Shown here: one piece after another, positions 1 through 64,000 of the stretch
Position numbering within the stretch: position 1 is the first letter of the stretch
Layout of the letters: every line of letters begins with the position of its first letter
Origin: Elainellaceae cyanobacterium
Lineage (GTDB): Bacteria > Cyanobacteriota > Cyanobacteriia > CAZCXK01
Direction: 5' to 3'
Length of the DNA stretch: 64,000 nt
Assembly: GCA_051117335.1 (NCBI GenBank)
Contig: JBNPEB010000009.1
Location: 138,058-202,057, forward strand
Translations under genes and position numbers: made by a program
The notes under the pieces: generated by a model
The model's input: the letters and a program-made list of their open reading frames with translations, nothing else
The model's database searches: none
What the model was told of the DNA's origin: nothing

Positions 1-61
1 ACTTTTTTCTCGAATCCATTGCGATCGCCAGATTCTCATGAGATTTTAACTCTAACCTCAA

Positions 62-160
62 ATCTATAGCGACCCTAAATCGCTTGTGAATTGTGTGTGA
101 GCGGTGGGGCGGGCGTCGCCCGTCCCACCGCTCACAACCCATTTGGGATTGCTATATTCT
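62..160. repeat. Imperfect ~100-bp palindromic element, copy A (GC-rich core palindrome 97-135, TATAGC-type inverted termini)
   Basis: Core gtgagcggtggggcgggcg / cgcccgtcccaccgctcac is a 19-bp inverted repeat with 1 mismatch; flanks ctatagcg ... ttgctatat are inverted; same architecture at 50725-50830 and 59553-59665. Confidence 0.5.
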
Positions 161-274
161 GCTGGAGATTTATCAAAAATGGTAACGTAAAGTCAACGCC
201 TTCACTATGCCCGATAACTTCTGCGATAGTGAGGGGGTGTGGGTTTTATATTTAATTGTGACTATGGAAGAGCA

Positions 275-3200
275 ATGTCGTTGGTTCTGCGGATTCAGGT
301 ATTGGGCGAGCTCTTTATCACCTATGGCGATCGCCCATTAGCAGGCATCACAACAGCGCGATCGCAAGCCTTGCTAGCGTATCTACTTTTACACCGCCAT
401 ACTCCCCAACCGCGCCAGCGAATTGCCTTTGATTTATGGAGAGATTCGGTAGATGCCCAAGCTCGCTCAAACCTCCGCAAAGAGTTAAGCTATCTACGCC
501 GTGATTTGCCAGACGCCAACTCGTTTCTATTGGCCGAGACAAAGACGCTGCAATGGTCACCAACAGCTCCATTCATGCTTGATGTGCTTGACTTTGAGAA
601 CGCGGTCAACGCAGCAGAGCAAACAACTGATCTCAACCAGGCGCGATCGCTCCTTGAACGGGCAGTGCAGCTCTATCAGGGGGATCTATTGCCAAGCTGT
701 GAAGACGAGTGGATTGTCCCTGAACGAGAACGGCTGCGGCAGATGAGAGGCCGAACAGTCGAGCAATTGATTGACGTGCTGAAAACCCAGCAAGACTATC
801 GGACGGCGATCGGCTATGCCCAGCAACTATTGCGAATCGACTCTCTTAATGAATCAACCTACGCATCACTGATGCAGCTACATAGCCTGAGTGGCGATCG
901 CGCGAGTGCGCTTCAGGTTTACTACCAGTGTATGGCCACACTCCGCGACGAGTTAGGCATTGATCCCAGTTCGACAACCCGTGATCTTTACCAACGCATC
1001 TTAAGTGAAGATGAGCCGTCGGAAGAGTCTTCTATCATCTCGGTCTCCCCTAGATCTACTTCCTCTGCTCCCTATCATGATTGGGGAGACGCAATCGATG
1101 TTTCTGTCTTCTACGGGTGTGACACTGAGCGATCGATATTACACCAGTGGATTGTCCATAATGGCTGTCGGCTTGTTTTACTGTTGGGCATCGGTGGAAT
1201 CGGTAAGACGGCCTTGGCAGTTAAACTGGCGCAAGACGTGCAGGCAGAATTTGAGTGTGTGATTTGGCGATCGCTACGAAACGCGCCTCCCCTCGAAACG
1301 CTGCTGGCAGACCTCGTGCTCTTCCTCTCAAATCAGCAAGACACAACCGCAGATGTCGAGCGGTTCATCCATTGGCTGCGGATGCGGCGCTGTTTAGTGG
1401 TTTTAGATAACCTTGAAACCATCTTCCAAGCGGGCGATCGCGCCGGACAGTATCGCCCAAATTACGAAGCCTATGGTGAATTATTCAGAGCACTGGGCGA
1501 GTTACAGCACCAGAGCTGCGTGATCCTCACCAGCCGCGAAAAACCCGCTGAAATTGCAACCTTGGAAGGCGCAGCAGCCGTTCGTACGCTTCAGTTGAGC
1601 GGTTCATTAGACACGGCCATGGCATTGATTGAGTCAAGGAATTTATTTGGTTCTGAAGCAGATAAACAACTACTCGCAAGGCAGTATGGCTGCAACCCTC
1701 TAGCCCTCAAGATTGTAGCGAGCTCGATTCAAGATTTGTTTGATGGCGATATTGATCAGTTTTTGCAGCAAAACGCCATCTTCTTTAGCGGCACTCGGCA
1801 GTTGCTAGAGGAGCAGTTTGAGCGACTCTCAGCCTTAGAGCAAACCATCATGATTTGGTTGGCGATTAATCGAGAATGGACAGCGATCGCCGAGCTAGCA
1901 GACGACATCCTCTCCCCCGTTTCACGCGCCAGTTTATTGGAAGCACTGCAATCTTTAAGTTGGCGAAGTCTGATTGAGAAGCGATCGGGCTACTATACTC
2001 AACAGCCTGTGGTGATGGAATATGTGACCCATTGCCTGGTAGAGCAGATTACAGATGAACTGCTCACCAAACAATTAAATCGCTTCAACCAATATGCCTT
2101 GATTAAAACAACGGCCAACGACTACGTACGCGAGAGCCAAACTCGATTAATTCTGGCAGAAGTCGCTGGCAAGCTTCGTCATGCAATCGGTGATTCCGTT
2201 CGACTGGAACAGCAGCTTTGGGCAATTCTGGCGGTGCTTCATGCGGAAGCGTCTGCACGCTCCGATTATGCCGTCGGTAATCTGCTCAACCTTTGCTGCT
2301 ATTTGGAGATGAATTTAACAGGGTATGATTTTTCCAACTTAAAGATTCGCCATGCCTATCTCCGGAAAGCAAACTTGCATCATGTCAACTTGCAGAATTC
2401 AGATCTAACTCACTCCACGTTTTCTCAGATGCTTGGAGGGGTTTTGGCTGTCGCATTCAGTCCAAGTGGTCAGCTCTTAGCGACTGGAGATAATCGAGGT
2501 CAAGTGCAGGTGTGGCGAGTAGCAGACGGACAGCTTCTGTTAACCCTCGCCGATATTCCAACCAACATCTATTCTGTGGTTTGGAGTCCTGATGGGGAAA
2601 TCCTTGCGAGTGGAAGCGGCGATCATACGATTAAACTTTGGCCTGTTTCAACAGGCCAATGTCTCAAAACCCTACAGGGACATACCAACTGGATTTTGTC
2701 GTTAGCGTGGAGTCCTGATGGAAAGATCTTGGCGAGTGGTAGTCAGGATTCAACCGTAAGATACTGGGATACGTCTACGGGACAGTGCCTGAAACGCTTA
2801 AATCATGCAGGTGCAGCTTGGTGTGTTGCCTGGAGTCCAGATAGCCAAATCCTCGCCAGCGGAGGAACTGGAGGGACGATCAATCTTTGGGATACATCGG
2901 GTAGACCCTATTTAGAGAGTTTCTCAGGTCATCGTGATGTCGTTTGGGCGCTTGATTGGCATCCAGAGGGTCAAATTCTTGCGAGTAGTAGCTCCGATCA
3001 AAGCATCAAACTTTGGGATATTTCGCGTCTGAGCACACCGCGCAACTCTACGAAAGAGCGCTTGAGCAAAGAGTGCTTAAGAACCCTGAATGGTCATAGT
3101 AACTGGGTCTTGTCTGTTGCCTGGACACCCGATGGGCAATTCCTCGTGAGTGGTAGTGCCGATCACACCATCAGACTGTGGGATAAGCAGGATGGTCACT

Positions 3201-4435
3201 GTTTGAAAACCCTGCAAGGGCATAGTAATTGGGTGTGGTCGGTTGCATGCAGCCGTTTATCAAAGAAAGCCGCTTCAAATGACACAGCATCTCAAAAGTC
3301 ACTTGGATTGATCCTTGCCAGTGGGGCTGATGATGAAGCGGTAAAATTTTGGGATCTGCAAACAGGTCAATGCTTAAAAACATTGCAGGGATATCGAGAT
3401 TATGCCTGGTCTATCTCATGGCATCCAAAGGGGCAAATGCTTGCGAGTGGTGGAGCCAGCCAGGTTGTGCGGATTTGGGATACCCACACGGGGCAGTGCA
3501 TTCGAACGCTAGAGGGGCATGATGACTGGGTCTATGCTGTTGCCTACAGTCCAACCTATGAGGAATTCTCAGACGAATTTGATTCCTTACTTGCTAGTGG
3601 TTCCCGCAACTATACGGCGATAGTATGGACGGTGCCAATCTCGGAAACAGGCCAAGAGCACGGGACAGAACCGCCCAAAAGCGAGTGTTGGAAAACGATT
3701 AAAGGATATCAAAATGTGATCTGGTGTGTGGCTTGGAATCCCAATCGACCTCTGCTTGCCGTTGGTAGCATGGACGGTGCGATCCGGTTTTGGGCAACCG
3801 ACACTGGACAGTGTATTCAGACACTGGACGAGCATCGGGGTTGGGTCATGGATATAGACTGGAGCACAGATGGACACATCCTTGCAAGTAGCAGTCAAGA
3901 TAAAACCGTCAAACTCTGGAACAGTCAGACAGGACAATGTCTCAACACCTTAGAGGGGCACGAGCTGGATATCTGGGCTGTTGCTTGGAATCCACACCAG
4001 GCATTAGTTGCAAGTGGTTCATTTGATAAAACGGTGAAACTCTGGAACCCTGATAGCGGTGACTGCCTGCAAACTTTATGCGGACATGCTTCTGGAGTTC
4101 TCTCGATCGCCTGGAGTCCAGACGGCAACACTCTGGCCAGTGGTAGTTCTGACAATACGATTCGACTTTGGAGTGTGGAAACAGGAAGATGTCTCAGAAC
4201 CCTTGAGGGGCACCATAATTGGGTGATGTCTGTGTCTTTCGCTTCAACGGGTGATGTTTTGGCAAGCAGCAGTCAGGATGAAACGATTCGACTCTGGGAC
4301 TGGAAGACAGGTCAGTGTTTGAAGGTGCTGAGAGCCACTCGCCCGTATGAAGGCATGAACATTACCGGCGTCACGGGGTTAACTGAGGCTCAAAAATCGA
4401 CGCTCAGGGCATTAGGGGCGATCGAAGTCAGTTAG
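275..4435 (+). CDS. STAND-type signalling NTPase: N-terminal SARP/BTAD DNA-binding domain, central NB-ARC/AAA ATPase, C-terminal WD40 beta-propeller repeats (AfsR-like)
   Basis: ORF 239-4435; ATG at 275 (MSLVLRIQVLGEL) preceded by GGAAGAG; SARP-like N-terminus; Walker A GIGGIGKT (nt 1189-1212); Walker B CLVVLDNLE; about 14 WD40 repeats (GHxNWVxSVAWSPDGxxLASGSxDxTIKLWD) from nt ~2440 to 4300. Confidence 0.85.
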   Translation: MSLVLRIQVLGELFITYGDRPLAGITTARSQALLAYLLLHRHTPQPRQRIAFDLWRDSVDAQARSNLRKELSYLRRDLPDANSFLLAETKTLQWSPTAPFMLDVLDFENAVNAAEQTTDLNQARSLLERAVQLYQGDLLPSCEDEWIVPERERLRQMRGRTVEQLIDVLKTQQDYRTAIGYAQQLLRIDSLNESTYASLMQLHSLSGDRASALQVYYQCMATLRDELGIDPSSTTRDLYQRILSEDEPSEESSIISVSPRSTSSAPYHDWGDAIDVSVFYGCDTERSILHQWIVHNGCRLVLLLGIGGIGKTALAVKLAQDVQAEFECVIWRSLRNAPPLETLLADLVLFLSNQQDTTADVERFIHWLRMRRCLVVLDNLETIFQAGDRAGQYRPNYEAYGELFRALGELQHQSCVILTSREKPAEIATLEGAAAVRTLQLSGSLDTAMALIESRNLFGSEADKQLLARQYGCNPLALKIVASSIQDLFDGDIDQFLQQNAIFFSGTRQLLEEQFERLSALEQTIMIWLAINREWTAIAELADDILSPVSRASLLEALQSLSWRSLIEKRSGYYTQQPVVMEYVTHCLVEQITDELLTKQLNRFNQYALIKTTANDYVRESQTRLILAEVAGKLRHAIGDSVRLEQQLWAILAVLHAEASARSDYAVGNLLNLCCYLEMNLTGYDFSNLKIRHAYLRKANLHHVNLQNSDLTHSTFSQMLGGVLAVAFSPSGQLLATGDNRGQVQVWRVADGQLLLTLADIPTNIYSVVWSPDGEILASGSGDHTIKLWPVSTGQCLKTLQGHTNWILSLAWSPDGKILASGSQDSTVRYWDTSTGQCLKRLNHAGAAWCVAWSPDSQILASGGTGGTINLWDTSGRPYLESFSGHRDVVWALDWHPEGQILASSSSDQSIKLWDISRLSTPRNSTKERLSKECLRTLNGHSNWVLSVAWTPDGQFLVSGSADHTIRLWDKQDGHCLKTLQGHSNWVWSVACSRLSKKAASNDTASQKSLGLILASGADDEAVKFWDLQTGQCLKTLQGYRDYAWSISWHPKGQMLASGGASQVVRIWDTHTGQCIRTLEGHDDWVYAVAYSPTYEEFSDEFDSLLASGSRNYTAIVWTVPISETGQEHGTEPPKSECWKTIKGYQNVIWCVAWNPNRPLLAVGSMDGAIRFWATDTGQCIQTLDEHRGWVMDIDWSTDGHILASSSQDKTVKLWNSQTGQCLNTLEGHELDIWAVAWNPHQALVASGSFDKTVKLWNPDSGDCLQTLCGHASGVLSIAWSPDGNTLASGSSDNTIRLWSVETGRCLRTLEGHHNWVMSVSFASTGDVLASSSQDETIRLWDWKTGQCLKVLRATRPYEGMNITGVTGLTEAQKSTLRALGAIEVS

Positions 4436-5146
4436 CTTGATGGTATTTCTTAATAAATCCTGCTATTCAAGTAATCTAGCTTTTTCGCCTTTTCCTAACC
4501 TTAGTCAATCAAGAGTTGACGCCTTGGGAGCGCTTTGGGAGCGCTTTGGGATCACGTGGCTAGTTAGGCTAATACAAATTCTAGAAAGTTAGCTGTAGGG
4601 CAAAGCGTCTCCTGCCAATCAAATTGAGTTGGCTAATTATAGCTTCAGTCTCCTTATTCGTTAATCTAATATGACCCTACGGCTCAGGTTTGTGAGGTGA
4701 AGCTCAAATTAAATCTAACCGAGGATTTTATGGACTTTTATTTGATTGATAAATGACTCATTTTAAGCTGTCAAAATTGATCTAAAATCCCAAATAAAAA
4801 GGCTTATTAATTAATTTATAACAGCAAAACTGCCCGCCAAATTAAGGTTTGACGGGGAATTTGGCATGTGAATATTCGAGGAAAACTTGGCTTTTTTCAA
4901 ATAGATAAATCATAGGTTTTCATGTCAGAGAGTTCTCAAAAAAATTTCGAATCTTCTCGATTTCTTCTCGATCTATTTCTAATCTGATAATCAAGAATCA
5001 ATCAAATACAAATTGATGTCTATTCTTGGGATAAATCAGATGAAAGATTTCTGAAAGATAATCCAGACTCAATTTAGAGAATGGATAGTTTCAAATCTTT
5101 TAGCTCCCAATATTAGGTATCAGTTCATCATCACTGGAGGAAAATC

Positions 5147-5314
5147 ATGATTACGAAATTCTCGAACAACTCTGCGACAGGTGATTTAGGCTCCATGCCG
5201 AATCGTAACTTAATGGAGAAATTCTCTCAAGATTGTACAGCCCGTCCAAAATTAGTTGCGCAGTGGGAACGCTTTGATAACCGATTGGTGTGTCGCTGGA
5301 CCTTACCGAACTAA
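5147..5314 (+). CDS. Small ORF (55 aa), hypothetical; below the ORF-track length cut-off
   Basis: ATG at 5147 with GGAGG 8 nt upstream; translation MITKFSNNSATGDLGSMPNRNLMEKFSQDCTARPKLVAQWERFDNRLVCRWTLPN; stop TAA 5312-5314; 98 nt upstream of the next gene. Confidence 0.3.
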   Translation: MITKFSNNSATGDLGSMPNRNLMEKFSQDCTARPKLVAQWERFDNRLVCRWTLPN

Positions 5315-5412
5315 CAGCAAATCGTTAAAGATCAGCAGGCTAATATCAAAATCCCGGAAAATAGTGCACTTTGAATTGCACTTGCATACGCGCTAATTTG
5401 GAGAATTGTACG

Positions 5413-5715
5413 ATGACCACACAATATAAACGATTTCTTTCATTGGGGATTGGCTTTGGAGTGCTAGCATTCGCCTCTCAAACTCAAATACCCACGATGA
5501 TGGCGGATAACTCGGCTCAGCTCGTTTTGAATGGGTTGACGATGAATGGACTGTCAATGAATGGACTGTCAATGAATGGACAGGACGTTAATCGGTCTAC
5601 CAGCCTTCGTCCTGATTGGATTAACCCTGCCACAACTGAAGCAAGGCTAAACCATCAAATGGTTGAGTCTGTCAGTTTGAATGGTGGGCAGCTCACCTTT
5701 CAGTTATCCGACTAG
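5413..5715 (+). CDS. Small secreted protein with signal peptide and tandem NGL(T/S)M pentapeptide repeats
   Basis: ATG at 5413 (MTTQYKRFLSLGIGFGVLAFA); 15-bp tandem DNA repeat aatggactgtcaatg at 5530-5589 encodes NGLTMNGLSMNGLSMNG; ends at TAG 5713-5715, in frame with the downstream ORF. Confidence 0.45.
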   Translation: MTTQYKRFLSLGIGFGVLAFASQTQIPTMMADNSAQLVLNGLTMNGLSMNGLSMNGQDVNRSTSLRPDWINPATTEARLNHQMVESVSLNGGQLTFQLSD

Positions 5716-5724
5716 TACGGTGAG

Positions 5725-6597
5725 GTGTGGGTGATGAACCGCTGTTGTTGGAACCTTATCTTTGCATTCGCTGGCGGAACAGCGCTTGGCTTGACTGCTC
5801 TGCTCGCAGGCTGGTTCAAAGGAACGGAAGTCACCAGCGACCTAACCAGGGGCGATCGCCCTAGTTCACAATCCCTCAAATCATCATCTGTTTTGCAAGG
5901 AGAGGCACTCATCGGAGCAACACTCACTAGCTTTGATGATCAGGGGCGATCGCTCACTCTCAAAATCGACGAGGTACACCCTGACCCCGAAGACATCGAC
6001 CGGGAGATCTATCTTTACACCGTTCTCTATCGGGGTAACGATAAGCAGTGGTACAACCTGTGTCAGCCTGATCGAGACGGTGTTGCACAAGCCATTCCCC
6101 TAACTGGACGGTGGGATGAGACAGGCGCGCACATCGATGATGGTAGCATTACGTTTGCCTGTACGAACGGTGCCCTCGCCAAGTGCGTGCGGTGGGGCTA
6201 CAAGCCCTGGGAAACGGTCAATGGCGAGTCACTTCGCACCTATCACCAGGCATGTACTCGCATGGTGCGAGCTGACTATTGCGGTAACGGCATTGGGCAT
6301 ACCCAGGATGGGACGTCGATTGATGTGTATGACCGACTCGGCATTCAGCTCCCTGTTGATGATGACGGCATGACCTTTGAAGCAGCATGGGATGCGGATG
6401 GTGCAGTATTTCTAAATCGCACGCGCTTTCCGGCGATCGCCCAACTCCGCGAGGAATGTCCTGAAAAATTAGCACAGATGCTTTACTTGCAGGAATCAGA
6501 CTCTCTAGACCCAGACTCTCTAGACATAGACTTTCTATCATCTATTCCCGACGCACTGCTATTCAACGACTCCTTCGTTCAAACAGGCACATTCTAA
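5725..6597 (+). CDS. ADYC-motif domain protein with N-terminal hydrophobic anchor
   Basis: Literal ADYCGNG motif (RMVRADYCGNGIGHTQDG); hydrophobic N-terminus LIFAFAGGTALGLTALLAGWF; GTG 5725 or ATG 5734 start; C-terminal 15-bp tandem repeat (DSLDPDSLD) at ~6497-6540. Confidence 0.55.
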   Translation: MWVMNRCCWNLIFAFAGGTALGLTALLAGWFKGTEVTSDLTRGDRPSSQSLKSSSVLQGEALIGATLTSFDDQGRSLTLKIDEVHPDPEDIDREIYLYTVLYRGNDKQWYNLCQPDRDGVAQAIPLTGRWDETGAHIDDGSITFACTNGALAKCVRWGYKPWETVNGESLRTYHQACTRMVRADYCGNGIGHTQDGTSIDVYDRLGIQLPVDDDGMTFEAAWDADGAVFLNRTRFPAIAQLREECPEKLAQMLYLQESDSLDPDSLDIDFLSSIPDALLFNDSFVQTGTF

Positions 6598-6750
6598 GTT
6601 TTAGATCTCTGCATCCTCCTCAAACATGAGCAACGAATTCGCCTGTTGCTGCCTGGTCTTTCATATCCAAATTTATTTTGGCTGATGCGGCGCTCCTTCG
6701 TTAGCACGCGCGGCCAGCAGTTAGCAGTATTAAAAATTGGAGGTTATCTT

Positions 6751-8238
6751 ATGGCTCGTCAACGATGGGCATCACGGCAAATCTTTGTGTTGGCTGCAAT
6801 CGGTTCAGCGGTCGGCTTGGGGAACGTGTGGCGATTTCCCTACTTAGCTGGCAAATATGGCGGAGGCGCTTTTCTAGTTCCCTATCTATTGGCATTCATT
6901 CTACTGGGCGTGCCGCTGTTGATTCTGGAAATCGCGATTGGTCAAAAAATGCAGCAGGGAGCCATTCACTCATTTCGCAAGCTGCATCCTGCCTTTGGCG
7001 GCATTGGATTAATGGCGATCGCCTCTTGCCTCTTCGTGGGATCTTACTATGCCGTTGTCATCGCCTGGTGTTTGATTTACCTGGTCAAGTCCTTTAGCAT
7101 TCCTTGGGCAGGAGGAGCAGAAGTATACTTCTTTCAAGATATCTTGCAGATTAACGAACATGTACAGCTTTTCGATCGCGTGAATCCTCCTATCCTTTTG
7201 GCTCTTGCCGCCGTCTGGATTGCGATTTACTTCTGCATCTGGAAAGGAACCCAAAGTGTTAGCAAAGTTGTTTTCTATAGTGTCCCGATTCCGGTCGTCA
7301 TTCTTGGCATTTTGCTAGTTCGAGCTGTTACATTGCCCGGTTTCTGGCAAGGGTGGCAGCTTTATTTGACACCGATCTGGAGTGTATTGGTAGCTCCTGA
7401 TGTCTGGACTGCCGCCTGCACTCAGATTTTCTTCACTCTGTCGGTCGGCTTTGGCGCCATGCTCACCTACGGCAGCTACAAAGACGAACAGGAAGATATC
7501 GTCAAAGATGCTTGGATAGCGGCTCTCATTAACAGTGGCACTAGTTTGTTTGCAGGCTTCGTAGTGTTTGCTGTGTTGGGACATATGGCTTGGATCGCCG
7601 ACACGCCTGTGTCAGACCTGGCTGCATCGGGTCCCGGATTGGCGTTTGTGGTCTTTCCCGAAGCGCTTAGCCTCATGCCTCTATCAGGACTGTTTAGCGC
7701 TCTGTTTTTCTTGATGCTGGTATCTCTGGGGATTGATAGCGCTTTTTCGATTGTGGAGCCAATCATCGCAGTTGTGCGCGATCGCCATCCCCAACTCTCA
7801 ATCTCCCATGTAGCAGCCTGGATTTGTCTACTACTGTTTGGCATCGGAGTCCTGTTTACAACCCGGTCTGGTCTTTACTTCCTCGACATTGTGGATCACT
7901 TTGTTACCCATTACGATATAGCGCTTGTGGGTATTGGGCAGGCTCTCCTAGCAGGCTGGGTGGTTGGAGCTGAATCGTTGCGCCGCTATATCAATCAAAT
8001 CAGCGATTGGACGGTTGGACGTTGGTGGAACATCTCAGTTCGCTGGATTGTGCCAGGTACTCTGACGATCTTGCTTGCGACTCAGCTTTCGACCGATTTG
8101 AAAACACCCTATGAAAACTATCCAGCCTGGGCATTGGCGATCGGGTGGGCAACGGTTGTGATTCCTATCCTGCTGTTTGGCTGGATGCTTGCACGCCGAC
8201 AGAAGCGCGAGTTGTCTGCGCCCCTCCACGAGGATTAA
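6751..8238 (+). CDS. Sodium-dependent transporter, neurotransmitter:sodium symporter (NSS/SNF) family
   Basis: ATG 6751 preceded by GGAGG; hallmark motif GNVWRFPYLAGKYGGGAFLVPY near the N-terminus; multi-TM throughout. Confidence 0.85.
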   Translation: MARQRWASRQIFVLAAIGSAVGLGNVWRFPYLAGKYGGGAFLVPYLLAFILLGVPLLILEIAIGQKMQQGAIHSFRKLHPAFGGIGLMAIASCLFVGSYYAVVIAWCLIYLVKSFSIPWAGGAEVYFFQDILQINEHVQLFDRVNPPILLALAAVWIAIYFCIWKGTQSVSKVVFYSVPIPVVILGILLVRAVTLPGFWQGWQLYLTPIWSVLVAPDVWTAACTQIFFTLSVGFGAMLTYGSYKDEQEDIVKDAWIAALINSGTSLFAGFVVFAVLGHMAWIADTPVSDLAASGPGLAFVVFPEALSLMPLSGLFSALFFLMLVSLGIDSAFSIVEPIIAVVRDRHPQLSISHVAAWICLLLFGIGVLFTTRSGLYFLDIVDHFVTHYDIALVGIGQALLAGWVVGAESLRRYINQISDWTVGRWWNISVRWIVPGTLTILLATQLSTDLKTPYENYPAWALAIGWATVVIPILLFGWMLARRQKRELSAPLHED

Positions 8239-8343
8239 ATATCTCTCTACTTCGGCTCTATTTCGGCTCTATCTCAAAACACGTCAGAGTGCATCGTACC
8301 CATAACCATTATTTACCTACATTCACCTAAGGAGAACTCAATC

Positions 8344-9660
8344 ATGGCAACGGTTACTATTCCTAGCGGACAACTTGAAGAGACACCGATCACCCTGGCT
8401 GATCCAGGTGACTCCTTGATTGTTGAAGGGCAAGTGATTGCAAATCCGGCAGTCATTGTCCAAGGAGATTTGAATCATATCTTTGTTCAGCAAGGTGGAT
8501 CACTTGAAAGTGAAAATGCCACCGTTCAGATTGAGGGCACCAATGCCTCGGTCGTCAACAATGGGGTGATTGATGGTGCTGTCATTGATGTTGTGAATGG
8601 AGGCCAAGCCTCAGCCGTCATTTTGAATTCGGGCACCATTATTACTCGGCAACGAGCCATCAACATGGGAGGGGCATCAACGGCTGTCGTGAACAACGGC
8701 AGGATTGTCCTTCGCGATGATCCCAGTGATGGCACTATCTATTCAGATGCAACAGCCAAGAGCTTTTCCATCGAGAATCAGGCGAGCGGATTGATTGATG
8801 TTGGGCAAGGCAACAACGGTGATGCTATTTCTTTAGAACTGGGTGAGATTGTGGACGGTTCGGTCGCCAACCAAGGGGAGATCTATGGGCGGGGAGGAGC
8901 CAACTTACCCCATGCGGCTGCGATCCGCCTCTACAAAGGAGCCAATATCGAGGGAACCTCAACGTTCAACGGCAGCATTTCAAACACAGGTCTGTTGTCG
9001 GCTGAGACCAATGCGGCTGTTTTGATTGACGAAGGAGTTTTTCTCAGCGGTGCGATAACCAACAATGGAGTGATTGAGGGTGGCGTGTACAAAGCCAATG
9101 GAGCCAAGCTTGCCATCGATGGCCGTCAAGCCGAAGACAGCCTGACTGTCGTCAACAATGGCACCATCAATGGCGATGTGCTGTTGACCGGGGGCGATGA
9201 TGTCTACCGCAGCCGTACCGGAAACATTGATGGCATGGTTGTTGGTGGGGGCGGCGATGACCTGCTCATTGGCTGCACCCGTGGTGAAACTCTCAAGGCC
9301 GGTAGCGGCAATGATCGCGTCAAAGCAGGCAGTGGGGATGACGAGATTTTCGGGCAGCGAGGGGATGACGTTATTGATGCCGGTCGTGGAGATGATGTCA
9401 TCGATGCAGGCAAGGGCAACAATGTGGTCTACGGCCGACAAGGCGCGGATGTGTTCCGCTTGTCAAAAGGCAAGGGAGTCACCGTAATCGAGGACTTCAA
9501 GATCAGACAGGGTGACGTGCTTGATGTGAAGCGAGGTGCAATCAACCGCGTTGAGTTTTCTCAGGTCGGGCGAGATACCCTTGTCAGCATTGGTAGGGAT
9601 GACCTCGCGATTTTGAGTGGAGTGAATGCAAATAGCCTTTCGGATAATGTGCTGGTTTAG
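8344..9660 (+). CDS. Secreted calcium-binding protein with RTX (hemolysin-type) nonapeptide repeats
   Basis: ATG 8344 with AAGGAGA RBS; N-terminal beta-helix-like G/N/V-rich repeats; C-terminal GGxGxDxL-type repeats (GGGGDDLLIG, GSGNDRVKAGSGDDEIFGQRGDDVIDAGRGDDVIDAGKGNN). Confidence 0.75.
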   Translation: MATVTIPSGQLEETPITLADPGDSLIVEGQVIANPAVIVQGDLNHIFVQQGGSLESENATVQIEGTNASVVNNGVIDGAVIDVVNGGQASAVILNSGTIITRQRAINMGGASTAVVNNGRIVLRDDPSDGTIYSDATAKSFSIENQASGLIDVGQGNNGDAISLELGEIVDGSVANQGEIYGRGGANLPHAAAIRLYKGANIEGTSTFNGSISNTGLLSAETNAAVLIDEGVFLSGAITNNGVIEGGVYKANGAKLAIDGRQAEDSLTVVNNGTINGDVLLTGGDDVYRSRTGNIDGMVVGGGGDDLLIGCTRGETLKAGSGNDRVKAGSGDDEIFGQRGDDVIDAGRGDDVIDAGKGNNVVYGRQGADVFRLSKGKGVTVIEDFKIRQGDVLDVKRGAINRVEFSQVGRDTLVSIGRDDLAILSGVNANSLSDNVLV

Positions 9661-9737
9661 CCAGTAGCTGTCAGAGAGTAAGCAACCATCTACTTCTAAC
9701 CATTTACTTCTAACCATTCATTACCAGGAGAATTCTC

Positions 9738-10352
9738 ATGAAAGTAAACAGACTATGGTCTGGACTGATCGTGCTGACCGTACTCGTGGGCAGTGGCTGC
9801 ACCCCTGGAGGGTCTGTATCAGTTGCTGGATCTAATCGTTCAGACCAATCCACAGCAAACGAACAGTCAGCTACAACCATTACCAGTTCTGATGGAATTA
9901 CCCAACTCACTATCCCTGCAGATTGGCACGACACATCAAACTCACTCACGGCTGAAAACTGGACTCTGTATGTGGGGACACGCGACAGTCGCGTTAGCGT
10001 CGCCGTTAAAACGATGTCCAAAGCCGAGGCTCCAGAAATTTCTGCGGATCTTCACGCCGGTGCGGCTTTGAATGCAGGTAAGGCTCCGTTTCAAGATGCA
10101 GAAGTGATTGAGCAAGACGTGCCTACTACGATCAACGGTTACTCTGCCGTAATGCACCAGGTTCGCGGCACGATGATGGACTATCCCATGGTAGCTGTCA
10201 CCTATTCCATTGAAACCCCTGAGCACTATCACAGTGCGGCAGTCATGATGTTGGCTAATGAGTTTGAGCGGCGGTGGCCTCAAGTAGAGCAGGTTTTGCA
10301 GTCGTTTGACGTGGTGGAATCCACTGAAGCCTCCGCAGAGCTATCTCCGTAG
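9738..10352 (+). CDS. Putative lipoprotein, hypothetical
   Basis: ATG 9738 with CAGGAGA RBS; signal peptide followed by lipobox-like LVGSGC (MKVNRLWSGLIVLTVLVGSGCTPGG). Confidence 0.55.
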   Translation: MKVNRLWSGLIVLTVLVGSGCTPGGSVSVAGSNRSDQSTANEQSATTITSSDGITQLTIPADWHDTSNSLTAENWTLYVGTRDSRVSVAVKTMSKAEAPEISADLHAGAALNAGKAPFQDAEVIEQDVPTTINGYSAVMHQVRGTMMDYPMVAVTYSIETPEHYHSAAVMMLANEFERRWPQVEQVLQSFDVVESTEASAELSP

Positions 10353-10392
10353 CAGTACCAGACATAACACAGCTAGACACCTAACATCCTGC

Positions 10393-10418
10393 ATCACAAG
10401 TAGCGAGCTACTTGTGAT
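10393..10418. other. Perfect 11-bp-stem palindrome atcacaagtag-cgag-ctacttgtgat (hairpin or protein-binding site) after the lipoprotein gene
   Basis: Read directly from the sequence; the T-tract expected for a plus-strand intrinsic terminator is absent. Confidence 0.3.
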
Positions 10419-10495
10419 CAGAAAAACCAGCTCACCATCATCTGTTCTTCAAGGAGGTGATGCCCTATGTGACTACCATCTGGGGTCTTTCCCCA

Positions 10496-10530
10496 ATCCA
10501 AAATCTAAAATCCAAAATCTAAAATCCAGA
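10496..10530. repeat. Heptanucleotide tandem repeat (AAAATCY)n, STRR-like short tandem repeat
   Basis: aatccaaaatctaaaatccaaaatctaaaatccag; a related aatccaaaatcgcaaatctaaaatcgag occurs at 54962-54990. Confidence 0.5.
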
Positions 10531-10570
10531 CTCCCATCACCAACCTATATTCACTAAAGGAGAAATCATC

Positions 10571-12577
10571 ATGGCACTCGAAGATCTCAGAGCAATTGAC
10601 TTTGATGACATTGTTTCCGTTACTGAAGCTGAAAACTTTGCCGAAAACATCACGAATGGTTCATTTCGTACTGCCGAAGACCTAGGCGATATCACCGATT
10701 TGACACGAGGGGTTTCTGGCACGATAGAAGCAAGGGCTGCAATCGGAAACGCTAGCGACTTTATTGATACCTACAAGTTCACCGTCGATGAGCCCACCCA
10801 ATTCAACGCGATTCTAGACACCCTCGATCCTCAGCGTCAGGAACAGGTGGTCCTGCGCCTGTTCAAAGACTTTAATGGGGATGGGGTTTTTAATTTGGAC
10901 GGCCCCACGAGATTCTCTGATTTGCTACAAGGCACAGCCTTTCGAGGTCCCGAAGATACTATTGCGTTTGATCGGCTCGATCCAGGGGAATATCTTCTAC
11001 AGGTCTCCAGCCAGGTTGTAAACGATCCGATCGACTATCAAATCAAATTCGAAGCTCCGGAACTGGATACCGCCCAGCTTAACCTTGACCTGAGAAATAT
11101 CATTGCTGAAGATGATTTGAGCAGTGGACAATCGCCCATTCGATTTGAAGCTGAAATTGCAGGACAGGTGTTTGAGCAACGATTTGAGCAGGATTTTCAA
11201 AGGACTATTTTACCTGTTCAAGTTGACCCGAACGAGCGGGCGTTTGATATCAAACTTCGAGCCTTCAGGCTAAATGCCAACGGGACTGAAAGTCGGCTTG
11301 ATTTGGATAAACGTCGGGGAGACCTGGAGTTTGATGCCACGTTTGATACGTTGGGTGAAAAGTTGTTCAAGATAGGAGCGGGGATTAACGTCAATGAAAA
11401 TCAGGGATTTGTACAGATTGCCCGTGGTGATGAACGCGGCAATGAAGTAAGAGACGGATTTCTCAGCTTGCGCGTGTCCTATGACACCACTGCCGATCTC
11501 GATAATCCAGGGAACGATACTCCTGGCAACGATGATCCAGGTAACGATGCGCCTCAAATCCCGGACCCAGACAGTGTTTTGATTATCGGGACCGATCAGG
11601 ATGATGTCCTTGATGGGAATGAGCGAGGGAACCGCATGTTTGGCCTCCAGGGTAATGACACTCTAAATGGCAACGGCGGCAACGATATCCTCCAAGGGGC
11701 AGGCAATCCTGAAATTGCCACGACTGTTGGTGAAGGAGAAATCGATCGCCTCAATGGTGGTGCAGGGCGAGATACCTTTGTCCTCCACACCAACCGGGGC
11801 ATGACCGTGCTCTACGACGAGGGCGATCGCCGCAATCCTGGCAAACAAGACTTCGCTATCATCGAAGACTTCAACAAAAATCAGGACACCATCGAGTTGG
11901 CAGGCTCCCGCGAGGAGTACTTCATTAGCCGCTCCAACGTACGAAAGATTGCTGATGGTCGCGCCATCTTCCGCGATACCGATAATGATGGTCGCCTCCG
12001 AAAAGGGCGTGATGAGCTGATTGCGGTCGTTGAAGGAGTCAACAATCTCTCTCTAAATGACCTAGAGTTTATCGACATTCCGGTCACGATCGGCACCAAT
12101 CAGGCTGAACGACTTCAGGGCACAGGTCAAGATGGCATTCTCAATGGTCGGGGTAAGCGTGACATTATCAGTGCTAAAGGGGGAAATGATATCGTCCTGG
12201 GCGGTAACGGCAATGATGTGTTGAATGGCGGCAGCGGCGATGACATCCTCGATGGTGGCAAGGGTCGTGACCAATATCGCGGACAGGGTGGCAGCGATGT
12301 CTTTGTGATTCGAGAAGGTCAGGGGCGCGATCGCATTCTCGACTTCAAAGATGGCGTGGATGTCATCGGTCTTGCCAAAGGGTTGGAGTTTGAAGACCTC
12401 AGCTTCAATCAGCAGGGCAACAACACCCTGATTCGCGTCGAAGACGAAAAGCTCGCCATTGTCAAAGGCGTTGCGGTTGATCAACTGAGCGCTGAAGACT
12501 TTGTCTCCGTTGACTACACCCGCTTTGAAGGAATGCGAGTGCCCGTCGTGTTGGGTGTTGAACCAACGGTGGTATAG
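10571..12577 (+). CDS. Large secreted calcium-binding protein with RTX-type repeats and PGND tandem repeats
   Basis: ATG 10571 with AAAGGAGA RBS; GTDQDDVLDGNERGNRMFGLQGNDTLNGNGGNDILQG and GGNGNDVLNGGSGDDILDGGKGRD beta-roll motifs; PGNDTPGNDDPGNDAP from a 15-bp DNA repeat near 11506-11553. Confidence 0.75.
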   Translation: MALEDLRAIDFDDIVSVTEAENFAENITNGSFRTAEDLGDITDLTRGVSGTIEARAAIGNASDFIDTYKFTVDEPTQFNAILDTLDPQRQEQVVLRLFKDFNGDGVFNLDGPTRFSDLLQGTAFRGPEDTIAFDRLDPGEYLLQVSSQVVNDPIDYQIKFEAPELDTAQLNLDLRNIIAEDDLSSGQSPIRFEAEIAGQVFEQRFEQDFQRTILPVQVDPNERAFDIKLRAFRLNANGTESRLDLDKRRGDLEFDATFDTLGEKLFKIGAGINVNENQGFVQIARGDERGNEVRDGFLSLRVSYDTTADLDNPGNDTPGNDDPGNDAPQIPDPDSVLIIGTDQDDVLDGNERGNRMFGLQGNDTLNGNGGNDILQGAGNPEIATTVGEGEIDRLNGGAGRDTFVLHTNRGMTVLYDEGDRRNPGKQDFAIIEDFNKNQDTIELAGSREEYFISRSNVRKIADGRAIFRDTDNDGRLRKGRDELIAVVEGVNNLSLNDLEFIDIPVTIGTNQAERLQGTGQDGILNGRGKRDIISAKGGNDIVLGGNGNDVLNGGSGDDILDGGKGRDQYRGQGGSDVFVIREGQGRDRILDFKDGVDVIGLAKGLEFEDLSFNQQGNNTLIRVEDEKLAIVKGVAVDQLSAEDFVSVDYTRFEGMRVPVVLGVEPTVV

Positions 12578-12915
12578 GAACTTGCTTTGAGTTTGTAGTA
12601 GCGAGACAAGCCTAAACTGTTGGGCTAAGTAAATCTCATAAAAACTCATTTGAGATGCTTTTGAGCGATCGCCTAACCCAACAAACTGACCTGGATGCGC
12701 TAGTAGAAATAAAATACCAGTGTCTTTGTTTGTAGTGTTGACTTTAGTCGGCACGGTTGAAACCGTTACTACAAACCTGTGGTGTCTTATTAACCCGCAA
12801 ATCCCTTAACGCCTTTAGAAGCGCCTTCGCGTTTCTTGGATCTCCTGGGGCTGTATGCTTCGCTCAACACCAACCTACAGCAGAACATTTGTCAGTCAAT
12901 CAGGATTAGGCATAA

Positions 12916-13158
12916 TCAATTACTATTTTGAATTAAGTCTGCAGCTCTTTTCCTTAGAAAACCGAAGTCTCGATCTACATCCAAGCTAGACAGTTTTCCA
13001 CCATAGGATAGGAATTTTAGCGCTCCGCCCACTTTACGAATATTTTCTAGCGCTTTGTCTTCGGTTTCACCTGCTGATATGCAACCTGGTAATTCAGGAC
13101 ACCAGACTGCCCAATCTCCAGTTTCAGGATCAGGCTCAAGTGCAATTCGCCATTTCAT
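12916..13158 (-). CDS. HicB-like (UPF0150) antitoxin candidate
   Basis: ATG at 13158 with GGAGA 11 nt upstream; MKWRIALEPDPETGDWAVWCPELPGCISAGETEDKALENIRK resembles the HicB/UPF0150 fold signature (xLEPdxxGGyxVxfPdLPGCxtxGdTxEEAlxN). Confidence 0.5.
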   Translation of the reverse strand: MKWRIALEPDPETGDWAVWCPELPGCISAGETEDKALENIRKVGGALKFLSYGGKLSSLDVDRDFGFLRKRAADLIQNSN

Positions 13159-13172
13159 ACTGCCTTCATCTC

Positions 13173-13409
13173 CTACGAAAATAACTGGTGTAATAACTCG
13201 TCTCTGGTTAGACCAAAATGAGTAGCGATGTCTTGCAAAATCGCATTGAGAGCGATCGCTCTGCAAGATGTAAGCCTAACGGTGCCCATCACCCGCTGAG
13301 ATAGCCTTCGCATAATGAACAATAACCCTCGACAGTCGGTGTGCATGGGCGTTGTTAGTTTACATCTATTTCCTATGAGTAGCGATTGCTTAGTGCTAGC
13401 TAAAAACAT
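13173..13409 (-). CDS. Small ORF in the position normally occupied by hicA; divergent or degenerate HicA-like toxin candidate
   Basis: Stops 14 nt upstream of the HicB-like start; C-terminal RAIALNAILQDIATHFGLTRDEL resembles the HicA C-terminus (LPKGTLRSILKQAGL), but the canonical GSHH N-terminal motif is not evident. Confidence 0.25.
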   Translation of the reverse strand: MFLASTKQSLLIGNRCKLTTPMHTDCRGLLFIMRRLSQRVMGTVRLTSCRAIALNAILQDIATHFGLTRDELLHQLFS

Positions 13410-13567
13410 TGAATTTTGTGTTTTTTACCTTATCCTAACCTACTAGATTAGCGATCGCCCCGATAAACTTAGACACGCTGTGTCAGTTGCTCCTCCTAAC
13501 CAATGTGGGCAAACAAGATTCCGCGCTATGGTGCGATTAGCATCAAAACATTTCCTTAGGCGACTTA

Positions 13568-13843
13568 TCACATCCTTTCTCTTCTGATTAATTTTTGATC
13601 TTCTTCAAGAAGTTTAAGCTTTTTTTCAAGAGCTTTGAGATCCTGTTTAAGGCTGATGAGCCTATTTTTATCCATGGCATAGCTTAGAGAAAGGACTGAT
13701 AAATAGCTAAGTAATGAGCCTAAATAGCTGCTAAGTAACGGACCTTGGGACTCTGCATCTTGTGAGACGAAAAAACCGACATAAAGAGACATAAGTATGA
13801 GCTGAACAAATGAAATGCATAGCAATACATTCAGAGTTTTCAT
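13568..13843 (-). CDS. Small membrane protein (2 predicted TM) with C-terminal coiled-coil, hypothetical
   Basis: ATG at 13843 (MKTLNVLLCISFVQLILMSLYVGFFV ... LKALEKKLKLLEEDQKLIRRERM); sits in AT-rich DNA. Confidence 0.4.
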   Translation of the reverse strand: MKTLNVLLCISFVQLILMSLYVGFFVSQDAESQGPLLSSYLGSLLSYLSVLSLSYAMDKNRLISLKQDLKALEKKLKLLEEDQKLIRRERM

Positions 13844-14156
13844 CTTTTGTCTTCCCACGAATATTAAGGTTGTGTGCTGCCAAAGACCTTGATGCCTTCG
13901 TCTTCGTAGTCGTATGCCCAAAAAAGCACACCGTATCGTCGGCATACCGTGCAATTGCAGGCTGTTGCTCTGTCAGGTTGGCTTGTAAACTGCCATCAAA
14001 CAGAACCGCAACAACAAGAGCCCTGAATCATTTCGATAGCACCTCCTGATGCACCTTCTACCTAGCTAACGGTGAAGTTGTGCGGCGGCAGACAAGCTTG
14101 GCTTCTCACCGACAACATCTGTTCCGTCCGCACCAACGCAGTGTTAGCTGGCTACA

Positions 14157-14504
14157 TCAGATGTAAAGAATCTGGTTTTCCATTTCATTTGCTGTAGTGC
14201 TGTCCAAAATTGTAAGCAATCTCCGTACAATTTCTGTGTAGGGCTTTCTGACCGCAACGATGATTCCAGAATGGGATTTACCTGTATTAAAGTACTCCCG
14301 CGCAAGATCTTCAAAGTCAGTACGATTGTGCGTTAGGATAGCAGCACCTTGACCGGTTGCGTACTTTAGTTGCTCAGCATCTGTCTTGCCAAGTTGTCGA
14401 GCTTGTTGTGCTGTTGTGGCATTAAAACCACGAGATTGCAAAAGACTTGCAACAAGAACATCAACATCTTCATCTAGATAAACATGAATGAAAATATCAT
14501 TCAT
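14157..14504 (-). CDS. DUF5615-type PIN-like protein (putative toxin)
   Basis: MNDIFIHVYLDEDVDVLVASLLQSRGF ... ILTHNRTDFEDLA matches the DUF5615 pattern; its start overlaps the upstream DUF433 gene stop by 4 nt. Confidence 0.7.
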   Translation of the reverse strand: MNDIFIHVYLDEDVDVLVASLLQSRGFNATTAQQARQLGKTDAEQLKYATGQGAAILTHNRTDFEDLAREYFNTGKSHSGIIVAVRKPYTEIVRRLLTILDSTTANEMENQILYI

Positions 14505-14782
14505 AAATTTCGTACTCGTGGGTCAATTAGCTCATCAGGAATGCGATTGCGCTCAATGTATTCGTTGATTTCTGCTTGATGGTCTAGATAATAGCTGAGT
14601 GCATCAAAGACTTGGGATAAACCGAGGTGTGGTAATCGCTGAGGAATTTCCTCAGGTGAAACTCCAATACGCCACATCTCCACAATTGCTCTAACAGGTG
14701 TACGAGTACCTTTGATAATCGGTTCACTACTCAATATTTCGTCATTTTTGACAATGTGGCAATGCTCTGTTGCTTGTACCAT
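14501..14782 (-). CDS. DUF433 domain protein (putative antitoxin partner of DUF5615)
   Basis: EPIIKGTRTPVRAIVEMWRIGVSPEEIPQRLPHLGLSQVFDALSYY matches the DUF433 signature; operon-coupled to the downstream DUF5615 gene. Confidence 0.7.
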   Translation of the reverse strand: MVQATEHCHIVKNDEILSSEPIIKGTRTPVRAIVEMWRIGVSPEEIPQRLPHLGLSQVFDALSYYLDHQAEINEYIERNRIPDELIDPRVRNL

Positions 14783-15859
14783 ACTGATTTCTCCAAAGGA
14801 ATAAATATCAATAAACTCGATTCCATTTTAGCTTGATAGGAAATTCCTGAGCCTGCTCAATCGGTTAGTGCAAATTGGTCAGAAACCCACCAAAACCAAG
14901 GGTTAAACTAATATTCTCAGCGTTGAATACGCCTACGGACGGGAAGACATGCATCTAAATCAACTTCGTATGCAATGCACAATTCGCGAATATTTTTACG
15001 AAGACCAACAGCCCAATTGACCCGCTCTCCGATTGAAAGTGGTTCAATGTATCGCATCCTATCCGGCTATCACAGGCTCAAATGAAATCGGATGAAATCG
15101 TACTTTCGGTCAGGACTGGCAGCGGATCGCACTAAAGGATGATGCGAGTTATCTCTCTAATCTAAGGTCTAGCGATAGATTTCAGTTCTCTTATAAGCAT
15201 GTCTGTGACATGCAAGATCACAGATATTAAGAGTCCGGTGCATAAATATAGAGCACCAACAATTGTATCCTCTGGCAGGATAACAACCATTCCAGCAACT
15301 ATAAGTACTAGTGAAATAAACCAGAAAAAAAGAGTAGACATTGTGCAAAGCTCAACGAAGAAAATGGAAAAACCGCATTTGAGAGTAGCTTGATAGCAAC
15401 ACGATCTGCATATGGTGATTGCCGGCTAACTATTATTAGGCTGAAATTTTCCGCATAAGATCCTACAGCGGGTGGATAGGCAGAGTGATTCAGCATAACA
15501 CCCCAAATTTTATGCTTATGCAGATGATTTCTGCATAATATGCCGCTCAAGCAGATATAGCCAGAATCTTTCCGCATATTTTCAGATTCGTTACGGAGGT
15601 GAGCGAGTAGACTGTTAGTGCGATCGCCAAAGACCGGTCCTAGAGGACTAGAGGACCATCGCTCCCACAATTCCATTAAATCTTTCTAATGAGCCAAAGT
15701 ACGGTTGTATTTCTTTCACGAATACACTATTCTTTGCCATTAAGCGCTCAAACAGCGCAGCGCTCCCTAGAAGTGCCGCAAACACAACTAGGAAGCTAAC
15801 CCCTGACCCTGTCTCAGGCAGAATCAGTGGCTTTAGGCATTTTAGCTCCTATCGCCATC

Positions 15860-17160
15860 CTCCTTTGCCATGTCAAGTATCAGGGTGGCGTGTTTGTTTG
15901 AGCGCTCCTTATCAAAGCAAAAAGGAGCGTACTTCATGGTTTATCCACCCAACCCGCCCGGTGGGGCGGACAGTTCGTCCCGCCCGGATGACGATCGCCA
16001 TACCCTACGCATTATTGCAGTGGGGTCACTCACCGTTGTCAACCACTATGTGATGCAGATGTTTCAGCTTGACTATGCCGAACCCGGTGACTGGTCAAAG
16101 CCGTTGCCCACGGTGAATCCGAATGAAGTGATGCGGATTCTCACCAAACGCATTCGGGGGTTGAATACGTAAAGCCCAAAAACGCTAGGGTGCGTTGCTG
16201 TCAAGTGATGCTGTTGGCGAAACATTGCTTCATACGCTGAAAGTCTTGATACTACGCTGTCAGTCGTAAAAGCAACTTGTAGTTTTGTAACATAAACAAC
16301 CGTGGAATCAGCATTTGAGGTGTGAACAAATATTTCGCCAACAGCGTCCCTGCGTCAACCCAATCTACGGCGGAGTGTGCGATCGCACTCGACCAGGAGT
16401 TGGAACGCCGGGGCCACCGTTTTTCCCGCTATGTGGATGATGTGGTCATTTTGGTCAAATCAGCCCAAGCAGGTAGGCGAGTGTTCGCGTCAGCGTTGCG
16501 AAGCAATAGGCGAGTGTGACTCGCTATCTGACCCAGGTGTTACGACTAAAAGTGAACCCGAAGAAAAGCCAGGTTCGTCGGATTGAGCGATTGGAGTACT
16601 TGGGATTTACGTTCCAGGGAATCCGCATTATTTGGTCTGAGCGAGCCTTCCAGGACTTCAAGCACCGCTTGCGGGAGTTAACGTCGCGGCGATGGCGAGT
16701 GTCAATGGACTATCGGCTGAAGCGGATAAGCCTCTATTTGCGGGGTTGGATGGGCTACTTTGGGATCTCCCAACGGTATGGGCCAATTCCCGAACTAGAT
16801 GGGTGGCTGAGGCGTCGGATAATGCTTCGCAACGCTGACGCGAACGGATGTGCTATTGGAAACAGTTGCGTAGACCAAGGACGCGCATTGGCAACCTGCT
16901 CAAGTTGGGAACACCGAGGCAACATGCCTTCTCGACGGGCTTGAGCCGGAAGGGCTATTGGCGGTTGTCGCGGACGTTGGCGACGCAGACGGGAATGACC
17001 GATGAGTGGTTAGAACAAGAGGGATTGCTCTCGATTCGCGACCTCTGGATGAAAGCCCAGAGTTACGATGAGTAGTCCACTAATTTGTCTAGCAGTTAGG
17101 TTGAGAACCGCCCATTGCGGAGCCGCACGATGGGTGGTGTGGGAGGGGGGATTCGTGAGG
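15860..17160 (+). mobile_element. Decayed, 5'-truncated group II intron remnant
   Basis: RT/maturase fragments in three different frames (see pseudogene 16322-17075); GC-rich hairpins upstream (cgctcctt...aaggagcg at ~15908-15936; ggtggggcgg...cgtcccgccc at ~15950-15985) and downstream of the ORF; no intact RT domains 0-4. Confidence 0.6.
16322..17075 (+). pseudogene. Group II intron reverse transcriptase/maturase, frameshifted fragment (RT domains 5-7 plus X/thumb)
   Basis: Frame A: RYVDDVVILV (YxDD motif); frame B: LKVNPKKSQV..YLGFTF and LRGWMGYFGISQ (maturase X motif); frame C: CYWKQLRRPRTRIGNLLKLG ... SIRDLW; at least two frameshifts. Confidence 0.7.
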
Positions 17161-17387
17161 ATTCTCCCTATCCCGATTATGTGCGTGATCGCTTGCTTCA
17201 AGGAATTCATGAGCATGGTGCGTTCCCAAAAATCTATCGGTGGGGTAGTAGGCGTTGCAGTGGGGAACGCACCCTACAAGATCGGCGATCGCACTATTGG
17301 AAAGGGATGCTCTTCAGCAATCATCCTAGCGAATGCATCACCTACTTGCAGCCTACCTCCCTGAAACACCTATTGAGCCTCAATGTT

Positions 17388-17843
17388 TTACTTCTGCTGC
17401 TGAAGCACACGCTTGACATTCCCCAGGCAGCAAGTTCCTTGAGGATTATTCACTTCGCAACCGCAACGCTTTGCGTGGACATGAGCTGTGATGCTTTCAA
17501 TGGCCGTGCTTTGCCCAGAAAAGGCCAATTCGTTCTGCAAACGCTGTCGAGTCCATCCGAAACAATAACAAACAGGAACATCATCTCCCTCATCTTTCTG
17601 GAAGACAGGCACCTTCACATCTTCAGTCGTAAACATCTCTTCTGGACTTGAAAAGTAGACTACTGAACACTCTGGGGCATCGCAAAAGCGGTAATTGCTG
17701 TTTGGGTTTAATCGCTCTAGGGCAGAGGGTTTGAGCAAACTTTTTAAGGTCATCAACTGGATAGGCTTGCCGCGAGTATGACTTTCTGGACAAGCACACA
17801 AATGCTCGTCAGAAGACGATGGTGTGAAACAACCTTGACTCAT
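17388..17843 (-). CDS. Cysteine-rich protein (about 11 Cys; CxC, CYC, CGC...NPxGxCC motifs), putative metal-binding, hypothetical
   Basis: ATG at 17843, 17 nt downstream of the merF-like stop; MSQGCFTPSSSDEHLCAC ... VPVCYCFGWTR ... AKRCGCEVNNPQGTCCLGNV. Confidence 0.5.
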   Translation of the reverse strand: MSQGCFTPSSSDEHLCACPESHTRGKPIQLMTLKSLLKPSALERLNPNSNYRFCDAPECSVVYFSSPEEMFTTEDVKVPVFQKDEGDDVPVCYCFGWTRQRLQNELAFSGQSTAIESITAHVHAKRCGCEVNNPQGTCCLGNVKRVLQQQK

Positions 17844-17860
17844 GGCAATACCCTCGAAGA

Positions 17861-18079
17861 TTATCGGTGCCGCTGACATTGCCGACGATATCGCATGTAA
17901 GACCACAGACTAAGCCCTATCAGCGCCCCTAATGCAGGTAATAAAACATAATCGAGATAGCCTATCCAGGCACTTAACCCTATGGTAGTCAAGATCACCA
18001 CTAACACGGGTGTGAAGCAGCATAGAGCCACGATGGTCGTGCCTGTGATGCTAGTCCATAGTGCGGCTTTAGGCCCCAT
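17861..18079 (-). CDS. MerF-like two-TM metal (mercuric ion) transport protein
   Basis: MGPKAALWTSITGTTIVALCCFTPVLVVILTTIGLSAWIGYLDYVLLPAL closely matches the MerF pattern (vicinal CC in TM1; LDYVLLPAL in TM2). Confidence 0.6.
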   Translation of the reverse strand: MGPKAALWTSITGTTIVALCCFTPVLVVILTTIGLSAWIGYLDYVLLPALGALIGLSLWSYMRYRRQCQRHR

Positions 18080-18488
18080 CGGAAATCTCCTTTACCACAA
18101 CACATTCATTATTAGGAGCGGCTTGGCTAAGGTTACTTTGGCATTGATCAATCAAGGGTAAAAGCTCATCCCGTAAGACTTGTAACTTTTGGATTTGGTC
18201 TTCTAGCTGTCGCACCTTGGCTGTTAAACGGCAATGCATCGCTTCACAGGTCAAGGTTTGCCCATCCTGAAGAACCAGAATTTCCTTGATTCCATCCAGA
18301 CTCAAGCCCAAGGCTTTGACGCGAGTGATAAACCGCAACCGAGCGATATCCTGCTCGCTAAATAGTCGGTAACCTGCTGTCGTTCGCCGAAGCGGCGGTA
18401 TCAGGCCAATGCGCTCATAGAAGTAAAGCGTTTGAGGATTGACGCCCAGTGTTTGAGAGGCTTCACCAATTTTTAGCAGCTTACTCAA
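18069..18488 (-). CDS. MerR-family metal-responsive transcriptional regulator
   Basis: N-terminal HTH LLKIGEASQTLGVNPQTLYFYERIGLIPP; coiled-coil dimerisation helix; Cys at positions 81, 86, 116 and 129, comparable to Tn501 MerR C79/C114/C123; TTG start at 18488 with GGAG RBS. Confidence 0.85.
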   Translation of the reverse strand: MSKLLKIGEASQTLGVNPQTLYFYERIGLIPPLRRTTAGYRLFSEQDIARLRFITRVKALGLSLDGIKEILVLQDGQTLTCEAMHCRLTAKVRQLEDQIQKLQVLRDELLPLIDQCQSNLSQAAPNNECVVVKEISDGA

Positions 18489-18512
18489 GCGATGATGTGC
18501 TCCAACAGCTTA

Positions 18513-18544
18513 ATCCTAATCCTTATACTCAAGTATAAGGTCAA
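18513..18544 (-). promoter_or_regulatory. MerR-type promoter: -35 TTGACC, 20-nt spacer containing a 9-bp dyad, -10 TAGGAT
   Basis: Minus-strand reading: TTGACC (18544-18539), spacer with dyad CCTTATACT-ca-AGTATAAGG (forward 18521-18540), TAGGAT (18518-18513); lies ~25 nt upstream of the merR start. Confidence 0.55.
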
Positions 18545-18882
18545 GTCTATTTCTGGCAACCTTGTCTACGCTCATATCAGGCAAGCATTTGAGCGTATTG
18601 GATGAAGCGCAAATGGCAGCGTCAGGAACTGGTTGAACGTTATATTCTCACCCCAGATGAAAACCAGTTTGTTCTGAGGAACAAGGGAACTAACCGATGC
18701 CAAAATTCTCCAGAGGCTGGGGTTTCGACCAGCCATGGAAGCCGATAGCGAGGCGGTACATCAATAGCTGATTGAAACAGTACTTGCCCATCAATCCCCA
18801 CCTCCAATCCCCACATCTGGGGACAACGACTCCCCACATCCTTTTGTATTTTTTGATCAGACATCCCAAAAGGAGACTGATC

Positions 18883-19308
18883 ATGAATTTTCAGAAGCAA
18901 ATGCTGACACTGGAAACGAAAGCTAAGCTATCCACCCTGTGGATATTTTTTCTGCTCAACATAATATTTCGGGATCTGCATGAACTGGCTAAACCAGAAT
19001 ATCTGGAAGAGTTAATGAACGGGCAAGTATCAGAGCAAATGTTGCTGTTGGCTGGCTTCATGGTCGAGGTGCCGATCGCCATGGTGCTCTTTTCTCGACT
19101 CTTGCCCTATGGTGCCAATCGCTGGACTAATATCGTTGCCGCTGCGATCGTCCTCGCCCTTGCCATCTTCTATGGTACAACCGATCTAGATGATGCCTTT
19201 TTCCTGATTGTTGAGGTCGCCGCGCTGTCATTCGTGATTTGGTCGGCCTGGCGGTGGCGAAACCCGGTTCTTAAGCAGCCGGCGATCGCTCGGGAGGTGT
19301 CGTCATGA
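18883..19308 (+). CDS. Hypothetical membrane protein (3-4 TM), divergent from merR
   Basis: ATG 18883 with AAAGGAGA RBS; hydrophobic segments LSTLWIFFLLNIIF, LLLAGFMVEVPIAMVLF, IVAAAIVLALAIFYG. Confidence 0.5.
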   Translation: MNFQKQMLTLETKAKLSTLWIFFLLNIIFRDLHELAKPEYLEELMNGQVSEQMLLLAGFMVEVPIAMVLFSRLLPYGANRWTNIVAAAIVLALAIFYGTTDLDDAFFLIVEVAALSFVIWSAWRWRNPVLKQPAIAREVSS

Positions 19309-19345
19309 AAACAATTGTACTTAGTGCATAACAGGAGTAATTACA

Positions 19346-19744
19346 GTGATTAAAGGAAGCTGTTGCTGCGGGACCGTGCAATTTGAGTTAACTGAAGTGC
19401 CCAGTATGATGGGCACGTGCCACTGCAGCCGATGCCGCAAAGTTGGCGCCAGCACCCTCGTATTCGTTAAATCCGAAACGTTTCAGATCACTCAAGGGCG
19501 CGATCAAATCGCCACCTACCCGGCAGAACATCCCTATAAGTACGATCGCTGTTTTTGCTCGGTCTGCGGCTCTGCCCTAGGAGAAGTGCTATCCAAAAGC
19601 GATTCATTTCCCTTAGCGGCCAACTGCATAGACGGGGATATTGGACTTGAAAATAGTTTTCATGAATTTGTTTCAGAAAAACCGAACTGGCTCAAAATTG
19701 GCGACACGGCACAGCAATTTGATCAGCATCCGTTCAAGTCTTAA
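19346..19744 (+). CDS. GFA-family (CENP-V/glutathione-dependent formaldehyde-activating-like) zinc-binding protein
   Basis: GTG start; GSCCCG ... CHCSRCRK ... CSVCGSALG cysteine pattern typical of the GFA domain. Confidence 0.75.
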   Translation: MIKGSCCCGTVQFELTEVPSMMGTCHCSRCRKVGASTLVFVKSETFQITQGRDQIATYPAEHPYKYDRCFCSVCGSALGEVLSKSDSFPLAANCIDGDIGLENSFHEFVSEKPNWLKIGDTAQQFDQHPFKS

Positions 19745-19880
19745 GTTCCAGCAGATTCCTGTAGGCTTGCTTGAGCAAAGTGAAACCCGACAGCAACGAG
19801 GGTTTGGGTAGGTTACGCTGGCGCTCCAACCCAGTCTACGAGAGCTATCGTAAGTTTTTATAGTGGTGAGGCGATTCAAA

Positions 19881-20312
19881 ATGCAGCAATACTTAGAGCC
19901 CACGCAAGAGTCTGGTCAAGCCTTCGTCATGAGGGACATCGTTGGCAACGTGGTGATGCTGAATCTTCTGCGCTTTCGAACAGAAGCAGACTACTCCTCT
20001 GCACCAGAGCTTGCTCCGCAAAAGCCCATTTCAGGCGAGGCTGCATACAAGCTTTACATGGCGCACACCATGCCTTACCTGGAAAAGTCGGGTGGCCGAT
20101 TACTCTTCTATGGTCGAGGCGGGCGGTTCCTCGTCGGCCCAGACAGCGAACGTTGGGATGCCGTTATGCTCGTCGAGCAGTCCAGTTCGGCTGCGTTTAT
20201 GGCATTCGCCTCAAATCCCGAATATCTAGTAGGCATGGGACATCGCACGGCTGCTTTATCAGACTCTCGCCTCTTACCACTTGAGGAGATTAATTGGAGA
20301 GTACGGATCTAA
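19881..20312 (+). CDS. DUF1330 domain protein
   Basis: ATG 19881; VMLNLLRFR ... GGRLLFYGRGG ... AVMLVEQSSSAAFMAFASNPEY pattern. Confidence 0.55.
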   Translation: MQQYLEPTQESGQAFVMRDIVGNVVMLNLLRFRTEADYSSAPELAPQKPISGEAAYKLYMAHTMPYLEKSGGRLLFYGRGGRFLVGPDSERWDAVMLVEQSSSAAFMAFASNPEYLVGMGHRTAALSDSRLLPLEEINWRVRI

Positions 20313-20421
20313 TCAGGCACGACATCGGAGCAGCGAGCGAACCGCTCTTTGCCTTTCGTAAGTCATTCGTTATTGCCTGGTGAACTGAGTCGCTATGTCA
20401 TTTATGTCGAGGAAATGGCTC

Positions 20422-20916
20422 ATGAAAGTCGTTCTAATCTGTGGATCGACAGGAGTAGGGAAGACCACATATTCTATTTTATTGGCTAAAGAGCTTGGGG
20501 CAGTCAGATTCTCAATTGATCCATGGATGCAGACATTGTTTGCAAAAGATATGAAGTCTCTAGATTACGCCTGGATGATTGAAAGAGTCGAGCGCTGTTA
20601 CCAACAAATATGGGAAGTCAGTGAACAGATACTGTCTTTAGAAGGCGTGGTAGTACTAGACCTGGGATTTACGACAAAAGCACAAAGGTCAATGTTTTTT
20701 GATCTAGCCAATGCGATTGGTGCAAGTTCTGAACTTCACTACTTGAGTGCGCCTGTGAAGATTCGAAAGGCACGAGTCAAGCAACGCAACATTGATAAAG
20801 ATCCGGATTTGTACTCATTTGAAGTAACTGACTTCATGTTCGATTTCATGGAGCCAAAGTTTGAAATTCCAGATGAATCTGAGCTTCAAAATGGTCGGCA
20901 CATCATCGATGGTTAG
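20422..20916 (+). CDS. P-loop NTPase, predicted kinase (AAA_33-like)
   Basis: ATG 20422 with GAGGAAA RBS; Walker A ICGSTGVGKTT. Confidence 0.65.
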   Translation: MKVVLICGSTGVGKTTYSILLAKELGAVRFSIDPWMQTLFAKDMKSLDYAWMIERVERCYQQIWEVSEQILSLEGVVVLDLGFTTKAQRSMFFDLANAIGASSELHYLSAPVKIRKARVKQRNIDKDPDLYSFEVTDFMFDFMEPKFEIPDESELQNGRHIIDG

Positions 20917-20940
20917 TTACATAATATTGAGGAACAACCC

Positions 20941-21477
20941 ATGAAAAAAGTTGCTGTATTTGGTAATACAGGCGCAGGAAAGTCCACCCTCAGCCAACGA
21001 TTGGCAGACATAACAGGACTCCCCTGGATACCGCTTGATTCAATGCAATATAAGCCTGGTGGCGGCGAAGTTCCCCACGCCGAGTTTAAAGCAGCCCATG
21101 ATGCGCTGTTGGAGCAAGACCAGTGGATTGTCGATGGCTTTGGTTCCCCAGACACCCTATGGGTGCGACTGGATACTGCCGATACCCTGGTGTACCTGGA
21201 TATGCCTGTATGGCGGCACTACTGGTGGGTGACGAAGCGTTTTCTGCAAGGGGCTTGGGTGCCACCCGCTGGTTGGCCAGAGGGCAGTCCGCTATTGAAA
21301 GGGACGCTGAATTCCTACCGCACGGTTCGGCTGTGCCATACCAAACTGACGCCCAGGTATCGAGACTATGTGGAGCAAGCTAGGGCCACAAAGCAGGTTT
21401 ACCATCTGCGATCGCGCCGAGACATCGCCCAGTTCTACCAGACCATCGCCGCACAACTGACGTTACATAGGAGCTGA
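20941..21477 (+). CDS. P-loop NTPase, adenylate-kinase-like / topology modulation protein family
   Basis: Walker A VFGNTGAGKSTL; small size, W-rich C-terminus. Confidence 0.65.
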   Translation: MKKVAVFGNTGAGKSTLSQRLADITGLPWIPLDSMQYKPGGGEVPHAEFKAAHDALLEQDQWIVDGFGSPDTLWVRLDTADTLVYLDMPVWRHYWWVTKRFLQGAWVPPAGWPEGSPLLKGTLNSYRTVRLCHTKLTPRYRDYVEQARATKQVYHLRSRRDIAQFYQTIAAQLTLHRS

Positions 21478-21480
21478 ACC

Positions 21481-22098
21481 ATGGCTCAAGCCAACCAATT
21501 TTGGGACAAAGTCGCCGAGAAATACGCCAAGCAGCCCATCGCCGATGAAGCCGCTTACCAGAAAAAACTGGAAGTCACCCGCGACTACTTTCGCCCCGAC
21601 ATGGACGTGCTAGAAATTGGCTGCGGTACGGGGTCAACGGCGATCCTCCACGCGCCCTACGTGAAGCACATCCGCGCCATCGATTTCTCCGCCAGTATGA
21701 TTGCGATCGCCCAGGGCAAGGCCGAGCACATCGATAACGTGACCTTTGAGCAAGCCACCATTGAAGATCTCGACATTCCCGATCAGAGCCTGGATGCGGT
21801 GTTGGGACTCAGCATTTTGCATTTGTTGAGAGATCGGGAAGCGGCGATCGCTCGGGTTTACCAAATGCTCAAACCAGGCGGCGTCTTCGTGACCAGCACC
21901 CCCTGTATAGGAGACACTAAAAGCTGGTTTAAGCTGATCGCGCCCGTTGGCCGATTCCTCGGGGTTTTCCCCTTCGTCGCCGTCTTCACCACCGAAGCGC
22001 TAGAGAATAGCCTGACCAACGCCGGGTTTGAACTGGACTATCAGTGGCAACCCAGCCAAGACAAAGCCGTATTCATCGTGGCTAAAAAGCCTGCATAA
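21481..22098 (+). CDS. Class I SAM-dependent methyltransferase
   Basis: Motif I VLEIGCGTGSTAI; motif post-I/II LKPGGVFV. Confidence 0.8.
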   Translation: MAQANQFWDKVAEKYAKQPIADEAAYQKKLEVTRDYFRPDMDVLEIGCGTGSTAILHAPYVKHIRAIDFSASMIAIAQGKAEHIDNVTFEQATIEDLDIPDQSLDAVLGLSILHLLRDREAAIARVYQMLKPGGVFVTSTPCIGDTKSWFKLIAPVGRFLGVFPFVAVFTTEALENSLTNAGFELDYQWQPSQDKAVFIVAKKPA

Positions 22099-22104
22099 AC
22101 GACC

Positions 22105-22749
22105 ATGAATCTAGAATTGGATCACGTCTTTATACTGGTTGAATCGGAAGCCAAGGTGGCTGATCGGCTGCTTGACCACGGCTTTCGAGAAGGGCCGAGA
22201 AACACTCATCCCGGTCAGGGGACAGCCAACCGTCGCTTTTACTTTGCCAATGGCATGCTGGAGTTTATCTGGGTGCAGGATGCCGATGAAGCGAGAACTG
22301 GGCCGGGTCGAAGCCTGCACTTTGCTGAGCGCGCTGAGGATCCTACTGCATCGCCGTTTGGCGTCATCTTTGTGCCCCGCCAAGACAATGCCAGTCCCAA
22401 CATGCCCTTCCCTGGCTGGCATTACCAACCGGCTTACTTTCCACCACCTAAGGGGTTCCATGTGGGCGCAAATTCTCACAATATTGCTGAACCGCTCTGT
22501 TTCTACTTCCCGTTCCACGATCCGGGAGTGTCCCGACCACAGCCCACACGAAATTCTCAGACGATTAGTGAAATCGTGATTTCGACACCATCGACAGATA
22601 CCGAAGGTGTGTTAAAGCTGGTTTCTCAAGCGGATCGCCTCTCTATGCGATCAGGCCAGGAACACCTTATGAAAATCACGCTGGATCATCACAACTCGGG
22701 GCGTACGGAAGATTATCGCCCTACAATGCCGCTAATCCTGCGTTGGTAA
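22105..22749 (+). CDS. Glyoxalase-like / VOC-family domain protein, hypothetical
   Basis: N-terminal LDHVFILVESEAKVADRLLDHGFREGPRNTHPGQGTANRRFYFANGMLEFIWVQD pattern; flanked by the 64-bp direct repeats 22035-22098 and 22800-22863. Confidence 0.45.
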   Translation: MNLELDHVFILVESEAKVADRLLDHGFREGPRNTHPGQGTANRRFYFANGMLEFIWVQDADEARTGPGRSLHFAERAEDPTASPFGVIFVPRQDNASPNMPFPGWHYQPAYFPPPKGFHVGANSHNIAEPLCFYFPFHDPGVSRPQPTRNSQTISEIVISTPSTDTEGVLKLVSQADRLSMRSGQEHLMKITLDHHNSGRTEDYRPTMPLILRW

Positions 22750-22799
22750 ACAAGGATACGATTGGCCTGTGACGCCCCCTATTCACTGGGTTCGAGCTA

Positions 22800-22863
22800 G
22801 ACTACCGATGGCAACCTGGCAAAGACAAGGCCGTATTCATTGTGGCAAAAAGACCTGGATAAA
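22800..22863 (+). repeat. Degenerate direct copy (~85% identity) of the 3' end of the methyltransferase gene (22035-22098)
   Basis: gactaccgatggcaacc-tggcaaagacaaggccgtattcattgtggcaaaaagacctggataa versus ggactatcagtggcaacccagccaagacaaagccgtattcatcgtggctaaaaagcctgcataa. Confidence 0.6.
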
Positions 22864-22890
22864 TACGAAAAGCCAACTTAAGGTTTCGAT

Positions 22891-23325
22891 ATGGACTACA
22901 CAATTTCAACCGATAAAGCCAAGCTCGATATCCCTCTCATTCACGACTTTCTCTCGAACCACTCCTACTGGGCCAAGGGACGCAGTTTGGCAGCGGTCAA
23001 AACGTCCATCGAAAATACCCACTGCTTTGGCCTGTACGATCGCGACGATCGCATGATTGGCTTTACTCGTGTCCTGACGGATGGTGTCGCCTTTGCCTAC
23101 TTGATGGATGTTTTTATTCTGGAACCCTATCGCAGTCAGGGTTTAGGTCAACATCTGCTAGACCACGTCCTGCACTGCTCGGGCATTCAGGTCAAGGTGT
23201 GGATGTTGGGCACTGCCGATGCCCAGGGCCTATATGAAAAATTTGGTTTCCAGTCCTTAGAAACAGGGACGCGATACATGATCCGCAAAGAAGCAAGGCT
23301 TCCATCAAACATTCAAATATCGTAA
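22891..23325 (+). CDS. GNAT-family N-acetyltransferase
   Basis: RSQGLGQHLLDHVL (acetyl-CoA binding Q/RxxGxG/A motif); ~144 aa. Confidence 0.8.
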   Translation: MDYTISTDKAKLDIPLIHDFLSNHSYWAKGRSLAAVKTSIENTHCFGLYDRDDRMIGFTRVLTDGVAFAYLMDVFILEPYRSQGLGQHLLDHVLHCSGIQVKVWMLGTADAQGLYEKFGFQSLETGTRYMIRKEARLPSNIQIS

Positions 23326-23379
23326 GAAAAAATGACTTTGCACACCACTATAGATAGGTGCTTTAGCGGGAGAACTTCA

Positions 23380-23775
23380 ATGATTACTGGAGAGTGTTTT
23401 TGTGGCGCGATTCGCTATCAGATAAATGGCAGCCTTCGAGAGGCTCGATCTTGTCATTGCTCCAGGTGTCGTAAAGCATTTAGTGGCCAGGCATCTGCAT
23501 ATGCGCGGGTTGAGCCTGACGAGTTTGAATGGATATCGGGTCAAGACAAGCTGAGCAGCTATGTTGGAGCGCATGGATTTGGCATGTCATTTTGCAGTGT
23601 TTGCGGCTCGACACTGTGTGGCAACCATCAAGGCAAAATTCATGGTGTCACGCTCGGCTGCGTGAATGGTGACCCCGAGGTTGAGATTGAAATGCACATT
23701 TTTGTCGGCTCCAAAGCCGCATGGGAAGTGCTGCCAGATGGAATCACAACATTCAAAGAGGGGCCACCTGCCTAA
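23380..23775 (+). CDS. GFA-family zinc-binding protein (second copy)
   Basis: ATG 23380; GECFCGAIRY ... CHCSRCRK ... CSVCGSTLCG. Confidence 0.7.
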   Translation: MITGECFCGAIRYQINGSLREARSCHCSRCRKAFSGQASAYARVEPDEFEWISGQDKLSSYVGAHGFGMSFCSVCGSTLCGNHQGKIHGVTLGCVNGDPEVEIEMHIFVGSKAAWEVLPDGITTFKEGPPA

Positions 23776-23786
23776 AGGAAAGCGGC

Positions 23787-24059
23787 ATGGTTGTTTTAGG
23801 TGCATTATTCGGTGTATTTATTGTGGCTTGGAGACTGCTGGCGATCGCCCAACGCCCCCACCAAATTCGTACCGCTGGCTGTATTGCTTTTGCCGCCTTG
23901 TTTATCTTCACCGGAATCAGTCATCTTGCTTTAGCCGAAAGCATGGTGCAGATGCTGCCGAAATGGGTACCGGGGCGCTATCTGATCACTTACATTACTG
24001 GGATCATGGAAGGTGTGTCGTTCTTGACCAGTCAACCAGCTCAGGAACATTGGGGTTAG
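23787..24059 (+). CDS. Small membrane protein, hypothetical
   Basis: ATG 23787 with AAAGGAA RBS; three hydrophobic helices (VVLGALFGVFIVAWRLLAIA, CIAFAALFIFTGI, YLITYITGIMEGV). Confidence 0.4.
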   Translation: MVVLGALFGVFIVAWRLLAIAQRPHQIRTAGCIAFAALFIFTGISHLALAESMVQMLPKWVPGRYLITYITGIMEGVSFLTSQPAQEHWG

Positions 24060-24186
24060 CTCCGGTTCGACCCCATCGCCTCGCCTAACGTGATAATTCC
24101 ACTCCTGGCTCCTGGTGAGCCATAGCTTTCCAACAACCAAATCTACAAACCGTATAGCCCTCTGTATCCAGGGGGTCAATTTGACC

Positions 24187-24891
24187 ATGCCATTAAACAC
24201 CACACCCCCTACATTAGACCACTGGAGAACCGCTCCCAGTATCGACACCCTGCGATCGCTCTACGATGCATCAGCCCATCACTGGCACGATAATTTGGCC
24301 CGTCTAGGTCAGCTTCACAATTATAAGCTGCTGTTCGAGAGTCAGGTGGTGGGCGATCGCCTGAGTCATCTTGACCAGACCTCTCAAATTCTCGACTGTG
24401 GGGTGGGAACCGGAGCCTTCAGTCTGGCGCTTTTAGACAGTGTCGATCAGCCTGCTCATGTTTCCGGCGTCGATATTTCCTACCCCATGTTGACCCACGC
24501 TCAACAGATTCTGAACCATCGCTGCGCGACGCTCGATTTGAGATGGGGGGATATCAGGTGCTTGCCCTTTGCCGATGCAGCCTTCGACGCGGTCATCTTT
24601 GCCCATGTTTTGGAGCACCTAGCCGACCCCGTAGAAACGCTGCGTGAGATGGTTCGAGTCCTGAAACCAGGTGCTCCGCTGATTGGCTCAGTGACTCGCA
24701 AAGGACTGGGTCAAGTTCTCATGTCCCTGCGCTGGCAAAATCGCGGATATACCTCCCACCATCTGGACTTGTTTCTAAGAGCGGCAGGACTTGAGGTCGT
24801 GAGGTCGTTTGACTATGGTACTGGCTGGTCGAAATGGATGTGCGTCGCCGCGATCGGGGTTAAACCAAGGAAAGAGATCCAAGCATTATGA
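24187..24891 (+). CDS. Class I SAM-dependent methyltransferase (second copy)
   Basis: Motif I ILDCGVGTGAFS; LKPGAPLIGSV. Confidence 0.75.
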   Translation: MPLNTTPPTLDHWRTAPSIDTLRSLYDASAHHWHDNLARLGQLHNYKLLFESQVVGDRLSHLDQTSQILDCGVGTGAFSLALLDSVDQPAHVSGVDISYPMLTHAQQILNHRCATLDLRWGDIRCLPFADAAFDAVIFAHVLEHLADPVETLREMVRVLKPGAPLIGSVTRKGLGQVLMSLRWQNRGYTSHHLDLFLRAAGLEVVRSFDYGTGWSKWMCVAAIGVKPRKEIQAL

Positions 24892-24992
24892 AATCCCTTG
24901 TATTAACCCGATACGGATCTGCCGATAATCTTGAACTGAAGGACGTGGCAAAACCAATCCCAGGAGAGCCTATTGAGGTGAAAAATGCGTAA
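24888..24992 (+). pseudogene. Truncated 5' remnant (34 codons) of a medium-chain (zinc-type) alcohol dehydrogenase / quinone oxidoreductase gene
   Basis: MKSLVLTRYGSADNLELKDVAKPIPGEPIEVKNA then stop; ATGA overlap with the preceding gene stop; typical N-terminus of the MDR oxidoreductase family. Confidence 0.45.
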
Positions 24993-25008
24993 ATCGATAC
25001 TGCATGGT

Positions 25009-26100
25009 TTATGACAGCACAGGTGGTTGAAGTCGGCTTGGGTTAGAGGGAAGCGGAAACACTCGAATCGCGTCGTCTGAAATTGATACTTGAACCCGTG
25101 ACCCTACGGGTAATGCTTCATCAGACGAACTGCGAGCAACCAGAGTACATCCAGTTGGGGTTTTGAGACGGTAACGATGTTCTCGTCCAAGAAACTGGCG
25201 ATCGTAGATAACAATGTCACTGGTTTCGTCGAGAATTAGCTGTATGTCTTCTTGGCGAATCATCAGTTCGGTAGCATCGCTTTCAGGAGCATGATTGATA
25301 TCAAAGGGGCCTAATTCGGTGTTCCATCTGTTGTCCTGTCGAGATGCCTCGATAAAATTGGCTTGTGTCACAAACTCTGCGACAAAGCGCGATGTCGGAT
25401 TACGATAAATCTCTTCAGGAGAACCCACTTGTTCTAAACAGCCGTAACACATCACGGCTACGCGATCGCACATGGATAGCGCTTCTTCTTGATCGTGGGT
25501 GACAAAGATTGCGGATGTGCCTGCTGCTTTCAAAATATCGCGAAGCTCTTGACGAAGTTGCAGCCTCACTTTGGCATCCAGGTTGCTGAGAGGCTCATCC
25601 AGCAGCACTAAGGCCGGATAGGGGGCGAGTGCGCGGGCCAGTGCAACTCGCTGCTGCTGTCCTCCCGAAAGCTGATGAGGATAGCGGTTTTCAAGACCAT
25701 CTAAGCCAACTAGGGCGATCGCCCGTTGGAGGCGATCGCGCATTTTCACCTTCGTCTGTCGACGCAGATTTTTTAGACCAAAGGCGACGTTTTGGGCAAC
25801 TGTTAAATGTGGAAAGAGAGCATAGTCTTGAAACACCATGCCGATACCCCGTTTTTCGGGAGGCAGCCAAACGCTTGAATCAGATACGACATGATGGTCT
25901 AGCTCAATCATTCCAGTTTGGGGGCGCTCAAACCCCGCAATCAATCTAAGAAGAGTCGTTTTACCGCATCCAGACGGCCCTAGTAACCCTAGCAGCTCTC
26001 CTTGATAAAGTGTGAGATCAACAGAACAGACGGCAGGTATATCAACATGAGAAAACTGCCGGGTCAAGTTAATCAAGCGCAAAATTGCAGGTGGGTGCAT
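25009..26100 (-). CDS. ABC transporter ATP-binding protein (PotA/FbpC-like importer ATPase), no cognate permease adjacent
   Basis: Walker A GPSGCGKTT; ABC signature LSGGQQQRVALARAL; Walker B LVLLDEPLS; C-terminal TOBE-like domain. Confidence 0.85.
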   Translation of the reverse strand: MHPPAILRLINLTRQFSHVDIPAVCSVDLTLYQGELLGLLGPSGCGKTTLLRLIAGFERPQTGMIELDHHVVSDSSVWLPPEKRGIGMVFQDYALFPHLTVAQNVAFGLKNLRRQTKVKMRDRLQRAIALVGLDGLENRYPHQLSGGQQQRVALARALAPYPALVLLDEPLSNLDAKVRLQLRQELRDILKAAGTSAIFVTHDQEEALSMCDRVAVMCYGCLEQVGSPEEIYRNPTSRFVAEFVTQANFIEASRQDNRWNTELGPFDINHAPESDATELMIRQEDIQLILDETSDIVIYDRQFLGREHRYRLKTPTGCTLVARSSSDEALPVGSRVQVSISDDAIRVFPLPSNPSRLQPPVLS

Positions 26101-26199
26101 GCAGATTCAACCAATGTGCAGCAAAATACCGAGCAATAGACTCCAGGATGTTTGCTAGATGCTCAATTCTTCAGTTTAAGGCGTTTCTGCAATTAATTC

Positions 26200-27243
26200 T
26201 CAAGAGTGCAGAATTGCATCTAGTAGCGGGTCGGCTCCAAATCGAATTGCATCCGTGCATGGCAGGCTGGTTTCACGGCGGACTTCATCGATGGCTTTTT
26301 GAGCATCGGATTTGCCGAGATGATGGGTGTTGAGGGCGATCGCCACGACCTTAGCAGATGCAAATGCACCACCCGCTGACGCAACAGCTTCATATAGCTG
26401 CACCATTTCGGCTAAGGGTGGAAGTTTAACGTGGGAAAAGTGCTGGATATGGGTTTGCCCAGCTCGATGCACCAGAATTAAATGGGTCGGTTGCGTCCCG
26501 CGAATCAGGGGTAAGGTCGCTGTCGAGGCGGGATTCATGAGTGATCCCTGCCCTTCGACATACACAAGGTCATACTCATGTCCGTAACGCATCACGATTT
26601 GCTCAACGGCACCCGCCGCAAAGTCAATTCGCACCGCATCTAGAGGCACTCCATCGTGACCGAGCATGAGCCCTGTTTGCCCGGTTGCTAAAAATTTAGA
26701 TGAAATGCCCCGCTGCAATGAGGCCCTATAGAGTTCTAGACTTGTCGACATTTTGCCAACGCTCATATCCGATCCGACCGTCAACACTCGTCGGCAGGGT
26801 AGGAGTCGTGCCTGACCGCTACCAACAGTCAACCCCGCTGGCTCGCGGCGCACATCCCAAATCCACTGCTGGTCATGCAGTAGGGAGTTTAAATCTGGGT
26901 CAGCCGCCATCGCCGTGTGCAAGCCATTGACGACCGACAGCCCTGCCTCGACCGCTCGTTTAACTTCTTGATGCCACGGTTCAGGTAATGCTCCTCCCGA
27001 AGGAGCGATGCCGATCGCCAATACGTCGGGGTCAAATTGCAAGGCTTCTTTAACCGATGCCACGATGGGCACCGGACGAGGAATTCCAGTCAAATCTTGA
27101 ACCGAATCTCCTGCACATTCTTCATCAATCACAGCAACAATGGGTAACTCGCTGTAGCGAAGCAGTGAAATTCCGGTCTTACCCTTTGCACTTTTTAAGC
27201 CCTGGTGGAGCAAAATAGCCACACGATGGTTAGCCTTCAGCAC
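26200..27243 (-). CDS. DUF1611 domain protein (DgcN-like)
   Basis: GSDMSVGKMSTSLEL P-loop-like motif; the longest ORF starts at 27318 but overlaps the upstream gene by 89 nt; an in-frame GTG at 27243 removes the overlap. Confidence 0.6.
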   Translation of the reverse strand: MLKANHRVAILLHQGLKSAKGKTGISLLRYSELPIVAVIDEECAGDSVQDLTGIPRPVPIVASVKEALQFDPDVLAIGIAPSGGALPEPWHQEVKRAVEAGLSVVNGLHTAMAADPDLNSLLHDQQWIWDVRREPAGLTVGSGQARLLPCRRVLTVGSDMSVGKMSTSLELYRASLQRGISSKFLATGQTGLMLGHDGVPLDAVRIDFAAGAVEQIVMRYGHEYDLVYVEGQGSLMNPASTATLPLIRGTQPTHLILVHRAGQTHIQHFSHVKLPPLAEMVQLYEAVASAGGAFASAKVVAIALNTHHLGKSDAQKAIDEVRRETSLPCTDAIRFGADPLLDAILHS

Positions 27244-28279
27244 GTTGAACTCCCAATCCTGGTAAATCGTTTGGTTGCAGTCGCCCGCCTTGAAGAGTTG
27301 CCCCGATAAACGGGTCATCTGCCAAGTTGAGATGGCTATCTAAGTCAAGGTGGGTGGCAAATGAAGCGAGTTGAGCGGCTGCCGTGTTGGCTAAACCACT
27401 ATCTGAATAGCAGCCAAACATGAGTTGCAAATCGTGAGCTTGAGCCGTGTGAATCATCCGCCTCGCTTCTGACAGCCCCCCCGACTTCATCAACTTAATA
27501 TTGATGCCGTGTACTCGACCTGCCAGCCTGGGAATGTCTCGGCTGGTGAAACAGCTCTCGTCTACAAAGATTGGCAGCGGAGATTCGCGATAGAGCTGGG
27601 GCAAATCGTCGTCCTGACCTGGGGGTAGAGGCTGTTCGATATAGGTGATTCCTTGATCGGCTAACCAAAAGCTCATGGTCAGCGCGTCACCCAAACTCCA
27701 TCCCCCATTTGCGTCAATGCTAAATTTTGCGTGGGTCGGCGCGATCGCCTGTACAGCTTTCAACATAGACTGGTCGGCTTCAATGCCCGCTGGATTACCC
27801 AACTTTACCTTAACGGCTTGCACCTCTGTAGATTGTAGCCAGTGACGCATTCGCACTTGAGCGGCGTCGGGTGAGCTAATGCCAACGGTGACGGAGGTGG
27901 GTCCGATGCGATCGCGATCGCATCCCCAGAGTTTCCAGAGTGGTACATTCAACCGTTTACCAATCCAATCGTGAATGGCTACATCTAGAGCTGCTCGTGC
28001 AGCAGACGGAATTGACCGATGGTTTAGCAAATCGTTAAGCGGCTGCTGATCATAGGGGGTGAGAGATTTTAACGGCGGCGCAAGCTGCATGAGACTCGTG
28101 GCGATCGCCTCAGTGGTTTGGGGTGGGCTTCCGACCGAAAATGGAGAGGCTTCTCCCCATCCTTCAATGCCATCGTGTTCGAGTCGCAGCCAAACGTTGG
28201 TGCTCTTACTGCTTGTGCCACGACTGATGGTGAGGGCAAACCGTTTATGAACGGTAAAGGTCTGCACCTGAATTTGCAT
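27230..28279 (-). CDS. Enolase-superfamily dipeptide epimerase / N-acyl amino acid racemase-like (DgcA-like)
   Basis: KVKLG, IDANGGW and YIEQPL metal-ligand motifs typical of the MR/MLE subgroup. Confidence 0.75.
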   Translation of the reverse strand: MQIQVQTFTVHKRFALTISRGTSSKSTNVWLRLEHDGIEGWGEASPFSVGSPPQTTEAIATSLMQLAPPLKSLTPYDQQPLNDLLNHRSIPSAARAALDVAIHDWIGKRLNVPLWKLWGCDRDRIGPTSVTVGISSPDAAQVRMRHWLQSTEVQAVKVKLGNPAGIEADQSMLKAVQAIAPTHAKFSIDANGGWSLGDALTMSFWLADQGITYIEQPLPPGQDDDLPQLYRESPLPIFVDESCFTSRDIPRLAGRVHGINIKLMKSGGLSEARRMIHTAQAHDLQLMFGCYSDSGLANTAAAQLASFATHLDLDSHLNLADDPFIGATLQGGRLQPNDLPGLGVQRAEG

Positions 28280-28353
28280 AAGTTAGTACTACTGGCTAGG
28301 GTTGTAATTGGATATCTCTAGCAAGTTACCATCTGGATCTCGAATGTAGAAGG

Positions 28354-30297
28354 CTATTGGGAACTCAGCGCTGCGCTAGAGGTCAGTCCTGACGGATTAC
28401 TTTTCTGTCGTTCTCGAATTTCTAGATACACAAGCAGAGCGTTCACATCGGCAGGATTGACCCCCCCAATTCGGGAAGCTTGCCCGATTGTGAGCGGACG
28501 AATGCTGGTCAGCTTTTCGCGCGACTCTTTGGACAGCGTATCGATAGCGGCATAGTCCAAATCGGCTGAGAGAGGGCGATTTGCTTGACGAGCAATTTGA
28601 TCAATTTGGTTTTGTTGCCGCTGAATATATCCAGAATATTTGATGTCAATTTCTGCCCCGTCTCGTTCATCCCGACTGAGATTAGGATGACTCAACGCAT
28701 AGCGATCGAGGTCGGCATAGTGAAATCCTGGACGACGCAGCAGGTCGGCCAACGTGATTGAACCTTTAATTTTCTGCCCGGTATCTGCCGTGATTTTTTG
28801 TCCGATTTCGTCATGTTCTTTGACGCGGCTTTCGTATAGCCTTTCTTTCTCAGCCGCGATATTGGCTTGCTTCTGCTGGAAAATCCCCCAACGGCGATCG
28901 CCAATTAAACCAATCTCACGACCGAGGGGGGTGAGTCGCTGGTCGGCATTATCAGAACGCAACAACAGCCGATATTCTGACCGGGAGGTGAGCATGCGAT
29001 AGGGCTCTCGCAAATCTTTGGTACACAGGTCGTCAATCAAGGTGCCAATATAGCTTTGCTCGCGCGGGAAGACCAGCATTGGCTGTCCCCGGACGAAACG
29101 AACGGCGTTAATACCCGCAACGATGCCTTGTGCAGCGGCTTCTTCATACCCTGTGGTGCCGTTAATTTGCCCTGCACTAAACAGCCCTTCTATGTTTTTA
29201 GTCATCAATGTGGGATAACACTGTGTCGCAGGCAAGTAGTCATATTCAACCGCGTAGGCTGGACGCATCATGCGGCAGTTTTCTAAGCCAGGGAGCGATC
29301 GCAACATTTGAAGCTGCAACGATTCAGGAAGCCCCGTCGAAAACCCTTGAATGTAAAGTTCTGGAATGTCTCGACCTTCTGGCTCAATAAAGATTTGATG
29401 CGATTCTTTATCGGCAAATCGCACAATCTTGTCTTCGATGCTGGGGCAATAGCGCGGACCTTTCGCATCCACCCATCCCCCATATACAGGAGATAGATGC
29501 AGATTATCTCGAATCAATCGATGCGTTTCTGCGGTTGTGCGCGTCAGGTAGCAGTTCATTTGCTCGCGTTCAACCCATACGTCTGGATCGAAGCTAAACC
29601 AGCGCACGTCATCATCAGGCGGTTGCGGCTCTAGCTTGCTGTAGTCAACGGTGCGTTTATCAACTCGTGCTGGCGTTCCGGTTTTCAGTCGTCCGGTTTC
29701 AAACCCCATGCGATTCAGCGTTTCTGTGAGCCCAACCGCGGCAAATTCTCCGGCTCGTCCGGCGGGCATTGACTTGTTGCCTACCCAAATAATGCCGCCG
29801 AGAAATGTCCCGGTCGTCAGAATCACAGCTTTGCACTCAAACGCCACGCCAAAATAAGTTTGAACGCCGATGATCTCATCGTTTTTGCCGAGAACTAAAT
29901 CTGTCGCCATTGCCTCTCGAATCACGAGATTTTCCTGGTTCTCGACGATGCCGCGCATAACTCGCGAATATTCTCGTTTGTCTGTCTGTGCGCGTAGCGC
30001 CCACACTGCCGGGCCTCGCGACAGATTCAGCACTCGCTTTTGGAGGTAAGTGCGATCAGCCATTTTGCCGATTTCACCCCCCAACGCGTCGACTTCATGG
30101 GTCAGTTGTGATTTGGCAGGAGCCCCAACTGCTGGGTTGCAGGGTTGCCACGCAATTTTGTCGAGGTTGAGAGTCAGCATCAAGGTGCGGCAGCCAAGAC
30201 GAGCGGATGCAAGTGCTGCCTCGCAGCCAGAATGTCCGGCACCGACCACAACGACATCAAAATAGTCTTGAAATTCGGCAGGCATTTGCACAGTCAT
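28354..30297 (-). CDS. mnmG: tRNA uridine 5-carboxymethylaminomethyl modification enzyme MnmG (GidA)
   Basis: FAD-binding [22 protein letters not shown]; 647 aa; conserved throughout. Confidence 0.95.
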
Positions 30298-30943
30298 AGT
30301 GATTGGGACGCTTGGAGAACCGTATCTTAAATTTTAACGGGTCGTTGACCTGCACAACTTTTAGTGTGTTTGTCGGCTCGTTGCCTATAGGATTATCCTT
30401 TAGATCTTGTAGTGGTACGACACAGCTAAAATGGTGCATTAGGTAGGGTGCCGTTAGCGCAGCGCAACGCACCGGTTTCAAGAGTTTCAGCCCTTTAAGA
30501 ATTTGCACTATTTTAGGCATGTCACAACACTACCAACGATACGCCGTGAACGTCCTTCAAACTCCAATTCGTTTGTTTTTAGAACCATTGCTTTGTTTTG
30601 AGGGGGCGATCGCATTCAATAATGGGTTAATCGAATCGAGTAACGGATTGATTTGGCTACACCAGATCTTGAATGGCATTGAGCAGCCGTTTCACCTGTT
30701 TATCCCATGTCCAATCTTGCATAAACTGAGCGGCTGCAATCCCCCGTTGACGGGCTTGCTCTCGATTGTGGTAGATGGCAAGGTTTGCGTAAGTCGCATA
30801 CGTGTAATGACACGAGAGGATATTCCCGACGGGGTGCGTTACGCTGGCGCTAACGGCACTACGTGAACTGATGTGTCATTACATGTAGGATTTAGGAGCA
30901 AATCTCCGTTTGACGTTGGGCGAGCCGTCCGCCCGGGTGAATT

Positions 30944-32377
30944 ATGGTGCTTGTGATCGCAGGAGAACGCAGTGGCGTGGGTAAGACCACCGTAACCCTT
31001 GCACTTCTTGCCTATTTACGGTTTTCTTCTACCGTTTCAAAGTCTGCCAAAATTCAATCTTTTAAAGTGGGACCTGATTACATTGATCCCATGTTTCATC
31101 GGCATGTGACTGGGCAGCCCTGTCGAAATCTTGACCCTGTGCTGACATCTGAAGACTATATTCGGCAATGCTTTGAAACCCATCGGCACACTGCCGACTT
31201 CGCGCTGATCGAAGGAGTGATGGGGTTATTTGACGGCGCTAGCGGTGAACATGACTGGGCAAGCACGGCTCATATAGCTCGACTGCTCGACGTGCCGATT
31301 GTATTGGTGCTCGACTGTAGCCGACTATCTCGTTCGATTACAGCCTTGGTGCATGGCTATACCACCTTCGATACGCGGCTCAAATTTGCTGGCATTATTC
31401 TCAATCGAGTCGGGAGCGATCGCCACCTTGACCTGCTCAAATCTTCTCTGGCATCTCAAAGCCTCCCGATTTTAGGAATTCTCAGACGACGCGACGATAT
31501 TGCCCTTCCGAGTCGTCATTTGGGACTGATCCCCACTGACGAACTTCCCGAACTAGATGCCCGCATTCACCGACTCGCCACGCTCGCTGAAACCTGGTTC
31601 GACTGGTCTTCACTGCTGCCTCAACTTAGCACCCAAACTCCTCCCTACTCCTCCTTATCCCCTCATCCCCTCATCCACCCTCTCCCTCATCCACCCTCCC
31701 CCCCCTCTACTCCCACACTCCCGCACTCCCCCAAACTTGCCGTCGCCTACGACCCAGCATTCAACTTCTACTACGCCGACAATTTTGATTTGCTGATCCA
31801 ACGTGGAGCCGAGCTAGTCTTCTGGAGTCCGCTTTGCGATCAGGAATTACCAGACGGCATCAGCGGGCTTTATTTGGGTGGGGGGTTTCCTGAGATGTTT
31901 GCTGTACAGCTCGCCAATAATCAGGCGGCTAAAGAAGCGGTGAAGCTAGCGGTGAACAGCGGCATGCCTACCTATGCGGAATGTGGCGGATTGATGTATC
32001 TGTGCGATCGCCTCATCGACTTTTCCGAGCAATCATGGTCAATGGTAGGCATCATTTCTCTCTGTGTCCGCATGGGGAAACGATTGACCTTGGGCTATCG
32101 GCAGGCTGTGGCATATCACGATACCCCGTTGATGACTCGTGGGGATGTCGTCTGGGGACACGAGTTTCATCGGTCTGTCTTGGAGGTGGCGTCTCCCCAT
32201 CCGGTCTATGAGATTCGAGGATATGACGCTCAGATGCCTGCTCGGTTAGACGGATGGCGATCGCACCAGCTCCATGCATCTTATGTTCATCTTCACTGGG
32301 GCAGCCGTCCAGATATTCCAACTCGGTTTGTGCAAGCATGTCGAGAGTTTGCCAAACAGCACGATATCTCATCCTAA
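30944..32377 (+). CDS. cbiA: Cobyrinate a,c-diamide synthase with an internal Pro/Ser-rich low-complexity insertion
   Basis: N-terminal ATPase IAGERSGVGKTTVTLAL; C-terminal glutamine amidotransferase domain (ECGG); CT-rich insertion at nt ~31630-31740 (PPYSSLSPHPLIHPLPHPPSPPSTPTLPHSP). Confidence 0.85.
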   Translation: MVLVIAGERSGVGKTTVTLALLAYLRFSSTVSKSAKIQSFKVGPDYIDPMFHRHVTGQPCRNLDPVLTSEDYIRQCFETHRHTADFALIEGVMGLFDGASGEHDWASTAHIARLLDVPIVLVLDCSRLSRSITALVHGYTTFDTRLKFAGIILNRVGSDRHLDLLKSSLASQSLPILGILRRRDDIALPSRHLGLIPTDELPELDARIHRLATLAETWFDWSSLLPQLSTQTPPYSSLSPHPLIHPLPHPPSPPSTPTLPHSPKLAVAYDPAFNFYYADNFDLLIQRGAELVFWSPLCDQELPDGISGLYLGGGFPEMFAVQLANNQAAKEAVKLAVNSGMPTYAECGGLMYLCDRLIDFSEQSWSMVGIISLCVRMGKRLTLGYRQAVAYHDTPLMTRGDVVWGHEFHRSVLEVASPHPVYEIRGYDAQMPARLDGWRSHQLHASYVHLHWGSRPDIPTRFVQACREFAKQHDISS

Positions 32378-32534
32378 GCAGCGTGCTTCGCTATCCTCGA
32401 TGAGCACATTGCCCAGAAACTCGGCGTTCTCGACTTGGCACCACACCGTTACACAAACTGCAACTCCAAATCTATGACGCGCTTACGCGGCCATAATCGG
32501 GCTAGCTTGCCCAATGAGAGGAGGAACTATTGCC

Positions 32535-33473
32535 ATGTCGGGTTTTGCTCGTATCCAACTCCAGTCTATTCTGATGGCTAGTGTGCTTGGGAGCATGCTG
32601 GTGGGTTGTTCTGCATCGATGCGCCAGCTCCAATCATCGGTTGACCAAGCTGATATATCAGCCACCGAAGAAGCGGCGATCGCACCCGAGGTCAATCAAA
32701 ATCAGGCACCGGGCGCATCCAATCAAGTTGAGTCAACAGCCGACGTGCCGCGATCGCGCCCTCAATTAATCAAGCAGGCTGAATTAGCGCTACGGGTAGA
32801 GTCAGTTGAGCAGAGTATCGAGCAAGCAACGGCGATCGCCCAGCAACAGCAAGGAGAGGTTGTGCAATTGCGGAATCAGCGTCCGTCCCGTGCGTCAGAT
32901 CCTCAGACCGCATCACTTACTCTCCGCGTTCCTCAAGCCAACCTTGATGCTGCCCTGACAGCGCTCTCTGATTTAGGTCAGGTTCAGCAGCAAACAATTA
33001 CAACTGAAGATGTGTCTAATCAACTCGTGGATTATCAGGCTCGCTTACGCAACCTACGCAAGCAAGAAGAATTGCTTCTTGACATTATGGAGCGCTCAGG
33101 TAGCGTTGGTGATGTGCTACAGGTCGCCCGAGAACTGAGCAGCGTGCGCTCAACCATTGAACAGATCGATGCTCAGCTGAGCGATTTGCAAAGCCGTGTC
33201 GCGTATTCGACCATCAACCTCAGCCTAGAGGGGGCGATCGCCCGCCATGATTCTGAGCTGAAATTAACCCAACAGCTTCAAAACACCTGGATACACTCAA
33301 CCCGCTCGGTTGGTGACTTCACCGTTGACTTGATGCAACTTGGCATTTGGCTGATGGTCTATAGTCCCTACTGGCTTCTGCTGGGTGGATGTGGCATATT
33401 CGCTCATTTAGGACTCAAACGCCTCAACAACGCCAGTCACATTGATGCCGGTCACATTCGTCATGAAGAATAA
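32535..33473 (+). CDS. Secreted/lipoprotein-like coiled-coil protein with C-terminal TM (DUF4349-like)
   Basis: ATG 32535; signal peptide with lipobox LVGCSAS; long coiled-coil; C-terminal hydrophobic helices. Confidence 0.5.
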   Translation: MSGFARIQLQSILMASVLGSMLVGCSASMRQLQSSVDQADISATEEAAIAPEVNQNQAPGASNQVESTADVPRSRPQLIKQAELALRVESVEQSIEQATAIAQQQQGEVVQLRNQRPSRASDPQTASLTLRVPQANLDAALTALSDLGQVQQQTITTEDVSNQLVDYQARLRNLRKQEELLLDIMERSGSVGDVLQVARELSSVRSTIEQIDAQLSDLQSRVAYSTINLSLEGAIARHDSELKLTQQLQNTWIHSTRSVGDFTVDLMQLGIWLMVYSPYWLLLGGCGIFAHLGLKRLNNASHIDAGHIRHEE

Positions 33474-33487
33474 ATCAATATCAATCC

Positions 33488-33853
33488 CTAAAATTCTTCA
33501 TCATCGCTGTAGCCAGACATCGAAGCTTCGTTATCACGCTTAGACCCCAATAAATCCAAGCGTTCAACCCGGATGACGGGTTTAGATCGCTGGGCACCAG
33601 TCGTTCGGTCTTGCCAATGGTCGAGCTTCAAAGAGCCACTAATGCCAATCAGACTGCCCTTTCGAACATAATTTGCCGCAATCTCAGCCGTTTTTCCCCA
33701 AATTTCTAAATTAAACCAGTCAGGCTCATCTGTATTCCGCCGCCGCCGATCGACTGCAAGCGTAAGATTACAGACCACACTGCCCGATTCAAAATACTTT
33801 ACATCAGGATCTCGGCCCGCACGACCCACCAAGTTAACAACATTTAATCCCAT
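33488..33853 (-). CDS. ssb: Single-stranded DNA-binding protein
   Basis: OB-fold N-terminus MGLNVVNLVGRAGRDPDVKYFESGSVV..NLTLAV; acidic C-terminal tail DDEEF. Confidence 0.85.
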   Translation of the reverse strand: MGLNVVNLVGRAGRDPDVKYFESGSVVCNLTLAVDRRRRNTDEPDWFNLEIWGKTAEIAANYVRKGSLIGISGSLKLDHWQDRTTGAQRSKPVIRVERLDLLGSKRDNEASMSGYSDDEEF

Positions 33854-34213
33854 AATTTCTGAATAAGATGCCTCAGTTTCTTCCCATCAATTTATTCTAA
33901 AGGTGGCATTTGACAAACGACATTTGTAAACCTGTTGCATGTAACAAAATATCTCGAATACATGGCAGGCTAATGATTTGAGATGGAACAGATTCTTCTA
34001 GCAATTCGTCCTGATGGGCATTGATTTGTCCGGAATGACAGCTAATAGCGCATGATTTCTAAATTCGACTTGGTAGTGCCATCCTGACTAGACTCAGGAA
34101 AAAAAACATAATAGAATCCTCATCGACTCCGTTTTAGTCATTTTTTTCGTTACGACCGAATTTAGAGTCATACAACCATTCCAGCCGTTGGGGGAATAAA
34201 GCTCGTGGGCTTC

Positions 34214-35251
34214 ATGAATCGCTTCTCGTTTTCTCGTGATATGGGTATCGATTTAGGTACCGCAAATACATTGGTGTATGTCTCTGGCAAGGGCATTGTT
34301 CTGCAAGAACCCTCTGTTGTGGCAATGGATGAAGGAGAAAAAGTGCCGCTAGCAGTCGGTGAAGATGCCAAGAAGATGCTCGGACGCACACCCGGAAATG
34401 TAGTGGCGCTTCGCCCTCTGCGAGATGGTGTCATTGCTGATTTTGATACGGCAGAGATCATGCTGAAGCATTTTATCCGCCGAGTGCATGAAGGACGAAC
34501 GCTTGTCTCTCCGCGGATTGTCATTGGCATCCCGAGTGGGGTGACAGGCGTCGAGCGCCGAGCGGTTGAAGATGCTGCCAGAGAAGCAGGTGCTCGCGAG
34601 GTTCACCTCATCGATGAGCCTGTGGCAGCTGCGATTGGGGCTGGGCTCCCCGTTGCAGAACCAACCGGCAATATGATTATCGATATCGGCGGGGGCACCA
34701 CTGAAGTCGCAGTTCTTAGTCTTCAGGGAACCGTACTCAGTGAATCGGTTCGGGTCGCGGGTGATGAACTCAATGAAGCGCTCACTCAATACATGAAGAA
34801 GGTGCATAATCTCGTCATTGGTGAGAGGACGGCTGAAGAAATCAAAATCACGATCGGATCTGCCTACCCTCTCGATAGCGATGATGAGATCATCATGGAT
34901 GTGCGCGGATTGCATCTATTATCGGGTCTACCCAGAACGGTGACTGTTAAGTCTCCAGAAATGCGAGAAGCGATGTCAGAACCTCTCTCTGTAATCATCG
35001 AAGCGGTCAAACGAACGCTCGAGCGCACTCCTCCTGAATTGGCTGCCGATATTATCGATCGGGGCATTATGCTGGCAGGCGGGGGAGCCCTTCTCAAGGG
35101 CCTAGATACTCTAATCAGTCATGAAACGGGGATTGTCGTTCACGTTGCGGCTGATCCCCTAAGCTGCGTTGTGTTAGGAACGGGACGCGTTCTGGAGAAC
35201 TTTAAGCAGCTTGATCGCGTCTTTAACACAGGGCGGACACGTAACTACTAA
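34214..35251 (+). CDS. mreB: Rod shape-determining protein MreB
   Basis: Actin-fold motifs [13 protein letters not shown] and [11 protein letters not shown]. Confidence 0.95.
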
Positions 35252-35450
35252 TTGTGTTGAGTTCGTGAGGACGGGCGATCGCCGTACATCGTCAAGTGTT
35301 GAAATTAGCACTAGAAACGTTCGTTTCTTCAACTCGCTTGGGCGAGAGACACTGTGCTCAAATGTACTGTTGACATGATCAATGCGTTGAGTCAGTCTTT
35401 GTAGACGATCATTTGCATGGTAGGCTGATTTTAAGGATTCCATGGCTTGA

Positions 35451-36230
35451 ATGTACACATTACGTCGTTGGTGGGATCGGTACGGAATACGAATTGGGCT
35501 AATTTGCCTCGCCATTGGCGCAGCGTGGGCGTTGCGTCAGACGCGAGCATCTTTAGTTTTAGAGATTTATCGAGGGGTGTCTTATCCCTTTCAGTCAGGT
35601 CCAAGTCAGGAAGACGTATTAGACACCGCCCAAGTTCTTGAACTTCAGCAAAGACTTGTTGAATTAGAGAGCCAGAATCAAGAACTTCGTGAATTGTTGG
35701 GGTACATTGCTGAGCGTCCCGGTGACGGCATTGTTGCATCTATTATTGGGCGTAGTGCCGACCATTGGTGGCAACAAGTCACGTTAGGCCGTGGTAGTCG
35801 GGATGGAATCAAGGTTGGTTCTGTCGTTTCGGGAACGGGAGGTTTGGTTGGGAGAGTGATTCAGGTGACTCCAAATACGAGTCGCGTGTTGCTAATTAGT
35901 GATCCAACGAGTCAAGTTGGAGTGGCAATTAGCCGTTCTCGATCCATGGGATACATGCGCGGACAGTCAGCCAATCGCGCTGTCATGGAGTTTTTTGATA
36001 AAGTTCCCGACGTTCGACCCGGAGACGCTGTTTCAACGTCGTCATTTAGTCAACTTTTTCCTGCTGGTTTACCGGTTGGCACGGTAGAGTCAATTAACCT
36101 TAATAAGAGCCCTGCACCTGAAGCCATCATTGAGTTGTCTGCACCTATCAGCTTTTTAGAATGGGTCATCGTGTATCCGGGGCGGTCGGCACCTCTGTCT
36201 GGAGAACCGTTGCAAAGTCCTCAACCTTGA
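35451..36230 (+). CDS. mreC: Rod shape-determining protein MreC
   Basis: Position directly after mreB; N-terminal TM then coiled-coil (LELQQRLVELESQNQELRELL) then beta-rich domain. Confidence 0.85.
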   Translation: MYTLRRWWDRYGIRIGLICLAIGAAWALRQTRASLVLEIYRGVSYPFQSGPSQEDVLDTAQVLELQQRLVELESQNQELRELLGYIAERPGDGIVASIIGRSADHWWQQVTLGRGSRDGIKVGSVVSGTGGLVGRVIQVTPNTSRVLLISDPTSQVGVAISRSRSMGYMRGQSANRAVMEFFDKVPDVRPGDAVSTSSFSQLFPAGLPVGTVESINLNKSPAPEAIIELSAPISFLEWVIVYPGRSAPLSGEPLQSPQP

Positions 36231-36304
36231 TGTCTGATCTCAAATACCCAAATACGTTCGACAGAGATAGATTAATCCTGATTCGTCATGGAGAAGATTG
36301 ACGA

Positions 36305-36877
36305 ATGATAAGTATACTCAATCTCAATCCCGGCATCCGGCAAATTCTAAATTGGATAGTGACGATCGCCTCGCTGTTAGTATGTCTTCTAGTTTTACCG
36401 GCCCGCTTGCCGGGAATGCAATTACTAGGTGTAGGCCCCAACTGGTTACTAATCTGGGTAGTCGCTTGGAGTGTCAAACGGACTGCATTTCAAGGGGCGA
36501 TCGCTGGATTGTGTCTTGGCTTTATCCAAGATGGGATGACCTATCCCTATCCCACCCATGCCATCAGTCTTGCTATTGCAGGTTTTCTGACTGCCCGCAT
36601 CCAAAAACAAAAATATATTCAAGAAGATTTTATTTCAGTTGCCCTGATCGTATTTGGTATGGCAGTGTTGGTCGAGACGGTCACTGCCATCCAATTTAGT
36701 GTGCAGATTTTCTTCGGAAACGTGCAGAATTTATACTTGGTCTTAACTGAAACTTGGCTCCATCATCAACAGATTGCCCTAAGTTCGGCAATTTTGAGTA
36801 GCCTCTGGGCACCCGTTGTTTACTATCCACTCAACCGCTGGTGGGAACAGTTTAATGCGACCGAGCCTCAATCTTGA
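36305..36877 (+). CDS. mreD: Rod shape-determining protein MreD
   Basis: Position after mreC; polytopic membrane protein, 190 aa. Confidence 0.75.
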   Translation: MISILNLNPGIRQILNWIVTIASLLVCLLVLPARLPGMQLLGVGPNWLLIWVVAWSVKRTAFQGAIAGLCLGFIQDGMTYPYPTHAISLAIAGFLTARIQKQKYIQEDFISVALIVFGMAVLVETVTAIQFSVQIFFGNVQNLYLVLTETWLHHQQIALSSAILSSLWAPVVYYPLNRWWEQFNATEPQS

Positions 36878-36976
36878 CGCTCATCTAAGACAGAAAACCA
36901 AAGGACAGAAAACCAAAGGCACGCAAAGTGTCTCACATCTTATGTCTTTAGGATCCTGCGTTATCTTACCGGGTGA

Positions 36977-38107
36977 TCAGTCCCAAAGCCGCCGTCGTTT
37001 AGATCCGTTGAGGCGCTGATGGGCATCGTTTAATAGCGATGGGATATCGAGATTTTCGGGGCAGCGCGGCAGGCAATCACCACATTCTGTACAGCGATCG
37101 CCCTTGTTTCCTGGAAACCAATGTCCCGCATTTTCAAACATGCCATATCGGTATTGACCAAACGCGGTCATGTCATATGCGATCGCCAGGTTTCGAAGTC
37201 TCAGTACTTCGGGTATATGAATCGATTCAGGGCATGGCAGACATTCGTAGCATTGGCTGCACCGTTCAGTCCCTAAGGCATTGACGGGGTGCTGCTGCAG
37301 ACGTTTTAGCACCGTGTCTTCGTCCGGAGTGAGCAGGTCGACAGAATTTGCAACATTGAGAGGGCAATCTAGTTCATCAGGATGAGCGGCTCCGATGCTA
37401 AGCGTAGTAATGCGCGGATCGCTGAGAAGAAACCGATAATTTAGCTCTAACGGAGAAAAAGGAGCGCAGAGCTGCGTGAGTAACTTCGGGGGGGCGTATA
37501 GCATTCCTCCTTTGTCAGCAGGAGAAATAATAAAAATTCCCATATCGTTTTGGGAGGCACGCTCGATAGCTTCGGCATTGCGCTGAAAAAAGTATGTGTA
37601 ATGAAGATTAATAAACTCAAATCGATCGGTGGCGATCGCCCGTAAGATAATCTCTAGAGGAGCATGGGTCGAAAACCCCACATGACGAATTCGACCATCC
37701 TCAAGAGCCGCATCGACCGCGTTCATGCAGCCATTTGGATCTTCGATCAGAGCCAGGTGTTCCCAAGTATTGACGCCATGCAGCGCGAGACAGTCTAGGT
37801 AATCGATTCCCAATGCAGCCAGAGACTGATCGAGGCTACGAGCCATAGAGTCTGCATCGGGTGTAGGTTGAATCTTAGAAGTGATAAAAAGTCGAGAACG
37901 AGGCGCTCCTACCCCAGATCGGAGAGCTGCGCCCAAGTAATCCTCGCTCTTCCCATATCCTCTAGCAGTTTCGAGGTGATTGATTCCGAAGGTTAAGGCA
38001 CGCTCTATGGTGAGTCGGGCATTTTCTTCAGACTCTAGATAGCGCATAGTTCCTAAAGAAAAGACCGACATGTTGATGTCGGTTTTGCCAAAGCGACGAT
38101 ATCGCAT
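36977..38107 (-). CDS. Aldo/keto reductase with C-terminal Cys-rich (4Fe-4S-like) extension
   Basis: AKR N-terminus MRYRRFGKTDINMSVFSLGTMRY ... ARGYG; C-terminal CSQCYECLPCP and CTECGDCLPRCP motifs. Confidence 0.8.
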   Translation of the reverse strand: MRYRRFGKTDINMSVFSLGTMRYLESEENARLTIERALTFGINHLETARGYGKSEDYLGAALRSGVGAPRSRLFITSKIQPTPDADSMARSLDQSLAALGIDYLDCLALHGVNTWEHLALIEDPNGCMNAVDAALEDGRIRHVGFSTHAPLEIILRAIATDRFEFINLHYTYFFQRNAEAIERASQNDMGIFIISPADKGGMLYAPPKLLTQLCAPFSPLELNYRFLLSDPRITTLSIGAAHPDELDCPLNVANSVDLLTPDEDTVLKRLQQHPVNALGTERCSQCYECLPCPESIHIPEVLRLRNLAIAYDMTAFGQYRYGMFENAGHWFPGNKGDRCTECGDCLPRCPENLDIPSLLNDAHQRLNGSKRRRLWD

Positions 38108-38117
38108 AAATCAAATG

Positions 38118-38618
38118 CTATGCTTCACCACTGCTCAGGCGCCCCCGTTGAGCAAAATCTTCGGGGCTAAGATTTGATAAAAAGTCTCGAAAGGCTTTTC
38201 GCTCAGCCTCGTCAGCATCACGGTCAACTGGAATCGAAGCATCGGCAATGACCTCTTCCATCACCCAAATTGGGCTGTCGGTGCGAAGGGCGATGGCGAT
38301 CGCATCACTAGGGCGGGCATCAATTTCTTTTTTGACATCGCCTTGACGCACCGTCAAGATTGCGTAAAACGTGTTGTCTTGAAGGGAGTGAATAACCACT
38401 CGCTCCAGGGTCATATCCCATTCTTCAAGCAAGTTAACAATCAAATCGTGGGTTAATGGACGAGGCGGTGCTTGGTTTTCAAGTGCATTAATAATCGCCC
38501 GTGCTTGATCCTGGCCGATATAAATGGGTAATTGCCGCCGATCAGCAGTATCTCTCAGCAAGACGATGGGGCTGCGAGTTGCTGCATCTAGGGCAATTCC
38601 GGCGAGTTTCATTTCAAG
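38118..38618 (-). CDS. Bifunctional nuclease family protein (BFN/DUF151)
   Basis: PIVLLRD..RQLPIYIGQDQARAI ... PRPLTHDL ... ARPSDAIAIALR; start taken at MLEMKLAG (the longest ORF extends to 38660). Confidence 0.7.
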   Translation of the reverse strand, partial: LEMKLAGIALDAATRSPIVLLRDTADRRQLPIYIGQDQARAIINALENQAPPRPLTHDLIVNLLEEWDMTLERVVIHSLQDNTFYAILTVRQGDVKKEIDARPSDAIAIALRTDSPIWVMEEVIADASIPVDRDADEAERKAFRDFLSNLSPEDFAQRGRLSSGEA

Positions 38619-39006
38619 CATTGACTTAGCCTCCAGAATCCGTTGAGCAAGGAAAATCAAACCGGGAAAAGAGAGATCACGACTGAATCAGCATAGATTA
38701 AGGATAAACCCATCTTTGGGCGTTGAAACTAGATAGATGTACTCAGATTCGCCTCGTTAGGAGAGCAAACGTCACCGCTAGTAATCTCAAGCCCCTGTCT
38801 CATTTCAGGGGAAAGTGTGTCAAGATCTAAATCAGCCCCTCGCCGATTGATAAGTTTCACTGAACTCCAGTATGCCCTGATTTTGCTCCGAGTCCATAGA
38901 CCTAATTTTGAAAGTTTAACCAAACGATAAGTCTAGCCAGCACTCAGTCAAGTAATGGCAAATCAGGTACGATCACTTTCTATGCTTAGCATCTATTTTT
39001 AACGCC

Positions 39007-39711
39007 GTGTTTACCGGAATCATTCAATCTTTAGGAAATATTCAGCGCATTGGCACCGACAAAGTCCGAATTGTGTGGGGAGGGGCTACACCACCCGGCG
39101 TTACGGCGGATCTTGCCTTAGGCGATAGCGTTGCTGTCGATGGGATTTGTCTCACCGTTAGCCAAATCCTTACGAATGGGTTTGTTGCCGATGCCTCTCC
39201 CGAGACTCTCAATCGGACCACGCTTGGGCAACTTGAGAGTGGAAACGCCGTCAATATAGAAACTTCACTCCGCGTCGGTAGCAAATTGGGTGGACATTTT
39301 GTGACGGGGCATATTGACGGAGTGGGCTATCTCCAGTCGACCGTGCAAACTGCTAATGCTTGGGAAATGAGGATTTGCGTGGCCGATTCGCGTGTGTCAT
39401 GTTACATCGTGTCGAAAGGGAGTATCGCGGTAAACGGAGTCAGTCTAACGGTGGCGGACTGTGATTCGGCAGGAAGCTGGTTTAAGGCGGCGGTGATTCC
39501 AGTCACCTATGCCGAAACAAATCTTCAATATCTAAAGGCGGGCGATCGCATCAATCTAGAGGGAGACTTGCTGGGCAAGTATGTTCAGAAGTTCCTCAAT
39601 CTGTCACCTAGCTCTGATGGTGTGCGGATTGACCAACCTGATGAGTCTTTGGCTCGATTAGATCATGATTTCATCACCCCGTCATTTTTGAGCGAGCACG
39701 GATATCTCTAA
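39007..39711 (+). CDS. ribE: Riboflavin synthase
   Basis: GTG start; MFTGIIQSLGNI N-terminus; two lumazine-binding repeats (VAVDGICLTV / IAVNGVSLTV). Confidence 0.9.
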   Translation: MFTGIIQSLGNIQRIGTDKVRIVWGGATPPGVTADLALGDSVAVDGICLTVSQILTNGFVADASPETLNRTTLGQLESGNAVNIETSLRVGSKLGGHFVTGHIDGVGYLQSTVQTANAWEMRICVADSRVSCYIVSKGSIAVNGVSLTVADCDSAGSWFKAAVIPVTYAETNLQYLKAGDRINLEGDLLGKYVQKFLNLSPSSDGVRIDQPDESLARLDHDFITPSFLSEHGYL

Positions 39712-39855
39712 CACCGGGCGATAGGATGAGCTTGAATATATAGCAACTGCTACAGTGCTTTGTGCGGTTGCACGCCAGATAGCTTACCCAGCTTTGGTTT
39801 CAGACAGGAGTCATGTCCTAAAGCTATCTGGCTGACGCTACATAAGCAGCCTGAG

Positions 39856-40722
39856 TTAACTCGGTTTTGCAACGAAGTAGTAGCCTTCGTGTATGATCTC
39901 GAAGCCAGCTTTCGTGAAAATTTGACGATTGCTGTGCCGATTTTCTAGAGATGCTGGCGGGAGTGGCGCACTGGTATATAAGAGCCCACCGGGTTCAAGC
40001 CGCTGCCTTAGCGTTTGGAAGAGCGCTGTAATCCGATCGGTTGACCAGTAGTGATATAGAAACCCAGGGCGGCTAAATAGGTTAAACCCAGAGATGACAT
40101 CAAATGTCTGAGGAGAGTCATTTAGCCAGTTTTCGATCGCATTGAAATTTACATTTTGATGCTTGTAAGACACCCGGTAGTCATAAGTTTGAGGACAATG
40201 TCGTCGGGGGTCAATTCCAACCGTTTGTGCACCCAGGAGTTGAAGCATTTCGGCTGCCATGGGAGGGCGATCGCCATAAAACTGATTGAGCAAATCATCG
40301 TCGTCATCGACAGCCCCGTATTCCGACAAGGCCCCGCAACCGATGTCTAATACTCTTAATCCATATAGAGGACTGGTATTCATGTAATCAAACCCGTCGC
40401 ATAGGGTGCCAATCAGAAATAGGATGTGGGGTTTAACGATACGGTTATTCACATCAACTTTGTAGCCCCAAAAGCGCCGATTGCTTCTCAGCATTCGGAT
40501 GACAATTTGCTTGGCAAAACTGTTGAGGTGTTTCAGTTTAGAGTATTCATCGAAAAGAAGATCAAGGTCGCTTGCAGTGATGGACTCCGAACAAAAAGAT
40601 TTCTTTAGCAAATCTTCAATTTTCTCTGCTTCCCATTCAATTCGCTCAACGTTAAGGAGTCCGTGAGCTTCAAACCCCTGAGAACTAATATGACCCTTGT
40701 CCTCACAAGGTTTGATGACCAT
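39856..40722 (-). CDS. Hypothetical protein with class I methyltransferase-like glycine motif
   Basis: VLDIGCGALSEYG; ATG at 40722 (the longest ORF extends to 40752). Confidence 0.4.
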   Translation of the reverse strand: MVIKPCEDKGHISSQGFEAHGLLNVERIEWEAEKIEDLLKKSFCSESITASDLDLLFDEYSKLKHLNSFAKQIVIRMLRSNRRFWGYKVDVNNRIVKPHILFLIGTLCDGFDYMNTSPLYGLRVLDIGCGALSEYGAVDDDDDLLNQFYGDRPPMAAEMLQLLGAQTVGIDPRRHCPQTYDYRVSYKHQNVNFNAIENWLNDSPQTFDVISGFNLFSRPGFLYHYWSTDRITALFQTLRQRLEPGGLLYTSAPLPPASLENRHSNRQIFTKAGFEIIHEGYYFVAKPS

Positions 40723-40902
40723 GGCGATCGCCCCCCAGCCAGAAAAAATCAAGAAATTTGGTAGCGAATGAACCCTATCGCGTCACAAATGAATCTCATT
40801 CTATTGCTATAGACTTCATGAAAACTTTAAGGTTCCCACAATAATTATGCCGTGTAAATGTGAGGATAATTCGATCTGCGTGCGGCATTTAGATAGAATG
40901 TC

Positions 40903-41982
40903 ATGTCAGGCTACAACTGTTTAAATAACGATGAGCTAACGATTTGCATGAGTCAGGTTAACGGTGCGCTGACCCTATTTTTTAGCTTGCTAGTAGAGGC
41001 AATGCCCTTTTTGCTGATCGGGGTACTGTTTTCTAGTTTGATTCTGCTGTTTGTAGATGAGCGTAAGCTTGTGTCAGCCTTGCCTCGAAATCCATTGTTA
41101 GGCGCTTTAGCAGGAAGCTTGGTGGGCTTTTTGTTTCCGGTTTGCGAATGCGGGAATGTTCCGGTTGCCCGTCGTCTTTTAGTTCAAGGGGCACCGGCAT
41201 CGGTAGCAATTGGATTTATGCTAGCGGCCCCTACAATCAATCCCATCGTATTTTGGGCGACGTGGACTGCATTCCGAGGTCAGCCTGAGATTGTGTTTCT
41301 ACGCATTATTTTGTCGCTATTCATTGCAACCACAATCGGCTGGGTTTTTAGCACACAGGCAGACTTGCGTCCGCTATTGCAGCCGTCGGTTGCTCGGATG
41401 ATGTCGCCACCGGAGCCGTCTCCGCGTTTAGGCCAACAGCAGGCAGGGGAGTCTCGTTCGTTGTTGCTTCAATCTGGAACATTTCTGTTAGGGCGGGAGG
41501 GCCAACCCCAGCGGTTAGACGGCAATGGAGCCGCGATCGCCGCAATCGCTGCCCCGCTGCCATCGAGGTCATTTCCCGAACGCCTTCAGCTGATGATCGA
41601 TAATGCCATTCAAGAATTGCGAGAGCTGGGGGGAATGCTCGTCATCGGCAGTGCGATCGCCGCTGTTGTTCAGGTTGCCATTCCTCGCGAGGTGGTGCTA
41701 AGCCTTGGCCAAGGACCGACCACGTCAATTTTGGCGATGATGGTGCTGGCGTGCGTCGTATCTATTTGTTCGACCGTTGATTCATTTTTTGCGCTGTCGT
41801 TCGCATCTACGTTTACGACGGGCGCTCTTTTGGCATTCCTGGTTTTTGGTCCCATGATTGACCTAAAGAATATCGGTCTGCTATTCTCTGTGTTTCGAGG
41901 ACGAGCCATTCTTTATTTGTTTGCGATCGCGGGTCAAATGACCTTTCTTTTGGCGTTATTGGTCAACCTTTACCTGAGCTAG
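40903..41982 (+). CDS. Permease (DUF318/ArsP-like predicted permease family)
   Basis: Conserved PVCECGNVPVARRL motif; polytopic membrane protein; alternative ATG at 40948. Confidence 0.7.
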   Translation: MSGYNCLNNDELTICMSQVNGALTLFFSLLVEAMPFLLIGVLFSSLILLFVDERKLVSALPRNPLLGALAGSLVGFLFPVCECGNVPVARRLLVQGAPASVAIGFMLAAPTINPIVFWATWTAFRGQPEIVFLRIILSLFIATTIGWVFSTQADLRPLLQPSVARMMSPPEPSPRLGQQQAGESRSLLLQSGTFLLGREGQPQRLDGNGAAIAAIAAPLPSRSFPERLQLMIDNAIQELRELGGMLVIGSAIAAVVQVAIPREVVLSLGQGPTTSILAMMVLACVVSICSTVDSFFALSFASTFTTGALLAFLVFGPMIDLKNIGLLFSVFRGRAILYLFAIAGQMTFLLALLVNLYLS

Positions 41983-42058
41983 CCATTGAGAACGAGAAGA
42001 CATAATGAGTGCTATTGACTTAGCCATTCAACGAAGTTCTAAGTTTTAACGAGGTTGC

Positions 42059-42883
42059 ATGACCGTTCGATCGAGGTCTACAAGAACGCGGTTTACGCCT
42101 CCCCCGCCTCCGCCATCGGGTCGATCAGTATGGCTTTTTTGGATAGATACGTTAGCCCTCTTAAGCTGGGGAGGATTACTCCTCAAATACTGGTTTACTG
42201 GGCAAATCAATTTGCTTCTCCACCCTGACTACATGTGGTTGGCAAATTTGGCGGGCTTATTTTTGTTGGGGGTCGGTGGGTTTAGAGTGGCGCAGTTTGT
42301 TCAGTGGAGGCAGCGGCGATCCATTCGAGCTCGCTCGTTCCAGACCGCATCAACGCAGCACTTTGCATTGCTGCCACCCGGTTGGGGAAGCGTGCTGCTG
42401 ATTGGTGTCGCCCTGATGGGATTTGTGATTGTTCCGCGTCCGTTTGACAGCCAGATTGCGCTCGAACGAGGAGTCACGGATACGCTTGCAGCGACTCGAT
42501 CGCAGCCCCAATCCTTTCGAGCATCGACCCGACCTGACGAGAAAAGCCTGATTGAATGGATTCGCACCCTAAATGTATATCCTGAACCCGATGCATATAC
42601 GGGGCAGACGGTTAATGTTCAAGGATTTGTAATCCATCCTCCTGATTTGCCTGATAACTACTTAATGATTTCTCGGTTTATCTTGACTTGCTGTGCAGCC
42701 GATGCATATCCGGTTGGGTTGCCTGTCAAACTAGCCGAACGACGTTCGGCTTATCCGCCCGATACCTGGCTTGATATTCAGGGGAAGATGATCACTGAAA
42801 CGCTGAATGGCACTCGTCATCTCACCATTCAGCCAGATTCGATGACGGAAATCCCGGAACCCAAAAATCCCTACGAATACTAA
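42059..42883 (+). CDS. TIGR03943-family membrane protein (usual partner of DUF318 permease)
   Basis: N-terminal TM helices; conserved LTCCAADAYPVGLPV; directly downstream of the permease. Confidence 0.65.
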   Translation: MTVRSRSTRTRFTPPPPPPSGRSVWLFWIDTLALLSWGGLLLKYWFTGQINLLLHPDYMWLANLAGLFLLGVGGFRVAQFVQWRQRRSIRARSFQTASTQHFALLPPGWGSVLLIGVALMGFVIVPRPFDSQIALERGVTDTLAATRSQPQSFRASTRPDEKSLIEWIRTLNVYPEPDAYTGQTVNVQGFVIHPPDLPDNYLMISRFILTCCAADAYPVGLPVKLAERRSAYPPDTWLDIQGKMITETLNGTRHLTIQPDSMTEIPEPKNPYEY

Positions 42884-42890
42884 TCGCTTT

Positions 42891-44480
42891 TTGCCCATGT
42901 TTCAACCGTCAATGAAATCGTCTAGGCAGTTTCCTCAGGCGCTCGACCGCACCGCGTTAATCGTGATTTCTGTGTTGAGCGTGATAATAGCGGGGTTGCT
43001 GCTGTTAGGCGATCGCACGGCAGCACACGTGCGGAGTTTTAGTTGGGATGATAAACGGGTTGGCGCAGAGGATACCGCGTTTATCTTAGATTTCAGTCGC
43101 CCGATGGATCGAGAGAGCGTCGAGAACAACTTGCACCTCAAAGCGATTGTGCCAAATGAAGAACCTCAGCCCATTCCAGGCAAATTTAGCTGGGCAGGCC
43201 GTCGGATGGCGTATACCCTTGATGCTCCTGCACCGTATGGCTATGAATTTGAGCTGACTCTAGAAGGAGCATCCGATCGCTTTGGCGTTCTCGGTGACGA
43301 CAGCAGCACGATTCGACCCTTCAAAGCCCGATTCCATACCCGCGATCGCGCTTTTTTGTATCTCGGTACTGACGATGACGAAACAGGACGACTGATTCTC
43401 TACAACATTACTCAGCAAGAAAAACGGCTTTTAACCCCAGAAACGCTCGTCGTGATGGACTATGAGGCATATCCAGAGGGCGATCGCGTTTTATTTTCGG
43501 CCACGAATCGTGAATCGTACGAACAGGGGCTGCTCAATCAGCAGCTCTATACGGTTTCGACAGGCATCCGCGCAGAATCGTCGGCAGACGCGCCTGGCAA
43601 CCACTCCAACACATTGGTACCATCTCAACTCCCTGAGTCCATTCCAGTGGATGGCGAAATCAAGCTCGTCTTAGATGATGATGACTATCAAAATCTAAAA
43701 TTTGACCTGTCTCCTGATGGTCAAACGATTGTTGTCTATCGAGTCAACCGGAGTAATCCAGCAGAATTTGGCTTATGGGTTATCAACTCCGATGGAGAGC
43801 CAAAACCGTTGGAATCAGAACCGGGTGGAGATTTCCTGATTACGCCTGATAGTCAGGCATTAGCATATCTGCAAGGGGAAGGATTGGCGATTTTGCCGCT
43901 TAATGCAGAGGACGATGAAACGAATGAACCGCTCGAATTCTTGCCAACCTACGGCATGGTGTTGAGTTTCGCATCCGATGGATCAGCCGCAGCACTAGTC
44001 AAGTTTAATGCTGATCCCTACAATCCGACGCGATCGCTCTACCTAGTAACAAATCAGGGCACTGAGCAAGAATTGCTCAAGACGACCGGGTCGATTTTGA
44101 ATGCTACCTTTGACCCTACTCAAACCATGCTCTACTGTCTACTCACAGAACTTTTACCGGGTGATATATATGTCGAGCAACCCTATTTAACAGCGATTGA
44201 CCTAGAAACGGGCGATCGCATCGATTTGCTTCAGCTTCCAATCCAGCAAGATATCCAAATGAGCCTTGCCCCAGATGGGTTGGGTATTTTATTTGATCAA
44301 GTTGTTTCGTCATCAGAGCCAACTCCTGATAGTGAAGCGATTCGGGGAATTGACGGTAAACCGATTGACACGAGTCGGCTTTGGTTTCTACCTGTGCTTA
44401 CCGACGAGGATGGAAACGTGGTGCAAACCGAACCCGAAGTTTTGCCCTTCTTGGGACTACGGCCTCGTTGGCTACCCTAA
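42891..44480 (+). CDS. Membrane-anchored hypothetical protein, possible beta-propeller (TolB/PD40-like) domain
   Basis: N-terminal TM LIVISVLSVIIAGLLLLG; repeated DG..I..YRV / SDG motifs; start 8 nt after the TIGR03943 gene stop. Confidence 0.5.
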   Translation: MPMFQPSMKSSRQFPQALDRTALIVISVLSVIIAGLLLLGDRTAAHVRSFSWDDKRVGAEDTAFILDFSRPMDRESVENNLHLKAIVPNEEPQPIPGKFSWAGRRMAYTLDAPAPYGYEFELTLEGASDRFGVLGDDSSTIRPFKARFHTRDRAFLYLGTDDDETGRLILYNITQQEKRLLTPETLVVMDYEAYPEGDRVLFSATNRESYEQGLLNQQLYTVSTGIRAESSADAPGNHSNTLVPSQLPESIPVDGEIKLVLDDDDYQNLKFDLSPDGQTIVVYRVNRSNPAEFGLWVINSDGEPKPLESEPGGDFLITPDSQALAYLQGEGLAILPLNAEDDETNEPLEFLPTYGMVLSFASDGSAAALVKFNADPYNPTRSLYLVTNQGTEQELLKTTGSILNATFDPTQTMLYCLLTELLPGDIYVEQPYLTAIDLETGDRIDLLQLPIQQDIQMSLAPDGLGILFDQVVSSSEPTPDSEAIRGIDGKPIDTSRLWFLPVLTDEDGNVVQTEPEVLPFLGLRPRWLP

Positions 44481-44521
44481 ATGGCCCCGACCTCATGAAC
44501 CGAGCGAGTCAACTATCTGCG

Positions 44522-44965
44522 TTAAGGATTCAGATCTCTGTTGGCATGATGATTGGACTCTTTATCGATTTCTAGGGCGCGCTCATAGCTAGCGTATGCC
44601 TTTTTGTGCTGCCCCAAATAGCGCAATGCAGCCCCTCGGAAAATCCAGGCTTCTACCTCATCGGGATTGATTTCTAATGCCCGCTCGCAACTTGCCAATG
44701 CGGCTTGATATCGACCGAGATATATGAGCATTACGCCTCGAAAGACAAGAACCTCAGCGCTATTAGGATCAATTGCTAACGCTTGGTCAAAACTATCAAG
44801 AGCCTCTTGATAGCGGTTCTGATTCGCTAACTCGTCACCTCGCCTATACCAAGCGGCGAATGAATTTAAGTCTGCCGGGTGGGCATCAACGTCCATCAGC
44901 ATCGTTTGCTTCACGTCAAAACGAGAATGGATTCTGGATCCTAAGCATCGAGTATCTTGGTACAC
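44522..44965 (-). CDS. Tetratricopeptide repeat protein
   Basis: Three TPR units (AWYRRGDELANQNRYQEALDSFDQALAIDPNSAE, etc.). Confidence 0.7.
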   Translation of the reverse strand: MYQDTRCLGSRIHSRFDVKQTMLMDVDAHPADLNSFAAWYRRGDELANQNRYQEALDSFDQALAIDPNSAEVLVFRGVMLIYLGRYQAALASCERALEINPDEVEAWIFRGAALRYLGQHKKAYASYERALEIDKESNHHANRDLNP

Positions 44966-45175
44966 ACCAGCCTAGCTCACAATCTTGCCGCATTACCTGA
45001 TCGACGAATCATTGGATGGACTCTGCTATCTCGTATCCTAATTTCAGATGTAGACGGGATATCAACCGATAAATTGCTCAATTTGGGTCAATCTTATGCG
45101 ATATTCAGCATCTATCCGAAGATAGAACTCCTAGTCTTAAGAATTCGTAGGATAGCGTCGCACCACAGATTAACA

Positions 45176-46039
45176 TCAGCGTTGAGTCGTGCTCACAATT
45201 CCTGACCACTGAATTTTTTTGAGGCGATCGCGCCGATAGGAAAAGAAATGCTCTGCATCTTGATAGGTGCAGTGGGGGGCAGTAGCAACATGGTCTGCAC
45301 AAATTCCCAACGATTCGAGCTGAAGCTGGTTCACCAGTCGAATATCAATTCGTGCTCGATTAGGCATGGGGTCGTCTAGAAGGGGAGACGTTGGAAGCTG
45401 CTCTAGCTGCTCTAACACCGTAGTGGGGTCGTCATCTATTGTGGGGCAAGCCGAATTGCCGATGGGTGCAGTGATTGGCACAACCGTTTTACCCACCTCG
45501 GCAGCAACCGTGGTTGAGACTTGATACACAGTTCCAGCGATCGCTGGTCCTAATGCAATGCGAAGATTTTGGAGATGGCTCCCCTGAGATTGAAAGCGGG
45601 CGATCGCCTGGGGCAAGATTTGGGCGGCTGTACCCCGCCATCCCGCATGAACAGCAGCAACCTGCCCCGTAGCAACATCTGCAACCAATGCCGGCACACA
45701 ATCTGCTGTCGCCACCCAGACCGCCTGATCGATCCGGTCAGTTAAAATTCCATCGGCTTCCGGCAATGGGCTAGAGTCAACTGAGTCAGCATCGGGAGGA
45801 GACGATTGCTGGATGACAATTTCAGTGGGTGTTAAAACCGTACCGCCATGAACTTGCCTGACCCGATAGATGTCAGCGGTGGGAGACAAAACATGTCCAA
45901 TCTCTGCCAGAGACATTGACCCAAATGATTGGGTAAAAAAGCCATGGGGAAACGGGGCTAAGAGGCTGCAGGTGAGATACGGTAAATCTTGCCAGGTATG
46001 CCAATGCCAGGTGTGCATAGAATTCAACAGATACGTCAA
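45176..46039 (-). CDS. pgeF: Peptidoglycan editing factor PgeF (YfiH/laccase-domain family)
   Basis: Conserved RQVHG, ADCVP and HAGWRG motifs. Confidence 0.8.
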   Translation of the reverse strand: MTYLLNSMHTWHWHTWQDLPYLTCSLLAPFPHGFFTQSFGSMSLAEIGHVLSPTADIYRVRQVHGGTVLTPTEIVIQQSSPPDADSVDSSPLPEADGILTDRIDQAVWVATADCVPALVADVATGQVAAVHAGWRGTAAQILPQAIARFQSQGSHLQNLRIALGPAIAGTVYQVSTTVAAEVGKTVVPITAPIGNSACPTIDDDPTTVLEQLEQLPTSPLLDDPMPNRARIDIRLVNQLQLESLGICADHVATAPHCTYQDAEHFFSYRRDRLKKIQWSGIVSTTQR

Positions 46040-46288
46040 GATACGTGAATCAATGGACAGGCTAATTGTCAGAACCGCACAAAAACATCCTACAGGGGCT
46101 CAGCGTTTTCCAATGAGCTAACGCCGAATTAACGTCATGAAGACTTGATAGATTAGCCGCACAGCTTATACTAAACAACACCTTGCTCGACCTCTGAAAA
46201 TTTCTCTTAGCTAGAACGTGAGGGTTTGGATGCGGGCAAAGATTGTTTGACAGGCGCCCATTATCGTGTTGTCAGTTATCTATCATCT

Positions 46289-47131
46289 ATGCATCAGCCA
46301 TCTGATCCCCTCAACGGGATTCATATCAGTCGATTAAATGCTGCCCTTGAGCAGTATTCGGTTCACCTGAATGGCACTGTTTCTCCGCGTCCCCACCTTA
46401 CAATTCACGGGTTTGAAACCGTATTATCTACCAATTCAGTCGTATGGAACCTAATTGACGAAGGGGCATGCTCAAACACAGTGGTGATTGCGTCTCAGCA
46501 GAAGACTGGAAAAGGACAGTGGGGTCGTCGATGGCAGTCCTCTACAGGTGGCTTGTACCTGTCTGTTGCGATCGCCCTAGATTGTCCTGTCGATCGGGGC
46601 AAACAACTTTCCCTCGTGAGTGCTTGGGGAATTGCCTCAGCCCTGCGCCAGCATAATATTGCCGTTGGTATAAAATGGCCGAACGACCTCATTCTACAAG
46701 GGCGTAAACTCGGCGGCATTCTAATTGAAACTCGAATGCATCAAGAGCGCATAACCTGGGCTGTCATTGGAGTGGGTATTAACTGGGAAAATCCTGTCCC
46801 TGATATGGGCATTACGCTGACATCGTGTTTAGACCAGCCTGCCAATTCGTCGATTTCCTCCATTGAAGATCTGGCTGCTGTGGTGCTTCATGGAATAATG
46901 GCAAGCTATCATTGCTGGCATGGTCAGGGCATTTCAGATATAGTGTCGTCCTATCAGTCACTATTGACCCATCTGGGGCAGTCTATTCACATTCAGGGGC
47001 AGCAAGGACACATTGTCGGTGTCTCACCTCAAGGCGATTTACGCATTTCTGTTACGAATTCTGCGACAGAAATCAGCGTTGAACCCGGCACTATCAGCCT
47101 CGGATATTCGTCGCTCTCAAATCATGGCTAA
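46289..47131 (+). CDS. birA: Biotin--[acetyl-CoA-carboxylase] ligase
   Basis: GKGQWGRRWQS (GRGRRGR-W type biotin-binding loop) and KWPNDL..GRKLGGILIE motifs. Confidence 0.8.
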   Translation: MHQPSDPLNGIHISRLNAALEQYSVHLNGTVSPRPHLTIHGFETVLSTNSVVWNLIDEGACSNTVVIASQQKTGKGQWGRRWQSSTGGLYLSVAIALDCPVDRGKQLSLVSAWGIASALRQHNIAVGIKWPNDLILQGRKLGGILIETRMHQERITWAVIGVGINWENPVPDMGITLTSCLDQPANSSISSIEDLAAVVLHGIMASYHCWHGQGISDIVSSYQSLLTHLGQSIHIQGQQGHIVGVSPQGDLRISVTNSATEISVEPGTISLGYSSLSNHG

Positions 47132-47304
47132 CTGATGTGCATTCGCTGTATCGTAGTGGTTGGGGATTTGCCTCGATTCTAAGTTTAAGGTGTAGTTAAT
47201 TTTGTTATTCGAGGAACTGATTGGTTAGAATAGCAGACTAGACATCTGGCTAAAAGCCAACTCGGTGAATCCATCTCATTGATTTGAGGAGTGAAAGTTT
47301 GGCG

Positions 47305-48621
47305 ATGATTCAACGGCATAACATTGAAGCCAACGTCTGGCGGACGAGTCAACGTCGATGGCTGGTTGGGAGTTTAAGTTGGCTGACCGGAATGGGACTG
47401 TTAGGCAACCCTATCGTTCTCGCTCAAACATCGCCGTCCTCTTCGACGTCTGTCCCGAGTGCCCAAGATTTATTAACCTCTGACGAGTTAGAGGCAGCTT
47501 CATCAACCTCTTCCTCCTCCAAGCAGAACGACGCTCAACCTAATGCGAGTTCCAATAATTCTGTGACCTTGCCTGAGCAGATTCCTAGTGAGCGATCGCC
47601 TTCAAATTCTCCAGATGATCCAGCAAGCGCCGTGCCGCCACTAGATCCGGCTGATTTGAACGCCGATAGACCAACGCCAACGCGCGTCGGAACGACCGAT
47701 TACAGCACTGTCTACATTGACACGACTGACTACAGTCTAGGGGCAACCAATCAGAATCAAGATATTCCGTCTATTGTGTTGTCTGAGCGCTCAACTGGCT
47801 GTCAGGCGGTTGTCGAGCAAGGGCAGACTGTACCTGCCAACATTTGTGGCTCGGCGGAGAGCGTAGCGAGTGCACTGGGATATGCCGCCGGGAACCGCCG
47901 AGGAACCGTCAGTTCAGTCAATGTGGGGCCGCTCAGTATTGGCCCCAACGGGGTTAGTCTAAACCGTTCTCAGTCTGTCTGGGACTACTACAATCAAACA
48001 TCCCGCCCAGCCGCGATGTCTGGAAATGGTAATTCGAGATTGCTGTTTCCGCTATCGATTCCGGCAATGATTTCGTCACCGTTTGGCTGGCGGGTTCACC
48101 CTATTTTTGGTTCAGAACGGTTTCACACGGGCACGGATTTAGCAGCTCCTATGGGAACGCCCGTCGTTGCGGCCTATGCGGGGCAAGTGGCGATCGCCGA
48201 CCTCATGCGGGGCTACGGGCTAACGGTGGTTTTACGGCACAACGATGCAACTCAAGAAACCCTGTATGGCCACCTATCTGAGCTATTTGTGAAGCCGGGT
48301 GAGTGGGTTGATCAAGGCGAAGTCATTGGGCGAGTCGGTAGCACGGGTAATTCAACGGGGCCTCACCTCCATTTTGAGCTTCGAGAAGCGACATCAGACG
48401 GTTGGCTCGCTCTAAATGCTGGAGAAATTCTTCAGGTCGCATTAGCTCACTTTGGAAGCTCTTTCCAGCTCGTCTCCGCTGATACGACACCACTCGAAAA
48501 GGATATTAATCTACTAGAGGTTCCTGAAACCCTACAGTCAGGCAAGAATGCCATTAAGACAACATCAACGGACTTCCAAGCCTTGGTGAAAGAAGAAAAG
48601 ACGTCACTGAACCAAAACTAG
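47305..48621 (+). CDS. M23-family metallopeptidase with N-terminal signal peptide and Ser-rich linker
   Basis: HTGTDLAAPMGTPVVAAYAGQV and GPHLHFELRE zinc-ligand motifs. Confidence 0.85.
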   Translation: MIQRHNIEANVWRTSQRRWLVGSLSWLTGMGLLGNPIVLAQTSPSSSTSVPSAQDLLTSDELEAASSTSSSSKQNDAQPNASSNNSVTLPEQIPSERSPSNSPDDPASAVPPLDPADLNADRPTPTRVGTTDYSTVYIDTTDYSLGATNQNQDIPSIVLSERSTGCQAVVEQGQTVPANICGSAESVASALGYAAGNRRGTVSSVNVGPLSIGPNGVSLNRSQSVWDYYNQTSRPAAMSGNGNSRLLFPLSIPAMISSPFGWRVHPIFGSERFHTGTDLAAPMGTPVVAAYAGQVAIADLMRGYGLTVVLRHNDATQETLYGHLSELFVKPGEWVDQGEVIGRVGSTGNSTGPHLHFELREATSDGWLALNAGEILQVALAHFGSSFQLVSADTTPLEKDINLLEVPETLQSGKNAIKTTSTDFQALVKEEKTSLNQN

Positions 48622-48747
48622 CGCCTGTTTGACAGAAGGCGAGTAGGCGTGTACGTAAGCGTGCTAAACCTCATGGTGCAGCACGCTTGCTATGTTATAG
48701 TTCGCTCTATATCTTTTACCCTCTTCTCTACAGAAAATAAGTGATGA

Positions 48748-50406
48748 TCATGCCGTTGGAAGCGAGACAGGCTCTAGAACCGGCAAGAGTTTGACGCCAA
48801 ACTCTGATTCAAAACACTCTTTTTTGTAGTCGAGGCTCCAGAGCTCTAAGCTACAGTCATCATTGGGCTTGATGCCATGCAAATAGAGATAGAGTTCGCG
48901 ATCGCTCTCACGATAATCACATCGTATACTTTGGATTGCGCCAATTTGCCTGCGATCAAGCGCAACGGCTAACCGCAAAAGTGCGCTCAGTTGATCAACG
49001 ATATGACGATGACTTTTGCTGCCTAAGTTGCGGTAGTTCTCATGCTTTTTCTTGGGAGCGCTCTTGCGATGGTATCGAGCTAAATTCGCAATGGTTTCAA
49101 TTTCCACCTCGGTGTAGCCCAATAATTCTCCGTTGCGGATGAGGTAGTAAGAATGCTTGTGATGAGAGGCGTGGCTGACGAAGTGTCCACAGTTGTGGAG
49201 AATGGCAGCAGCCCATAATAACCCACGTTCCTCAGTGCCCCAGTCATGCAGGTTGCCCTGAGTCTGGTCGAATAGGCTGAGGGCAAAGTCAGCTACTCGT
49301 TCACCGTGAGCAAGATTAATGTGATATTTGTGGGCGAGTTTCAAGACACTCCGCTGGCGAATCGAGCTCTGGTAACGCAAGCGGTCTTCAATTAACCCGT
49401 GGGTCAGCATCCAGTCAACAACAACCCCTTCTCGGAGCGATCGCTCACAGATCGTGATAGAGTCCAGGTTCAACAGCGTCATCGCCTCCTGAAGAATTAC
49501 GGCGCCGGCTAAAATAATTTCCGCCCGCCGTGATGACATACCCGGAACGTTGAGCCGTTCTTCAAAATCAAGCTTGCGCAACCGATTAACAATTTCTTGC
49601 AAGTCTTGGAGACTAAATTCGTAACCATTCAGCGTGCTCGGAGTTTCTCCGTACTTGTCACACGCATGAATGGCGGCTAATGCCTCAATCGTGCCGGATG
49701 TACCGACGAGTCGAGGTGTTTCTTGGGGGGATAATTGAGACTGTAATTCTTCAATGGGGCGTTCTAGCGTGCCCCGCACAAATGCCTGTAAATATTGAAA
49801 CTCGATATTGCTAATTGGGTCAGTGGTTACAAATTCGGATGTCAGCCGCACGGCGCCAACTTTAGTACTGCTGAGCGAACGGGGATCATCGCCGTCTCCA
49901 AGAATTAGCTCCGTTGAACCGCCCCCAATATCGATAATGGCATGGGGTTGATGATGAAATTCCATCCCCGACAGCACGCCTAAATAGATGCGTCGAGCCT
50001 CTTCCTCCCCAGAAATTAGATCGATCGAAAGCCCTAGCTTAACCTCAACCTCGTGGAGAAAATCTCGCCCGTTGGGGGCTTCTCGGACGGCGCTAGTTGC
50101 CACAGCGACAATGTCTTCGGCATTCATACCCCTAGCCATTTCGCGGCACCGCTTGAGGGCACCCATCGCTCGTTCCATGGCATTGGCAGTGAGCCGACCT
50201 GTTTGTTTATCGCGATCGCCCAACCGAACCGTATTTTTTTCACGGGCAATGATGGTGAACGACGGCAGATCGGGCTGAATCTTGACAACCACTAGATGAA
50301 TTGAATTCGTACCGACATCGATAGCGGCTAGGATGCGATCTTGATTGAGAGGCGATAAAGGAATATGGAGCAAATCGTCTTTGCTCTGAGGCATTGAATA
50401 AACCAT
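48748..50406 (-). CDS. Ppx/GppA-family phosphatase with C-terminal HD domain
   Basis: N-terminal AAIDVGTNSIHLVV and DIGGGSTELI (ASKHA fold); C-terminal LHNCGHFVSHASHHKHSYYL HD motif. Confidence 0.85.
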   Translation of the reverse strand: MVYSMPQSKDDLLHIPLSPLNQDRILAAIDVGTNSIHLVVVKIQPDLPSFTIIAREKNTVRLGDRDKQTGRLTANAMERAMGALKRCREMARGMNAEDIVAVATSAVREAPNGRDFLHEVEVKLGLSIDLISGEEEARRIYLGVLSGMEFHHQPHAIIDIGGGSTELILGDGDDPRSLSSTKVGAVRLTSEFVTTDPISNIEFQYLQAFVRGTLERPIEELQSQLSPQETPRLVGTSGTIEALAAIHACDKYGETPSTLNGYEFSLQDLQEIVNRLRKLDFEERLNVPGMSSRRAEIILAGAVILQEAMTLLNLDSITICERSLREGVVVDWMLTHGLIEDRLRYQSSIRQRSVLKLAHKYHINLAHGERVADFALSLFDQTQGNLHDWGTEERGLLWAAAILHNCGHFVSHASHHKHSYYLIRNGELLGYTEVEIETIANLARYHRKSAPKKKHENYRNLGSKSHRHIVDQLSALLRLAVALDRRQIGAIQSIRCDYRESDRELYLYLHGIKPNDDCSLELWSLDYKKECFESEFGVKLLPVLEPVSLPTA

Positions 50407-50724
50407 CTGACCGAGTCCAAAGGCACAAAAAAAGGGAACTGACGTTCGAATACTACGGGGGATAGTAGAACTTATCGGGATAAATTTATCCGGATTAAAC
50501 CGAGTGAATTAAATCAATAGTGAATTAAATCGATGTTGATGAATTCAACTCAATTTATTAGGATTGCCCTGATTTTATCGTGACCCGTTACAAATTCTGA
50601 TGGATTCCATATGAAAATTGCATAGTAGGGATGAATGCTTTATTCCATATTCATAAAGCACTATTCACAAACCCGCAATCTAGCAATGGGGGTATTTGCT
50701 GATTAAACTCAATCAGTGCCGACT

Positions 50725-50830
50725 TCCTAATATAGCCTTACGCTCTCGCGTTCGGACGCTGAACGTGTGGTGAGTCCCGCGCCGCGAGGGCTCACCACAC
50801 AAACCTAGACCCATGGGGCTATAAAGACGA
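50725..50830. repeat. Imperfect palindromic element, copy B
   Basis: Core gtgtggtgagtcccgcgccgcgagggctcaccacac; flanks taatatagcc ... ggctataaag; shares gtgtg(g)tgag ... ctcac(c)acac(a)aacc with copy A. Confidence 0.5.
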
Positions 50831-50885
50831 TACTCTTAAAGTTGAGCTCATCCGGTCATTTACCAGCAATCCGACTATTTAGACC

Positions 50886-51791
50886 ATGCTGACGCATTCT
50901 CAATCTGAATCAACGCGGCGTGCCATTGTAAAGCTTTTGCGCTGGCATAAGCCAGCTGGACGACTCATTTTGATGGTGCCCGCCCTCTGGGCGTTATTTC
51001 TTGGTGCGCACAGTGTCAACCCGGGTGAGTTGCCCCCCTTGCCACTCGTGTTGGTCATTATTTTAGGCAGTTTAGCCACAAGCGCAGCAGGGTGTGTGAT
51101 CAACGATCTCTGGGATCGAGATATCGATCCAAATGTAGAACGAACGCGCGATCGCCCCCTTGCCTCTCGCCGTCTGACAGTCAGAACGGGAATTGCCGTT
51201 TTAATGGTTGCCTCTGCCTGCGCGGCGGGGTTGGCGTTTTATCTGCTATCGACTTCAAATGCGCTGACGTTTTGGCTATGCGTTGCAGCAGTGCCAATCA
51301 TCGTGCTATATCCGCTTGCAAAACGAGTCTTTCCGATACCGCAGCTCGTATTATCGATTGCCTGGGGGTTTACCGTACTCATTAGCTGGACAGCCGTTAC
51401 GCAGAGCCTCAACTTCCCAGTTTGGTTGCTCTGGGGAGCGACCGTCTCGTGGACACTCGGATTTGACACGGTATATGCCATGTCCGATCGAGAGGACGAT
51501 CGGAAGCTCGGCGTAAATTCCAGCGCCCTCTTTTTTGGAGACAATGCCTCCGAAGCTGTTGGAGCCTTTTTTGCTGGGACAGCATTTTTGCTAGCCAGCA
51601 TCGGGGTTGCCCTCAGCCTCAACGCTTGGTTTTGGGTGTCATGGCTGGTGGCGATCGCCGGTTGGGTATGGCATTATGCTGAGCTGCGCCCGCGTCATCC
51701 TCATTCATCAGTCTATGGACGAGTATTTAGGCAGAACGTGTGGATCGGGTTCATTCTCCTACTCGGAATGATGTTAGGGGTTGTGATGTGA
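50886..51791 (+). CDS. ubiA: UbiA-family 4-hydroxybenzoate polyprenyltransferase (plastoquinone/ubiquinone pathway type)
   Basis: First Asp-rich motif NDLWDRDID; polytopic membrane protein. Confidence 0.85.
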   Translation: MLTHSQSESTRRAIVKLLRWHKPAGRLILMVPALWALFLGAHSVNPGELPPLPLVLVIILGSLATSAAGCVINDLWDRDIDPNVERTRDRPLASRRLTVRTGIAVLMVASACAAGLAFYLLSTSNALTFWLCVAAVPIIVLYPLAKRVFPIPQLVLSIAWGFTVLISWTAVTQSLNFPVWLLWGATVSWTLGFDTVYAMSDREDDRKLGVNSSALFFGDNASEAVGAFFAGTAFLLASIGVALSLNAWFWVSWLVAIAGWVWHYAELRPRHPHSSVYGRVFRQNVWIGFILLLGMMLGVVM

Positions 51792-53756
51792 ATGGCACGC
51801 ACCATTTTTATGCGCCGACGGAGGCACGTCGAGAGCAGGATTTTGGTTAAAGAAACCGACGGGTTTGAGCACAAAGCCCGCATACGAAACAGGCATGACG
51901 GGCCAGTCCTCAGGACGCGGAATATGATGCTGCCCAAAGGTATACCACAGTACAACATCCGTGTTTTCAATGGAGCGGTTGGCTTGGGTCCATTTGGGTA
52001 GCCCGTCTCCCCCCGGGTGCTGATTGGGATAGTCACCGGCCGGATATTTTTCATCCGAGCTGTATGGAGTTGCCCAAACGTTTTTGGTGATGAAGGTTGC
52101 TCGCTTCGTAACGCTGGCTTCGGGATGGGCAAACGAGAGGACGGTATCTCCGGGAATGAGCTTATACCCCACCGGATTTCCGACGCTGTTAAGTTTTGAC
52201 GGGTTCATGACCTTCCAATAGCGTCCCTTAAATGGGTCAATGGTGCGTTGAGCCTCTTGCTCAGTCGCTAGCAGCGTTGATTTAGCGACACACGCATTGC
52301 CGTGAGGATTTTCAGGCCCTAGAGGCAGCGGTTCAGTATTGACTTCATAAACAGAGTTGGTTTGCCCGTCAACGGCCATATCCATCCGCACGTTAAAGAA
52401 GTGTTGATGGATATGCCCCACTAATTGAGGCGCTAATAATTCGCCATGCTGAGGCGTTTCACCCGGGGCGATCGCCGATGTGTTGACAATTCCCGTGAGT
52501 TTAACTTCAAACTGAATCGTACCGTCTTGATAGAAATACCAGTAAAACCCGTATTCATAATTGCCTACGGTAGCGATAAACGAGACCACCAGTCGCCGCG
52601 ATCGCCTGACCTCTGTATGCTCAGTCCGCCAATCCATATGCTTCCAAAGAATGCCAAAGTCTTCTTCATGCATACAAATAGCGTTTTCAATGGTGGCAAC
52701 CTCTCCCTGGCTGTTGGACAAGAAGGCGTCAAAATACCGAATCTCACCCAAACAATCACAGCCCAGTTTTAACGAATTTGCCAACATGCCGATGCCATAC
52801 TCACCGACATCGAAGGCATTTTTTCGGTAGTGATTTGAGTCGGGCACCCCCGGATCGTTGTATGGCACGACCATTTCTGCCAGCGACGCCCGATAGATAA
52901 TAGAGCGAATGCGCCCTTGGTCTTCATAGCCGATGTCATAGAGCACCAGCCCCTCACGAGGCGTGAATCCAATGCGGAAATGCCATTTTTGCCAATAGAC
53001 CTTGTAGCCGTCAACTTGAAAACTCGGACCCTCTGGCTGAATGATATCTAGGGGCTTTAAATCAGTGCGAAATTGCGGAATGTAGTCGCTGGCATAGTTT
53101 CCTGGCTCAGGGGGTAACGGGACAATGCCATAGTCTTCAACCTTAATAACGGTCATAGTATTGAGGTCAACCACAGGCACGACGCCTTCGATGGGTCGGG
53201 CGTAGCCGTTATCATTGGGTTCTGACCGAATCCAGCAAAATGCCCGTGAGAGCCTTAGTCCCTTTTCGCTGTCGATACCAAAGTTACCGGCTGACCACGG
53301 GTCAACCATAACCAAATCAACGTCGGTAATGCCGCGCTTTTTTAAAGCCTGTTGAAAGTCAGGATTCGCTTTAACGGCTGCTTCGCATTCTAAAAATTCA
53401 TCGAGCATGATTGACGGCTGCACGTCTGGAATATGAGTCCAAGACACGATGCGCTGTTCGGTGATAGAGGCGATCGCCTCGTATGTGTTTCCTGTAGCGT
53501 TATCGAGCAAGATAACAAACGCTTCTCGATTAATGGAATCACCTGGCTTAAACGAGCGAATCACCGATTTAGGAGGTTCATTTAGAACCACAGTGGCAAA
53601 CCGAACGCGATCGCCAAACTGGGGATGAGTTGTCACGATTGCAACAGTTGCCGCAATTTCCTCGGGTGAAAGTGGATCAAGCGGATGCTGCCCTGTGATC
53701 GTTTGACTCAAATGGTTGGGTAGCGGCGTGGTCGTCATGGTTGTTCTCTCAATCAA
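51774..53756 (-). CDS. Copper-containing primary amine oxidase (TPQ cofactor)
   Basis: TPQ consensus region TVGNYEYGFYWYFYQDGTI; Cu-ligand His motifs; 660 aa. Confidence 0.9.
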   Translation of the reverse strand: MIERTTMTTTPLPNHLSQTITGQHPLDPLSPEEIAATVAIVTTHPQFGDRVRFATVVLNEPPKSVIRSFKPGDSINREAFVILLDNATGNTYEAIASITEQRIVSWTHIPDVQPSIMLDEFLECEAAVKANPDFQQALKKRGITDVDLVMVDPWSAGNFGIDSEKGLRLSRAFCWIRSEPNDNGYARPIEGVVPVVDLNTMTVIKVEDYGIVPLPPEPGNYASDYIPQFRTDLKPLDIIQPEGPSFQVDGYKVYWQKWHFRIGFTPREGLVLYDIGYEDQGRIRSIIYRASLAEMVVPYNDPGVPDSNHYRKNAFDVGEYGIGMLANSLKLGCDCLGEIRYFDAFLSNSQGEVATIENAICMHEEDFGILWKHMDWRTEHTEVRRSRRLVVSFIATVGNYEYGFYWYFYQDGTIQFEVKLTGIVNTSAIAPGETPQHGELLAPQLVGHIHQHFFNVRMDMAVDGQTNSVYEVNTEPLPLGPENPHGNACVAKSTLLATEQEAQRTIDPFKGRYWKVMNPSKLNSVGNPVGYKLIPGDTVLSFAHPEASVTKRATFITKNVWATPYSSDEKYPAGDYPNQHPGGDGLPKWTQANRSIENTDVVLWYTFGQHHIPRPEDWPVMPVSYAGFVLKPVGFFNQNPALDVPPSAHKNGACHSHHNP

Positions 53757-53864
53757 TAACGAAGGCTATCAACAAACCGCAGCGCGCGATGGCATGACTG
53801 CATGACTCTGACTACGCTAATGTGCTTATTGCCCATTGTTTGTGTGACACGCTACCAACCCCCC

Positions 53865-53905
53865 CTCCAAACACAAAGAAACCCGATGTGGCTAAACATC
53901 GGGTA
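53865..53905 (-). terminator. Putative intrinsic terminator downstream of aroH
   Basis: Minus-strand hairpin cccgatgtttagccacatcggg followed by tttctttgtgttt. Confidence 0.4.
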
Positions 53906-54111
53906 AGCTGCTCTATTCGTCTTTGCTCACTAGTGTTCCCTTAGCCTGAGTTTAAATTTATAGCGTTAGCCAGATTGCTTAGGATATGACTCCTGATTCA
54001 GATCCAACGCTGGAGAAGCTATCTGGCATGCAACCGCACAAAGAACAGTGGCGATTGCCATAACATGCGGGCTGAGGTTGCCTGATGCGATAGGCTGCGA
54101 TAGGCACAGGA

Positions 54112-54504
54112 TTAACTTCCAAGCCCGACTTCGGTTTTGCTCAAATCAGGACGAAGCTCTTTAGCTTGCCGCAGATAGGAGTGATGAACCGATGCTAACG
54201 GTTCAGGCACATTAACATGAATCAACACGCGGATGCAGCGCTCCAGACTGCCTTCTACATGCATCTGTTGGACATCGAGCAGAGGCACATGTTGCCAGTG
54301 GGGACGTTCGCGGGCGATCGCCGCTGGAAATACCGCATCTAGATCTCGCGTCACAGAGAAAGTGGCGCTAATTACGTGGTCTGGATTGAGATGGTTCAGA
54401 TGTTCGAGCGCATCAAGCAACTCTGATACAGCGTCTCGGATTGCTTCGATCGAATTTTCTGAGGCAGTTGTTGCACCCCGAATTGCCCGAACTCTCCACT
54501 CCAC
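54112..54504 (-). CDS. aroH: Chorismate mutase, AroH class (monofunctional)
   Basis: VRAIRGATTASENSIEAI ... VISATFSVTRDLDAVFPA ... IRVLIHVNV matches the AroH pattern; GTG at 54504 with GGAGG RBS (the longest ORF extends to TTG 54528). Confidence 0.8.
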   Translation of the reverse strand: MEWRVRAIRGATTASENSIEAIRDAVSELLDALEHLNHLNPDHVISATFSVTRDLDAVFPAAIARERPHWQHVPLLDVQQMHVEGSLERCIRVLIHVNVPEPLASVHHSYLRQAKELRPDLSKTEVGLGS

Positions 54505-54800
54505 GCCAAATTCCTCCAATAAAAGCAACGAGCTGTTCGCCGTTGATGACAGCCAAATCGCCCTCCACTCATTCCTTCACTCATTATGGATTCGCAGCAG
54601 GGTCGACGACCGATTAACAACAAGCGCCTGTGTCTATTAAACCCTACTTAGAAATTGTTACCAGAGGGTCAACAGCGCGTCTTCATAGACATATCCATTG
54701 GGAGTATCCCGAATGGGGCATTTACAGGACTTACGCAAATTCCCATTCTTGAACCTAGATTTAGCTTAGGGTGGGCACTGCCAGCCTACTGATACTTCAC

Positions 54801-54884
54801 TGCGTTCACAATTGCTAGAAATGCGTTCACATTTATTCGAAATGCGTTCGCAATGGCTAGAAATGCGTTCACAATTGCGAGAGC
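54801..54884. repeat. Four contiguous 21-bp tandem repeats (consensus TGCGTTCACAATTGCTAGAAA)
   Basis: Units at 54801-54821, 54822-54842, 54843-54863 and 54864-54884; ~300 bp upstream of aroH on the minus strand. Confidence 0.7.
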
Positions 54885-54961
54885 GTTTAGGTTTTCGTGT
54901 AATACCAATTCTTCGAAGTAAGGCTACAAATGAACAGGCTAGAACCCTTGCAAGGCTGGTG

Positions 54962-54990
54962 GCCGTCAATCCAAAATCGCAAATCTAAAA
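54962..54990. repeat. Heptamer-type short tandem repeat related to 10496-10530
   Basis: aatccaaaatcgcaaatctaaaatcgag. Confidence 0.4.
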
Positions 54991-55201
54991 TCGAGAATTG
55001 GTATAAGTGCGACCGAGGACGGTCGCGTATTCCTTAACGGTAGGGTCGCCGAGACGTTATGCTCCGCATTGCCAGGGCAAACGCACTTGATTAAACAAAA
55101 TTCGAAACACTCTCCAATGAAGGTTATTTTTTAACAACCCCTTAGTGGCAATCAGGCGATTCAAATAATGTCAGAGCACGCACGCATCAGGATACGAGAC
55201 A

Positions 55202-56020
55202 TTAGGGACGATAGAGCCAAAGCGGCAACCCACTTGTCAAAAGCTCGAATTCGAGCCAATCTGCGCCCGTTGACAGGCTGGATGACACCCGATTACCCGG
55301 CAAAAGCCGACTCAAAAATCGCTTAGGCTCCTCGATAGTAAAGCATTCAGCTTTTTCTGGATCAAGCCCTGCTAATTCTGCTGCCCAGCGACGAGCATCT
55401 TCTTCGGTGCCGAGGCGATCGACCACTCCATGCTCCAAGGCTTGCTGTCCAGTAAAAATTCGCCCATCCGCAAAACTCTTAACCGTATCAACAGCTAGAT
55501 TCCTAGCGTCAGCCACTGTTTGCACGAATTGGTCATAACTCGTGTCAATCAGTTCTTGAAGAATGCTTTGCTCAGGCTCGGTTAGCTCTCGATCAAATGC
55601 CAGAATATCTTTATAAGGTCCTGACTTGACCACTTTGAATGAAATGCCAATTTTATCGAGCAGTCGTTCAAGATTATTGCCGCGCAAGATGACACCGATA
55701 CTGCCGGTGATAGTTCCAGGATTCGCCACAATGTGCTGGGCTCCCATGCCAATGTAAACGCCTCCTGAGGCAGAAATATTGCCGAAGCTGGCAACAATCT
55801 TGACTTTTTCTCGAAGACGCTTTAAGGCGCTATATATCTCTTGGGAATCGCCCACCGTTCCACCAGGGCTATCAATCCGCAGCAAAAGAGCCGGAAATTT
55901 TCGGTCTTCGACTGTATTTAATGCGTCTAACACTCGCCGACGAGTCGATCCGGTGATCGCTCCGCTAATCTCAATTCGTGCAATTTGTTTCCGAAAGGGT
56001 GGCTTAAAGGGCCAAATCAT
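55202..56020 (-). CDS. sppA: Signal peptide peptidase SppA (S49 family, 36K type)
   Basis: ALLLRIDSPGGTVGDSQEI and catalytic-region GNISASGGVYIG motifs. Confidence 0.85.
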   Translation of the reverse strand: MIWPFKPPFRKQIARIEISGAITGSTRRRVLDALNTVEDRKFPALLLRIDSPGGTVGDSQEIYSALKRLREKVKIVASFGNISASGGVYIGMGAQHIVANPGTITGSIGVILRGNNLERLLDKIGISFKVVKSGPYKDILAFDRELTEPEQSILQELIDTSYDQFVQTVADARNLAVDTVKSFADGRIFTGQQALEHGVVDRLGTEEDARRWAAELAGLDPEKAECFTIEEPKRFLSRLLPGNRVSSSLSTGADWLEFELLTSGLPLWLYRP

Positions 56021-56330
56021 AAGTAGCTAACAACGTGAATAATTCTAAGTTTGCGATTCTAAGTTTGCGATCGCCACTGCTAATCCAGTGTGTCTCATTT
56101 ATAGCGTTCATAGAGATTCATCCCGGAAGGCTAGACTGTGGTGATATCCGAACGAACAGTTTATGCCGAAATCTATACCAACTTGAATAAAAACCCTCAA
56201 AGGAGTGATCGATCGCACAGATAACGCTTGTAAAGAGCGACACACTAGAACTTAAAATCTTAACATAATGAAATATAGGGCCATAATTAAATAGCAGGTT
56301 TAAAGAATTTCATTCTGAATATTCATATTC

Positions 56331-57371
56331 ATGCAGTTTAAGCTTACTAATTCCAAAATCCCGTTTGCCTCTCTGCTGCTCATTGCGCCTTTTTTCTTGT
56401 GGGGAACCGCAATGGTAGCAATGAAAGGCACTATCTCTCATACGACTCCACTCTTTATGGCAGGAGTACGCACGCTGCCAGCCGGAGTCTTGGTGATAGG
56501 AGGCGCAGCTTGGCTGGGGCGATCGCAGCCGAGAGGCTGGGCAGCTTGGCTCTGGATCGGGGGATTTGCCCTGATTGATGCGGTGATGTTTCAGGGATTT
56601 TTGGCAGAAGGGTTGGTAAAAACAGGTGCAGGGCTAGGGTCAGTGATGATTGACTCTCAGCCAATCGCGGTCGCTCTGATGGCTCGTTTTTTGTTTGCTG
56701 AATGGGTTGGTTTGTGGGGCTGGCTCGGCTTGACGCTGGGTATTGCCGGAATTAGTTTGTTAGGATTGCCTGACGACTGGATTGTTAGCCTAATCCGGGG
56801 TGATATTAGCTTCTTGACGTGGCAGTTTGGCAGTGATGTGGTCGAGGCTCTATTCCAGAATGGCGAGTGGCTGATGCTGCTAGCCGCCCTATCGATGGCT
56901 GCTGGAACCGTCATGATTCGGTATGTGATTCGCTTTGCTGATCCGATCATGGCAACTGGCTGGCATATGCTTATTGGAGGTGCCGTGCTGTTTGCGCTCT
57001 CAGCACAGTGGGAATCTCATCAATGGACATATTTAACCGTGTCAGACGGATTGGCACTGAGCTATGCAACGATTTTTGGAAGCGCGATCGCCTACGGATT
57101 GTTTTTCTACTTCGCATCGACCGGAAGCTTAACGAGCATCAGTTCATTAACATTTCTCACTCCCGTGTTTGCACTGCTTTTCGGCAATCTGTTTTTGGGT
57201 GAAACCTTGAGCTTCATCCAATGGATCGGGGTTTTGTTGACTTTAATTAGTATTTATTTAATTAATCAGCGAGATGCGTTATCGGCAAGGATTGGAGGGC
57301 GTCAGACAGAATGGATAGAACCTGATGATTCTCCTGCGTCTGTCGACGACGAAGCAGGCGTTTCGCTATAG
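56331..57371 (+). CDS. DMT-superfamily (EamA-like) transporter
   Basis: Ten hydrophobic helices in two EamA-like halves. Confidence 0.75.
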   Translation: MQFKLTNSKIPFASLLLIAPFFLWGTAMVAMKGTISHTTPLFMAGVRTLPAGVLVIGGAAWLGRSQPRGWAAWLWIGGFALIDAVMFQGFLAEGLVKTGAGLGSVMIDSQPIAVALMARFLFAEWVGLWGWLGLTLGIAGISLLGLPDDWIVSLIRGDISFLTWQFGSDVVEALFQNGEWLMLLAALSMAAGTVMIRYVIRFADPIMATGWHMLIGGAVLFALSAQWESHQWTYLTVSDGLALSYATIFGSAIAYGLFFYFASTGSLTSISSLTFLTPVFALLFGNLFLGETLSFIQWIGVLLTLISIYLINQRDALSARIGGRQTEWIEPDDSPASVDDEAGVSL

Positions 57372-57777
57372 TTCAGGTTCTCGCGCGATCGCTTAGGCGC
57401 AGAGCGTTGCGTCGTAGAGGCTGAATCGCGATTATTCTAGATCGTCCCGCTCTCAAACAGGGTGTAAGTAATGCGTTGCGCTATTGACAAACTCGCAAGG
57501 TTTGCACACGGTCTTGTAGAGTGTAGATGAGAAACCTTGACTCGCATCTCAATAGCGATCTAAATCGGAAATGATCTAGGTCGTTTCCGATCAAATCAAT
57601 CTAAAACAGGTTAAAAAAGAGCCAACAGGTTGTGTTTATCGTAAAACCGAATTTCAGCCAGCGATATAGTCAAGAGTCATAGTTAGGAACTTTACGAGCA
57701 ACGTTGGCGGCTCGTGCATAAATCAGGATGCATCTCAACTCAAAGTTCACGATGTTGACGCTTGGTCGTCGTCTTCA

Positions 57778-59439
57778 ATGTCCAATTGCTCATCTTTGCT
57801 GCTATTTGCTTGTCTGAGCTATTTTGGTGTTTCCCCGGGTTTAGCCATCGGCGTTTCTGATAGCAGGGGCGTCGAATGGAAACAGCGTCAGTTTACTGTG
57901 GCTACGGTCAGTCTGACACCAGAATCTGATTCGCTTGCGACGGAAGGTTTAAGTCTGAGTACTCAGCCATATCGACTCGCTCAAGCCTCCCCCTCCTCTG
58001 CTAATTCTCCAGATCCAGTATTGAGATTGGGCGTTTATGGCAGAGACGTTGCTGAAGCTCAGACTCTTCTCACCGAATTAGGATACTATAGCGAAAATAT
58101 AGACGGAATCTACGGCGAACAAACCAAGATTGCTGTGTCTGAGTTTCAAAGCGATGCTGGCTTGCCGTCAGATGGTCAAGTTGACCAGCAAACTTGGCAA
58201 CAGTTGCTAATGGCTCGCAATCAGGCGCAGCCTGCTTCATCGGGGGGGACAGAGTCTGTATCGGTACCAGAGTCATCAGCCTCAACTAGGGTTGAGGACG
58301 GGCAAAACTCCGAAGAGAATAATGCCAACGGAACGGAGATTGCTTCTGAAGAAATTTCTGAAGACATCGAAGCTAACGCATCCGCTAATCCCGAAGAAGA
58401 AAATACAGTCGACGTTAATCCCAATACGGATACTAATCCAGCAAATGCCTCCCAGCGTTCTGGAGAAACTTCTTCAACAGGAGAGGGATCAGCAACTCCG
58501 TCTTCAAATTCATCATCTCAACTCTCCTGGCTACAGTGGCCGTTGCTGCTGATTGTCATCGGTATTGCAAGTGTTGGGCTTTATCAGGCAGGGCGTTGGC
58601 GCGGAAAGCGAGAAAAGCGGCAAGGGGGGCTGTTTGGCGGGCGATCGCCCGTACGGCACTCGTTGGCTCACACAGCGTCTGCAAAATCTGAAGCAGAATC
58701 TACGAACTTGCAGTCAGAAACCACACCTCACGAATCATCAAAAGAATTATTAAATGGCGTCACCGCTTCATCACCTCATCAATCTGAGAATAGAGAATCT
58801 GGGAATAGAGAAGATGATTATCCGTCAGATCCAGTTCCGTCTAGCGATACATCCATCGTTGAGAGTCACAATGGTGTGGGTGAGGTTGCGAAATCACCCC
58901 CTGCGATGGATGACATTCCGATAGAAGCAACAACGCGGCTAGCCAAAGTCAATATCGTCCAAGAATTAGTCAACGACTTGCACACTCCCGATCCAAGCAA
59001 ACGGCGCAAAGCAATTTGGGAACTAGGGCAACGAGGTTCGTCAGAAGCCATCCAGCCGTTATCTGACTTACTCATTGATTCTGACTCTAGCCAGCGTAGT
59101 TTGATCTTGGCTGCTATGTCAGAAATTGGGATGCGATCGCTCAAACCATTGAACCGAGCACTCATTATCTCAATGCAAGACGAAAATCCTGACGTTCGTA
59201 AGAACGCTATTCGGGATATCACTCGCGTCTGTGATTTGGTTGCTCAAATCAGCCAGGTTTTACACCACGCTGCGTATGACGAGGATCAAGAAGTCCAAGA
59301 GACAGCTCAATGGGCGCTGAAGCAAGTTGACCGCATTCGAGGAAGCTCTGATTTAGATCACCTTCCCCCATCTGATGTAGCTCAATCGGCCTCTGAACGC
59401 CTACCGAGTGCATCATCAGATCCTCCTGAAACACAATAG
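57778..59439 (+). CDS. Peptidoglycan-binding domain protein with acidic low-complexity linker, TM segment and C-terminal HEAT/PBS-lyase-like repeats
   Basis: PG_binding_1-like LRLGVYGRDVAEAQTLLTELGYY..IDGIYGEQTKIAVSEFQSDAGLPSDGQVD; HEAT-like DPSKRRKAIWELGQ ... DENPDVRKNAIRDI. Confidence 0.7.
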   Translation: MSNCSSLLLFACLSYFGVSPGLAIGVSDSRGVEWKQRQFTVATVSLTPESDSLATEGLSLSTQPYRLAQASPSSANSPDPVLRLGVYGRDVAEAQTLLTELGYYSENIDGIYGEQTKIAVSEFQSDAGLPSDGQVDQQTWQQLLMARNQAQPASSGGTESVSVPESSASTRVEDGQNSEENNANGTEIASEEISEDIEANASANPEEENTVDVNPNTDTNPANASQRSGETSSTGEGSATPSSNSSSQLSWLQWPLLLIVIGIASVGLYQAGRWRGKREKRQGGLFGGRSPVRHSLAHTASAKSEAESTNLQSETTPHESSKELLNGVTASSPHQSENRESGNREDDYPSDPVPSSDTSIVESHNGVGEVAKSPPAMDDIPIEATTRLAKVNIVQELVNDLHTPDPSKRRKAIWELGQRGSSEAIQPLSDLLIDSDSSQRSLILAAMSEIGMRSLKPLNRALIISMQDENPDVRKNAIRDITRVCDLVAQISQVLHHAAYDEDQEVQETAQWALKQVDRIRGSSDLDHLPPSDVAQSASERLPSASSDPPETQ

Positions 59440-59552
59440 GTTCACTATGCTTAAGCGTCCGAGATTGGGGCTAATCATATCCAAAGTCCATCATGATCTC
59501 AATCTTGGTCTTTAAAAAATCTGAAGCGAATCTTGAGATCTCTGGCGACTTA

Positions 59553-59665
59553 GGATCGCTATATAGCAATGTGCGCGTCAAGTACAGAAACGGTGGTGTG
59601 GGGCGTGCCGCGCCACACACACCACCGTACTTAACGCAAGCGCATACCGCTATATAGCGAATTCA
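59553..59665. repeat. Imperfect ~110-bp palindromic element, copy C
   Basis: Termini cgctatatagc (both ends, inverted); core acggtggtgtggggcgtgccgcgccacacacaccaccgt; the two halves align as an inverted repeat. Confidence 0.5.
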
Positions 59666-59849
59666 AATCATCGGGTGCCTGGAATAGTACGTTCGCTGAG
59701 TTTCTATAGTTCACCTAAAGTTAGCCCCTGTTTTGAATATGTCTCCCTAAGATAGAAAGAGTTAGCAAGTTTACGATGTGTTGCTACAAAGCACCCAAAA
59801 GCTTTGCAGCAGCTACAGGAGTATATCCTCAGCAGGAGGGAAGGGACAT

Positions 59850-60926
59850 ATGGCTGATGTTGAACAGCTAGGTTTAAGTCACGAGTATTTATTAGATCGT
59901 GATTGCACCACACTATCCCGCCACGTGCTTCAACAGCTTCAGAGTTTTTCTCCAGAAGCTCAAGATTTGAGCGCCCTAATGAATCGAATTGCATTGGCAG
60001 CCAAGCTAATTGCTCGTCGTCTAAGTAGAGCAGGGCTTGTCGAAAATGCGCTTGGATTTACAGGCAACACTAATGTACAAGGCGAATCCGTCAAAAAGAT
60101 GGATGTGTATGCCAATCAAGTCTTTATCTCGGTATTTGAGCAGAGCGGATTAGTTTGCCGCCTCGCTTCGGAGGAGATGGAGAAGCCATATTACATTCCA
60201 GAAAATTGTCCGGTCGGGCGATATACTCTGCTTTATGATCCGATTGATGGGTCGTCTAATGTTGACATTAATCTGAACGTCGGCTCAATTTTTGCAATCC
60301 GCAGACAAGAAGGAGACGACGTGGACGGGGATGCAAAGGACCTTCTTCAAAGCGGCCAGACACAAATTGCAGCAGGATACGTTCTCTATGGTCCGAGCAC
60401 AATGCTCGTGTATTCCATTGGAAAAGGCGTTCACGCATTTAACTTAGACCCCAGTTTAGGCGAATTCATTCTCTCTCATGAAAATATTCAAATTCCAGAG
60501 CATGGCCCCATCTACAGCGTCAATGAGGGAAATTTCTGGCAGTGGGATGAGTCCATTCGCGACTATACTCGCTACGTTCATCGGCATGAAGGATATTCTG
60601 CTCGCTACAGTGGCGCATTAGTGGGTGATTTCCACCGCACGCTGTTTCAAGGCGGCGTCTTTATCTATCCCGGTACGGTTAAGAAACCAGAAGGAAAACT
60701 GCGATTGCTCTATGAATCTGCTCCCTTAGCCTATCTTGTCGAACAGGCAGGGGGGCGAGCGAGCACAGGCACGCAAGATATTATGGAGGTGATCCCGGAT
60801 CAGCTCCACCATCGCACGCCCCTGGTTATTGGTAGTAGAGAGGACGTTGCCCTAGTTGAATCGTTTGTTCAAGAGCGTGCTCGTCAGAATCAAGAAAAAT
60901 CTGGACTTCCTCTCTCATCCAGTTAA
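59850..60926 (+). CDS. fbp: Class 1 fructose-1,6-bisphosphatase
   Basis: ATG 59850 with AGGAGGGAAGGG RBS; [23 protein letters not shown] and GKLRLLYE motifs. Confidence 0.9.
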
Positions 60927-61030
60927 GCCAGACAATTAAGCCAGAAAACATGTGTCAGATTGATTTAGATCTGATGATGCGGTTCTTAATCCGCTGAACC
61001 TTTGTTCTTTTAACTTTATTTTCAGCGCCC

Positions 61031-62560
61031 ATGGTGACTCTTCTTGAAAACCCTCTTCGAGTTGGACTCCAACAAGATCGCATTCCGGAGCCCCAAATTC
61101 TAGTAATCTTCGGGGCATCTGGTGATCTGACTCAACGAAAACTAGTCCCGGCCTTATATCAAATGCGCCGTGAGCGTCGTCTTCCTCCAGAATTGACAAT
61201 CGTTGGCGTGTCTCGCCGAGATTGGAGCCATGACTATTTTCGTGAACATATGCGAGAAGGCGTCGAAGAGTTTGGGGGTGGGCTCGGGTCTGAGGAGCTC
61301 TGGAAAGATTTTGCTAAGGGCTTATTTTACTGTTCTGGGGATATTGATAAGTCCGAAAGCTATCAGAAGCTCAAGTCATTTTTAAGCGAGTTAGACGATC
61401 AGCGAGGAACTCGCGGCAATCGCGTTTTTTATCTGTCAGTTGCGCCTCGGTTTTTTGCAGAAGCATCTCAGCAACTCGGTGATGCAGGGATGCTGACCGA
61501 CTCTAGTAAGCAGCGGCTTGTCATCGAAAAGCCGTTTGGGCGTGATCTAAGCTCTGCTCAGATTCTCAATCAAGTGGTTCAGCGCGTCTGCCCAGAAGAG
61601 CAGGTTTATCGTATCGACCACTATTTGGGCAAGGAGACCGTTCAAAATCTTCTGGTCTTTCGCTTTGCAAACGCAATTTTTGAACCACTCTGGAATCGAC
61701 AATTTGTCGATCATGTCCAGATCACCGTTGCCGAGACAGTCGGACTAGAAGGAAGAGCCGGGTATTATGAAACGGCTGGTGCACTGCGGGATATGGTGCA
61801 AAATCATTTAATGCAGCTATTTTGCTTGGTTGCGATGGAGCCCCCCAACTCGTTGGGGGCAGACAGTATCCGCAATGAGAAGGTCAAAGTTCTTCAGGCA
61901 ACTCACCTGGCTGATTTGGAAGACCTCCGCTTATCCGCAGTTCGAGGTCAATATACCCAAGGCTGGATGCGAGGAAAATCAGTTCCAGCCTATCGAGAGG
62001 AAAAAGGCGCTGAGGATGGATCGACAACTCCAACCTATGCAGCATTGAAACTGTTTATCGATAATTGGCGATGGAAAGGTGTTCCTTTTTATCTCAGAAC
62101 GGGTAAGCGGATGCCCAAGAAAGTCACAGAAATTTCAATTCACTTCCACGAAGTGCCTTATATTATGTTCCAATCTGCCGCAAAGCAGGTTAACCAAAAT
62201 GTGCTTGCAATGCGGATTCAGCCAGATGAAGGTATTTCCTTGCGCTTTGAAGTCAAGACACCTGGCAATTCGCTGCGAACCCGTTCAGTTGACATGGATT
62301 TTCGATACGATACAGCCTTTGGTCAAGCGAATACCGATGCATACAGTCGATTACTCGTAGATTGTATGCTAGGCGATCAAACTCTCTTTACTCGCGGAGA
62401 TGAGGTTGAAGAGTCATGGCGGCTTCTGACGCCTATCCTGCAAGTGTGGGATGCTCCAGCACCTCCAGAGTCTATTCCGCTTTATGAGGCGGGAACGTGG
62501 GGACCTGTTGAGTCCGAACTGTTATTGAACCGTGACGATCGCCGCTGGCGTAGATTGTAA
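61031..62560 (+). CDS. zwf: Glucose-6-phosphate 1-dehydrogenase
   Basis: NADP site [14 protein letters not shown]; active site RIDHYLGKE. Confidence 0.95.
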
Positions 62561-62684
62561 GAACTTGGGAGTAGAGTTAGGGTGTAGAGGTATCCAACTC
62601 TTTCATATTCCAACTCTGTTCTATTGAGTCCCGCGATCGATTTGCTTGAGTCTCTGTTAACGATGATTGACGATCGACTAACCT

Positions 62685-64000
62685 ATGACCACTCCACTTG
62701 TTACCCTCCAAAAACCCAAAGACATCTCACTCGATGAGATTGAAGCCGAACTGAGTAATATCTGGCATACCCAGAATGGCGGCAAGGCTGCACCAGCTGC
62801 AACCCGCGCGGCAACATTTAGCATGGTTGTCTATGAGCCCGAGGAATTTCAACAGCTTTTGGCAACTCTCGGATTTTATGACGGACCGATTGACGGAGTG
62901 CATGGCCCTAAAACAAAGGCAGCAGTACGAGAAGCGCAGACTGCTTATGGGCTGCGGGTAACAGGCCGAGTTGACTCACAGACCCTGGCGATGTTGCGAG
63001 AAGAGGTCAGTAAGCAACCGATCGATCGGATTGAGGTTTCGAATGCGGATGGGCGCGGATTTAGCATCAGTGATGCGATCGCCGCTCAAAACCCTTGCCG
63101 AATTATTACACTCTGTCCGGTTCTCGGAGAGGATACGGGTGTAACGGCTCAAGTGTCGGCATATTGCCCTATCCAAACTACTAGCGGCAGTAATCTCATC
63201 TGCTGCGAATACATTACGTTGCGGGGAACCAAAGAGGCATTAGAGCGGGTGAGCGACCTCGTTGAGTCGCTGATGATCCCGGATCTGCCTAGATTTGTGT
63301 GGTGGAAAGCGACTCCTAATCCTGAGCAAGAGTTGTTTAAGCGGCTCTCCAAGTCGTGTAATTGCATCATTGTTGACTCTAGCTTTTTTAGCGATGCAGA
63401 GTCTGAACTAGTGAAAATTCAAAATTTGCTCGATTCGGGAACGTTTGTAGCTGACTTAAACTGGCATCGCCTCTCATCGTGGCAAGAGTTAACCGCTGCA
63501 GCATTTGATCCACCAGAACGACGAGCTGCGTTGGTTGAAGTTGACCAGATCTCGATCGACTATGAGAAAGGCAATTCTGCGCAGGCATTGCTGTTCCTCG
63601 GCTGGATTGCGAGTCGCTTAGGGTGGAAGCCCATTGGCTACAGAATGACAGGCGGTGACTATGATCTGAAGTACGTAACGTTTGAAGGGCCAGGTCAGCA
63701 TAAAGTTGAAGCTGAGCTGGCAGCGATTCCGACTGCCGATTGGGGAGAAATCTTGGGCGATCTGGTTGGCTTACGGCTCTCGTCTACCAATCTCGACGCA
63801 AATTGCTGCACCATTTTATGTTCTGAAACAACGGGCTGTATGCGCATGGAAGCCGGTGGAACTGCCCAAGCCTGTAGAACGGAGCAGGTTACAGCTCTCT
63901 CTGACCAGCGAGCCGAAGCATTAATGAGTCAACAGCTTCAACGTTGGGGGCGGGAAACGCTATACGAGGAAAGTCTCGCCGTTACAGCGCAGATTCTTGA
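62685..64000 (+). CDS. opcA: OxPP cycle protein OpcA (G6PDH assembly factor), 3'-partial at window edge, with an inserted peptidoglycan-binding-like segment
   Basis: My own translation from ATG 62685: MTTPLVTLQKPKDISLDEIEAELSNIWH..TRAATFSMVVYEPEE; insertion LGFYDGPIDGVHGPKTKAAVREAQTAYGLRVTGRVDSQTL; open to the end of the window, so absent from the ORF track. Confidence 0.85.
   Translation, partial: MTTPLVTLQKPKDISLDEIEAELSNIWHTQNGGKAAPAATRAATFSMVVYEPEEFQQLLATLGFYDGPIDGVHGPKTKAAVREAQTAYGLRVTGRVDSQTLAMLREEVSKQPIDRIEVSNADGRGFSISDAIAAQNPCRIITLCPVLGEDTGVTAQVSAYCPIQTTSGSNLICCEYITLRGTKEALERVSDLVESLMIPDLPRFVWWKATPNPEQELFKRLSKSCNCIIVDSSFFSDAESELVKIQNLLDSGTFVADLNWHRLSSWQELTAAAFDPPERRAALVEVDQISIDYEKGNSAQALLFLGWIASRLGWKPIGYRMTGGDYDLKYVTFEGPGQHKVEAELAAIPTADWGEILGDLVGLRLSSTNLDANCCTILCSETTGCMRMEAGGTAQACRTEQVTALSDQRAEALMSQQLQRWGRETLYEESLAVTAQIL

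Follow-up and report, generated by a model that had tools for sequence, protein, structure and literature searches.

Palindromic TATAGC-ended elements of an uncultured Elainellaceae cyanobacterium as probable TA-inserting MITEs

Three palindromic elements, referred to here as A, B and C, were studied in a window of 64 kb (the whole stretch of DNA that was analysed). [quoted passage not shown] Elements of this kind are present or absent at orthologous sites, TA is found at the empty sites, terminal repeats bound the elements, copies are dispersed and nested, and the ends of A are akin to those of palindromes in Nostocales. The original prediction had left open whether the elements are MITEs, REP-like sites, or structured RNA or regulatory sites. 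The first of these options is supported by further B-type copies with the same termini and by orthologous empty sites at TA.

The source of the window is an uncultured Elainellaceae cyanobacterium. The sequence is cyanobacterial in its 86 HIP1 octamers and 49% GC, and an Elainellaceae MAG encodes an FBPase 100% identical to its own; look-ups of UbiA and Zwf from the window returned no exact-protein record. Comparisons were made with sister genome GCA_051162585 (loci L081 and L001), sister genome GCA_051117555 (locus L106), and a separate Logan read-archive assembly (locus L107). The DNA of the sister genomes is ~90% identical to the window (~10% diverged). A scan of a genome collection based on SppA yielded mostly Nostocales loci, in which synteny stopped short of the B and C sites, and these loci were later used for the comparison of TATAG palindromes. 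For a comparison of the A site, the flanking BTAD-NACHT-WD40 gene offered no close ortholog, the best being 61% identical.

All three elements start with TATAGC and end with GCTATA (Table 1). Together with the B-type copies from the sister genome they measure 92-95 nt, are wholly intergenic, and contain no ORF. The predicted hairpins bounded by TATAGC and GCTATA were thus confirmed for all three copies, as was their intergenic position, judged from the positions of the genes. The GT-rich/CA-rich central palindrome was seen in the apical stems as described, and so was the motif common to A and B, GTGTG(G)TGAG...CTCAC(C)ACA. The terminal inverted repeats are imperfect, with ungapped matches at 19/24 positions in A, 13/24 in B, and 15/24 in C, compared to 14-16/24 in the B-type copies of the sister genome. 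The palindrome of C reaches 59556-59660, since the presumed insertion site TCGC-TA-GCGA is itself palindromic.

Table 1. Positions of the three palindromic elements and their apical stem-loops in the window.
Feature	Position	Strand	Description
Element A	65..156		92 nt; TA + TAGCG...TTGCTA + TA
Element A, apical GC-rich stem-loop	96..136		19 bp, 3-nt loop; from fold and inverted repeat
Element B	50731..50823	-	93 nt; B-type subfamily, consensus reads on minus strand
Element B, apical GC-rich stem-loop	50765..50800		from fold
Element C	59562..59654		93 nt; near-perfect palindrome
Element C, apical GC-rich stem-loop	59590..59628		from fold

Element A lies ~120 nt upstream of the BTAD-NACHT-WD40 gene (ATG at 275), B within the spacer between the divergent genes ppx and ubiA, and C ~195 nt before the start of fbp (59850), with a PG-binding/HEAT gene on its other side. 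The gene downstream of A (275-4435) encodes a SARP-like BTAD-NACHT/AAA-WD40 protein of 1386 aa, with a best match of 61% in the protein collection, and it may be a STAND-type gene that is accessory or evolving fast. At copy A (61-158), outward-facing pairs of sigma-70-like hexamers straddle both ends (plus strand, CTCACA-16-TATATT; minus strand, TTCACA-18-TAGATT); each pair is weak, with 9/12 matches, and they are reminiscent of the promoters that Correia elements create at their ends. At C, the Logan contig L082 (SRR34563345) starts inside the element, its positions 1-40 corresponding to ~59628 of the window. The organism behind this contig is apparently the same as that of the window (FBPase 100% identical), and the palindrome of C breaks the assembly.

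The pattern TATAGC-N60-90-GCTATA has five matches in the window against 0.05 expected, and three of the five are A, B, and C. The other two lie inside an SNF-family transporter gene (7917-7990) and a CobB/CobQ-like gene (31273-31361). They fold weakly, without hairpin potential, and were taken as chance matches, though they too stand above the expectation of 0.05. RNA folding, proposed as a check of the original prediction, gave one long hairpin for each element, with minimum free energies of -57.5 (A), -49.0 (B), and -62.9 kcal/mol (C) and z-scores of -6.9, -4.4, and -7.8, respectively; none of 200 shuffles was as stable in any of the three cases. When the whole 64 kb were folded in sliding segments of 110 nt, C ranked first, A second, and B eighth in stability. 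A scan of the whole window at Rfam gathering scores gave no match. The three regions contain no T-runs or terminator-like sites after A, B, or C, and a reading of the elements as intrinsic terminators was rejected on these grounds; for B, such a role is also excluded by its position between the divergent starts of ppx and ubiA.

Below the level of architecture, the three elements differ considerably. Global alignments of A, B, and C, in which the six terminal bases were held fixed, gave z-scores of 1.3-3.5 against shuffles, which is barely above background. The subterminal inverted repeats differ (TAGCAATCCCAAAT... in A, TAGCCCCATGGGTC... in B, and TAGCAATGTGCGCG... in C), and what unites them is a common length, the same termini, and an apical stem of 17-19 bp that is GT-rich/CA-rich. 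By sequence, A, B, and C each stand for a divergent subfamily of their own, and they do not form one tight family. The original prediction of one family with a shared architecture therefore stood with regard to termini, length, and apical stem, but the sequences are barely alike elsewhere. Each subfamily has one copy in the window, and it is seen only once in this genome because only 64 kb are visible.

The B-type subfamily is the best sampled. Four copies (B and three in L081) are 82-91% identical to each other, and B itself is 82-85% identical to the three copies from GCA_051162585. The B-type apical stem has 17 pairs and is 97% paired; 4/17 pairs change on both sides, all of them in one copy. 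A covariance model was built from the four copies and run without filters. On the window it recovered A over its full length (65-156, on the minus strand; 29 bits, E 4e-6) and C over its full length but marginally (15 bits, E 0.1), and no further element. The original prediction had also included a core-only relative at ~15950-15985. This proved to be an 11-bp hairpin inside an ORF (z -1.3, 18/200 shuffles as stable), and it was dropped as a family member, as its fold is not significant and the B-type model does not match it.

Further copies with the same termini, which the original prediction had called for, were found in sister genome GCA_051162585. Locus L081 contains full B-type copies at 662-755, 10026-10120, and 10282-10375. 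Of a further copy, a 5' piece (9998-10027) and a 3' piece (~10148-10186) remain, interrupted by a nested full copy that is inserted at TA. The resulting B-type cluster (9998-10376) lies between an N_methyl gene and a WD40 gene, with two full copies within 400 nt.

Alignment of orthologous target sites pointed to insertion at TA. B is exactly absent from the orthologous ppx-ubiA spacer in L106 and L107, where the spacer is otherwise nearly base-for-base the same. The filled site in the window reads CTTCCTAA(TATAGCC...GGGGCTATA)AAGACGAT, and the empty sites read CTTCCTAA-ATA-AAGACGAT in L107 and CTTCCTAA-AGA-AAGACGAT in L106. The HEAT-fbp spacer holds C in the window, a B-type element ~140 nt farther upstream in L081, and neither in L106; C is absent from the orthologous spacer of both L081 and L106. 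Aligned with B in reverse complement, the L081 element in this spacer shows 82% identity. Its filled site is GGCGTT(TATAGCC...AAGCTATA)GAATCTG and the empty site in L106 is GGTCTT-TAA-GAATCC; the same position is empty in the window, too. C lies within a window-specific segment of ~172 nt (59525-59696) that is missing from both sister genomes. On either side of C, the bases (ACTTAGGATCGCTA/TA ... TA/TAGCGAATTCAAATC) look like inward-facing A-type ends and form a palindromic site with CTAG.

Every copy can be parsed as TA + TAGC...GCTA + TA. TA thus brackets every copy. The empty sites of the two B-type copies hold TA plus one extra A/T (AGA for B in L106); both are one A/T longer than expected from simple TA duplication, so that they are consistent with a 2-bp duplication of TA without matching it exactly. 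The extra base is attributed to, rather than proven to stem from, indels in A/T runs between the diverged genomes. The orientation of the elements relative to the flanking genes varies, and both orientations occur. Presence and absence, dispersal, fragments, nesting, and varying orientation are those of a dispersed mobile repeat and not of a conserved cis-regulatory RNA.

Palindromes with related ends have been described in Nostocales. Anabaena variabilis contains many GTAG-15 REP dimers inside long palindromes with the consensus TATAGGAnTnnnATTTGATTnnTGAAA--TTTCAnnAATCAAATnnnAnTCCTATA, which were never found empty and were regarded as sites into which REPs insert (Di Nocera et al. 2013, PMC3733652). 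The consensus TATAGGAnTnnnATTTGATTnnTGAAA is present exactly in the Nostocales loci compared here, and the variants TATAGCAATCCGATTTGATTTTTGAAG and TATAGCAGTCCTAAATCATTTGTGAAA grade it into the ends of A (TATAGCGACCCTAAATCGCTTGTGAAT). All TATAG sites in the loci were scored against both ends of A, amounting to ~4160 comparisons. The bulk of the scores centred on 5-6 matches, and at least 13 matches were reached in only 14 of the ~4160 comparisons, mostly by TATAGCAATCC-type ends; the best scores, 16/22, belonged to the ends of Nostocales elements. A agrees with the consensus TATAGGAnTnnnATTTGATTnnTGAAA at 14/21 specified positions, and B and C share only TATAG(C) with it. The end matches and the graded variants place A in a cyanobacterium-wide group of palindromic elements with TATAG ends.

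Two of the Nostocales palindromes have empty sites with a clean single TA. In Nostoc, the filled site of L035 reads gaaac(TATAGG..328 bp..CCTATA)ctatc, and L040 is empty with gaaac-TA-ctata. The 105-bp element of L044 reads ttc(TATAGC..GCTATA)gtaaaag, and both L014 and L051 are empty with ttc-TA-gcaaaag. These empty sites indicate that the whole palindrome is the mobile unit and not a target of REPs, and the evidence is that the Nostocales TATAG palindromes are themselves TA-duplicating MITEs. TATAG palindromes were located at L035 12386-12713, L044 4155-4259, L067 14307-14457, and L075 13263-13372, and some of them enclose GTAG REPs, as seen in the L035 and L067 sequences. The interiors of the window elements showed no similarity above chance to the REP-bearing elements of Nostocales. 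Two candidate homologies were dropped, as the local alignments were not above shuffles: one of the B-type 3' region (CGTCCTAACGC) with Nostoc REPs, and one of a supposed decayed B remnant in the fbp spacer of L106.

The GC-rich form of 93 nt looks confined to a narrow lineage, given that no copies were found in other Elainellaceae, Leptolyngbya-like, or related loci (L083, L108, L110), in JGI metagenome contigs, or by blastn against plasmids and phages. A search of the JGI contigs with the B-type motif CACACGTTNNNCGTCCNAACG gave 21 matches, all due to chance and from unrelated organisms, and a string search of the literature for the terminal-repeat sequences returned unrelated primers only.

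In the mechanism we propose, the element would be a unit of ~89 nt, TAGC...GCTA, set between duplicated TAs, which would give the visible TATAGC...GCTATA ends. Imperfect terminal inverted repeats of ~18-24 nt would surround the GC-rich apical stem. A transposase encoded elsewhere in the genome, most likely TA-specific and of the IS630/Tc1-mariner type, would bind the terminal repeats, excise the element, and insert it at a TA, and gap repair would duplicate that TA. A, B, and C would represent subfamilies of one cyanobacterial group of TATAG-ended palindromes, of which Nostocales would carry an AT-rich form. A 2-bp TA duplication combined with terminal inverted repeats is the signature of IS630/Tc1-mariner transposition, and mobilisation in trans by an enzyme of this type is proposed for this reason. 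For the cyanobacterial element ISY100, ends of ~24-30 bp suffice for transposition (PMC2170065). We infer both the identity of the transposase and any current activity of the elements. Stable hairpins in the 5'-UTR, or TATA junctions that resemble a -10 box, could likewise affect fbp, ppx/ubiA, and the WD40 gene.

The window encodes no transposase of any kind, and neither it nor ~1.7 Mb of other loci yielded a full-length or autonomous IS with matching ends. Three candidates were considered as an IS or IS end and rejected: a 1563-bp TATAG pair in L006 that begins inside a 589-aa ORF, a site at 2919 of L035 that lies inside a 544-aa ORF, and a 2176-bp pair in L087/L088 that spans several ORFs, on unrelated metagenome contigs obtained from chance motif matches.

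The main rival is a REPIN or REP-like origin, in which a RAYT (an IS200/IS605-type Y1 HUH transposase) would move the whole hairpin in single-stranded form. Pseudomonas REP doublets and Nostocales GTAG REPs are examples of this route. Such a route would account for selection on the whole hairpin, and the size of ~93 nt and the full-length hairpin indeed resemble REPINs. Length and apical stem are conserved across subfamilies with differing terminal repeats, and the B-type stem is kept by the two-sided changes in 4/17 pairs, with 97% paired. However, the hairpins carry no GTAG/CGTC tag at their foot, the sole GTAG being inside the stem of one sister copy, and the window contains no Y1 transposase (Y1_Tnp) gene. 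Moreover, TA is duplicated in the clean Nostocales cases, the window copies are bracketed by TA, and the empty sites of B show TA or AGA, while HUH/RAYT elements are not known to duplicate their target. The related TATAG palindromes of Nostocales do enclose GTAG-type REP dimers (PMC3733652; L035 and L067), but the similarity of the B-type interior to these REP-bearing elements is not above chance. We regard the RAYT route as improbable, and the REP-like option of the original prediction gave way to the missing GTAG/CGTC tag, the length of 93 nt, and the probable TA duplication. A different view of the same structure is that the whole folded hairpin is the recognised substrate, either in a structure-specific (single-strand or cruciform) mobilisation that duplicates TA, or in a two-tier parasite that may consist of a REP-like apical module inside TA-inserting carriers. 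This is suggested by the 92-95-nt length, the TATAGC termini, and the compensatory apical stem, all kept despite differing terminal repeats. The constant length and similar apical stem are a counterpoint to a model based on terminal repeats only, and yet we consider this view unlikely. If true, a single enzyme yet to be discovered would lie behind the TATAG palindromes, the REPs embedded in them, and the orphan Correia elements.

Selection by the host could also maintain such structures for their function in promoter or 5'-UTR regions, where they might be hairpins of cis-regulatory RNAs, genes for small RNAs, or sites of protein or cruciform binding. In favour are the high stability of the hairpins, the compensatory changes in the apical stem, the promoter-proximal positions upstream of fbp, ppx/ubiA, and the WD40 gene, and the weak outward-facing promoter-like hexamers at both ends of A. 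This explanation is nevertheless very unlikely, as elements come and go at orthologous sites with conserved flanks in genomes only ~10% diverged, and the fbp spacer holds members of different subfamilies, at separate positions, in two genomes. In addition, orientation relative to genes varies, the sister genome has clusters, fragments, and a nested copy, and no Rfam match or terminator features were found. The structured RNA or regulatory option raised with the original prediction was set aside on much the same evidence. That the elements are chance GC-rich hairpins with common short termini finds some support in the weak primary-sequence similarity of A, B, and C (z 1.3-3.5). This reading is effectively refuted by the five pattern matches against 0.05 expected, the like lengths of 92-93 nt, the top ranks in fold energy within the window, the homologues of B that are 82-85% identical elsewhere, and the end-to-end recovery of A by the B-type model at E 4e-6. 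Integron attC sites were also considered and rejected: on reading, the three sequences showed none of the attC core-site motifs, no integrase is found among the scanned window genes, and there is no cassette arrangement.

As probable TA-inserting MITEs, A, B, and C should be annotated as repeats and not as regulatory RNAs, and they break short-read assemblies. The elements sit directly upstream of the central-metabolism genes fbp-zwf, ppx, and ubiA, and strain-specific insertions could therefore alter expression. They are an ordinary kind of genome parasite, and what is new is the lineage-specific form in Elainellaceae. The cyanobacterial TATAG palindromes, earlier described as targets of REP insertion, on this evidence reach beyond Nostocales, and the family may offer a second handle on the question of the Correia transposase.

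Other features of the window were noted along the way. A 21-nt tandem repeat (TGCGTTCACAATTGCTAGAAA, 3.9 copies) occupies 54801-54882, between a chorismate mutase gene and sppA, and the TGCGTTCACAATTGCTAGAAA array in GCA_051117555 (L106 12144-12439) extends over ~300 nt with ~14 units, versus 82 nt in the window. An ORF at 16516-16944, in the region ~15700-17300, encodes only a GIIM (group II intron maturase-specific) domain, consistent with a group II intron that has degraded; nearby, at ~17106-17215, there are strong local RNA-like folds. Two neighbouring genes (8344-9660 and 10571-12577) encode RTX calcium-binding nonapeptide repeats and adjoin the ADYC-domain and SNF transporter genes.

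Several known systems resemble the window elements to varying degrees. Transposons of the IS630/Tc1-mariner type and their MITEs, such as ISY100 of Synechocystis, duplicate TA, as the window elements probably do, and need only short ends, and the family is known in cyanobacteria; it is by TA duplication that the window elements are tentatively assigned to IS630, and no IS630-type transposase gene or full-length element with TAGC... ends was found in the sequences compared. Nezha, the MaeMITEs, and the Anabaena MITEs are likewise non-coding, with terminal and direct repeats, stable structure, and polymorphism between empty and filled sites (PMC3184786). Compared by description only, they are longer, at 130-435 bp (PMC3184786) versus 92-93 nt in the window. 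REPINs are, like the window elements, intergenic hairpins of ~70-110 nt with compensatory evolution of the arms. A REP is recognised as an imperfect palindrome of 20-40 nt with a GTAG/CGTC tag at one end, or as an inverted doublet (PMC3733652). Unlike REPINs, the window elements lack the GTAG/CGTC tag and probably duplicate TA, and no RAYT gene is present in the window.

Outside cyanobacteria, the closest analogue by general features is the Correia element (CREE/NEMIS) of Neisseria. No cognate transposase is known for Correia elements. Most of them are found upstream of genes, and as RNA they form hairpins. Correia elements, at 104-157 bp, are likewise non-coding palindromic MITEs whose repeats begin with TATAG[CT]; they duplicate their target (PMC2649163), as the window elements probably do, and their ends can create -10-like promoters (PMC10969869). 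However, the window elements share only the first 6 nt (TATAGC) of the 26-nt Correia repeat TATAG[CT]GGATTAA..., Neisseria belongs to a different phylum, and the window elements give no evidence of an IHF site or RNase III processing. With only six bases in common, this is a likeness in kind and not membership, and the resemblance may be convergent, arising from the targeting of TA.

The TATAG palindromes of Nostocales come closer. They differ from the window elements in being longer (105-328 nt in the loci compared, versus 92-93 nt) and in containing GTAG-tagged REP dimers, whereas the window elements are GC-rich with a single GT/CA-rich apical stem. The centres of the window elements contain no GTAG-15 REP dimer, but a single GC-rich stem without a GTAG tag, and the terminal repeats of B and C have only TATAGC in common with the Nostocales consensus. 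Nevertheless, both are full-length palindromes with TATAG...CTATA termini in a cyanobacterial host, and Nostocales ends such as TATAGCAGTCCTAAATCATTTGTGAAA match the 27-nt ends of A at 16/22 positions.

Follow-up and report, generated by a model that had tools for sequence, protein, structure and literature searches.

We analysed a 64,000-nucleotide stretch of DNA from an Elainellaceae cyanobacterium (hereafter the window), in which a gene for a STAND NTPase is followed by a long AT-rich gap and four further genes. The features are as follows.

239..4435, + strand: STAND NTPase with a putative SARP-type N-terminus and a BTAD domain, followed by NB-ARC/NACHT and WD40 repeats; candidate regulator of the ORF2-ADYC gene pair
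4436..5146, no strand assigned: AT-rich intergenic region, presumed to contain the promoter or other control sequences of the genes that follow
4519..4559, + strand: three tandem 11-nt units (GCGCTTTGGGA), a candidate protein-binding array found by repeat search
5147..5314, + strand: ORF1, 55 aa, a lineage-specific small ORF with two Cys and two Trp; GGAGG 6 nt upstream of the ATG
5413..5715, + strand: ORF2, 100 aa, with a predicted signal peptide, four pentapeptide-type repeats (NGxxΦ) and, at the C-terminus, the EGGQL-type motif 'SVSLNGGQLTF'
5734 (ATG) or 5725 (GTG)..6597, + strand: ADYC-domain protein, 287 aa, with a hydrophobic signal or anchor, a low-complexity linker and a globular domain with six conserved cysteines
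6751..8238, + strand: NSS (sodium:neurotransmitter symporter family) transporter, PF00209; ATG start with GGAGG upstream

The layout proposed in the initial annotation held up at this level: the four ORFs are all present and all on the + strand, ORF1 has the strong ribosome-binding site and the Cys and Trp residues ascribed to it, ORF2 has a hydrophobic N-terminus followed by NGLTM-NGLSM-NGLSM-NG, as expected of a signal-peptide protein with NGL(T/S)M repeats, and the 5734-6597 product contains the literal ADYCGNG motif. The long AT-rich gap is equally real. Its GC content is 0.31–0.38 per 300 nt, vs 0.49 for the whole window, and 4551-5250 is the sole stretch of the 64 kb with GC below 0.36 (minimum 0.30–0.31). 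A search of the gap for gene remnants, mobile-element similarity and similarity to other loci found none. An Rfam scan of 4200-8600 returned a sub-threshold snoRNA chance match only, promoter and terminator scans of the locus gave no more sites than shuffles, and both spacers folded as RNA no better than shuffles.

The 5734-6597 product, already named 'ADYC domain-containing protein' by NCBI, matches Pfam PF20032 over profile positions 1-175 of 176 (E 4e-60, 203.4 bits, cut-off 27). In an alignment of 71 sequences, A180-D181-Y182-C183 is invariant, as are the cysteines C110, C143, C151 and C183, while C174 and C242 are present at 90% or more. H171, H189 and E216 are invariant as well. Six invariant or nearly invariant cysteines fit three disulfides outside the cytoplasm, and the conserved Trp, Asp, His and Arg positions hint at catalysis or at binding of a ligand or glycan as a possible activity. 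A lipobox is found at the N-terminus of about a third of the homologues; the window protein has no lipobox Cys, and its closest relative has one. The AF2 model exceeds a pLDDT of 90 over most of residues 70-250, and its comparison with PDB and viral structures yielded no structural relatives; nor was a toxin-like fold match or an ADYC protein in viral contigs found. A literature search retrieved no paper on the domain family, and the literature and libraries searched hold no record of an ORF2-type partner gene or of a STAND context for ADYC. Several genomes contain two or more ADYC loci (L001/L016, L005/L036, L006/L007, L024/L027 and L050/L060).

Read from its translation, ORF2 consists in part of tandem five-residue units (LVLNG-LTMNG-LSMNG-LSMNG) with the central hydrophobic residue characteristic of pentapeptide repeats, and the five-residue period is retained, over 3-15 units, in 32 homologous loci. 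The window protein has no match at E<=1 to PF00805 (Pentapeptide), a model of 8 repeats, whereas a longer homologue in locus L008 (54.9 bits) and a fused one in the Polyangia locus L066 (34.4 bits) pass its cut-off of 20.2. Because these longer homologues pass, the ORF2 family qualifies as pentapeptide-type, with the four-repeat window member falling below the score. The ORF2 repeats are structural units of the pentapeptide type, not repeated core peptides. A k-mer homologue search with ORF2 returned only itself and L081, the locus most often compared with the window below, and a prediction for ORF2 alone from a two-sequence alignment reached a pLDDT of 47.7, which is uninformative on the fold. 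Measured against L081, ORF2 and the ADYC gene are under similar purifying selection (dN/dS 0.26 and 0.27, respectively).

With an HMM of the ORF2 family, we found a member directly upstream of the ADYC gene, on the same strand, in 35 of the 44 cyanobacterial loci; elsewhere in those loci the HMM matched one tandem duplicate only, and a regular-expression search for NGxxx repeats led to the same places. Nine loci have no detectable partner, at least two of them being too short upstream to judge. The pair also occurs in a Bdellovibrionales MAG (L039) and in a record titled Hoeflea (L076), with gene order and strand the same in four phyla. The gap between the two genes has a median of 79 nt, with 9-34 nt in the window's clade and up to 400 nt in other loci. 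In L066, a single ORF encodes a signal peptide, nine NGVQL repeats and an ADYC domain (Pentapeptide 34.4 bits, ADYC 197 bits). Furthermore, the ADYC proteins of Myxococcia have an N-terminal extension with an EGG motif that aligns to the C-terminal motif of ORF2 (hhalign P 2.3e-4, over a short match of 24 columns at 44% probability). Judged by this conserved arrangement, ORF2 and the ADYC gene are a pair kept across cyanobacteria and other phyla, and the ORF2 family stands out as a second, unannotated family of small exported partners, marked by pentapeptide repeats of the NG type and a tail with the EGGQL motif.

The Polyangia fusion and the Myxococcia EGG motif argue for joint action of ORF2 and ADYC. 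Two exported proteins acting independently, adjacent through shared regulation or as part of a cell-surface gene island and without physical interaction, would account for neighbourhoods rich in other exported proteins (RTX, PEP-CTERM, FG-GAP), for the PEP-CTERM gene between or beside the pair in four loci, and for the lack of a confident fold for ORF2 alone. This account is nevertheless unlikely, given the one-polypeptide form in Polyangia, the fused motif in Myxococcia and the order and strand shared by four phyla. A different concern arises from the reading frame: ORF2 and ADYC share one frame in the window, with a single TAG (5713-5715) between them, and are in the same frame in L081 and L002. 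Together with the fused form in L066, this could point to one ancestral gene split by a nonsense codon, as a pseudogene or with read-through. However, the ADYC gene starts afresh behind the stop, with a Shine-Dalgarno sequence, a start codon and a hydrophobic N-terminal signal of its own. Moreover, L001 and L082 have the two genes in different frames, the gap extends to 400 nt in other loci, and purifying selection acts on both halves; a split gene is thus extremely improbable.

ORF1 and the NSS gene accompany the pair in L081, which is 83% identical to the window and retains its gene order. ORF1 aligns to L081 at 85.6% nucleotide identity with no indels, compared with 55% and 66% for its flanking spacers, and its dN/dS is 0.24; it shows no RNA-structure signal, folding no better than shuffles. 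ORF1 is probably coding. No homologue was found in any ADYC locus other than L081 or in large protein or metagenome collections, and a k-mer search gave no match. A phmmer search against 1.8 billion representatives returned four low-complexity or eukaryotic repeat matches and P0125, a 119-aa protein with two 'LVAxW...G(K/R)LVCRW' motifs, which lies in an unrelated locus and was taken as a weak similarity of motifs. A single metagenome match was likewise discarded as a spurious, overlapping frame of a high-GC contig. By its distribution, ORF1 is a local, lineage-specific neighbour outside the conserved core.

The NSS product matches PF00209 (SNF; E 8.2e-136, 454 bits, cut-off 27) and NCBIfam NF037979 (Na_transp; 67 bits, cut-off 50), in agreement with its first description as a sodium:neurotransmitter-type symporter. 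By tblastn, an NSS gene was found near ADYC in none of 80 ADYC loci. SNF accounts for 1 of 75 downstream neighbours of ADYC genes, that one being L081, and no transporter of any family recurs downstream at these loci. The NSS transporter is a neighbour only, outside the conserved unit.

These distributions bear on the proposal, made in the initial annotation, that the four genes form a module, conceivably a unit for a secreted peptide or signalling and uptake. Spelled out, ORF1 and/or ORF2 would be precursors of secreted signalling peptides with NGLSM cores, which ADYC matures and the NSS transporter re-imports. Such a unit would be in keeping with four co-directional genes whose short spacers contain no terminator-like site, with the gene order kept in L081, and with an ORF2 product that is repetitive and predicted to be exported. 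It is very unlikely all the same, and is largely refuted by the absent co-conservation: NSS is missing from the 80 ADYC loci, and ORF1 has no homologue beyond L081. In addition, longer homologues have repeats that match the structural Pentapeptide family, and in L066 the repeats are part of the ADYC polypeptide itself; peptidases, maturases and ABC exporters do not recur near the pair, and RiPP- and pheromone-type families are absent from the window genes and 164 neighbours. The description of ORF1 as precursor-peptide-like is not supported either, with no maturase, peptidase or exporter gene close to ORF1 or ORF2. The substrates of NSS transporters are amino acids and amines, and peptides are not known to be among them. 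Comparison across genomes therefore bore out one part of the module, the linkage of ORF2 and ADYC, which recur together in several phyla and form a single protein in one lineage, and removed ORF1 and NSS from it, since neither is co-conserved with ADYC beyond L081. What is conserved is not a module of four genes but its core, ORF2 and the ADYC gene, and the attractive but unsupported idea of a secreted peptide with its own transporter is set aside.

Upstream of the gap, the 239-4435 product matches BTAD (E 5.8e-28, 98.5 bits, cut-off 22.1) as well as NACHT and NB-ARC, and its WD40 repeats are visible in the translation; there is no Trans_reg_C match at E<=1e-3, and its N-terminal 110 residues resemble a SARP wHTH by eye only. 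Its NTPase module is 50-60% identical to those of STAND genes that precede the pair in 11 further cyanobacterial loci. A single STAND family of NB-ARC-WD40 type, whose N-terminus is HTH or SARP/BTAD, is found upstream in 11 of the 44 cyanobacterial loci and in the window, and downstream in none; these are raw counts for a family that is multi-copy in such genomes. Within 6 kb, most cyanobacterial ADYC loci lack a STAND gene. Under the PADLOC models, the WD40 region of the STAND protein matched a HEAT-ARM model only, and ORF1, ORF2, ADYC and NSS matched none.

Besides the tandem units at 4519-4559, further candidate repeats with an 11-nt period lie at 4952-4973, and a perfect 11/11 tandem match in the gap region was reached by 0 of 300 shuffles. 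The remaining STAND-linked loci were searched for a shared tandem-repeat operator, but only the window gave a significant result. An 11-nt period is typical of SARP sites. The putative DNA-binding (SARP/BTAD) N-terminus of the window STAND protein points to a transcriptional output rather than a death effector.

In Myxococcota, a zf-HC2-Pkinase-nSTAND1-TM-FGE-sulfatase gene neighbours ADYC in 30 of 36 loci, a sigma70-region-4 protein in 25 and a TPR-CHAT gene in 17; for these high-GC neighbourhoods only long, Pfam-checked ORFs were used, as all-against-all ORF clustering was noisy with spurious ORFs. The S/T kinase-nSTAND1-FGS architecture and CHAT proteases are classed as conflict systems by Kaur et al. 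2021 (PMC8195603). Such neighbours, the genomes with two or more ADYC loci and a partner repeat number ranging from 3 to 15 would suit a secreted toxin (ADYC) with an exported immunity protein or chaperone (ORF2), or some other effector of conflict between bacteria or against predators, under STAND/CHAT-type systems. Against this, the pair matches no PADLOC family, ADYC is absent from viral contigs and under ordinary purifying selection, and neither a secretion-system domain, a known toxin domain nor a toxin-like fold was matched. We consider a conflict role of this kind quite unlikely.

The explanation that we favour, with slightly better than even confidence, is a predicted two-gene operon of ORF2 and ADYC whose products are exported, act as one physical unit and are controlled by the adjacent STAND protein, with ORF1 and NSS as lineage-specific neighbours. 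The comparisons themselves show the co-conservation, the fusion, the export signals, the lack of fold relatives and the recurrence of STAND neighbours. Both proteins are predicted to be exported, ORF2 through its signal peptide and ADYC through its N-terminal signal or anchor. ORF2 would form a short beta-helix of pentapeptide repeats, variable in length, and the EGGQL segment at its C-terminus may dock on the globular domain of ADYC, giving a complex that would be the two-chain version of the one-chain protein of Polyangia and, in part, Myxococcia. The adjacent SARP/BTAD-NB-ARC-WD40 regulator might control expression through the AT-rich upstream region, and the pair could be an envelope-located output or partner of the signalling or conflict systems that multicellular bacteria typically build on STAND proteins. 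We infer that ORF2 and ADYC probably form a two-protein unit outside the cytoplasm whose control is linked to STAND proteins.

The STAND NTPases found in cyanobacteria and myxobacteria have been proposed to be related to the switches of apoptosis and immunity in eukaryotes, and few of their inputs and outputs are known. An exported pair that recurs beside them across phyla is a tangible candidate for such an output or partner. More tentatively, the pair may represent an unrecognised extracytoplasmic arm of STAND-NTPase systems, in which a disulfide-locked envelope protein of new fold and a length-variable beta-helical probe would serve as secreted effector, ligand or co-sensor; we regard this broader reading as possible, though doubtful. 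In cyanobacteria, HTH- or SARP-NB-ARC-WD40 proteins would act as the switches; in Myxococcota, this part would fall to a sigma factor plus a kinase-nSTAND1 protein with a periplasmic FGS domain.

Several known systems resemble parts of this locus. The NSS protein is a full-length, ordinary member of the LeuT-like Na+ symporters (NSS/SNF, PF00209), with the GLGNVWRFPY motif N-terminal and nothing unusual about it; it is tied to the ADYC pair only in L081. The STAND-NTPase conflict systems, including NTPase-FGS (PMC8195603), share with the Myxococcota ADYC loci the exact kinase-nSTAND1-FGS and CHAT architecture, and with the window and 11 cyanobacterial loci the NB-ARC-WD40 STAND genes, here beside the pair. 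The passages of that work that were searched contain neither the ADYC name nor such a protein, and the window differs in having no FGS (PF03781), CHAT or EAD and no STAND-FGS fusion, a fusion seen only at the Myxococcota ADYC loci. The 239-4435 product also resembles SARP/AfsR-type regulators (wHTH-BTAD-NB-ARC-repeat), with which it shares BTAD, an NB-ARC/NACHT ATPase, a repeat sensor and tandem 11-nt repeats downstream of the gene, although its C-terminal sensor is WD40 rather than TPR, its host is a cyanobacterium and the Pfam wHTH model does not match.

ORF2 resembles the pentapeptide-repeat proteins (PF00805; Rfr-type right-handed quadrilateral beta-helix) in its five-residue period and central hydrophobic residue. 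It differs from them in having, in the window, only about four repeats, or about one helical turn; its family is also predicted to be exported, has N-G fixed at positions +1/+2 of the repeat and carries a conserved C-terminal EGGQL segment that no Pfam or NCBIfam model covers. The ADYC protein, in turn, is a full-length member of the PF20032 'ADYC domain' family with the ADYC motif and all conserved cysteines. That family is uncharacterised and has a sequence definition only; the partner gene and the STAND context come from the present analysis and provide a first functional handle on it.

Sequence inspection and Pfam matches confirmed the long AT-rich gap and the four same-strand open reading frames described in the initial annotation, which are listed here with the gene preceding them.

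Features of the window (positions, strand, description)
239–4435, + strand: STAND gene, 1398 aa, with BTAD, NB-ARC/NACHT and WD40 domains
between 4435 (end of the STAND gene) and ORF1: non-coding AT-rich gap, 711 bp
5147–5314, + strand: ORF1, small open reading frame, 55 aa, GGAGG 6 nt upstream
5413–5715, + strand: ORF2, 100 aa, hydrophobic N-terminus, then LVLNG-LTMNG-LSMNG-LSMNG, end ...SVSLNGGQLTFQLSD
5734–6597, + strand: ADYC protein, 287 aa (Pfam PF20032, E 4e-60)
6751–8238, + strand: NSS transporter, 495 aa (Pfam SNF, E 8e-136; NCBIfam Na_transp)

The ADYC and ORF2 proteins annotated in the source Elainellaceae cyanobacterium MAG were 100% identical to those of the window. GC content reached a minimum of 0.30–0.31 in the gap, against 0.49 for the window overall, and nowhere else in the 64 kb did it drop below 0.36 (300-nt windows). 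Rfam, promoter and terminator scans revealed nothing exceeding chance, and the same was true of RNA folding for ORF1 and the spacers.

We compared 80 ADYC loci taken from one-genome-per-species contigs, and added, from assemblies, its two closest relatives: L081 (83% identical) and L082 (65% identical). As tblastn queries, the window NSS and ORF1 each matched 0/80 of the genome-contig loci, and ORF2 matched 14. A regular-expression search revealed NGxxx repeats within 1.5 kb upstream, on the same strand, in most cyanobacterial ADYC loci; an HMM trained on those upstream small ORFs matched, in 35 of the 44 cyanobacterial loci, an ORF immediately preceding ADYC on the same strand, and its one other match among some 0.5 Mb of six-frame ORFs was a tandem duplicate. 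Among the nine exceptions, at least two (L026, L042) offer hardly any sequence upstream, and L036 and L037 carry a more divergent exported repeat protein at the partner position. The ORF2–ADYC gap had a median of 79 nt (9–34 nt in the window's clade). The pair was also found in a Bdellovibrionales MAG (L039) and, diverged, in a chromosome titled 'Hoeflea sp.' (L076). A record titled 'Rhizobium sp.' (L008) has a Chamaesiphon-like ADYC pair and flanks, and is probably mis-binned.

Downstream neighbours of ADYC were heterogeneous: SNF occurred in one of 75 (in L081), and no recurring transporter family of another kind was found among them. In L082 the pair and the WD40 gene upstream of it are conserved, with NSS and ORF1 absent. 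By the refutation criterion given in the initial annotation, the four genes do not form a real module, and the two-gene core, ORF2–ADYC, stands as a solid, testable lead: its products are exported and its genes co-conserved and sometimes fused, with NSS and ORF1 as local additions. The earlier reading of the four genes as a peptide-plus-uptake unit is now very improbable.

Other genes were observed around the pair. Downstream of the NSS gene come two RTX (HemolysinCabind) genes and one for a probable lipoprotein of 204 aa (window 8344–9660, 9738–10352 and 10571–12577); synteny with L081 covers the first RTX gene and the lipoprotein gene, and about seven further cyanobacterial loci also have RTX proteins close to ADYC. 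A PEP-CTERM exported protein of ~250 aa is encoded directly upstream of ADYC in Coleofasciculaceae/Phormidiaceae loci (L010:4901–5650, L023:4827–5657, L030:1621–2385, L062:1462–2223), between partner and ADYC in L030 and L062; L023 has a second PEP-CTERM protein at 4017–4754.

Partner proteins combine a signal peptide (often ending ANA), 3–15 five-residue x-x-Φ-N-G units and a C-terminal L-x-V-E-G-G-Q-L-V motif, which is covered by no Pfam or NCBIfam model. Longer members pass the Pfam Pentapeptide threshold (L008, 54.9 bits), and window ORF2, with four repeats, falls below it. Between the window and L081, exactly one ORF2 repeat was gained or lost (a 15-nt indel), with a dN/dS of 0.26.

A single ORF in L066 (Polyangia) combines a lipoprotein-type signal with nine NGVQL repeats and an ADYC domain, and Pfam matched both Pentapeptide and ADYC on this one chain. 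Myxococcia ADYC proteins, without repeats, carry a conserved ~100-residue N-terminal extension ending V-K-A-L-R-L-E-G-G-R-L-V-A, which aligned with the partner C-terminal motif in a profile–profile alignment (P 2.3e-4, 24 columns, 44% probability). From the L066 fusion and the Myxococcia extension we infer that in cyanobacteria the two proteins function together as a unit; the alternative, that ORF2 and ADYC are independent exported proteins that are merely co-regulated, appears rather unlikely. In the window, L081 and L002, ORF2 and ADYC lie in one frame across a single TAG, an arrangement that could be taken for a split pseudogene. We did not read it as a broken single gene, because ADYC comes with a ribosome-binding site and start codon of its own and with its own hydrophobic N-terminus, the two frames differ in L001 and L082, and both ORF2 and ADYC are under purifying selection; a split pseudogene is scarcely credible.

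Alignment of 71 homologues revealed six conserved cysteines in ADYC, and invariant D84, D87, W106, W127, W159, H171, Q172, R176, D181, Y182, H189, D200, E216, W219 and R231. About a third of the homologues have a lipobox-like motif. At the lipobox Cys position, window ADYC has Trp and L081 has Cys (LLAGW at window 5806–5814; LFTGC in the N-terminus of the 83%-identical relative), suggesting that anchoring or processing of window ADYC may differ from that of its closest relative. The AlphaFold2 model from this alignment (mean pLDDT 82.5; most of residues 70–250 above 90) has a beta-rich N-terminal half and an alpha/beta C-terminal half. Foldseek gave no significant relative of the model in the PDB (best E 0.17) or among viral models (best E 0.1), nor did searching PDB sequences with an ADYC profile (best E 0.46), and a full-text literature search for the ADYC domain or PF20032 found no relevant paper. 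The pair might be a secreted toxin with its partner, or another conflict effector, but there was no PADLOC match, no viral copy and no toxin fold, and we consider this reading unlikely.

Between the window and L081, the ORF1 region was 85.6% identical over 153 nt with no indels, whereas the flanking spacers were 55% and 66% identical, with indels. The dN/dS of ORF1 was 0.24, a value with only 27 substitutions behind it, and no RNA-structure signal was observed (z +1.1). Together these values indicate that ORF1 is probably a genuine small gene of the lineage. No homologue was found in the protein collection, or in any ADYC locus but L081; the sole match of a metagenome scan was spurious, and nothing supported the suggestion that ORF1 is a precursor peptide. 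Exhaustive phmmer searching returned one plausible weak relative in an unrelated context, a 119-aa protein with two LVAxW...LVCRW motifs (P0125, L083:5001–5360). Its two LxAxW-x4-G(K/R)LVCRW copies resemble the ORF1 C-terminus and may represent a small unannotated motif family; its gene is flanked by TetR and Crp-type regulator genes on an unrelated contig.

The gene upstream of the gap is, judged by its BTAD, NB-ARC/NACHT and WD40 domains, a SARP-type STAND regulator. Pfam scans placed NB-ARC/WD40 proteins in 8–9 of 89 upstream neighbours, and an NTPase-module HMM found the STAND family in 11/44 cyanobacterial loci and the window, always upstream of the pair and never downstream (12 vs 0), with NTPase modules 50–60% identical. 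The STAND proteins of L036, L082 and the window have a BTAD N-terminus, and their genes precede the pair in the same orientation. Six further loci encode a form with a short N-terminus, divergently transcribed from the pair's side. HTH_3/XRE matched this short N-terminus weakly in L015 and L021, faintly in L041, and not at all in L001 or L024. Most cyanobacterial loci have no STAND gene within 6 kb. Beside the starts of divergent HTH-NB-ARC-WD40 genes lies a ~115-nt non-coding block (L015:5245–5360, L023:3780–3895, L021:3464–3580), ~90% conserved across three genera and abundant in AGTCAGT-like repeats, which could be a regulatory element or 5' UTR. Between STAND gene and pair, L082 has copper amine oxidase and GNAT acetyltransferase genes on the opposite strand (L082:4561–7461), whereas the same interval in the window holds AT-rich non-coding DNA only.

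Three perfect-to-near-perfect tandem 11-nt units GCGCTTTGGGA occupy window 4519–4559, ~85 nt past the STAND gene stop; such a perfect tandem match occurred in 0/300 shuffles, and a fourth copy, 84% identical, lies within ORF1 (5258–5276). SARP binding sites share this 11-nt period. Two tandem 11-mers TCTTCTCGAT(T/C), statistically weak alone, lie at window 4952–4973, ~175 nt upstream of ORF1, and are followed after 9 nt by TAATCT, a possible −10 box. Comparable tandem repeats in other STAND-linked loci were not significant. We put forward a regulatory link from the STAND gene to the pair as a hypothesis, since most cyanobacterial loci have no STAND gene within 6 kb, such genes are multi-copy, the repeats are significant in the window alone, and the internal controls are limited to the 12-vs-0 asymmetry and the occurrence of just one copy in the window's 64 kb.

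In the mechanism we propose, the C-terminal EGGQL segment of the partner would dock on ADYC, so that a globular head stabilised by disulfides would carry a short pentapeptide beta-helix of variable length at the cell envelope. Transcription would start in the AT-rich region under control of the neighbouring STAND regulator, and the conserved Trp, Asp, His and Arg of ADYC suggest a possible ligand- or glycan-binding or catalytic site. We give this mechanism as a whole slightly better than an even chance.

Singly, the products are already catalogued, as an ADYC domain-containing protein, a hypothetical protein and an NSS transporter. In the literature and libraries searched we found no description of the partner family or of its tight coupling to ADYC across phyla, natural fusion included, nor any of ADYC's lack of fold relatives or its recurring STAND-NTPase neighbourhood. 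The Myxococcota context of ADYC differs from the cyanobacterial one, yet is analogous: 30/36 loci encode a ~1300-aa protein with a zf-HC2-like N-terminus, Ser/Thr kinase, nSTAND1, transmembrane segment and C-terminal FGE-sulfatase (FGS) domain. Its one predicted transmembrane helix spans residues ~783–803 in L044; assuming that the kinase and ATPase lie in the cytoplasm, the FGS domain, which follows the helix, would be outside it, on the same side as ADYC. A divergent sigma-70-region-4 protein was found in 25/36 loci and a TPR-CHAT protease in 17/36. ADYC sits immediately beside a sigma-70-region-4 gene and a zf-HC2-Pkinase-nSTAND1-TM-FGE-sulfatase gene, divergently transcribed from each other, in L044:6762–11727, L068:6733–11724 and 28 more Myxococcota loci, and the cassette has two fixed gene orders, one of which includes TPR-CHAT. 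ECF sigma factors encoded beside Ser/Thr kinases are activated by phosphorylation (PMC8999054). The kinase-nSTAND1-FGS protein has the architecture of the 'NTPase-FGS' conflict system of Kaur et al. 2021 (PMC8195603), a paper in which the passages searched do not describe ADYC. The pair falls within a known theme, the STAND-associated systems of multicellular bacteria.

Follow-up and report, generated by a model that had tools for sequence, protein, structure and literature searches.

An in-frame TAG between a small repeat-protein gene and an ADYC-domain gene of an Elainellaceae cyanobacterium is very probably a normal stop codon, with a separate gene on either side

Pentapeptide-repeat proteins (PF00805), such as the cyanobacterial Rfr proteins and MfpA/Qnr, consist of tandem five-residue units with a central hydrophobic residue, the canonical unit being A(D/N)LXX, and form a beta-helix. 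The proteins of Pfam family PF20032 (ADYC) have W, C, RADYCG, HT and D residues in common; a literature search for "ADYC" and PF20032 found nothing relevant, and a search for a solved structural relative of ADYC was likewise negative. Two open reading frames (ORFs) that share a frame and are parted by a single stop codon, the arrangement described here, call to mind nonsense pseudogenes and programmed readthrough. A different likeness is to Rosetta-stone pairs, in which a single ORF of one group of organisms corresponds to adjacent separate genes in another, an arrangement taken to imply that the products interact.

The DNA analysed here (the window) is a stretch of 64,000 nucleotides from an Elainellaceae cyanobacterium. 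The preliminary description of it pointed out that the ORFs at 5413-5715 (ORF1) and 5725-6597 (ORF2) lie in one frame with only a TAG and three codons between them, and this is borne out by the sequence and the ORF list. It offered three explanations: a recent nonsense mutation that split one secreted protein, stop-codon readthrough, or two genuinely separate genes of which the second has its own hydrophobic N-terminus. The last of these is favoured by our results. ORF1 and ORF2 are very probably separate genes of one operon, with the TAG as a normal stop, and their products may be the parts of a split complex. NCBI rightly annotates two proteins here, one a hypothetical protein of 100 aa from an Elainellaceae MAG and the other an ADYC domain-containing protein of 287 aa. 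The features of the locus are collected in Table 1.

Table 1. Features of the ORF1-ORF2 locus and of two classes of neighbouring gene.
Feature	Locus	Position	Strand	Remarks
ORF1 Shine-Dalgarno-like GGAG	window	5400..5403	+	9 nt before ORF1 ATG
ORF1	window	5413..5715	+	ATG 5413; 100 aa; small secreted protein; TAG stop
Pentapeptide-repeat block	window	5530..5589	+	four units in ORF1, NGLTM-NGLSM-NGLSM-NGQDV
TAG stop codon of ORF1	window	5713..5715	+	genuine terminator
Intergenic spacer	window	5716..5733	+	18 nt; contains ORF2 Shine-Dalgarno
ORF2 Shine-Dalgarno GAGG	window	5722..5725	+	8 nt ahead of ATG 5734
ORF2	window	5734..6597	+	287 aa; ADYC-domain protein; TAA stop
Second 15-nt tandem repeat	window	6497..6537	+	ORF2 tail; encodes DSLDP-DSLDI-DFLSS
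STAND-type giant	window	239..4435	+
STAND-type giant	L002	5448..8810	-
STAND-type giant	L082	1..2005	-
RTX-type protein	window	8344..9660	+
RTX-type protein	L001	3254..4570
RTX-type protein	L003	2457..3368

As called mechanically, ORF2 opens at GTG 5725, three codons past the TAG and in the frame of ORF1. The biologically supported start is ATG 5734, six codons past the TAG, which matches both the 287-aa NCBI protein and the N-termini of orthologs. The two genes are presumably co-transcribed as one operon, and their promoter would presumably be found at 4436-5412, a region of approximately 1 kb ahead of ORF1 in which no mechanical ORF is longer than 55 aa. A sigma-70 pattern scan of this region revealed nothing beyond the expectation from shuffled sequences, and a promoter and terminator scan of 4400-8400 gave counts not above those of shuffles; a terminator-like hairpin at 5683-5697, at the 3' end of ORF1, is likewise within the shuffled-sequence range, and the two genes are not separated by any significant terminator. 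Paralogs of ORF1 and ORF2 were not found elsewhere in the window.

ORF1 consists, in order, of a Sec-type signal peptide (residues 1-21: KR, a hydrophobic core and AFA↓SQ), four NGxxh pentapeptide units and a C-terminal beta-hairpin motif, VESVSLNGGQLTFQL; the sequence of the hairpin itself is VSLNGGQLTFQL. Pfam and NCBIfam scans assigned ORF1 to no family, and Pentapeptide (PF00805) did not match it even at E <= 1. A homolog search with the single sequence returned only ORF1 itself and one ortholog; the family surfaced through tblastn and profile searches on loci that had been fetched via ADYC. When ORF1 was modelled alone with AF2 (mean pLDDT 48), nothing was predicted beyond the helix of the signal peptide and, at residues 84-98, a hairpin, a result that is consistent with the protein needing a partner. 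With tandem five-residue units and a central hydrophobic residue ORF1 resembles the PF00805 proteins, and some members of its family bear the NCBI name "pentapeptide repeat-containing protein". It differs from them in having four units only (20 residues, at most one coil of a beta-helix), in the unit N-G-x-x-h that most of its family use in place of A(D/N)LXX, and in being a tiny, Sec-secreted protein defined by a C-terminal VEGGQL hairpin, which typical pentapeptide proteins do not have. The AF2 model of ORF1 shows no beta-helix, but at its low confidence it says little about the fold, and four units could make one coil at best.

ORF2 matches PF20032 from position 1 to position 175 of the 176 in the profile, with an E-value of 3.9e-60 and 203.4 bits, the gathering cut-off being 27; an NCBIfam scan gave no family. 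Its residues 1-30 are a hydrophobic signal or anchor, followed by a disordered linker to approximately residue 52, the ADYC domain (residues 56-232) with the motif RADYCGNG at 179-186, and a variable tail with a conserved LLFNDSF motif at its end. Across 120 ADYC homologs C110, C143, C151 and C183 are invariant, as are D181, D200 and E216; C174 and C242 are near-invariant, and H171 and H189 are conserved at 90% or more. The AF2 model (mean pLDDT 84) leaves residues 1-52 disordered and predicts an N-terminal half that is rich in beta structure and a C-terminal half of mixed structure. ORF2 has the residues common to other PF20032 proteins, and nothing in it is unusual; its length and N-terminal signal resemble those of some 120 cyanobacterial ADYC homologs. 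A homolog search found 749 proteins, of which the best 120 are all 214-297 aa long with no fused form among them. Fourteen homolog N-termini were read and all open with a hydrophobic stretch, the closest aligning with M5734 of the window (MNRCCWNL, MNRHRWNL, MKHLHWSL, MKRFTWSL, MARFKWIF). Based upon these lengths and the aligned hydrophobic N-termini, ORF2 is a complete gene and not the tail of a longer one.

Three minor features of ORF2 may be recorded here. At residue W27 (approximately 5812-5814) it reads LLAGWFKG where its close ortholog, L001, reads LFTGCFNG with a lipobox-like Cys. ORF2 was considered as a lipoprotein and rejected, since this Cys is absent and a lipobox-like motif is present in just 38 of the 120 closest ADYC homologs; because of this low count the mode of anchoring seems to vary within the ADYC family. 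An 85-aa ORF inside ORF2 (6116-6373, + strand, frame +2) recurs in nine loci and is a shadow of the strong nucleotide conservation of ADYC rather than a gene. Several GCGATCGC octamers lie in and around ORF2 (5857-5864, 5947-5954, 6443-6450); this is the HIP1 palindrome, which is typical of cyanobacterial genomes, and its presence agrees with the assignment to Elainellaceae.

L001 is a 5.4-kb contig from an independent assembly of a different sample, and its ORF1 ortholog encodes 95 aa. The two loci are 86% identical at the nucleotide level. The preliminary description had asked whether the stop is a sense codon in orthologs. In L001 it is not: the TAG is in the identical position, followed by a spacer which is likewise 18 nt long. 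The sequence GGAGAAT at the ORF1 Shine-Dalgarno site is kept, and 5720-5739 (GTGAGGTGTGGGTGATGAAC), from the ORF2 Shine-Dalgarno through the start codon, is identical at 20 of 20 positions, whereas three of the first four bases after the TAG differ. Both 15-bp tandem repeats reported in the preliminary description were recovered by Tandem Repeats Finder, the first with a perfect 15-nt core at 5542-5581 (2.7 copies, 100% matches) and the second with 2.7 copies and 88% matches. The length variability ascribed to them is seen in the first, in which L001 is short of exactly one 15-nt unit, but not in the second, the copy number of which is the same in both loci. Nei-Gojobori comparison with L001, the single close ortholog on which these values rest, gave dN/dS ratios of 0.26 for ORF1 (Fisher p = 7e-6) and 0.27 for ORF2 (Fisher p = 5e-11). 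Synonymous changes are in significant excess in ORF1 and ORF2 alike, and the ratios indicate that both are under purifying selection; ORF1 is thus a real protein-coding gene, and neither ORF is decaying.

For the wider comparison one genome per species was scanned with the ADYC alignment and 80 loci were fetched; small genes were called with tblastn and with a profile (A4) built from 23 upstream ORFs. Among L002-L035 there are 33 cyanobacterial loci with enough upstream sequence to be assessed, and in 30 of them an ORF1 homolog immediately precedes the ADYC gene on its strand. In the other three (L010, L016, L023) there is no small gene within 4 kb of the ADYC gene, and the partner is thus not obligatory everywhere. 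ORF1 matches A4 with an E-value of 6.5e-30, a value that is partly circular since ORF1 is itself among the 23 sequences. The small proteins at ADYC loci are 68-143 aa long. Their Sec signal peptide is of the classical kind and frequently has ANA↓ at its end; 2 to 11 tandem (N/Q)G-x-x-h units follow in the homologs, and then a C-terminal motif such as LQSLKVEGGQLVAV, whose G-G-Q-L hardly varies; the hairpin consensus is h-x-h-x-(V/L)-E-G-G-Q-L-h, and G92, Q93 and L94 of ORF1 are near-invariant in the family. Relative to the ADYC gene the small gene is in frame 0, 1 or 2 in 6, 7 and 19 loci, respectively, and it ends in TAG in 20, TAA in 9 and TGA in 3. The spacers of the ten junctions measured range from 4 to 132 nt and are unrelated in sequence; those of the nearest relatives are 10-34 nt long and also unrelated.

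The association is also found when one starts from the other gene. Two members of the small family chosen regardless of ADYC, in Calothrix sp. PCC 6303 and Pseudanabaena sp. PCC 6802, are each followed directly by a PF20032 gene. A search with the small-protein profile found 182 proteins, of which the 120 listed are all 73-200 aa long and include no ADYC-fused form; 38 of these 120 reach PF00805, these being longer members and not ORF1. The small gene and the ADYC gene constitute a conserved and undescribed two-gene module of cyanobacteria. Nostoc favosum (L028) has two tandem small genes, at 2780-3007 and 3456-3683, upstream of one ADYC gene. A locus from a MAG named "Rhizobium sp. Q54" (L008, CALRKB020000093.1) is nearly identical to the Chamaesiphon loci, and this contig is probably mis-binned.

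No third conserved neighbour of the pair was universal across the loci. Giant STAND-type proteins lie within approximately 4 kb of the pair in 11 of 39 cyanobacterial loci, a raw count to be read with the abundance of such genes in these genomes, and also in Calothrix PCC 6303. They combine a winged-helix/BTAD or HTH N-terminus with NB-ARC and WD40 repeats, and vary in orientation and in their N-terminal domains. An RTX-type calcium-binding repeat protein (Pfam HemolysinCabind) is encoded downstream of ADYC in the window and in L001, L003, L010, L017 and L022; in the window (6646-8238) and in L001 a gene for an SNF-family transporter lies between the ADYC and RTX genes.

How, then, is the in-frame TAG to be read? 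Of adjacent gene pairs one in three would have a common frame by chance alone, and the relation is thus not improbable in itself; here it is such a coincidence. It is, together with the single stop, what would be expected had a recent nonsense mutation, or a mistake in sequencing or assembly, split one secreted protein and left a pseudogene, and chains with repeats N-terminal to ADYC are indeed known from Myxococcota (see below). We nevertheless regard this as extremely improbable. An independent assembly of another sample has this TAG too, and a stop and a spacer, in various frames, are found in 30 or more cyanobacterial loci. The fused form is absent from both the best 120 ADYC homologs and the 120 small-family proteins listed, the downstream part has a conserved Shine-Dalgarno sequence, ATG and hydrophobic N-terminus, and dN/dS is approximately 0.26 for both parts. 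In the comparison with orthologs that the preliminary description had called for, the two genes are independent, a spacer parts them and each has a ribosome-binding site, which is the outcome that the description itself had named as refuting a split.

Programmed readthrough or recoding of the TAG, giving a functional ORF1-ORF2 fusion beside the separate products, is hardly more credible, although readthrough at a low level would be compatible with the sequence. It would be in keeping with the recurrence of the in-frame single-TAG arrangement in L001, L003 and L006, and with TAG being the commonest stop of the small genes (20 of 32), although these numerous TAG cases come from closely related strains. 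The ADYC gene is in another frame in the equally close L002, L004, L005, L007 and L084, and among relatives generally the frame, the spacer length and the spacer sequence all vary. A fusion would, moreover, bury the signal or anchor of ORF2 in the middle of the chain, and the hairpin ahead of the stop is no stronger than those of shuffled sequences. TAG also terminates 8 of the 31 longest ORFs of the window, including a 1398-aa gene just upstream of the pair, and being ordinary there it gives no reason to suspect codon reassignment.

The preliminary description had envisaged a signal peptide, repeats and the ADYC domain in one protein. At the window locus this does not hold, but in Myxococcota it does. 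ADYC ORFs of Polyangia/Myxococcales are 290-420 aa long and have N-terminal QG/NG pentapeptide repeats (loci L037, L042-L045, L051, L053, L055, L066, L071, L076 and L081), the array (QGRSL x5, NGISL x20, NGVRV x4 and others) being preceded by a lipoprotein-type signal and followed by the ADYC domain. Matches to the small-protein profile fall within the ADYC ORFs of L081 (4e-25), L071 (1e-7), L037 (2e-7), L053 (7e-7), L042 (1e-4) and L076 (2e-4), and in L071, L037 and L042 the match extends to the hairpin positions. When the mature small and mature ADYC proteins of cyanobacterial pairs were concatenated, they aligned colinearly with the natural long forms (alignment A6), VSLNGGQLTF of the window falling opposite VRLQGTTLV, LHLEGTVLV and LRLEGSLLS. 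A hairpin-only HMM run against the 7,855 ORFs of the loci matched 13 myxobacterial ADYC ORFs; these matches are individually non-significant (E 0.03-9) and it is only their position that is consistent, all 13 lying directly before the ADYC domain (e.g. VKALRLEGGHLVAS, VSSLKLEGGRLVAM, LQSLHVEGAELVG). The order in the Myxococcota chain is a signal or lipoprotein signal, pentapeptide repeats, an EGG-x-L hairpin and the ADYC domain.

The single-chain form suggests that the two cyanobacterial products may form a complex in the envelope, the cyanobacterial pair being a split version of the Myxococcota protein. ORF1 and ORF2 each come with a Shine-Dalgarno sequence, a start codon and an export signal, and the small protein and the ADYC protein would be exported separately via Sec. 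After export the small protein would dock, by its C-terminal hairpin, on the ADYC domain at the N-terminal part that is rich in beta structure, and the two would be the subunits of a complex located in the periplasm or the cell envelope. That the pair is an extracytoplasmic protein reassembled in this way by beta-hairpin docking, with the hypervariable number of repeats tuning a spacer or surface part, is a tentative proposal to which we would give somewhat less than an even chance. An unlikely alternative is that ADYC is an enzyme which processes or modifies the small repeat protein in the periplasm, in the manner of a tailoring enzyme and its precursor peptide. A small, length-variable and otherwise unstructured partner with a recognition-like conserved C-terminal motif would suit such a role, as would the tight linkage of the genes, and the invariant Cys, Asp and Glu and near-invariant His residues of ADYC could form a catalytic or metal site. 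However, since the protein is secreted, its conserved Cys residues may do no more than form disulfides, and the covalent fusion of the two parts in many Myxococcota fits a structural association better.

If the docking proposal is true, the pair would be a widespread and undescribed two-component envelope module, split in cyanobacteria and a single chain in Myxococcota, with a fold that has no solved relative. What is new here is the recognition of a conserved partner, or fused module, of ADYC proteins. This is a modest lead. ADYC is nearly always paired with or fused to a pentapeptide-repeat and hairpin module, which offers a functional lead for PF20032, and the small protein is a defined co-expression partner for work on the structure or activity of ADYC. 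The pair is also a clean natural example of one architecture realised either in a single chain or in two chains that are exported separately.

As compared with nonsense pseudogenes and cases of programmed readthrough, the stop here is conserved while the frame varies among relatives, purifying selection acts on both halves, and a Shine-Dalgarno sequence and a start codon belong to the downstream ORF itself. The arrangement is closer to that of Rosetta-stone pairs: what is one ORF in Myxococcota is found in cyanobacteria as adjacent separate genes, with the N-to-C order kept. By these alignments and gene orders ORF1 and ORF2 constitute such a pair, for which fission and fusion are both possible directions. 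It differs from a simple split in that ORF2 has an export signal of its own, which is unusual for the downstream part.

What the first reader, a model, noticed from the sequence alone, without database searches (positions are those of the whole stretch)
12916..15860. AT-rich accessory island with two toxin-antitoxin-like pairs, an orphan small membrane/coiled-coil protein and unassigned sequence
The island contains (i) a HicB-like antitoxin whose upstream partner occupies the hicA position but lacks the canonical HicA N-terminal motif; (ii) a 92-aa two-TM protein with a C-terminal coiled-coil in notably AT-rich DNA; (iii) an overlapping DUF433-DUF5615 (PIN-like) pair; and (iv) ~1 kb (14783-15860) with no convincing gene, only short repeated motifs (TTCCGCATA twice, TGCATAA variants) and sub-threshold ORFs. 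It sits next to a decayed group II intron and the Mer-like operon. This is the kind of context where uncharacterised defence or addiction modules are found.
Basis: partly seen in the sequence, partly recalled or inferred. Interest (0 to 1): 0.55.

Follow-up and report, generated by a model that had tools for sequence, protein, structure and literature searches.

The report
Decayed integron cassette array in cyanobacterium
The AT-rich "island" is the remnant of an integron-type gene-cassette array with no integrase gene nearby, holding one intact toxin-antitoxin cassette, one orphan small-protein cassette and several gene fragments. This is a known kind of element, not a new addiction module.

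Summary
The stretch is real and is the most AT-rich part of the window (GC 0.43 against 0.49).

- **attC sites.** Two attC-type recombination hairpins lie on the minus strand, at 14064-14149 and 13274-13360. A covariance model built only from cyanobacterial copies of this hairpin also finds the true attC sites of class 1 integrons.
- **Cassette junctions.** Homology to other genomes breaks exactly at the canonical G|TT point.
- **Cassette contents.**
  - DUF433/DUF5615 is an intact toxin-antitoxin cassette under purifying selection.
  - The 91-aa two-TM/coiled-coil ORF is an orphan cassette with one homologue in 1.8 billion proteins.
  - "HicB" is a 142-bp 5' fragment. Its real partner, hicA, lies downstream in this subfamily and is gone.
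  - The "hicA-position" ORF runs across attC2 and a cassette junction, so it is an artefact.
- **The "empty" kilobase.** It holds a 59-aa membrane ORF, a gene remnant and four ~40-bp repeats, each with a 21-bp palindrome. The repeats end in an attI1-like core. The same architecture heads cassettes in two other genomes, so this may be an attI-type site.
- **Integrase.** None is present in the 64 kb.

Verdict: a CALIN, that is, a new member of a known kind.

The parts
13032..13173 (-). hicB 5' fragment: ribosome-binding site plus codons 1-42. The listed ORF 12916-13158 reads on into unrelated sequence.
   Evidence: 95.8% nt identity to a canonical hicBA locus (L082), and 94.4% to L102, over exactly these 142 bp and nowhere else. 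Family members are 66-67 aa, and identity to the query stops at residue ~42. Pfam HicB_lk_antitox scores 25.5 bits, below its cut-off of 27.
13173..13409 (-). 78-aa 'hicA-position' ORF: not a gene
   Evidence: No homologue and no Pfam, NCBIfam or PADLOC hit. It spans attC2 and the 13280|13279 cassette junction. hicA is downstream of hicB in this subfamily.
13274..13360 (-). attC2: R'' AACTAAC ... R' GTTAGGC, crossover between 13280 and 13279
   Evidence: CM R1 scores 34.7 bits, E 1.3e-7. The hairpin fold has z -2.7 to -2.9. Homology to TARA contig L086 runs through the site and ends at G|TT.
13280..14069 (-). Cassette 2 (790 nt). It carries the 91-aa two-TM plus coiled-coil ORF at 13571-13846 (stop codon 13568-13570).
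   Evidence: 81-86% nt identity to L086, with both ends of the homology at G|TT. Only one homologue (P0122) turned up in 5.8 billion and 1.84 billion protein searches. There is no third-position excess: differences by codon position are 8/12/9, with 6 synonymous and 20 non-synonymous codons.
14064..14149 (-). attC1: R'' AGCTAAC ... R' GTTAGCT, crossover between 14070 and 14069
   Evidence: Inverted repeat I3. Fold z -2.8 to -3.0. CM R1 scores 100 bits, though this site was used to build the model. The homologous hairpins behind the same toxin-antitoxin pair in L001, L087, L088, L090 and L092 have covarying arms. Homology with L001 ends, and homology with L086 starts, at this same nucleotide.
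14157..14504 (-). DUF5615 (PIN-like) putative toxin, 115 aa
   Evidence: Pfam PF18480, 52.9 bits. 96.5% aa identity to L001, with 7 of 11 nt differences at third codon positions. 81-97% identical copies occur in six metagenome contigs.
14501..14782 (-). DUF433 putative antitoxin, 93 aa; overlaps the toxin start by 4 nt
   Evidence: Pfam PF04255, 60.6 bits. 100% aa identity to L001, with 4 nt differences that are all synonymous.
14825..14848 (-). Inferred promoter and operator of the toxin-antitoxin cassette: -10-like GCTAAAAT (14825-14832) and palindrome AGGAAATTCCT (14838-14848)
   Evidence: GCTAAAAT, GCTAAGAT or GCTAGGAT is kept about 40 nt upstream of the DUF433 start in relatives whose upstream sequence is otherwise unrelated. 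The consensus promoter scan did not flag it, so this is inference.
14917..15030 (-). 3' remnant (last ~38 codons) of a 134-aa gene that is intact in L087 3186-3590. That protein has an R-x4-H motif and no Pfam or NCBIfam family.
   Evidence: Homology to L087 starts at 15028. ORF and translation comparison. No family found.
15162..15341 (-). 59-aa small ORF with two hydrophobic segments
   Evidence: An ORF of the same length, start and stop is present and was called as a gene in L001, at 57% aa identity. There is a weak sub-threshold NCBIfam GPGG small-membrane-protein hit. It shows no purifying-selection signature: 3 synonymous against 26 non-synonymous codons. The start codon lies 16 nt after a G|TTGAGC junction (15361|15360), upstream of which L001 and the window are unrelated.
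15430..15578 (-). Four ~40-nt tandem units, each with a 21-bp imperfect palindrome TAKGCNGA-N5-TCNGCATA. Read on the minus strand they end in CCTAATAATAG|TTAGCC (15430|15429). Putative attI-type site.
   Evidence: Repeat family D1, with spacings of 40, 40 and 41 nt. The same architecture is found in L086 715-850 and L012 2344-2493 and nowhere else in 1.39 Mb of fetched loci and window. In both of those loci the array abuts the first base of a cassette that is joined to an attC elsewhere. The core resembles attI1, GCCCTAAAACAAAG|TTAGAT.
15678..16172 (+). Flank shared with a related Elainellaceae MAG contig, including a conserved 78-aa ORF (15936-16172). It sets the right-hand limit of the array.
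   Evidence: 88-94% nt identity to L102 1-586. Homologues of the ORF occur on 12 cyanobacterial plasmids.
16322..17075 (+). Decayed group II intron ORF: RT domain 5-7 and the maturase domain, split over three frames. It lies opposite in orientation to the cassettes.
   Evidence: YVDD motif and frame breaks. Pfam GIIM, 49 bits. No ribozyme hit in Rfam.

Best explanation
Window ~13032-15578 is a short, decayed integron-type gene-cassette array with no integron integrase nearby. This fits the definition of a CALIN: a cluster of attC sites lacking an integron-integrase.

**Layout, read on the minus strand**
1. A putative attI-type head: four ~40-nt repeats ending in ...AATAG|TTAGCC.
2. A composite first cassette. 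It holds a 59-aa membrane ORF, a 3' remnant of a 134-aa gene, and a self-promoted DUF433/DUF5615 toxin-antitoxin pair. It closes with attC1.
3. A second cassette with an orphan 91-aa two-TM/coiled-coil ORF. It closes with attC2.
4. A truncated tail that contains only the first 42 codons of a hicB gene.

**How it works**
- Shown: the hairpins belong to the attC structural class, and cassettes are exchanged at G|TT.
- Inferred: the cassettes were inserted and shuffled by an IntI-type tyrosine recombinase. That enzyme folds the bottom strand of each attC and exchanges strands between G and TT. It is now encoded elsewhere in the genome or lost.
- Inferred from the family and from integron literature: the toxin-antitoxin cassette is the only part under clear purifying selection. 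It probably acts as an addiction module that opposes loss of the array.
- Inferred, with my own confidence about 0.45: the repeat block is the cassette-insertion (attI-like) site.
For: 1. **Two attC sites.** CM R1, built from 7 cyanobacterial hairpins, finds exactly two strong same-strand sites in the 64 kb, at 100 and 34.7 bits. Nothing else scores below E 0.1 except the reverse strand of attC1.
2. **Same class as true attC sites.** The same model ranks the true attC sites of class 1 integrons as its top hits in two resistance plasmids: blaVIM-2 at 36 bits (E 2e-8), aac(6')-Ib3 at 24 bits, and aac(6')-29a and -29b next.
3. **Covariation.** On 25 sites, 87% of cells are paired and 13 of 20 pairs show compensatory changes. 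The covariation score is 0.436, against 0.156 for shuffles (0 of 500 reach it) and at most 0.12 for slid controls.
4. **Junctions at G|TT.**
   - 14070|14069: the window against L001 and L086.
   - 13280|13279: the window against L086.
   - The Mer cassette TTATACTGCTGGGC... has three different upstream partners in L012, L015 and L017.
5. **Arrays in relatives.** Same-strand sites sit behind co-oriented ORFs: 4 in L088, 2 each in L087, L092 and L086, and 11 in a Gloeomargaritales chromosome.
6. **No integrase.** tblastn with IntI1 finds nothing in the window at E<=1.
7. **Selection on the toxin-antitoxin pair.** DUF433 has 4 synonymous and 0 non-synonymous changes. DUF5615 has 6 and 4.
8. **Literature.** Integrons and taxon-specific attC sites are already reported in Cyanobacteria (PMC4889954, PMC8352920). 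Promoter-bearing toxin-antitoxin cassettes are typical of chromosomal integrons (10.1101/2022.08.03.502626).
Against: - Only two attC sites are present, the minimum for a CALIN.
- Both R'' boxes, and the R' box of attC1, depart from RYYYAAC/GTTRRRY by one base.
- IntegronFinder's own attC model could not be run.
- No integrase was seen next to any of the related arrays fetched. IntI-dependence is therefore inferred from site structure alone.
- The first cassette has no internal attC although it contains three unrelated pieces.
- Its 5' end is ambiguous: 15430|15429 or 15361|15360.
- The covariation alignment was fitted to the model, which favours the structure.
Confidence: 0.8

Rival explanations
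1. One reading: an accessory island with two toxin-antitoxin pairs, one of them a HicB with a novel non-HicA toxin encoded upstream.
For: A HicB_lk_antitox match exists at E 1.6e-5. NCBI annotates the 80-aa ORF as a HicB family antitoxin. A 78-aa ORF ends 14 nt before its start.
Against: - Only 142 bp are hicB-like. The family is 66-67 aa and identity stops at codon 42.
- Gene order in the family is hicB then hicA.
- No HicA-like frame exists anywhere in the window.
- The upstream ORF has no relative or family and overlies attC2 and a junction between two independently mobile segments.
Confidence: 0.03
2. A generic horizontally acquired island. The hairpins would be terminators or REP-like palindromes of the toxin-antitoxin module, and the breakpoints ordinary illegitimate recombination.
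For: - The hairpin always follows the DUF5615 stop in close relatives, as a 3' terminator would.
- No integrase is nearby.
- Only two sites are in the window.
Against: - A model of these hairpins picks out genuine class 1 attC sites.
- The same hairpin class follows unrelated genes (the Mer operon, SMODS/SLATT, PIN toxin-antitoxin pairs, the TM/coiled-coil ORF) in same-strand arrays.
- Breakpoints fall on the same G|TT nucleotide in independent comparisons.
- No U-tract follows the stems.
Confidence: 0.07
3. This rival concerns the repeat block only. The four ~40-bp palindrome-bearing repeats would be an operator, iteron or centromere-like binding array for a dimeric DNA-binding protein, for example a plasmid-derived one, and not a recombination site.
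For: - 21-bp palindromes phased at about four helical turns are typical of protein-binding arrays.
- The neighbouring 78-aa ORF has homologues on small cyanobacterial plasmids next to par and rep genes.
- No intI adjoins any of the three arrays.
- In L086 the array follows another attC and a truncated methyltransferase start.
Against: - All three known copies end in YCTAATAAYNAR|TTA, exactly at the first base of a cassette that is joined to an attC in another genome.
- The core resembles attI1.
- The plasmids carrying the 78-aa homologue have no such repeats.
Confidence: 0.35

Closest known systems
CALIN / sedentary chromosomal integron cassette arrays (Cury et al. 2016, PMC4889954; cyanobacterial attC model in Ghaly et al. 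2021, PMC8352920)
   Same: - Same-strand attC hairpins behind co-oriented small ORFs.
- Cassette boundaries at G|TT.
- No nearby intI.
- Cassettes of unknown function plus a toxin-antitoxin cassette.
- AT-rich relative to the host DNA.
   Different: - Very short (two attC sites) and decayed.
- The first cassette is a fusion of three pieces.
- The array ends in a truncated hicB fragment that has no attC of its own.
Promoter-bearing toxin-antitoxin cassettes of the Vibrio cholerae chromosomal integron (10.1101/2022.08.03.502626)
   Same: A two-gene type II module with its own inferred promoter and its own attC, placed inside an array of otherwise promoterless cassettes.
   Different: The family here is DUF433/DUF5615 (PIN-like). 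It has not been tested, whereas the Vibrio systems have been characterised. No integrase is present, so 'abortive cassette excision' cannot operate from this locus alone.
attI1 of class 1 integrons
   Same: - The core ...CCTAAAACAAAG|TTAGAT (L098) compares with ...GCCTAATAATAG|TTAGCC here.
- Both have four protein-binding-like elements upstream of the crossover.
- Both are joined to the first cassette at G|TT.
   Different: - The repeats here are 21-bp palindromes at 40-bp phasing. attI1 has two short direct repeats plus an inverted pair, all within 65 bp.
- No intI is adjacent in any of the three copies.
HicAB type II toxin-antitoxin system (hicB-first cyanobacterial subfamily, e.g. L082, L084, L102)
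   Same: The first 42 codons and the ribosome-binding site are about 95% identical to an intact Elainellaceae hicB.
   Different: The last third of hicB and all of hicA are missing. The tail of the ORF is unrelated read-through.

Membership tests
Integron attC site | Inverted core sites R'' (RYYYAAC) and R' (GTTRRRY) with invariant AAC...GTT | tested here: met
   attC1 has AGCTAAC/GTTAGCT and attC2 has AACTAAC/GTTAGGC. AAC and GTT are present in both, and the R' of attC2 is canonical. The other three boxes differ from the consensus by one base each. The R-box helix is 97% paired over 25 sites.
Integron attC site | Single-strand fold: R stem, unpaired spacers, L stem with extrahelical bases, variable terminal loop | tested here: met
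   Folds with z -2.7 to -3.0 and bulged bases. The RNAalifold consensus has 20 pairs, 8 of them compensatory. On 25 sites, 9 of 12 L-stem pairs covary and the loop is variable.
Integron attC site | Crossover between G and TT of R' defines the cassette ends | tested here: met
   Breakpoints at 14070|14069 and 13280|13279, and the Mer cassette in three different contexts.
Integron attC site | Recognised by a curated attC covariance model (IntegronFinder attc_4) | not testable with these tools
   The model is not available here and Rfam has no attC family. The reciprocal test was met: the CM built from these sites finds class 1 attC sites as its top hits.
CALIN (cluster of attC sites lacking an integron-integrase) | At least 2 attC sites on one strand, less than 4 kb apart, with no intI nearby | tested here: met
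   Two minus-strand sites lie 790 nt apart. IntI1 gives no tblastn hit in the 64-kb window at E<=1. The definition is in PMC4889954.
Complete integron | intI gene adjacent to attI and the cassette array | tested here: not met
   No tyrosine-recombinase similarity in the window. The DNA beside the repeat block is a flank shared with L102, followed by a group II intron remnant.
attI site | Lies between intI and the first cassette, joined to the cassette at G|TT, with integrase-binding repeats | tested here: inconclusive
   A join at (G/A)|TT to a cassette is seen in 3 of 3 arrays, and the core is attI1-like. No intI is adjacent, and binding could not be tested.
HicAB toxin-antitoxin | Full-length HicB fold plus a HicA (PF07927) partner | tested here: not met
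   HicB_lk_antitox is below its cut-off and covers profile positions 2-39 of 123. Homology is 142 bp only. There is no HicA by Pfam or tblastn.
DUF433/DUF5615 (PIN-like) type II toxin-antitoxin | Both domains above the gathering score, an overlapping antitoxin-first bicistron, and conservation as a pair | tested here: met
   60.6 and 52.9 bits. ATGA overlap. The pair is kept together in 11 metagenome loci. Purifying selection is evident.
DUF433/DUF5615 (PIN-like) type II toxin-antitoxin | Toxicity of the PIN-like protein and neutralisation by the partner | not testable with these tools
   Needs expression assays.
Group II intron | Intact RT-maturase ORF and ribozyme domains | tested here: not met
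   Only RT5-7 and the GIIM domain survive, spread over three frames. No Rfam intron hit even at E<=1.

The most novel reading that the evidence does not exclude
The four-repeat block (15430-15578) and its two relatives in L086 and L012 represent an undescribed type of cassette-insertion site for cyanobacterial integrons. It has four phased 21-bp palindromes ending in a YCTAATAAYNAR|TT core, and it occurs without an adjacent integrase. On this reading it would be a portable 'orphan attI' that lets an integrase encoded elsewhere build cassette arrays at several places in a genome.
Probability: 0.35. Interest if true: 0.6.

Novelty: new member of a known kind. Interest (0 to 1): 0.4.

Why it matters
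- **Reclassification.** What looked like a set of odd toxin-antitoxin candidates is an integron cassette array. This removes a false lead (the 'non-canonical HicA') and explains the mosaic structure, the base composition and the small orphan ORFs.
- **What the array carries.** Integron arrays in cyanobacteria are little studied. Related arrays found here carry a Mer-like metal operon, a SMODS/SLATT module, an Argonaute-like gene and several toxin-antitoxin pairs. These arrays therefore look like a reservoir of defence and stress genes shared between freshwater, soil and marine lineages.
- **The repeat block.** If it is an attI-type site, it would give a direct handle for finding array heads in cyanobacteria and for testing integrase specificity.

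Tried and rejected
- **Synteny through the zf_CopZ gene** (genome scan). The best relative is only 67% identical, and no flank is shared, so island borders could not be set this way.
- **Homologue search for the 'hicA-position' ORF.** It found nothing. Six-frame and tblastn searches for a frameshifted hicA also found nothing.
- **Canonical RYYYAAC...GTTRRRY regex.** No hit in the island. It was too strict; the covariance model was needed.
- **A conserved 30-aa alternative frame at 14955-15047.** This idea came from substitution periodicity. It was set aside once L087 showed the other frame to be the ancestral gene. The periodicity remains unexplained.
- **An attC-like hairpin upstream of the 59-aa ORF.** The region does not fold.
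- **A link between the repeats and plasmid replication,** through the neighbouring 78-aa ORF. The plasmids carrying its homologue have no such repeats.
- **Plasmid search with DUF5615.** No match.
- **Rfam.** Nothing at the gathering threshold or at E<=1.
- **Consensus promoter and terminator scan.** No more hits than in shuffled sequence.
- **Exact-protein look-ups** for the source contig and for the 59-aa ORF. Neither is on record.

Full report
**What is at the coordinates**

The stretch 12916-15860 has GC 0.429 against 0.493 for the window. That puts it in the lowest 0.8% of same-size sliding windows. All plausible ORFs are on the minus strand.

Pfam confirms DUF433 (14501-14782, 60.6 bits) and DUF5615/PIN-like (14157-14504, 52.9 bits), which overlap by ATGA. 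HicB_lk_antitox matches the ORF 12916-13266 only weakly, at 25.5 bits against a cut-off of 27, and only over profile positions 2-39 of 123. The other ORFs tested have no convincing Pfam, NCBIfam or PADLOC family; the only matches are weak and far below the curated cut-offs.

The neighbours are as described. To the left are RTX-repeat proteins. To the right are a group II intron maturase remnant (GIIM) and a MerR-MerF-zf_CopZ operon. The source is an Elainellaceae cyanobacterium MAG, shown by 100% self hits P0001 and P0121.

**The HicB claim fails**

- The 428 relatives of the 80-aa product are almost all 66-67 aa. They match it at about 86% identity over its first ~42 residues only.
- At the DNA level, an intact hicBA locus from a related Elainellaceae (L082) matches the window at 95.8% over exactly 13173-13032. 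That is the ribosome-binding site plus 42 codons, and nothing on either side. L102 gives the same result.
- In this subfamily the order is hicB then hicA, with overlapping genes (L082, L083, L084 and L102). The toxin should therefore lie downstream.
- No HicA-like frame exists anywhere in the window.
- The upstream 78-aa ORF has no homologue and, as shown below, lies over a recombination site.

**Mosaic structure led to the real explanation**

- A Logan contig (L001) matches the window from about 15361 to 14064. The toxin-antitoxin genes are 99% identical, while upstream DNA is only 80-87% identical.
- A TARA contig (L086) matches 14069-13329.
- The two homologies meet at one nucleotide, 14070|14069. 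This is the 3' end of a 27-nt-arm imperfect inverted repeat that folds better than shuffles, with z about -3.
- Eleven metagenome relatives of the toxin-antitoxin pair were fetched. In most of the closest ones, such a hairpin sits directly behind the DUF5615 stop. It has conserved ...CTAAC and GTT... ends, covarying arms and a variable loop. Sequence similarity between loci ends right after the G of GTT.

**Test of the attC hypothesis**

I built a covariance model (R1) from seven of these hairpins.

- *In the window.* With filters off, it finds its own site (attC1, 100 bits) and one new site on the same strand at 13271-13363 (attC2, 34.7 bits, E 1.3e-7). Nothing else scores below E 0.1 apart from the reverse strand of attC1.
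- *In related loci.* It finds same-strand arrays behind co-oriented ORFs: four in L088, two each in L087, L092 and L086, one each in L012 and L017, and eleven in a Gloeomargaritales chromosome segment, L015.
- *In class 1 integrons.* As an outside control I fetched two class 1 integrons from resistance plasmids. R1's best hits there are the genuine attC sites, on the right strand and directly behind blaVIM-2 (36.4 bits, E 2e-8), aac(6')-Ib3 (24.2 bits), aac(6')-29a and aac(6')-29b.
- *Covariation.* On 25 aligned sites, 87% of cells pair and 13 of 20 pairs show compensatory change. The covariation score is 0.436, against 0.156 in shuffles (0 of 500 reach it) and at most 0.12 when partners are slid. 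The caveat is that this alignment was fitted to the model.
- *attC2.* It folds as an R stem, bubble, and L stem with bulges, with z -2.7.
- *Junctions.* Homology of the window with L086 runs through attC2 and stops at G|TT, 13280|13279. A Mer-operon cassette beginning TTATACTGCTGGGC... has three different upstream partners in L012, L015 and L017, always after G.

These are the defining properties of integron cassettes.

IntI1 gives no tblastn hit in the window at E<=1. The region therefore fits the published definition of a CALIN (PMC4889954). Integrons and a taxon-specific attC model for Cyanobacteria are already in the literature (PMC4889954, PMC8352920).

**Contents, read on the minus strand**

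*Cassette 2 (14069-13280)* carries the 91-aa ORF. It has two hydrophobic segments and a charged helical tail.
- Apart from its own entry in each library, it has one homologue, found in both the 5.8-billion-protein word search and the 1.84-billion-protein HMMER search.
- Its differences from that homologue are spread evenly over codon positions: 8/12/9, with 6 synonymous and 20 non-synonymous codons.
- Its coding status is therefore plausible but unproven.

*The first cassette* ends at 14070 and is a composite of three pieces:
- A 59-aa ORF with two hydrophobic segments (15162-15341). L001 keeps the same length, but there is no purifying-selection signature.
- The last ~38 codons of a 134-aa gene that is intact in L087.
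- The toxin-antitoxin pair. DUF433 shows 4 synonymous and 0 non-synonymous changes, and DUF5615 shows 6 and 4. These are the only genes here under evident constraint.

A -10-like GCTAAAAT, with a palindrome beside it, is kept upstream of the pair even in relatives whose upstream DNA is otherwise unrelated. This fits the promoter-bearing toxin-antitoxin cassettes of chromosomal integrons (10.1101/2022.08.03.502626). That the pair stabilises the array is inference.

*After attC2* come 106 nt of unknown origin, then the hicB fragment, then 454 nt of unmatched sequence up to the convergent RTX gene.

*The 78-aa 'hicA-position' ORF* (13173-13409) begins inside attC2 and crosses the 13280|13279 junction. 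Its two halves belong to separately mobile segments, so it is an artefact.

**The 'unassigned' kilobase**

Each holds a 21-bp imperfect palindrome, TAKGCNGA-N5-TCNGCATA. The 122-aa ORF over them has no family.

Scanning the 1.39 Mb of fetched loci and window found the same architecture only twice more: L012 2344-2484 (four units, exact 40-nt spacing) and L086 715-840 (41-nt period). The three arrays end alike:

| Array | End of array, and first bases after it |
|---|---|
| window | CCTAATAATAG\|TTAGCC |
| L086 | TCTAATAACAAA\|TTAGCT |
| L012 | TCTAATAACTAG\|TTATAC |

- In L086, the base after the bar is the first base of the same cassette that follows attC1 in the window.
- In L012, it is the first base of the Mer cassette that follows an attC in L015.
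- The core resembles attI1, GCCCTAAAACAAAG|TTAGAT, read from plasmid L098.

I therefore propose that the block is an attI-type insertion site. Three points count against this. No integrase adjoins any of the three copies. In L086 the block follows another attC and a truncated gene start. In the window a second sharp junction, G|TTGAGC at 15361|15360, lies 69 nt further in, and L001 is unrelated upstream of it. I put this sub-claim at about 0.45.

**Borders**

To the right, 15678-16172 is shared at 88-94% with a contig of a related Elainellaceae MAG (L102). There the conserved 78-aa ORF is followed by an intact hicBA. The array therefore ends between 15578 and 15678, and the hicB fragment is probably a relic of a neighbouring native locus displaced by rearrangement.

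The group II intron remnant lies opposite in orientation to the cassettes, where the attC of the window's Mer operon would be expected. No attC is detectable there. Group IIC introns are known to associate with integrons (PMC7923331 abstract). The link here is only suggestive.

**Verdict**

The region is a decayed integron cassette array (CALIN) in a cyanobacterium, a new member of a known kind. The only element that might be new is the repeat block as an integrase-less attI-type site.

Noticed in passing
window 17388-18488; L012 2493-4468; L015 8565-10517; L017 9174-10526: The MerR-MerF-zf_CopZ operon is itself an integron cassette in three other cyanobacteria. It has the same 5' end (TTATACTGCTGGGC) after G and an attC behind zf_CopZ. 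In the window no attC follows the operon, and the group II intron remnant sits where the attC would be.
   Followed up: partly
window 15936-16172 (+): A conserved 78-aa ORF of unknown function. It has homologues on 12 cyanobacterial plasmids, next to parG and replication genes on Trichormus plasmid D. In the related contig L102 it lies beside an intact hicBA.
   Followed up: partly
window 14883-15069: Substitutions between the window and L001 are strongly periodic: about 20 of 30 fall in one codon phase. That phase is not the third position of the ancestral gene frame. It fits a 30-aa ORF (14955-15047) followed in frame by TAG-ATG. Unexplained.
   Followed up: partly
window 15090-15160: About 70 nt just downstream of the 59-aa ORF are almost identical between the window and L001 (2 mismatches), although both flanks differ by 15-20%. 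The window also carries a 10-nt tandem duplication (GATTTCATCC/GATTTCATTT) at about 15091-15110.
   Followed up: no
window 55022-55114: A ~95-nt segment is 83-88% identical to the DNA downstream of the 55-aa HicB-like ORF that accompanies hicBA in L082 and L102. It may be a small repeated element or the remnant of another copy.
   Followed up: no
L088 2391-2746, 3663-4118, 5237-6078: In this related array, a copy of the 3' end of the flanking minus-strand membrane-transporter-like gene follows each of three attC sites. This suggests repeated insertion, or duplication, at one site at the array end.
   Followed up: no
L015 12290-15762; L088 775-2264; L087 2523-2876: Related cyanobacterial cassette arrays carry defence-type genes: an Argonaute-like gene split by an insertion-sequence transposase, a SMODS plus SLATT pair, and a Shedu SduA_C fragment.
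   Followed up: partly
window 16204-16351: A 32-nt inverted repeat, 81% complementary with 84 nt between the arms, lies between the 78-aa ORF and the first intron RT fragment. It may be leftover intron RNA structure.
   Followed up: no
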